Shown one piece after another: positions 1 to 20,000 of a stretch of DNA of 20,000 bases. The position numbers and the translations under genes were made by a program. The notes beneath the pieces are model-generated. The model was not told the origin of the DNA and ran no database searches. It saw only the letters and a program-made list of their open reading frames with translations. How positions within the stretch are numbered: position 1 is the stretch's first letter; every line of letters begins with the position of its first letter. This stretch comes from Mesotaenium endlicherianum. Its lineage: Eukaryota. The stretch is taken from assembly GCA_009602735.1 (NCBI GenBank), contig WELA01001462.1:675692-695691 (forward strand), given 5' to 3'.

Positions 1-1285
1 ATCTACGTCGCTTATCACGTAGTTTAGATATTTGTGAGAGATATCTTAATAAATTTGAACATAGTTTTCACCCAGTGAGCCATTTGCAAGATGACAGGTA
101 TTTGTAACAGGTGTAAGTTGCTCTTACTTTAACCTTCTCCTCTGTTCCCTGAAGACTCGGTTGCCTTTGAAATTTGAGGCCTTAACTCCATTCTGCAAGC
201 TCCAGAAAGAGCTTCTTTGGGACACTCTCAAACCAAACAAAAAGGATGCTTCATATCACAGGTCATTGCTAGCATATGGAAGCCGTCTTCTTCTTTCAGC
301 AGTTAATAAGGGATGAAGCCAAGCTTTGTAGCGTGTACTTACTAATCTGTGGTCAATGTAGGTCGCAAATATTGAGTAGAGTGCCACGCATAAAAGTCTC
401 ATGTCATAGTTTTGGGCCTGTACTTCAGGAAGCAAAATATCATGTGTACTTGTCTACGGTGTGTTTGCCAACATTGATAGAATACTGACATCCTGAGTTA
501 CGACCTGCTGACACCATGGTGATATGACCCCAAATATTTTGCCCACATTCACAAATAAATAGTAGGATTGTGTATCATAGTCTTGATATGATGTACGGTT
601 GACATCAAGTGCACTGGCTGCCATTCATGTCATCTTCTTCCAGAAGCATCGATGTAAGTGTATCTTATCTATTCATAGAAGCAACATCGAGAGTGAGAGC
701 GCCAGTGCGGGGGCGGGTCAGGCAGAGGCTGATAGAAAAAGGCAAAAGACCACAGAGTTGCTAAAAGAAGATTGATTCCAAAAGCTGGATAGAAAGAGAC
801 TAAGTTTCTTGAACACACTTGAAAATCTGAAGGCAATCGGGTAAATCTATTCTAAAGGCGACTTGGAATGACAATCTCATCCAGCACAATGATAAGGAAG
901 CCATATTTGCTTAATTATTTATCAAAGTTGTTTTCTCGAGTACAATCTACAGCCAAGGTACAAACAGCATCAGGCCCTTGGAGTTCGCCACATTTGTGAA
1001 ACAATTATAAAGATTTAAGAAAAATAAACGGAAAGCCTAAAAAGGCAACTTTCTTTGAATTGCAATGTTCTTGCAACCGCTTGCAATTGATTATTGCAAA
1101 CTACAATTTGATCCTGGCGACAGGGCAGAAGACCTGTATGCAAGTAGTAGCTTCCGCACGATTTGTGAAATTGGTTGAAGGCACTATAACTATCTTCAAA
1201 ATGAACATTTTGAAACAACTCTGAAAAGAGAGGCCATGAAATTGAGCTGGTGTGTGAACACTGAAGCTGCTGAATGAGGGAACTT

Positions 1286-1378
1286 GGTCAATTTTCAGCC
1301 AGGTCAATGAGGTGCAGAGTCAACACAACCAAACTTGACCCGACATTGACCTGCAGAGTCAAGAATTACTAATTGACC
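1286..1378. promoter_or_regulatory. Cluster of seven W-box-like hexamers (TTGACY/RGTCAA)
   Basis: GGTCAA at 1286 and 1302; AGTCAA at 1318 and 1357; TTGACC at 1335, 1346 and 1373. The motifs are seen directly; function is not shown. Confidence 0.4.
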
Positions 1379-2573
1379 AGGCCAGACCAGGCATGAGACC
1401 AGGCCATCGACAAAATTGCATCACCTTCGCACATGAAGCACCGACACAGCTATGCACAATCGATGACTTGCGGTAAACTGCGGTGAACAGCGATGAACGT
1501 GGAAAGTTTTGCGCCGAAACTACCGTAAAGCAAGGTGAAGGCGAACGCATCAAATTGGACACATGCAGGTGAATATTATCCTAGGACAAAGTTTTTAAAT
1601 TACGGCGATTTGCGACGAACCACCTGAAAGACAAATTATTTCTGACAGCGACAGAGCAGGTGCCCTTGGTCTCATTGCACCCATTTTTAAATTGCAACTA
1701 TGCATATATACGCGAAGCATCCAGTCTTGTGTTCGTCCTGTGGGAGCCTTTAGTTTGTTGACTTCTCCAACGCCTTCAAGTCAGCGTTGCCTTTCTACAT
1801 CACTGTTGATGATGCTTTAAAATCGCTTACTATGCTCCATTATATGCTGAGATTAGTCCAAGAACGGCAATCATAGCATGCACTGCATCCTTTTTGCAAC
1901 TAGTTCGTTCTTTAGCTGCAATCTTTCTTTGATCACCTACATATATTGGAGAAAGTCAATAAGTTATGTTTCCGAGGACGCATTCCGGAATAAGGAATCA
2001 AACTTTTGACAACAAGGCACGGTTTCAGAGAAGGTAATATAGCTTATGACTACTAGAGCTGGTTTAAGCTAGACCCGGTGGAGCCTCAGTCTCCGACTCT
2101 TCTCTTGCTTCCTGTCAGAAGTTGATGTTCTTTGCATCTCGGTTTTAAGCTTTCCTCTGTGAGTTCTCAAACATGGATGTCCTTCCAAGAACCGTAGCCA
2201 GGAAATTGGGGGCTTCCTCATGTCCTTGTTCACGTGAGGGACTGCTTGACAGTGGTGTTCTAGTCTCATGTGGTACATTGTAAAATTCTTGACACTGTTG
2301 GTGTACTACAATTGCATCTTGGCGACAGCCTCCCTTGTAATACGAGATGGCAGAAAGTTGGTAGTGGAACTGGGGTGATGGAATGAGTCTTCTGGAGCTC
2401 TATGCCCGGCACCTCTGAAATTCACGACCCTGCTTACAGCTGGTTCAAGTTTTGCCTCTGGTCACTTTACATGAGGGCAATGGTTAGGTCAATCCCTCTC
2501 ATTCAGGCAGGGCAAAGAACTTGTGATTTAGAGGGAGGCGCTTTGTTTCTTTGACAGGACGCGGCAAACAGCG

Positions 2574-5500
2574 ATGCTACTACTTGTTGTTCTAGGAAAT
2601 GCTGCTATAGTGTTCCTCCTGTACAGTTCTGCTCCGGGCATCTCTCCCCCAGTCAACAACCCCAAAGTAGCAGCTCCTGTGGAAAAGGAGACCCCTAAAG
2701 GCGCTCTATCTCAACTCCCTTCTGCGCATCAAAGAGAGTGAGTGGGATCGTCTCTTTTTCGCATCTGAAAATTGAACACATGTCACAATGAGTAGCCTCA
2801 TATTAGTTCCGGATAAGTCACAGTAGTGGACCTTGTAAGGCCGTTGGAGAGGTGCATTGGCTATGCCAAAAGACCAACCCAACACCTGTACGAAAGCCTC
2901 ACATATTCTGCATGCTAGCTTTTGACAATGTTCTCTCTGCAAAGTGCAGGTTCAATGGTGGGCATGGGTTGCAAGGCTTTGTGTACTTCAGTGGATACAG
3001 GATACAAATGAACGAGTTTGCAGCATTGGGCTTGGCGGCCCTTGTTCTTCATGACCTCAAGCAAGCGGATGCATGCAGGTGTGTGTGTCCCTGCACCCTC
3101 AGCCCTCGACTCTAGTAGAGACAAATCTGTACGTGCACCACATGGATCAACATGTGTTCTCTCGTCCCCTTGCCCTCCATGCGACGTGCATGGATGGCAG
3201 TGCGATGCTGCTGGAGAGGAGCATCGGGCTCCCATTTCTCAAAGGGAGCCTGCTTGCGGAGCTGGTGAGCGCGCAGATGGGTGATGCCCAACGGCACCTC
3301 CATCCAGGGCAGCATCCAGATGCACTATCCGGGAGAGCACCACGCGCGCATGTACGAGACCATCATCCTCAAGTGCCTGCTCGCCCGCCCTGCTCTGGGC
3401 CTGTGAGTCCACACCTGCCACCCCTTTCATCTTGCAGACGACGTCTGTCACCATCAGGTGCGGGTGGTGCTTGCTTGTCCTCATATGCATACGTAATTGT
3501 GCGTGCGAACGCGTGCACAGTATGGGTGGGAGCCTGATGATGACGATAGATGGGGAAGAAGTGCCGGTGTACTCGGAGGAGCCGGGTACAGATCCTCATG
3601 AGGTGCTGGCGGGTGCGCCCTACAAGCGCTTCCTCACCTACTGCTCGCCGCCCATGTACGGCTCTATCGACCCCCAGCGCGTCAAGGAGTGGCTGGAGTA
3701 CCACCGGAGCACGCACGGTGTTGACGTGAGTTGCCCCTAAGTCCTGCCGAAGGAAGGATCTTGCGTGCTGTGTATGCCACTGCCATCCTGCTGCCGTGGG
3801 GCATGGATGTCGGCACGAGGGGGGGCACGAGGGGGNNNNNNNNNNNNNNNNNNNNNNNNNNNNNNNNNNNNNNNNNNNNNNNNNNNNNNNNNNNNNNNNN
3901 NNNNNNNNNNNNNNNNNNNNNNNNNNNNNNNNNNNNNNNNNNNNNNNNNNNNNNNNNNNNNNNNNNNNNNNNNNNNNNNNNNNNNNNNNNNNNNNNNNNN
4001 NNNNNNNNNNNNNNNNNNNNNNNNNNNNNNNNNNNNNNNNNNNNNNNNNNNNNNNNNNNNNNNNNNNNNNNNNNNNNNNNNNNNNNNNNNNNNNNNNNNN
4101 NNNNNNNNNNNNNNNNNNNNNNNNNNNNNNNNNNNNNNNNNNNNNNNNNNNNNNNNNNNNNNNNNNNNNNNNNNNNNNNNNNNNNNNNNNNNNNNNNNNN
4201 NNNNNNGGGGGGGGGGATTTGAAGCATAAAATGCGAAGCGCGATTCTTTCATAGTGTTTTCCAAAAAAGAATCGATATGACTTTGGTAAGTGAGCGTGAG
4301 GGGGTGGGCAGCACGTGCACATGTACGACGCGGGCGGGCTGGACGCGGACGTGATGAAGGTGCTGCAGCCGTACCTGGATGCGGGCACCATGGACATCAC
4401 GGACATCAAGGCCTCTCTCAAGTATGACACATGGCTCTACAGCCAGGTGAGCAGGCAGCATGCCCGTGGCCCTCGCCCTCTTCACCTACTAGAGCTTCCA
4501 GCAACGGCCGTTGCTGCTGCTGCAGGTGAACTCGTGCATGTCCCGCATGGTGGGTGGTGGGTGTACTGCGTGCACACTTGGCCTGATGTTGAGGGCGGGA
4601 GCCCGGGGATGCAGGTGCTTGTCGTGAATGACTGTGCGCTGCGGACCAGGGCTACTAGCAGGTGGGCTCTCATGATGGACATTGACGAGTACTTGCACGT
4701 CACGGCAGCGCCCCACACGCTCCCCAGCTTTTTGAAACCGATGCCAAACATCTCGTGGGTGTCCATAGGGAGCCTGTCGTACACCATTGACACGTGTGGC
4801 GCGCCCGTGGTCAGTCACTCTCCTCCTCCTTTTCCTCCTCCTCTTGGGCTGTGTCGCCCACTCAAGTGCAACTGTCACCTGTAGCCTATATGTGGCTTCC
4901 AGCAGCACATTCTTACGTGCTTCCATCGAGCAGGCGTGTAGCTGCTGACTCCTCATCCCAATGCACCACGCCAGGCCTTTCTCCTCCTTGCCGTGATTTG
5001 AAGCGCCCCTTTCACAGGCCAGCTGCTGATGAGCGCTTTTTTGAGGGAAGGGGGCATCAGGAAGGAGGGCCTCACTCGTGGGCTGTGGAGAGGCTGGTGT
5101 TCCACGAGCCCAGCGTCCACTGCAGAGACCCGTCAAAGTACCCCAGGTCAGCTCTCCCTTAGCTGCCGCTTCTTCTTCTTTCAACGCTCACTCTTGGAGG
5201 CTTGAGCGAAGGTCTCTGTGGCAAAGCCACCCCATGTCTGTGCTTTTCCTTCACCGCCAAATCTGAGGATCGCGTGCTAGGAGGTTGCGCCGTGCAATAG
5301 TGCTGCATGGGTCTAGGATTTTGTGAAGGAAAGTACGTTATGTATAGACTACCCAGTCCTTTTTGGACTCATATCCAGGAGAGGTCGAGCTGGGTCTTAT
5401 TCAGCGGATGTGGACACGAGGGTGCAGCCGAGAGCTTTGCTTGAAGTGGGATGGGCACCGAAAGTACGTGGTCAACCCCAGGCGCATAGAGGTGCTACAG

Positions 5501-5704
5501 ATTCACCGCGTCATGGAGCCGGCTGAAGGCGGCATGAACTCGCACACGTCCCTCATCCGCCTCAACCACTTCCGAGGCCTTGGCATCAAGGACAAGCCCA
5601 TCTGCCGACAGTCACTCAGCTTCTCCAACCCGGCCCCCAAGGGGTTTGTACGGGACCCCTCAGTTGCCCGCATGGCTCTGGCTGTGCGGCGTAAGATGAG
5701 GTAG
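2574..5704 (+). CDS. Spliced GT92/DUF23 glycosyltransferase, galactan beta-1,4-galactosyltransferase (GALS)-like, type II membrane protein
   Basis: Exons with GT-AG boundaries and matching phases: 2558/2574-2737 (TM segment MLLLVVLGNAAIVFLLYSS), 2950-3078 (FNGGHGLQGFVYFSGYR...FAALGL), 3277-3402 (WVMP...MYETIILKC), 3521-3725 (YCSPPMYGSIDPQRVKEWLEYH), 4312-4446 (HVHMYDAGG), 4615-4809 (VVNDC...WALMMDIDEYL, DxD motif), 5061-5146 (WAVERLVF), 5428-5704 (HRKYVVNP...IH...RLNHFRG, stop TAG). Motifs resemble plant GALS as recalled (YCGSSLYGNLSPQRVREWIAYH, HDAGG, VNDC, DVDEF, RKY, HYHG). The 5' structure is uncertain: possible first exon 2471-2487 (MRAMVR) and possible small exon ~2824-2851. Confidence 0.88.
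3836..4206. other. Assembly gap (N run) inside a GT92 intron
   Basis: Run of N flanked by G-rich tracts. The exons on either side join in frame (GVD|HVHMYDAGG), so probably no coding sequence is missing. Confidence 0.95.
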
Positions 5705-5887
5705 CAAGGGAGCGCCCTTTTCTCTTCTTTACCCTGTGCTACTGCTGCAACATTCACTAACGTCACACATGAGACTGTAAAGGGCTCCAAGTTCCAATGG
5801 TTTTCTCCCCCCCCACTTGAGGTTCTCAAGTCCGCAATTCTCTGAAGAAGGGCTGACTTAAAAATCTATGGTTAATTGCCATACAAA

Positions 5888-5970
5888 CAATTTGACAATT
5901 TGTATTCAAATTGCCTGATTTCGAAAGAAAGAAGGTGATATTAGAAAGAATAGTAGGAGTATTAGTATGC
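5888..5970 (+). repeat. 83-bp direct repeat, copy 1 (putative terminal split direct repeat)
   Basis: CAATTTGACAATTTGTATTCAAA...ATTAGTATGC matches 6590-6672 with one mismatch. Confidence 0.93.
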
Positions 5971-6166
5971 TACACTTGCGCGTCATTTTGTTCTTGTCTA
6001 GTCCTTTCCTACATGCTGTTACGCTTATCTGTACTTGACTAATCAATAACAAGACAAAGAGGTCAAAACAACTATATTCCAACTCCTAACCAACACTACT
6101 AATCGACGAAAACATATTGTAACACTAACAAAACAACAACCACCCTATTGTGCATACCAAAGACTA

Positions 6167-6549
6167 TTGCTGGCACCAACTTCGTTGCCTGCCTTGTGCC
6201 TCTCCCAGTGGAGTGGAGGGTTAGAGGGGTGGGTAAGTGGGTATATGTAGCAGCTACCTTCCTGTTGCAATGAGGCTTCTGTGCAACGAGACGCCTTATG
6301 AAGCTTTTGTTTGTCGAGGAGACACAACACGTGTGAAATTGATCAAGTTTGAACACTGTTGCTGGCACCAACTTCGTTGCCCGCCTCGTGCCTCTCCCCG
6401 TGGATTGGGGGGTTAGAGGGGTGGGTGGGTGGGTATGTGTAGCAACTACCTTCCTGCTGCAATGAGGCTTCTTTGCAACGAGAAGCCTTATGAGGGTTTT
6501 GTTTGTCGATGAGACACAACACATGTGATATCGATCAGATTTGAACACT
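6167..6549. repeat. Tandem duplication with 192-bp period (two diverged copies)
   Basis: TTGCTGGCACCAACTTCGTTGCC...TTTGAACACT starts at 6167 and again at 6359; colinear, with substitutions. Confidence 0.93.
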
Positions 6550-6600
6550 TGTCAAACTTTGGTTTGCGACATGAAATGTCGCAAACCTTCAATTTGACAA
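6549..6600. repeat. Inverted repeat / hairpin
   Basis: GGTTTGCGACAT (6561-6572), loop GAA, ATGTCGCAAACC (6576-6587) form a perfect 12-bp stem. Outer arms are TTGTCAAA (6549-6556) and TTTGACAA (6593-6600). Confidence 0.88.
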
Positions 6601-6672
6601 TTTGTGTTCAAATTGCCTGATTTCGAAAGAAAGAAGGTGATATTAGAAAGAATAGTAGGAGTATTAGTATGC
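6590..6672 (+). repeat. 83-bp direct repeat, copy 2 (internal copy just downstream of the YR stop)
   Basis: Matches 5888-5970 with one mismatch (A/G). Confidence 0.93.
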
Positions 6673-6776
6673 AATATTAATAGCATACAAGGTACTTCTA
6701 GGCTAGGCTAGTGGTTAGCGTAGAAGTTGGGTCTTATCTAAGTAGTGGCCCCTACGGGTCGTACTACATGGTATTG

Positions 6777-7821
6777 CTACTTGCGTCTAAAAGCTGCTAG
6801 AATTTGCTCTTGGTCATAGGGAGCATCGCTAGCATCGTCAGGGATGGCTATGGTTCGGGCCGCGGATGCCAGTGACTGCTGCAGGTGAAGCACGTATGGC
6901 TCTTTTCCTCGAGCAGATTTCCATCTGCCCATAGTTTGGGCTACGGCATCTGGGACGCCCAAGTTGGCGGCTGCTGTGGCGGCTCCCTTTCGCAAGGAGT
7001 GCGTCCCCATGTTCTGTGTAAGGCCCACCGATGCGAATAGTTCCTTGCACCACTTATTCACAGTGGCGTGTGAGGCGGGCTGGAGAGAAGATCTGCCAGA
7101 TGTATATGCCGAATTAGAGGTCCATCGAGAGCATACTCTGGAATCTCCGCCACTAACCTACACAACATTTTTACCGGGCACCACTTGGAGTTGCTTGCGT
7201 GAAGGGCACCCCATGGCCCTCACCAATTTGGTCCGTCTTAGAGGACGGGAGGTGCAAGTAAATGGCTGTGATGTTTGGACCACCCGTGATGTCGAGATCC
7301 TGAATTCTGGTTTTGGCCAGATCTGAGTATCGCAGACAAGCACTATACATGAGCATCATCGCGGCCACCTTCATGAGCGATGCGGCGGTGGCACCTGGCC
7401 CTGCGTGCTTTTCAAAAATCGCAGTGAGGGTGCAGGGTGCGACCGGCATCATGGTGTGCTTGGGTCTGGGCAGCAACCTTTGCGCTGCTTTTCTAAGGGT
7501 ACTGATTTTGTTGTGCAATGTGGGGCTAGGTAGCTCCGCTAGTCGATGCACGCAAAAGATTGCAGCCGATGACAAATGGTATGTAGACCAGGTGACACGC
7601 TCCTGGATGAGGTACAAGCAGTAGAGCCTGATCACCTCGACTGGCGCCGGAAGATCCTGCAAATTATGCATTTTGCACCACCGTTGAAAACGCATCCAGT
7701 AAGTGTTGTAAGTACGCAGACTGGTAGGCGCGATAGTGTGGAGCAACACGTCCACGCTCGTGGCTTCCAAGGCTTGTAAGGCCGGATTTTCGAAAAGTCG
7801 ATATTCTGCTCAGCACCTCAT
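6777..7821 (-). pseudogene. Tyrosine recombinase (phage-integrase fold) of the DIRS element, frameshifted
   Basis: N-terminal helical domain (TSLRTYNTYWMRFQRWC), then CLRYSDL (R), SKTDQ (K), WCPV and DGPLIR in a second frame (~7105-7190), and THSLRKGAAT (HxxR), GRWKS, EPY (Y) in a third frame. This implies two frameshifts. A possible ATG at 7821 overlaps the pol stop and is followed by an in-frame TGA at 7810-7812. Confidence 0.9.
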
Positions 7822-9908
7822 ACACCCAGGCGTAAGGCTAGCACCATGCACAGAGGGATGCCCTTGCCCCCAAACGCAGCCTTGTCTGTGCCAGGCAACG
7901 AAATTGAGGAGCTATAGCCTAGCGGAATGCTCGCGTGCACACAATCTATCCACTCCGCATCGCTATCTAGCAACCGCGGCCACCAGCTGGCTGACTGCCA
8001 CTGGAGTATCACTAGCGTGCAATTGGCCTTGCATCGCAGCACGTGGTCGACTACTGGAGCGACCATCTGAGGTGGTGGAAAACAATAGTTGTTTTCACCT
8101 GCCCAGTGCTCGGTGAGGGCATTTATGGCCTCAGCGCCCACCACTAGCCACCTAGAGTTGAACCTCGACAAGCGCGTGTTGCTTGCTGTGGCAAATCTAT
8201 CGATCGAATGCGGCCCCCACTCTGCTTCTAGTCTTTGAAAAGCCTCCGGTTGCAGGAAAAAGTCGTCCAAGTCTTTCCGCTTAGAGAGCTCGTCTGCCAC
8301 TGCATTCAATTCCCTAGGAATCCACTCTACGAACAAGTTGAGTTGGTGTCTAAGGCTAATACCAAATACTTGAGCACAAGCATTTGCTAAATCTGCCCTA
8401 GACGAGCCGCCTTTTCTCAACACATAATACATTGCTTGGCTGTCGACGCGCAAGAGCACTTGTCGCCCGCCTATCATTTGGATGGCTTTATCCAACGCTG
8501 CCTTCGCGGCAAGTATCTCTCTTGATGTTGACGATCCCCCGATGCTAGCAGTGGGGAGTTGGCCCAGCAATTCCCACGTCTGCCCTGAGGCCACCGATCT
8601 CAGTACTGCGCCCCATGTGGTCACGCTAGCGTCGGTGTGCATGACAAAATCAGGGGCCATGGTGGCCCGAATGGGAGCACCATTCAACTTATCAAAGTGC
8701 TCCTCCCAAAACGCAAGCTCGTGGAGCAGCCCTTCCGTCGTGGGGACCATGTCATCCCGAGTAAACCCCTGGTTGATAACAGTGTACATATGGCGTGTGT
8801 ACATGCCCGCGGTGCCCCCAAAAGCCACCTTCATGGAAATTAGCTGGCCTGCTAAAGATGCTATCGTTCTAATGTGCACGCTACGGGTCCTGTGGGCCAT
8901 AGCTCGAACGTGGAGGAGTGTTAGCAGAAGCTTTTCCTTGCGCGTCTTGCCAATGTGCACCCAAAGTTTCCGAGTGTCTATCACAACGCCCAAGAACTGT
9001 GTGATTTTTGAACACGTAAGTATTGCCTTCTGCATATTCACCACGAATCCTGCTAGTGCAAGTTCGCCGAACACCAGCCGCATTGTTCGCGCGTGGGCGT
9101 CCTCACTGGGACAGCTCACCAGAAAATTGTCTAGATATGCTATGACTCGTATCCCCATCTGCCTCCACCTTCCCACCAGCTCTTTCACCACTCGTGTGAA
9201 TACGTAAGGTGCGATCGCAAGTCCGAATGGGAGACATGTGAAAGTGTAAATTTTCTTATCCAGCTCGAACCCCAAGAACGTATGTGCATCTTCGTGCATC
9301 TTGACGTGATGATAGCCAGACCTGAGGTCAATGGTAAACACGAAGTCGTCTACGTGCACGACATTGACTAACTTATCCAACCCCTCGTACTTAAATTTTA
9401 CTTTTTTCAACGCTTTGTTCACGTGGCGCAGGTCATGAATTAATCGTAACTTCTTGCCCTCGACCACGTTCAAGGGGCATATGCAGTGTGGGAGACCTGG
9501 GAGAGTCCACTCTCTGGCAGCTCCGGAGGCTACTAGCTCCCCCACTGATTCACGGGCAAATTGTATGTGTTTCTCCACACCTTTATGGTTGCGCTGGTGA
9601 TGCGGAGGTGCAGTATGCGTGTCCCACACCAACTTGTAGCCACTCTCAATGGTAAAGAGGACTAACGAAGACGTACACCAACGTTTCCACCAGGCAACAT
9701 TTGCTCCCAAATTTCTTGCTACCACGGTTGCTTTCGGTGGTACCTTCGATGCGGCGCCGTCCGACTGCACGGCTTCTTCCTTCCGCCCCAAGTACACTTG
9801 GAGTTCGTGTTCGAAATCCTTCTCATCGCTCACGAAATTACCTATGACCCCACACACGATATAGCATACCCGCGGTTGGTCTTGGCCACGATGCCTCGAA
9901 CGTGTCAA
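7818..9908 (-). CDS. pol: DIRS pol: reverse transcriptase + RNase H + N6-adenine-methyltransferase-like domain (RT catalytic motif mutated)
   Basis: 696-aa ORF. RT: KKLRLIHDLRHVN, IDLRSGYHH, LPFGLAIAP, YLDN at 9126-9137 (expected YxDD), FLGVVID. RNase H: HTDAS, SREILA, VDSQ, WIPRELNAVADELS. MT: IDRFAT...RFNSRW...YCFPP...WQSASWWP. Confidence 0.92.
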   Translation of the reverse strand: MTRSRHRGQDQPRVCYIVCGVIGNFVSDEKDFEHELQVYLGRKEEAVQSDGAASKVPPKATVVARNLGANVAWWKRWCTSSLVLFTIESGYKLVWDTHTAPPHHQRNHKGVEKHIQFARESVGELVASGAAREWTLPGLPHCICPLNVVEGKKLRLIHDLRHVNKALKKVKFKYEGLDKLVNVVHVDDFVFTIDLRSGYHHVKMHEDAHTFLGFELDKKIYTFTCLPFGLAIAPYVFTRVVKELVGRWRQMGIRVIAYLDNFLVSCPSEDAHARTMRLVFGELALAGFVVNMQKAILTCSKITQFLGVVIDTRKLWVHIGKTRKEKLLLTLLHVRAMAHRTRSVHIRTIASLAGQLISMKVAFGGTAGMYTRHMYTVINQGFTRDDMVPTTEGLLHELAFWEEHFDKLNGAPIRATMAPDFVMHTDASVTTWGAVLRSVASGQTWELLGQLPTASIGGSSTSREILAAKAALDKAIQMIGGRQVLLRVDSQAMYYVLRKGGSSRADLANACAQVFGISLRHQLNLFVEWIPRELNAVADELSKRKDLDDFFLQPEAFQRLEAEWGPHSIDRFATASNTRLSRFNSRWLVVGAEAINALTEHWAGENNYCFPPPQMVAPVVDHVLRCKANCTLVILQWQSASWWPRLLDSDAEWIDCVHASIPLGYSSSISLPGTDKAAFGGKGIPLCMVLALRLGV

Positions 9909-10340
9909 CGATTGACTGGCATCCTACATTACCCTGCTCCGCAATTGCAGCATCGGGGTACGCTATGCATGCACCGGCAACCGATTTGTGTGGCACATGT
10001 GTGCACCCTTTTGACATCGCATTGCAGCCCCTCTATACGCGGCGATCCAAATTCCATAGGAGTGATCCCAACCATGCTCCCACTGCCAATGCCTATATGG
10101 TTGGCAAGAGCCTTCATGCATACTTGCGCCAGTGCGCGTGAATTCAATTTGTGCTTTGAAAACCTTTCGGCGACCCTCCTCTAGCCTATAGCAGCCTTGC
10201 AAATACAACGCGCCAGTGCGCGAGGGGCGACACGCCAACAAACCAAAAAACCAGCCGCGAGAACCAAAGCTCAATGAGAGTGGTCTCCATTCGTGCGCAA
10301 TCTGCCAGCGCCTAGGAGGCCTGAAGGGGCTTTCTTCCAC
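9820..10340 (-). pseudogene. Degenerate gag-like remnant of the DIRS element
   Basis: Broken zinc-knuckle-like motifs (RCCNCGAG*, CYIVCGVIGNFVSD) and an EHGW motif spread over different frames immediately upstream of pol. Confidence 0.4.
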
Positions 10341-10803
10341 TTACACACATCCATACGTGCGGCGTACGTCCCTCGATAAGAGGGACATGCATCATCCGCC
10401 TACTATTTTGCCCAACAAGCAAACTGACGTAACGGCAACTATAACAACCAACAAAACGGCCACAAAATATTTACAACAAACACCATCATGTATGCAACGA
10501 CCACAGCAAGAATCGAGTCACCAACCAATCAAACATAACCAATAGCAACAATAATTACAAACAAATATTTGTGGAGTCCTAGGCCTGGTATCCCACCCAC
10601 GTCCAACAATGTCATGCTCCTTAACGTGAGCATGTGCACCCAAAAGTCCAGGGGGCCTAGGTGGCCAACCAATGCAGCAACAATTTGCCAATCAAAATAA
10701 TAATAATCATAAAATCGTACCAAAAAATTAAATTGTCCATGGAGGCCAAAGGCCTGGTTAACAATGTCCAACTATTCACACTCCAAGTAACCAAAAAAGG
10801 CTA

Positions 10804-11243
10804 TTAACGCTGGGGATGGCCATAAGGCCCCTGGGGTGGCCCATAAGGCCCCTGGAAGTTTGCTACCTGAGCTTGTGCTAGCAAAGGCTGCCTCTGTTGG
10901 GGGCCTAAGCCAGGGCCATTAGGTGGCCCCGAAGTACAAAACCAAGATGTGTGTTCTCCCATGTGGCAATGCCAGCAACTCAAGTCATTTCTAAACATCT
11001 TAGGAGCGCGGGGGTTAGCCTTAAACGCATACGGGCTGGCCCGTGGTTTGCGGCTACTAAGATCAAACTCTTTCTCCTCCTCTTTGTCCTTCTTACTCTT
11101 AGCCACTTGCTTTTGGACCCGATTCTCCCAATCCTTGTTCTCATCCTTAGTTTGCATGGACTTGACAACCTCATCAATCACAGGCCAGCTATGCGAGTCC
11201 GCGGAATTGAATTGCTTTTGCCGAAAAGTTATCAAAGACAAAC
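10804..11243 (-). pseudogene. gag: DIRS-type gag C-terminal fragment with CCHC zinc knuckle, truncated by LTR insertion
   Basis: LITFRQKQFNSADSHSWPVIDE resembles the DIRS gag motif LIxxRQKxIxxADxxxW. It is followed by a K/E-rich helix, CWHCHMGEHTSWFC (CX2CX4HX4C) and a GPYGPPQ/GPYGHPQ repeat. ORF sequence above 11243 is LTR read-through. Confidence 0.7.
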
Positions 11244-12387
11244 TGTCGTGCGTTACGAGGTCAAGTGCGCACCATAGGCATAAGCAACACGTCATAGGCA
11301 AGCAGGCTTTGCTGCAATGGAGTCTATAATACATGTGGCGTTATAGCCAAAAAGGGAGTCAAGTCGAAGATGTTTTCATTAAGGAATGTGTATGCTCCAG
11401 AGTGAGCACCTCAAGACTGTAATATGGTAGGAAAACAACTAATGAAGTATGGCCCAAAAGATCACTGGAAGCACATCATGATCTTCAGAGTAGTCCTATG
11501 GCAAGGGCTTAAGCTGTGACTTTGCTCACCACTTGTGAAGTTCTTCAAGTGACTGGAAGCTTGGAGGGCTTGCTCTTCACAAGAGAGTAACTAAGTGGTC
11601 CTGAAAACACAAGAGATAAAAGTGTAAGCTTTTCTGATAATCTCTGTTACTTACACCTGGCATAACGGACTTCTACAAGATGTCTCTTCTAGGGACATCT
11701 TCCGTACTTATACTCCTGGAAATCCGGCGGGGTATGCGGCGGATCCAGTGCATGTAGCACTCTAGGAGGCTCTCCTATGTCCACTAATGTGTACAAGGCA
11801 TGTACTAGCACTCCTATAGGCTAAGCATAACTCAAACAAATCAAGCAAGGTGCGTAGGATATGCTACGTGTCCCTCATTGGCCGAGCTTACCTTGGGTGA
11901 TTCTACCTAGATAGCGCCTCAAAAGTGGATCTGGAAATTGAGGAAGCTTCCTCTAGGAGTAGGTGATGCAGTCACCAAGTTATAGCCTCAATGATGCACA
12001 TGTACTATGGAAATGCAAAGCTTATGTAGGCTAAGGGGCTCGCGGATTTGNAAATTTGTGCGCACAGAGCTTGGGGTCACGAAGAGCCAACAATGTCACT
12101 TTTTGGGGACATTGAGTCACAAATTGGGCCTTGGGAAAGTTTCGCTAGGGACCGGTAGGTGACGCGAACTAGATCGCACCTATCTCGCTCGATACTTGAC
12201 CAAATGACGCGAAATTGGTGCCATTCGGAAGATGCTTCGACGCACTACACGTTGGTGACTTGGAAATCTAGAAAAGGTCAACATACAAACGCGTAAAGTC
12301 AATGCAAAGTCGGCCTTCCTAGGTTGATGTTTCGCACATGTGGAGCTTCGTTTTTATACGACAACCTCGACTCAATAAATCATGACA
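11244..12387 (-). repeat. Long terminal repeat (~1144 bp)
   Basis: Bounded by TGTCGTG...CATGACA (TG..CA, 6/7 terminal inverted repeat). No ORFs of its own. TATAAGTA on the - strand near 11705-11712. Lies just 3' of the gypsy pol and PPT. Confidence 0.78.
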
Positions 12388-12389
12388 GC

Positions 12390-12522
12390 TGTCGTGCGTT
12401 ACGAGGTCGAGTGCGCACCATAGGCATAAGCATCACGTCATAGGCAAGCAGGCTTTGTTGCAATGGAGTCTATAATACATGTGGCGTTATAGCCAAAAAG
12501 GGAGTCAAGTCGAAGATGTTTT
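12390..12522 (-). repeat. Partial second LTR copy (133 bp)
   Basis: Matches 11244-11376 with 3 substitutions and is separated from the full LTR by only GC. Confidence 0.92.
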
Positions 12523-12538
12523 AATCCCCCCCCCAGCT
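12523..12538 (-). other. Putative polypurine tract
   Basis: AGCTGGGGGGGGGATT on the - strand, directly after the pol stop (12540) and directly before LTR sequence. Confidence 0.65.
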
Positions 12539-12587
12539 CTCAGCCTCTAGCTGATGGGCTGTGTACGCTGCCTAAGGCTAGCTCAGT

Positions 12588-12722
12588 GCAGTCTCTGCAG
12601 AACCAGTCTTCAGCTGGCATGCGGGCCAGCGGCGGGTCGAGGCAGCCAATGTGAAAGCTGAGGTTGCAGCTGTCGCAGAGCAGCATCTTGGCCTCCTGGC
12701 CAATGCTGTGACAGATCTGGCA
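12588..12722 (-). other. PHD finger at the integrase C-terminus
   Basis: CQIC...MLLCDSC...FHIGCLDPPL...P...WFCRDC is an intact C4HC3 pattern, in frame with the integrase. Confidence 0.95.
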
Positions 12723-12779
12723 CGCCCAGTCCTTGGGCGGCCACGCGTCGCAGGGTTGGACCTGCAAGTCAAGGTTAGG

Positions 12780-13900
12780 AAGGTGGCACGGCCCACAGTT
12801 CTTCGTGTGGTCCTTGTGAAGACGGCCATCTGCGCCTTCCAGCTCCAGGACTCCTGACGCCAGGGCACGCTTGACGCGCAGGATGACTGGCGAGCTGCTG
12901 GTGTCGAGGGTGTTCTTCGCTTGGCGTCGCAGGTACACGAAGTCACCTGCGGAAAACTGCAACACCCGCAGATGATAGGCTCCTCCACGAGTCATGGCGT
13001 ACCTCAGTGTGTCGCGATGCTGTGCGATGCTGAGGTTATCCATGGCCATGGGCATCAGGCGCCGAAAGAGCTGAGCACGCTGCCCGATAAGAGCACTCCA
13101 TGTCTCGGGACTGTCCAAGTCCAAGACGTTCTCGGCCACGGTCCTGGCTGCTGNGGTTTTGGCTGTTGCTGGCAGGATGGGCTGTCGGCCGTAGAGAAGG
13201 AAGTAGGGAGAGTGCGAGGCCAGGGAGGCCTGCTTATTGAACCTGTACCCCATAGCCAGCCAAGGGAGGGCGTCGTCCCAGTGGGTACGGTCGTGGGCAA
13301 GGCAGTACTTCCGCAACCCTAGCTTAACGGCCTGCATCATGCGCTCGGCGAGGCCGTCAGCCGGAGGATGATCGCGGGAGGTGTTGCGGTGGTCGATCAT
13401 AGAGCGCTCCAGCAGCTTCTGAAAGCTGCCCTGGAACTCCTTCCCCTAGTCGGCCAGCACCTCAGCGCAGCCGCCAAAACGGCTAAGGACCTGATCAAGG
13501 AAGGCCTGAGCGATCCCCTCACTGACCTTGCTGGGCAAGGGCACGAGCTCGATCCACTTGGACATGTGCTCAATGATCACCAAGACGTAGAGGTTGCCCT
13601 GGCGAGACTTGGGCAGCTCTCCAGCCAAGTCAAGCGACCACCTGTAAAACAGCCCCTAAATAGGAAGGGGGCTAAGGGCAACGGTGCGCGCTGTGAAGCT
13701 CGAGCGCACACGGTCGCAGAGAGTGCAGCTGCTGACGACAACGGCGACGACCTTAGTCATGCCGTGCCACCAGTACTCGGCCTGAAGAGGACTGAGGGTG
13801 CGCTTGACACCAAAGTGCCCGAGGGACTCGTGCACTCGGCGCACCAGCTGACTGCGTATGGCAGGCTCAGGGACCACCAGGACGGAGCCGTCCGCCATCA
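12780..13900 (-). other. Integrase: HHCC zinc-binding domain, DDE core, SH3-like C-terminus
   Basis: HESLGHFG...CTLCDR; WSLDLAG, VLAD*GKEF, DGLAER; SPYFLLYGR; FSAGDFVYL. Confidence 0.93.
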
Positions 13901-14234
13901 CGCGCCGCACGCGCCCCTCCATGAAAATGAAGTCGCGGTTGCGCCTGAGGATGCGGTCGCGCTCGCGTGCGCTGACATCGGGTGCCAACTCCTTGGTCGT
14001 GACGTACTGCAGCACTGGGGCGTCGTCCCACACGTCCTCGGGACCGCGCTGCCAGCTGTCCTAATCCTCTGCCGCTGCCAGGGCCAATCGCCGAGTGGTG
14101 ACGGTCACCATGTCCAGGCTAGTGAGCCCTGCGGGCCGCACGTCGCCGTCCACGGTGAAGGCCAAGAAGGCCGCCGCGTGCCAGGCCACCGGCTCATCCT
14201 CATCGTGGCGGGCCACAGTGAGATCCCTAGAGGA

Positions 14235-14625
14235 GGGCAGCGGGTTACGGCTAAGACCGTCAGCGTCCAGGTTGGTAGAGCCTGGACGGTGGTGCACGTT
14301 GAAGGTGTACTCCTGCAAGATAAGCGCCCACCGTGCGTACTTGCCGGTCAAGCGCTCCGACATCATGAGCCACTTAAGTGGCTGATGGTCGGTGACCAGG
14401 CGGAAGTGCGTGCCGTAGAGATAGTGCCTGAAGTGCACGATTGCCCAGACTGCTGCCAGGCACTCCCCCTCGTAAGAGCCGTAGTTGCCTTCCGCGCGGT
14501 TGTTGCTGCGGCTGGCGTAGGCCACGACATGCTCGAAGCCGTCATGCTCCTGCACCAACACAGCGTCCAGCCCTGCCTGCGACCAGTCGGTGTGGACGAT
14601 GAAGGGTTTCGCGTAGTCAGGACGT
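14235..14625 (-). other. Gypsy RNase H domain
   Basis: FIVHTDWS, VAYASR, YEGECLAAVWA, VTDHQPL, ARWALILQEY, DADGLSR. Confidence 0.95.
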
Positions 14626-14629
14626 CAAG

Positions 14630-15650
14630 CACAGGAGCGCTCACCAGCAGCTCCTTGAGCTTATCGAATGCCGCGTGCTGCTCTGGTCCCCACACGTAGG
14701 CAACGCCCTTGCGGAGCAAGTCGTTGAGCGGCTTGGCTAGCTCGCTGAACCCTGGCACGAAGCGGCGGTAGTAGTTGGCGATACCAAGGAAGGCCCGCAG
14801 CTGCGAGAGATCTGTAGGAGGTGGGATGCCTGTGATGGCCGAGATCTTCGCCAGCTGGGGTGCCAAGCCGCTGGAGGAGAGCAGGTGGCCAAGGTACTCC
14901 ACCTCGCGGGTCCCAAAAGTGCACTTGCCTGGATGGCACTTGAGCCCAGCCGCCTCCAAGCGGTCCAGGACAGCAGTGATTGCGCCACGTGCTCCTCAAA
15001 CGTCTGACTGAAGACGAGCACGTCATCGATGTAGCATCGGGCAAAAGACAGCCCGGCCAGCTCCTTATCCATCACCCTCTGAAAGGTAGCTGGCCCGTTC
15101 TTTAACCCAAACGGCATCACCACCCACTCGTAGAGCCGCTGTGCTCCCCAGAACGCCGTCTTATGTTGGTCCTCCTCGGCAATGGGAATCTGGTTGAAGC
15201 CCTGACGCAGATCCAGCACTGAGAACCAAGTGCACGTGCCAATGTCATCAAAGATCTCGTCAGGCGTCGGCATAGGATATCTGTCCTGCTCGGTGACCTC
15301 GTTCAGCCTACGATAGTCACCGCACATCCTCTTCTCGGACCAGTTGCCCGAGGCATCCTTCTTGGCTGGCATGACCGTGGGTGCGGCATAGCGAGAGGAG
15401 GACTCCTGAATGAGCCGGCTGTCCTCCAGCTTGCCTGTCTGCGCGCTGATCAAGCCATCCTCGAAGTGGCTGTAGCGATAACGCTTCAGGAAAATGGGCT
15501 CCTGCGATGTGAGAGTAATCCGCATGGGGTCCCCCCTGTAGCGCCCAAGATCGTGCATGCCGCTGGCAAAGCTTGTGCTGCGCCTCCCGTCCAGCAGTGC
15601 CGTCAATTGTGCAGCCTGTGCCTTGGTGAGTGTCCCCCCCAGCTTCCATG
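14630..15650 (-). other. Gypsy reverse transcriptase (plus connection) domain
   Basis: [44 protein letters not shown] (15022-15033), KCTFG...[24 protein letters not shown]. Confidence 0.95.
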
Positions 15651-15837
15651 TTGGTGGAGCTGGTGGCGTCGCCTGGCCTGCAGCTGGAGTCTCTTCTCTT
15701 GCCGCTGGGGTAGACTGTGGTGCTGCAGGTGTCACCTGCCCTGCAGCGGTTGGCGCTCGGCCTACCGCGGGTACCTGCACTGTGGCAGCTGCGGCCAGCT
15801 GCCTGGCACCGTCTGCCTGCAAGCGAGGAAAAAGAAA

Positions 15838-15901
15838 GGATGACCGGGACTCCCTCGGTTGCTGTGAGGACGACCGGGACTCCCTGGGTCGCTGTGAGGA
15901 C
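15838..15901. repeat. 30-bp tandem duplication in the DNMT-RT linker
   Basis: GACCGGGACTCCCT(C/G)GGT(T/C)GCTGTGAGGA occurs twice. Confidence 0.85.
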
Positions 15902-16135
15902 TCCTCTCTCCGCCGTCCCCCCCCCCAGCAAACCAGAGTCCTCCCTGCGCGGCGGCGGGGAGGAGGGGCGCGCGCGCGCCTGCGGTGCAGGCCCTGCGCG
16001 CTGAGGATGCCACGTCGTGCCGAGCGGGGCCTGCGTGTTATCGTCGGTGGAGTCATTGGCCATATCATCGGCAAGCCGAGGCAGCTCGGGATGCCGGGCT
16101 GCGGCGTAGAGAGGCGCCAAGGCCTGCGTCTGCAG

Positions 16136-17074
16136 CAGAATCCACGTGAGGACGTTGGCGTCGATCGCCTGCCCCAAGAGGCAAATGCGGTTCACCTCAG
16201 TGAGACCGTCCACCTGTGTGAGATGCAACGGGAAGCCCATGGCACGCTCCATCTCCGCAGGGAGCGGCCTGTCAAACATGCCAGTCTCCAGGTCGATGAC
16301 CATCCCGCGCTGATCTCCGACGAAGGCGTCGCTGTCGTAGCGGCTGACAAAAGTCGGCAGCGCGCGAGGGACGTCATGCAAGACCTCACACTGCGCCATG
16401 GAGGGATGTGGTAGTGCAGTCACGCGCTGGGACAGACAAGGGGCATTGAGGATGGAGTCGACGGGGTGACGTGGATGAGAGGCGGCCAATGCCTCGAGAG
16501 TACCTGGCATCGCCAGGTTCGTGAAGTAGGCGCGGACGCGGTACGCGAAGGAACCAATTTGGGCAGCGTCGATGACGGCCTCGCGGCCGACGTAGCTGCT
16601 GCAAAGAGCGAAGTCTGCGCTAACATCGGGTTAGTGATTGTGGCGCGCGGCCACGTTCTCCAGGACCCACGCAAGTGTGTGCGGCGGCTGGCGATCCTCA
16701 ACAATGTTGAGGATGCGGAGCAAGTGCCAGAAGAGGGCTGTGCGGGGATCGTTGAGCGCCCTGCCACGCCCGGCTCTGGGGAAGCCCTGGCACTCCCAAC
16801 CGGCGATGACGAGGTCAATGGGCCCAAGGCGGGTGACATGCTCGACGGTGATGTCGCGGATATCCATGGGCCAGTCTGTCTGAGCGCGGCGAAATACGTG
16901 CGCGGGAAGGAGGTCTGGGAATCGCTCGTGGCACAACGCCATCTACCGACGGGCCACCTGCTGGGCCTCAGGATCGGGATCGACGTAAACGTAGCGGCGC
17001 AGCGGGATGCCGGCTTGTAAGGTCGCGAGCAACCCGGTGGCGATGCCGGCAAAGAGCTCGACGAGGACGATGCC
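16136..17074 (-). pseudogene. C5 cytosine DNA methyltransferase domain (DNMT3-like) within the polyprotein
   Basis: One reading frame with two stops. Motif I VLVELFAGIATG, II YVYVD, III DIRDIT, IV DLVIAGWECQGF (Cys at 16790-16792), VI WVLENV (16652-16660), VIII AYRVRAYFTN, IX ERAMGFP, X LLGQAID. Confidence 0.92.
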
Positions 17075-19089
17075 ACCGAGCCGCTCGTCTAGAGCGTCTG
17101 CGCAGATAGGAGTCGGAAGTGGGCGACACCCCATTGCGGGGGTGCCGAGCTGAGCGGGCGGCGGGAAGGTACGCTCGGCGTTGTGCTGATGTGGCGCCAT
17201 GCGGAGGGCGGCCACAGCACGGTCTGCGTAGTCACGCGTAAGGCTGGGGATGCGGTCTGTGAGCGGCTGCGGACGCTCCTCCCGTGCGTGGTCCTGGTAG
17301 GTGCGCCACCGCAGGCGCGCATCCTGCAGGGCTGTCGGAAGGACAGCGCGGGCCTGGCGTCTGGCCGAGGCCACGCACAGCTGCTGCCCCCTGTCGCGCT
17401 GGGCGCGGTCAGTCTGGTGCGAGGTCGCGTGGGCCAGCTGGTCAAGAACGGGACGCCGAGTCAAGTAGGGGTGCAGGTCGAAGTAGGCCCGCTGGCGTGC
17501 GCGCATGTCGGCAGAGGGGACTGTGCAGACGGAGCGCTCGGAGCTGTCGACCTCCTGCGGGGACCGAACTACCCGGCGAGGGGCCAACTGGACTCGCGGC
17601 CGGGGCTGCCCCCGTGGGACGGGCGCGTCTCGGGGCTGCCGGAGACTAGACATGAGCCGTGTGCGTGCGGCGGCCGTAAATGGGTGGCGACTGGGTGGCC
17701 TGCTGTCGATGCGGGCCACCTTGGGAGGGGGTGACCGGGAGAGACCGTCGCCAGCGATGTGGCTGCGAGGGACGCTGGCGCGCGGCGCTGTAGGGGCCAG
17801 CATCACGAAATGCGCCTCGGAAGAAGACTGAGCATCGTCGCCAGCTGAGAGGGGCCGGAAGGGCGGAGTGCGGCGTCGGTCTCGAGTGTCGTCGTATGGC
17901 GGCGTGTCCCCGCGGGCCCGCATGTCGTCGTAAGGAGGCGTGCGCTCCCTGTCGTCGTAGGGCGGCACGATGGAGCGGGCTCGCGTCTCGCGGAGGGGAG
18001 GCACCTGTTGCGTCTCACAAAGGGGTGTGAGCGATCGGGAGCGGCTCGTCTCGCGGAGAGGAGTGGTCTCTCGAGGGGGCCCGATGGTCGGCCTAGTGCG
18101 ATGTGCGTAGGTCAGCTGGGCGCAGATAGACGGGGTCGTGCGGGGTGGCTCGCGGACGCTGAGCCTGGGCGCTGGCTGCTGTATGGAGTGTGTGCTAGCG
18201 CTAGAGGAGGCCGCGGCAGCCCGGCTCGTCGCAAACAAATGCGCGATGCGGCGACACTCGTGGCTCGTCGAGCAGTTGTGTGACACTGGACGGCTGGGTC
18301 CAGCGGCGTCGGTGCGAGCCCTGCTGGGCCAGTTGTGTGTCATGGGCTGGCTGGGTGCGCTGAAGCCGGGTGGACCAGTAGGTGCGTGCTGCCTGCGTGC
18401 CATAGGCGCAGCTGGCGGGGGCTCCGCGCCAAGTACCTCGACGGATGCCTCTGGCAGTCGCTCCCACTGTGTCTCCTCCTCACTCTTGAGGGACTGGTTG
18501 TCGGATCTGCCAGGAGAAGCTGCCTGCCGCATGACCTCGTCCTCGGATGCCGTGGTGCAAGGCCAAGTCTTGCCGGTCTGATGCGAGGCGTCGTGAGGGG
18601 GCGGCTGCGAGTCCATACTGTACTGAATGGCCACGCCAACCGGCACGTCGTGGCAAACGCGGACGTCGGTCCTCGCGGACGGCTCGCCGCGAGAGGCCGA
18701 GACCCCCTGATGAGCCGTAGGCGCTGCGGCCGCACCGCGAGCAAGGGCGGCGGCAGCGATGGCTGTGCTGGCCGTGGCAAGGGCCTCAGTGGCATCGTCC
18801 TCCATCTGCCGCATCATCGCGCTGTGGACAGTGCAGATGCGGATCTGCTCCCTGGCCTGGGCTGCCAGGACATCCGCCTGCTGGTGCGGCGTGAGGTGGA
18901 GCTCGGCACTTGGTAGGTCCGGCTCCTTGTCCTGTGGCTCGAGCAGGTCCACTCCCACAGAGATCTCCTTGTCCTCGGGCCCGTCCTTATTGGTCTTGAC
19001 CATTGGCCGGCCATCGCCCAGCCCCATGAAGCCATAAAGATCGGACACTGCTGGGCGGCGATCGACAATATCAAGGGGCAAGGATGCGG

Positions 19090-19480
19090 TGCGCGTCCCC
19101 CCTGTCCTCCAGTCGGGACGATAGAAGACGCGCTCCGCCCAGTTGTCGACCGCGGCGCCAATGGGAAAGAGCACGGCCTGCCCTAGGAGCACATCAAAGG
19201 ACTCGGAAGGAGTGAGGAGTGCGTGCCGATGGATGGTTGTCTCGTCTACCGTGCCTGGGCGCAGAGTGAACAATAGTGCCAACCTCGTGCCGCCGGCGAC
19301 GGTCTCGGACGTGCCGGCGGCGGTGTTAATGCGCGTCGGAGAGTCCTCCAAGTCGGCGGAAGAGAGTCCCAGCTGACGGAAGTAATGGAGGATGATGAGA
19401 GCCGGCTGCGCGCATGTGTCGAACATGATGCGCTGCGGCGCCTGGGTGTTGACGAGCACGATCCCCAACGAATTATCCAA
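19090..19480 (-). other. Retropepsin-like aspartic protease domain
   Basis: RIMFDTCAQPALII (D-T-G motif altered to DTC at 19412-19420), INTAAG flap, FDVLLGQ. Confidence 0.8.
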
Positions 19481-20000
19481 AAACGCGACGTTAGGAGTGC
19501 TGATCATCCTGCGCTCATGCGCAGGGCGCGCGGGCGCGGATTGCACCGCGGTGGCGGCATCGGCCGTTGGCCTCCTGGCGGCGGTGCACAGCGTGGCTTT
19601 GCGCGACTGGAGCATCAGCTGAGCGGCCTGGCGCGTTGCCTCCATGGAGACGCCGAGCTCTGCAAAGGAGACCGCCGGCATGCGGTGCAGTGCTAGAGAG
19701 ATGACCTTGGTGCTGAGCTGCACCGTCGTCATAGGCGAAGCGAGCGCATGTGGCGTCGGCTCTGCTGAGGTCGTGGAGGGCTCTAGGATGCGGAAGGAAT
19801 GGGGCAGCCGCGGTGCCTCCTCCGTCCGGCGTCCCTGGTCCGGCTCGGCGCGCTTCTGCAGAACAACGGGCCGACTGGCCGGTGCTACGAGCGTGTGCTC
19901 GCGGCTCGCGCGCCTGACTGCGGAGCGGTTGCCGAGTGGCTGCGCGCGTGCGCAGCAGGCCAGAATGGCTGCTGCTGGCGCAGCCGGCAAACTTGCCGCG

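Follow-up and report, generated by a model that had tools for sequence, protein, structure and literature searches.

On the minus strand, from position 11244 to beyond position 20000, lies a dead Gypsy-DNMT3 retrotransposon, one of multiple copies in Mesotaenium endlicherianum (Table 1; positions are those of the window, the whole 20,000-nt stretch of DNA that was analysed). The name Gypsy-DNMT3 follows bioRxiv 10.64898/2026.05.21.726589. Read along the minus strand, the element encodes a protease (PR), a spacer, a DNMT3-type methyltransferase (DNMT), reverse transcriptase (RT), RNase H, an integrase and a PHD finger, and the profiles for PF00145, RT, RNase H, rve and PHD were all recovered. 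The same order is found within one 2300-aa ORF in a relative (P0032). A single frame runs from past 20000 through the protease into the DNMT without a frame change; this ORF leaves the window at 20000, and gag and the 5' end lie outside. The initial annotation had described a C5 methyltransferase in the protease frame, between protease and RT, and the motif positions and the PF00145 match confirm this. Its reading of pol holds for protease and DNMT, which share one frame, but RT lies outside the DNMT frame, with a further +1 frame change between them. The element also extends 1.3 kb further than the boundary first drawn at 12540.

Table 1. Features of the Gypsy-DNMT3 copy, in window coordinates.
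Feature	Position	Strand	Remarks
Aspartic protease domain	19157..19441	-	motif 19423-19403; Pfam gag-asp_proteas E 7e-4
Spacer, Pro/Arg/Ser-rich	17090..19156	-	689 aa, open; protease-DNMT interval
DNMT3-type C5 cytosine methyltransferase	16136..17089	-	motifs I-IV, VI, VIII-X; in protease frame
DNMT motifs I, II, III	17062-17033, 16993-16973, 16864-16850	-	
DNMT motifs IV (GWECQ), VI	16804-16778, 16663-16652	-	
DNMT motifs VIII, IX, X	16540-16523, 16255-16229, 16177-16154	-	
Linker with +1 frame change	15660..16135	-	open as far as 15319 in the DNMT frame and from 16191 in the RT frame
Reverse transcriptase	14876..15660	-	YIDD 15033-15016; private frame change near 14980
RNase H	14295..14630	-	private frame change near 14626
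Integrase	13176..13904	-	HHCC zinc finger 13904-13689; DDE core D 13628, D 13451, E 13346
PHD finger, C4HC3, intact	12588..12728	-	E 1.5e-11; all 8 ligands; integrase C-terminus
G-rich polypurine tract	12525..12540	-	adjoins repeat B1
Repeat B1	12389..12525	-	137 nt; 4 differences from B2
Palindromic junction CGACA-GC-TGTCA	12383..12394	.	B right end, 2-nt spacer, A left end
Repeat A2	11380..12388	-	1009 nt; begins TGTCATG
Repeat B2	11243..11379	-	ends CGACA at 11244, the element's 3' end

The element has the PR-RT-RNase H-integrase order and DDE core of Ty3/Gypsy elements. At the integrase C-terminus, where chromoviruses carry a chromodomain, only the PHD finger is present, and the integrase is of the rve type, not the tyrosine recombinase of DIRS/Ngaro elements. 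An Atlas look-up with RT returned only generic RT clusters. The copy is inactivated, as originally proposed, by stops in the DNMT (16945 and 16633), the frame changes in RT and RNase H, and later stops at 14063 and, in the integrase, at 13658 and 13448. The protease catalytic motif has a substitution at 19414 that is private to this copy, as 33 contigs of run X1 (98% of depth) differ from it. The spacer between protease and DNMT holds short PPYDD repeats and is longer than the 56-328 aa found in 55 related proteins; sister contigs of 1319 nt and 1134 nt span it without gaps. The element sits inside another transcribed repeat, and 19 RNA reads exit the stretch at 11243. In RNA run X22, of which 6% was read, 336 reads fell on the stretch and none over the DNMT. 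A tyrosine recombinase at 6777-7809 is part of a separate neighbouring element.

With its motifs numbered I-X as in other C5 methyltransferases, the DNMT retains the catalytic Cys (IV), Glu (VI) and Arg (VIII) as well as the SAM-binding motif I, and the domain lies unrearranged inside the polyprotein. With the two stops read as X, it matches PF00145 at E 7e-9. Its best PDB matches are DNMT3A (E 7e-14 from the single sequence, 2e-26 from a profile), with DRM, M.HhaI and DNMT2 far behind, and its predicted structure (pLDDT 90) gave 34 listed Foldseek matches (ranks 1-48) that are all DNMT3A/B/C. These rankings, which are against PDB entries only, show the kinship to DNMT3. Across the family, G-[WF]-x-C is found in 182 of 202 domains, EN in 191 and RxRxx[WF] in 193 (near-duplicates included). 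The usual P of motif IV is replaced by E in 81 of the 202, among them the window's copy; we considered this E as decay of the copy and rejected the idea, as it is the commonest form across the family.

The DNMT is a family-wide component with conserved catalytic motifs that is under purifying selection in relatives and is co-inherited with RT. Sister copies lacking the segment were looked for, and the sister contigs carry it throughout. Both of its stops are private to the window's copy: the one at 16945 is absent from 34 sister contigs (all of the depth) and the one at 16633 from 20 (99%). Summed sister-contig depth over the DNMT is similar to that over PR and RT, with depth not taken as copy number. 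There are 122 clusters of relatives (50% identity) at E<=1e-30, all ascertained through the DNMT, such that DNMT-less sisters could not appear; named members come from Klebsormidium, Mesostigma, Closterium, Marchantia and Scenedesmus. The C-terminal piece of the DNMT recovered one homologue as a query, and viral contigs searched with the DNMT and with the RNase H ORF yielded no relative. Selection was evaluated in 13 pairs of relatives outside the window's own family, seven of which were saturated; four unsaturated pairs of largely intact relatives gave dN/dS values of 0.136, 0.136, 0.169 and 0.171, while two pairs of decayed copies gave 0.51-0.52. The tree of RT agrees with that of the DNMT (Mantel rho 0.57, p 0.001). 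Sister contigs free of either stop, the breadth of the family, the low dN/dS of its intact members and the agreement of the two trees all argue against a one-off or neutral passenger of this copy, an explanation that we regard as having almost no chance of being correct.

Relatives show two layouts, and intact ORFs are known in both. In the second, found in 86 of the best 150 representatives, the DNMT lies between RNase H and the integrase. Among 23 loci with the DNMT followed by RT, 18 have both in a shared frame, and each of these 18 carries a stop at the homologous site, followed by CAR in 17; in five of the loci (L004, L007, L008, L013 and L015) it is the sole stop between the two domains. 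One subfamily of the window's layout has this single stop between Gag-PR-DNMT and RT. Other relatives (P0032, P0091 and P0232-4) read through with no stop there, and in the window the +1 frame change, which may be either programmed or private to this copy, lies between DNMT and RT. If the stop is leaky, the DNMT would exceed RT in each particle. The second layout, the palindrome discussed below and the putative readthrough site were not found described in the literature searched, which left most subscription papers, Repbase and theses outside.

The integrase-terminal PHD finger is intact, as first reported. In PHD fingers that read H3K4me3, a tryptophan of the aromatic cage sits two positions ahead of the Zn-binding His. 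The window's copy has Ser at this position, and the tryptophan occurs in only 1 of 89 distinct PHD fingers of the family. Neighbours in the PDB include UHRF1, CHD4, KDM5 PHD1, AIRE and PHF21A, and 16 of the 66 representatives with an integrase lack the finger, many being truncated. Its likely role is to tether the integrase to unmodified tails of histone H3. The Selgy/Phygy lineages were considered as further PHD carriers, but this was not borne out, as PHD goes unmentioned in PMC6317226.

The ends of the element differ from those of a canonical Gypsy element, which has two equal LTRs and a tRNA site, and follow the order A-cds-B-A-B. The window contains B-A-B; the first A (A1) would lie at the unseen 5' end, which is compatible with a second context seen at the A2 end (11380) in run X5, and the complete order is present in a relative (L066). 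The window's polypurine tract and CA end are complemented by two full-length relatives (L066 and L050), both of which start with TGTCATG, end with CGACA and have a 4-bp target duplication. The palindromic junction matches the element's own termini and has a single match in the window. Of 37 PHD-bearing loci, 14 contain it, where 0.15 would be expected, and it occurs in both layouts; it is absent from L030, L051 and L057, each with >3.2 kb of downstream DNA. The pattern was also found in 27 viral stretches, which are unrelated, none having any of the seven domain profiles. The joint between A2 and B2 varies among copies, being 1 nt long in L066 and 16 nt long in L050 and L042, where it contains sequence found after A1. 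Two loci (L014 and L022) end at B1. Contigs of four others (L019, L031, L033 and L039) start at the junction and continue across A to gag; they were not counted as circles because assembly loops look alike. We also considered B1-A-B2 as a separate TRIM and rejected it, as there is no purine tract before B2 and A is at the 5' end in L066.

No TGG-type tRNA primer site follows A1 in L007, L028, L063 or L066. In L066, L063 and L028, A contains a 17-nt stretch complementary to the post-A1 site (0 of 200 shuffles), and in L019 and L031 both 15-nt arms of a self-priming-like pair change together. L001, L025 and L026 showed no such pair, and those in L010, L015 and L056 did not exceed chance. In the window's family the best match was 9 of 11, coming from a loose end of low agreement. 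Taken together, the rearranged ends point to the internal palindrome, and not the DNA ends, as the likely site of integrase cleavage.

On balance we lean towards an account in which this dead Gypsy-DNMT3 descends from elements whose DNMT is packaged with Gag, freed by the protease and used to methylate the element's newly made cDNA at CG, with the PHD docking the integrase and the palindrome serving as its cleavage site. Self-primed reverse transcription would yield a linear cDNA with the repeat B-GC-A at each end. The DDE integrase may then cut the palindrome at CA^GC-TG, giving two pre-processed ends with 2-nt overhangs that would be inserted with a 4-bp duplication. The free A and B ends would be end-joined, either before insertion (as a 2-LTR circle) or after it, which would produce A-cds-B-A-B. 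A broader version, to which we give slightly less than an even chance, is a green-lineage Gypsy-DNMT3 superfamily, spanning charophytes, a liverwort and chlorophytes, that combines tRNA-free priming, an LTR-internal att palindrome cut by the DDE integrase, a DNMT dose that is Gag-like or Pol-like according to the side of a recoding site on which the DNMT lies, cDNA methylation and PHD-guided insertion, and in which each insertion would permute the LTRs and leave an end-joining scar.

For the ends, a less likely alternative is that A and B are split direct repeats of the DIRS/Ngaro type. The B-A junction would then template both ends of a circular cDNA, the circle being cut at the rebuilt junction, and B2 would arise by transcription, not by joining. 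De Mendoza et al. 2018 (PMC5890265) give the repeat order as a DIRS type, and the junction is indeed the right end, 2 nt and the left end. Against this, the variable A2-B2 joint includes post-A1 sequence in some copies, and a polypurine tract at B1 with a self-priming-like site at A1 is what an ordinary linear cDNA with an LTR of B+A would be expected to have. The loci stopping at B1 also look as a one-LTR circle would, or they reflect assembly collapse or recombination.

For the DNMT, we think it improbable that the enzyme acts in the nucleus on host chromatin, at the insertion site or genome-wide, joined to the integrase-PHD as a reader-writer pair. The ADD domain of DNMT3 has the same preference as a PHD lacking the H3K4me3 cage. 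The PHD type and the position of the DNMT directly before the integrase in the second layout speak for such a pair, which would resemble the ADD and catalytic domains of DNMT3, but RT and RNase H separate DNMT and integrase in the window's layout, and most DNMT would be unattached to the PHD in the subfamily with the stop. We likewise see little prospect that the DNMT has been retained in a non-catalytic or non-DNA function, for example to bind RNA or the ends of the cDNA, or to methylate RNA. Such a role would fit the altered motif IV and the lack of CpG depletion in the window's coding DNA (observed/expected 0.78-1.12, compared to 0.56 in the host flank). It would also fit the yeast test in which the Klebsormidium DNMT (KnitGypsy-Dnmt3) produced no methylation, a result that its authors call inconclusive; however, human DNMT3B was negative in the same test. 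In support of the favoured account, related retrotransposon DNMT3s performed de novo CG methylation in yeast (PMC5890265). The catalytic Cys, EN and RxR, whose conservation speaks against a non-catalytic role, are retained in about nine-tenths of the domains in both layouts.

It is an open question why a transposon should carry an enzyme by which it is normally silenced, and these results show a family far wider than the single Klebsormidium case that the 2018 paper presents (PMC5890265). After one inconclusive test, the family offers a large set of natural enzymes for assays. If the palindrome model is true, this would be a eukaryotic retrotransposon in which integrase cleavage of an encoded junction is the normal route, and it might explain why LTR-finding software overlooks Gypsy-DNMT3 elements. 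Junction cleavage has so far been argued mainly for retroviral 2-LTR circles.

The closest known system is KnitGypsy-Dnmt3 (PMC5890265), as the initial annotation had indicated in naming de Mendoza et al. 2018 for this class; it shares a DNMT3-type domain in the Pol of a streptophyte Gypsy element, the A-cds-B-A-B repeats and purifying selection. The K. nitens PR-DNMT protein KFL_013780020 (P0162) is 32% identical (E 1e-41) and groups with it in one DNMT clade. The window's element is a new lineage, whose DNMT shares no more than 43% identity with any row compared and which has the 689-aa spacer, and the portions of PMC5890265 consulted mention no PHD, second layout, recoding site, internal palindrome or self-priming. 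SymbioDIRS-Dnmt3 and SymbioLINE-Dnmt of Symbiodinium are also retrotransposon-borne C5 methyltransferases, and the former shares the split-repeat order and is CG-active in yeast; these elements use a tyrosine recombinase or LINE endonuclease, whereas here there is a DDE integrase, with 4-bp duplications in relatives (PMC5890265). The EpiLTRs of Cymbomonas and Euglena are likewise LTR elements with a cytosine methyltransferase and a chromatin reader, but have a DNMT4-related enzyme, an extra Dam domain and a chromodomain in place of the PHD (bioRxiv 10.64898/2026.05.21.726589). The PHD-bearing Gypsy-7a_cRei of Chlamydomonas and the chromoviruses carry a histone reader in the polyprotein that is proposed to steer insertion; for Gypsy-7a_cRei no methyltransferase is listed and the LTRs are ordinary and paired (PMC9940879). 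The pairing of DNMT and PHD is not new in kind, as Gypsy-DNMT3 and PHD-bearing Gypsy elements have both been described, and the unusual ends are the more surprising feature. Tf1 and Tcn1 provide a precedent for tRNA-free priming (PMC6317226), and the foamy virus integrase provides one for a DDE integrase that cleaves a palindromic LTR-LTR junction into processed ends (PMC1180852). The foamy virus junction arises only in 2-LTR circles, whereas here it is encoded in each repeat and is kept when the element is integrated.

The minus-strand element, which continues past the end of the window at 20000, is an additional member of the already described Gypsy-DNMT3 group. The initial annotation had placed a cytosine methyltransferase (DNMT) in one frame with the upstream protease and an intact PHD finger at the tip of the integrase, and our analysis bears out both points: protease, a 689-aa low-complexity spacer and DNMT form a single frame, and downstream lie a reverse transcriptase (RT), in a frame +1 relative to that of the DNMT, RNase H, integrase and a complete PHD finger with all eight of its ligands. 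The HMM search that the annotation had suggested matched the repaired DNMT translation to PF00145 (E 7e-9, with the in-frame stops at 16945 and 16633 read as X). The closest solved relatives by sequence were DNMT3A/B/C (E 7e-14), then DRM (3e-6) and M.HhaI (2e-3); profile comparison gave 2e-26 for DNMT3A/B/C against competing values of 6e-12 and 1e-8, and fold comparison of the modelled domain (pLDDT 90) returned DNMT3 in 34 of the 34 matches listed. The PHD finger is without the tryptophan of H3K4me3 readers, which is missing in 88 of 89 distinct fingers of the family, and its neighbours in the PDB are fingers of KMT2C/D, CHD4, PHF12, UHRF1, KDM5, KAT6, AIRE and PHF21A. Many of these fingers bind unmodified H3 tails.

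Searching with the DNMT yielded 1,977 clusters at E<=1e-3, of which 122 reach E<=1e-30; the collection was made entirely through the DNMT, and sisters lacking this domain would be missed in it. Of the 150 top-ranking representatives, 21 show the window's order of protease, DNMT and RT (layout A) and 86 the order RT, RNase H, DNMT and integrase (layout B); the other 43 are of insufficient length to be assigned. A PHD finger is present in 50 of the 66 that bear an integrase. Looking up 30 proteins gave named layout A members in Klebsormidium nitens, Mesostigma, Closterium and Marchantia, and Scenedesmus as the sole named layout B member. In FastTree phylogenies of 90 elements, a single branch of the DNMT tree (support 97) sets layout A apart from all other rows; the RT tree groups the window with 16 of the 17 layout A rows (support 99) and leaves one, on a long branch, outside. 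Path distances in the two trees are correlated (rho 0.57, p 0.001), although near-copies inflate this value. The family also reaches a land plant, the liverwort Marchantia polymorpha (MARPO_0020s0163, our P0024, and the subfamily of metagenome loci L001-L066); the absence reported in PMC6338049 is stated for tracheophytes only.

Further copies were sampled by aligning contigs of public sequencing runs to the window, and run X1 alone supplied 10,794 contigs across 11000-20000. These point to the DNMT as a family-wide component: they cover the DNMT bins about as well as the protease and RT bins, and a deletion of the whole DNMT is seen in none of the 13 contig joints listed. Contigs over the DNMT also came from runs X5 (755 nt) and X8 (1452 nt). 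In the dN/dS check on the DNMT, four unsaturated pairs of relatives gave 0.136-0.171 and two pairs whose copies have decayed gave 0.51-0.52, while 7 of 13 pairs were saturated. Both stops are private to the window's copy: X1 contigs read differently in all of their depth at 16945 (34 contigs) and in 99% of it at 16633 (20 contigs). About 79% of depth is free of the frame changes at 14980 and 14626. At the DNMT/RT frame change, no majority indel was found among the listed contig differences; an X10 contig matches the window exactly over this place, and an X1 contig differs by two letters in length. Of the 59 best-supported differences listed at which 85% or more of X1 depth departs from the window, 36 are C-to-T in the window's copy, with CHH under-represented at these sites (8 vs 17.8 expected, p 0.001), a pattern consistent with decay in a host that methylates CG and CHG. 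The RNA run X22 placed 336 reads on the stretch; no read exceeded 99% identity, and the DNMT received none.

The boundary between DNMT and RT may be a site of recoding. Both domains share one frame in 18 of 23 metagenome loci that have a DNMT followed by an RT, and all 18, which represent about four lineages, carry a stop at the homologous place, with CAR directly after it in 17. The exact context CAR-YYA, which we take to be the readthrough signal of tobacco mosaic virus, is found in L004, L008, L013 and L015, the last with ORFs of 1369 and 1047 aa that are an intact pair apart from the stop. Many protease-DNMT proteins end 122 or 155 aa past the domain profile, in independent contigs, and other members read across the boundary in a single ORF, among them P0091 and P0032, a 2300-aa protein with the window's domain order. 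In layout B the boundary before the RT is a stop in L040 and L021, a +1 frame change in L026 and a -1 frame change in L031 and L034. Relative to this putative recoding point the DNMT thus lies with Gag in layout A and with Pol in layout B, and the dose of DNMT would be expected to differ between the layouts. Read in the upstream frame, the +1 overlap of protease and RT ORFs at L026:7826-7884 includes TTT CGT, which resembles the UUU-CGN +1 frameshift motif of influenza PA-X and amalgaviruses.

Downstream of the PHD finger follow a G-rich tract, a 137-nt repeat B1, a 1009-nt repeat A2 and B2, which has 4 differences from B1. The related locus L066 shows the complete A-cds-B-A-B form, the repeat order of the Klebsormidium nitens element KnitGypsy-Dnmt3 (PMC5890265). 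At the B1|A2 joint lies CGACA-GC-TGTCA, its single occurrence in the window, and the core GACAG(C/T)TGTC is found within 3.5 kb after the PHD finger in 14 of 37 loci of both layouts, the window included (0.15 expected), and additionally in L007 and L045. Most loci without the core are contigs that end early, although it is missing from L030, L051 and L057 despite more than 3.2 kb to search. The palindrome halves are the element's own termini, TGTCATG at 5' ends and CGACA at 3' ends, and both full-length relatives have 4-bp duplications (AAGG in L066, CACA in L050). The A2|B2 joint varies in length, with 1 nt in L066; the 16 nt present in L050 and L042 open with a near copy of the sequence following A1. 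No tRNA-type TGG is present at this post-A1 site, which is complementary to 17 nt inside A in L066, L063 and L028 (0 of 200 shuffles); in L019 and L031 there are 15-nt arm pairs whose middle four bases change in both arms together.

The simplest reading of these ends is a linear cDNA with an ordinary LTR, B-GC-A, that would carry its attachment site inside the LTR. Priming may involve the purine tract and self-priming, which is known for Tcn1/Tf1 elements (PMC6317226). Two processed ends would result if the palindrome CGACAGCTGTCA were cut, with a stagger, behind the CA of each strand, and palindromic junctions of this sort are cut by the integrase of foamy virus (PMC1180852). If the free ends, A and B, were then joined, the product would be A-cds-B-A-B with a scar that varies, whereas A-cds-B would arise from a one-LTR circle. 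Two copies stop directly at B1 without A2-B2 (L014:11865 and L022:7057), and these are possibly products of one-LTR circles, of B1-B2 recombination or of assembly collapse. SymbioDIRS-Dnmt3 is able to methylate CG in yeast (PMC5890265), and by analogy we favour for the DNMT a role in methylating new cDNA within or just outside the particle. Counting against this role, the Klebsormidium DNMT domain was negative in the same yeast test (PMC5890265), and the coding DNA of the window's copy shows no CpG depletion (observed/expected 0.78-1.12; relatives 0.27-0.80).

The host of the window is likely a zygnematophyte alga, as judged from a neighbouring glycosyltransferase family 92 gene that is nearest to Mesotaenium (64%) and next to Closterium (37-38%). 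Two kinds of methyltransferase-bearing retroelement adjoin here, a DIRS-type element with a Dam domain and the Gypsy element with its DNMT. The ORF interrupted by the Gypsy 3' end is possibly the gag of the DIRS element, in which case the Gypsy element would be nested in it, and the 83-nt repeats may be the DIRS element's terminal repeats.

Features of the Gypsy-DNMT3 copy and of the sequence beside it
Feature	Position	Strand	Remarks
Protease motif	19423	-	
Protease-DNMT spacer	17090-19156	-	stop-free; common to sister contigs; more than twice the length in any of 55 related proteins
DNMT	17089-16136	-	
Gypsy insertion point	11243		RNA reads from the flanking repeat diverge from the window at this point
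ORF with CX2CX4HX4C knuckle	10804-11243	-	transcribed from other copies (X22)
Separate DIRS-type element	6777-9923	-	RT, RNase H and Dam methyltransferase (Dam E 5e-4) in one ORF of 701 aa; tyrosine recombinase in two pieces
83-nt direct repeat (99%)	5888-5970 and 6590-6672		around 192-nt tandem duplication 6160-6543, downstream of DIRS recombinase
Glycosyltransferase family 92 gene	~3500-5700	+	intron-bearing; assembly gap 3836-4206

In the literature searched, neither layout B, nor the readthrough site, nor the internal palindrome was described. Gypsy-DNMT3 elements (PMC5890265) and PHD-bearing algal Gypsy elements (PMC9940879) have already been described, and the significance of the present analysis lies in the breadth of the family and in a testable model for the ends of its elements.
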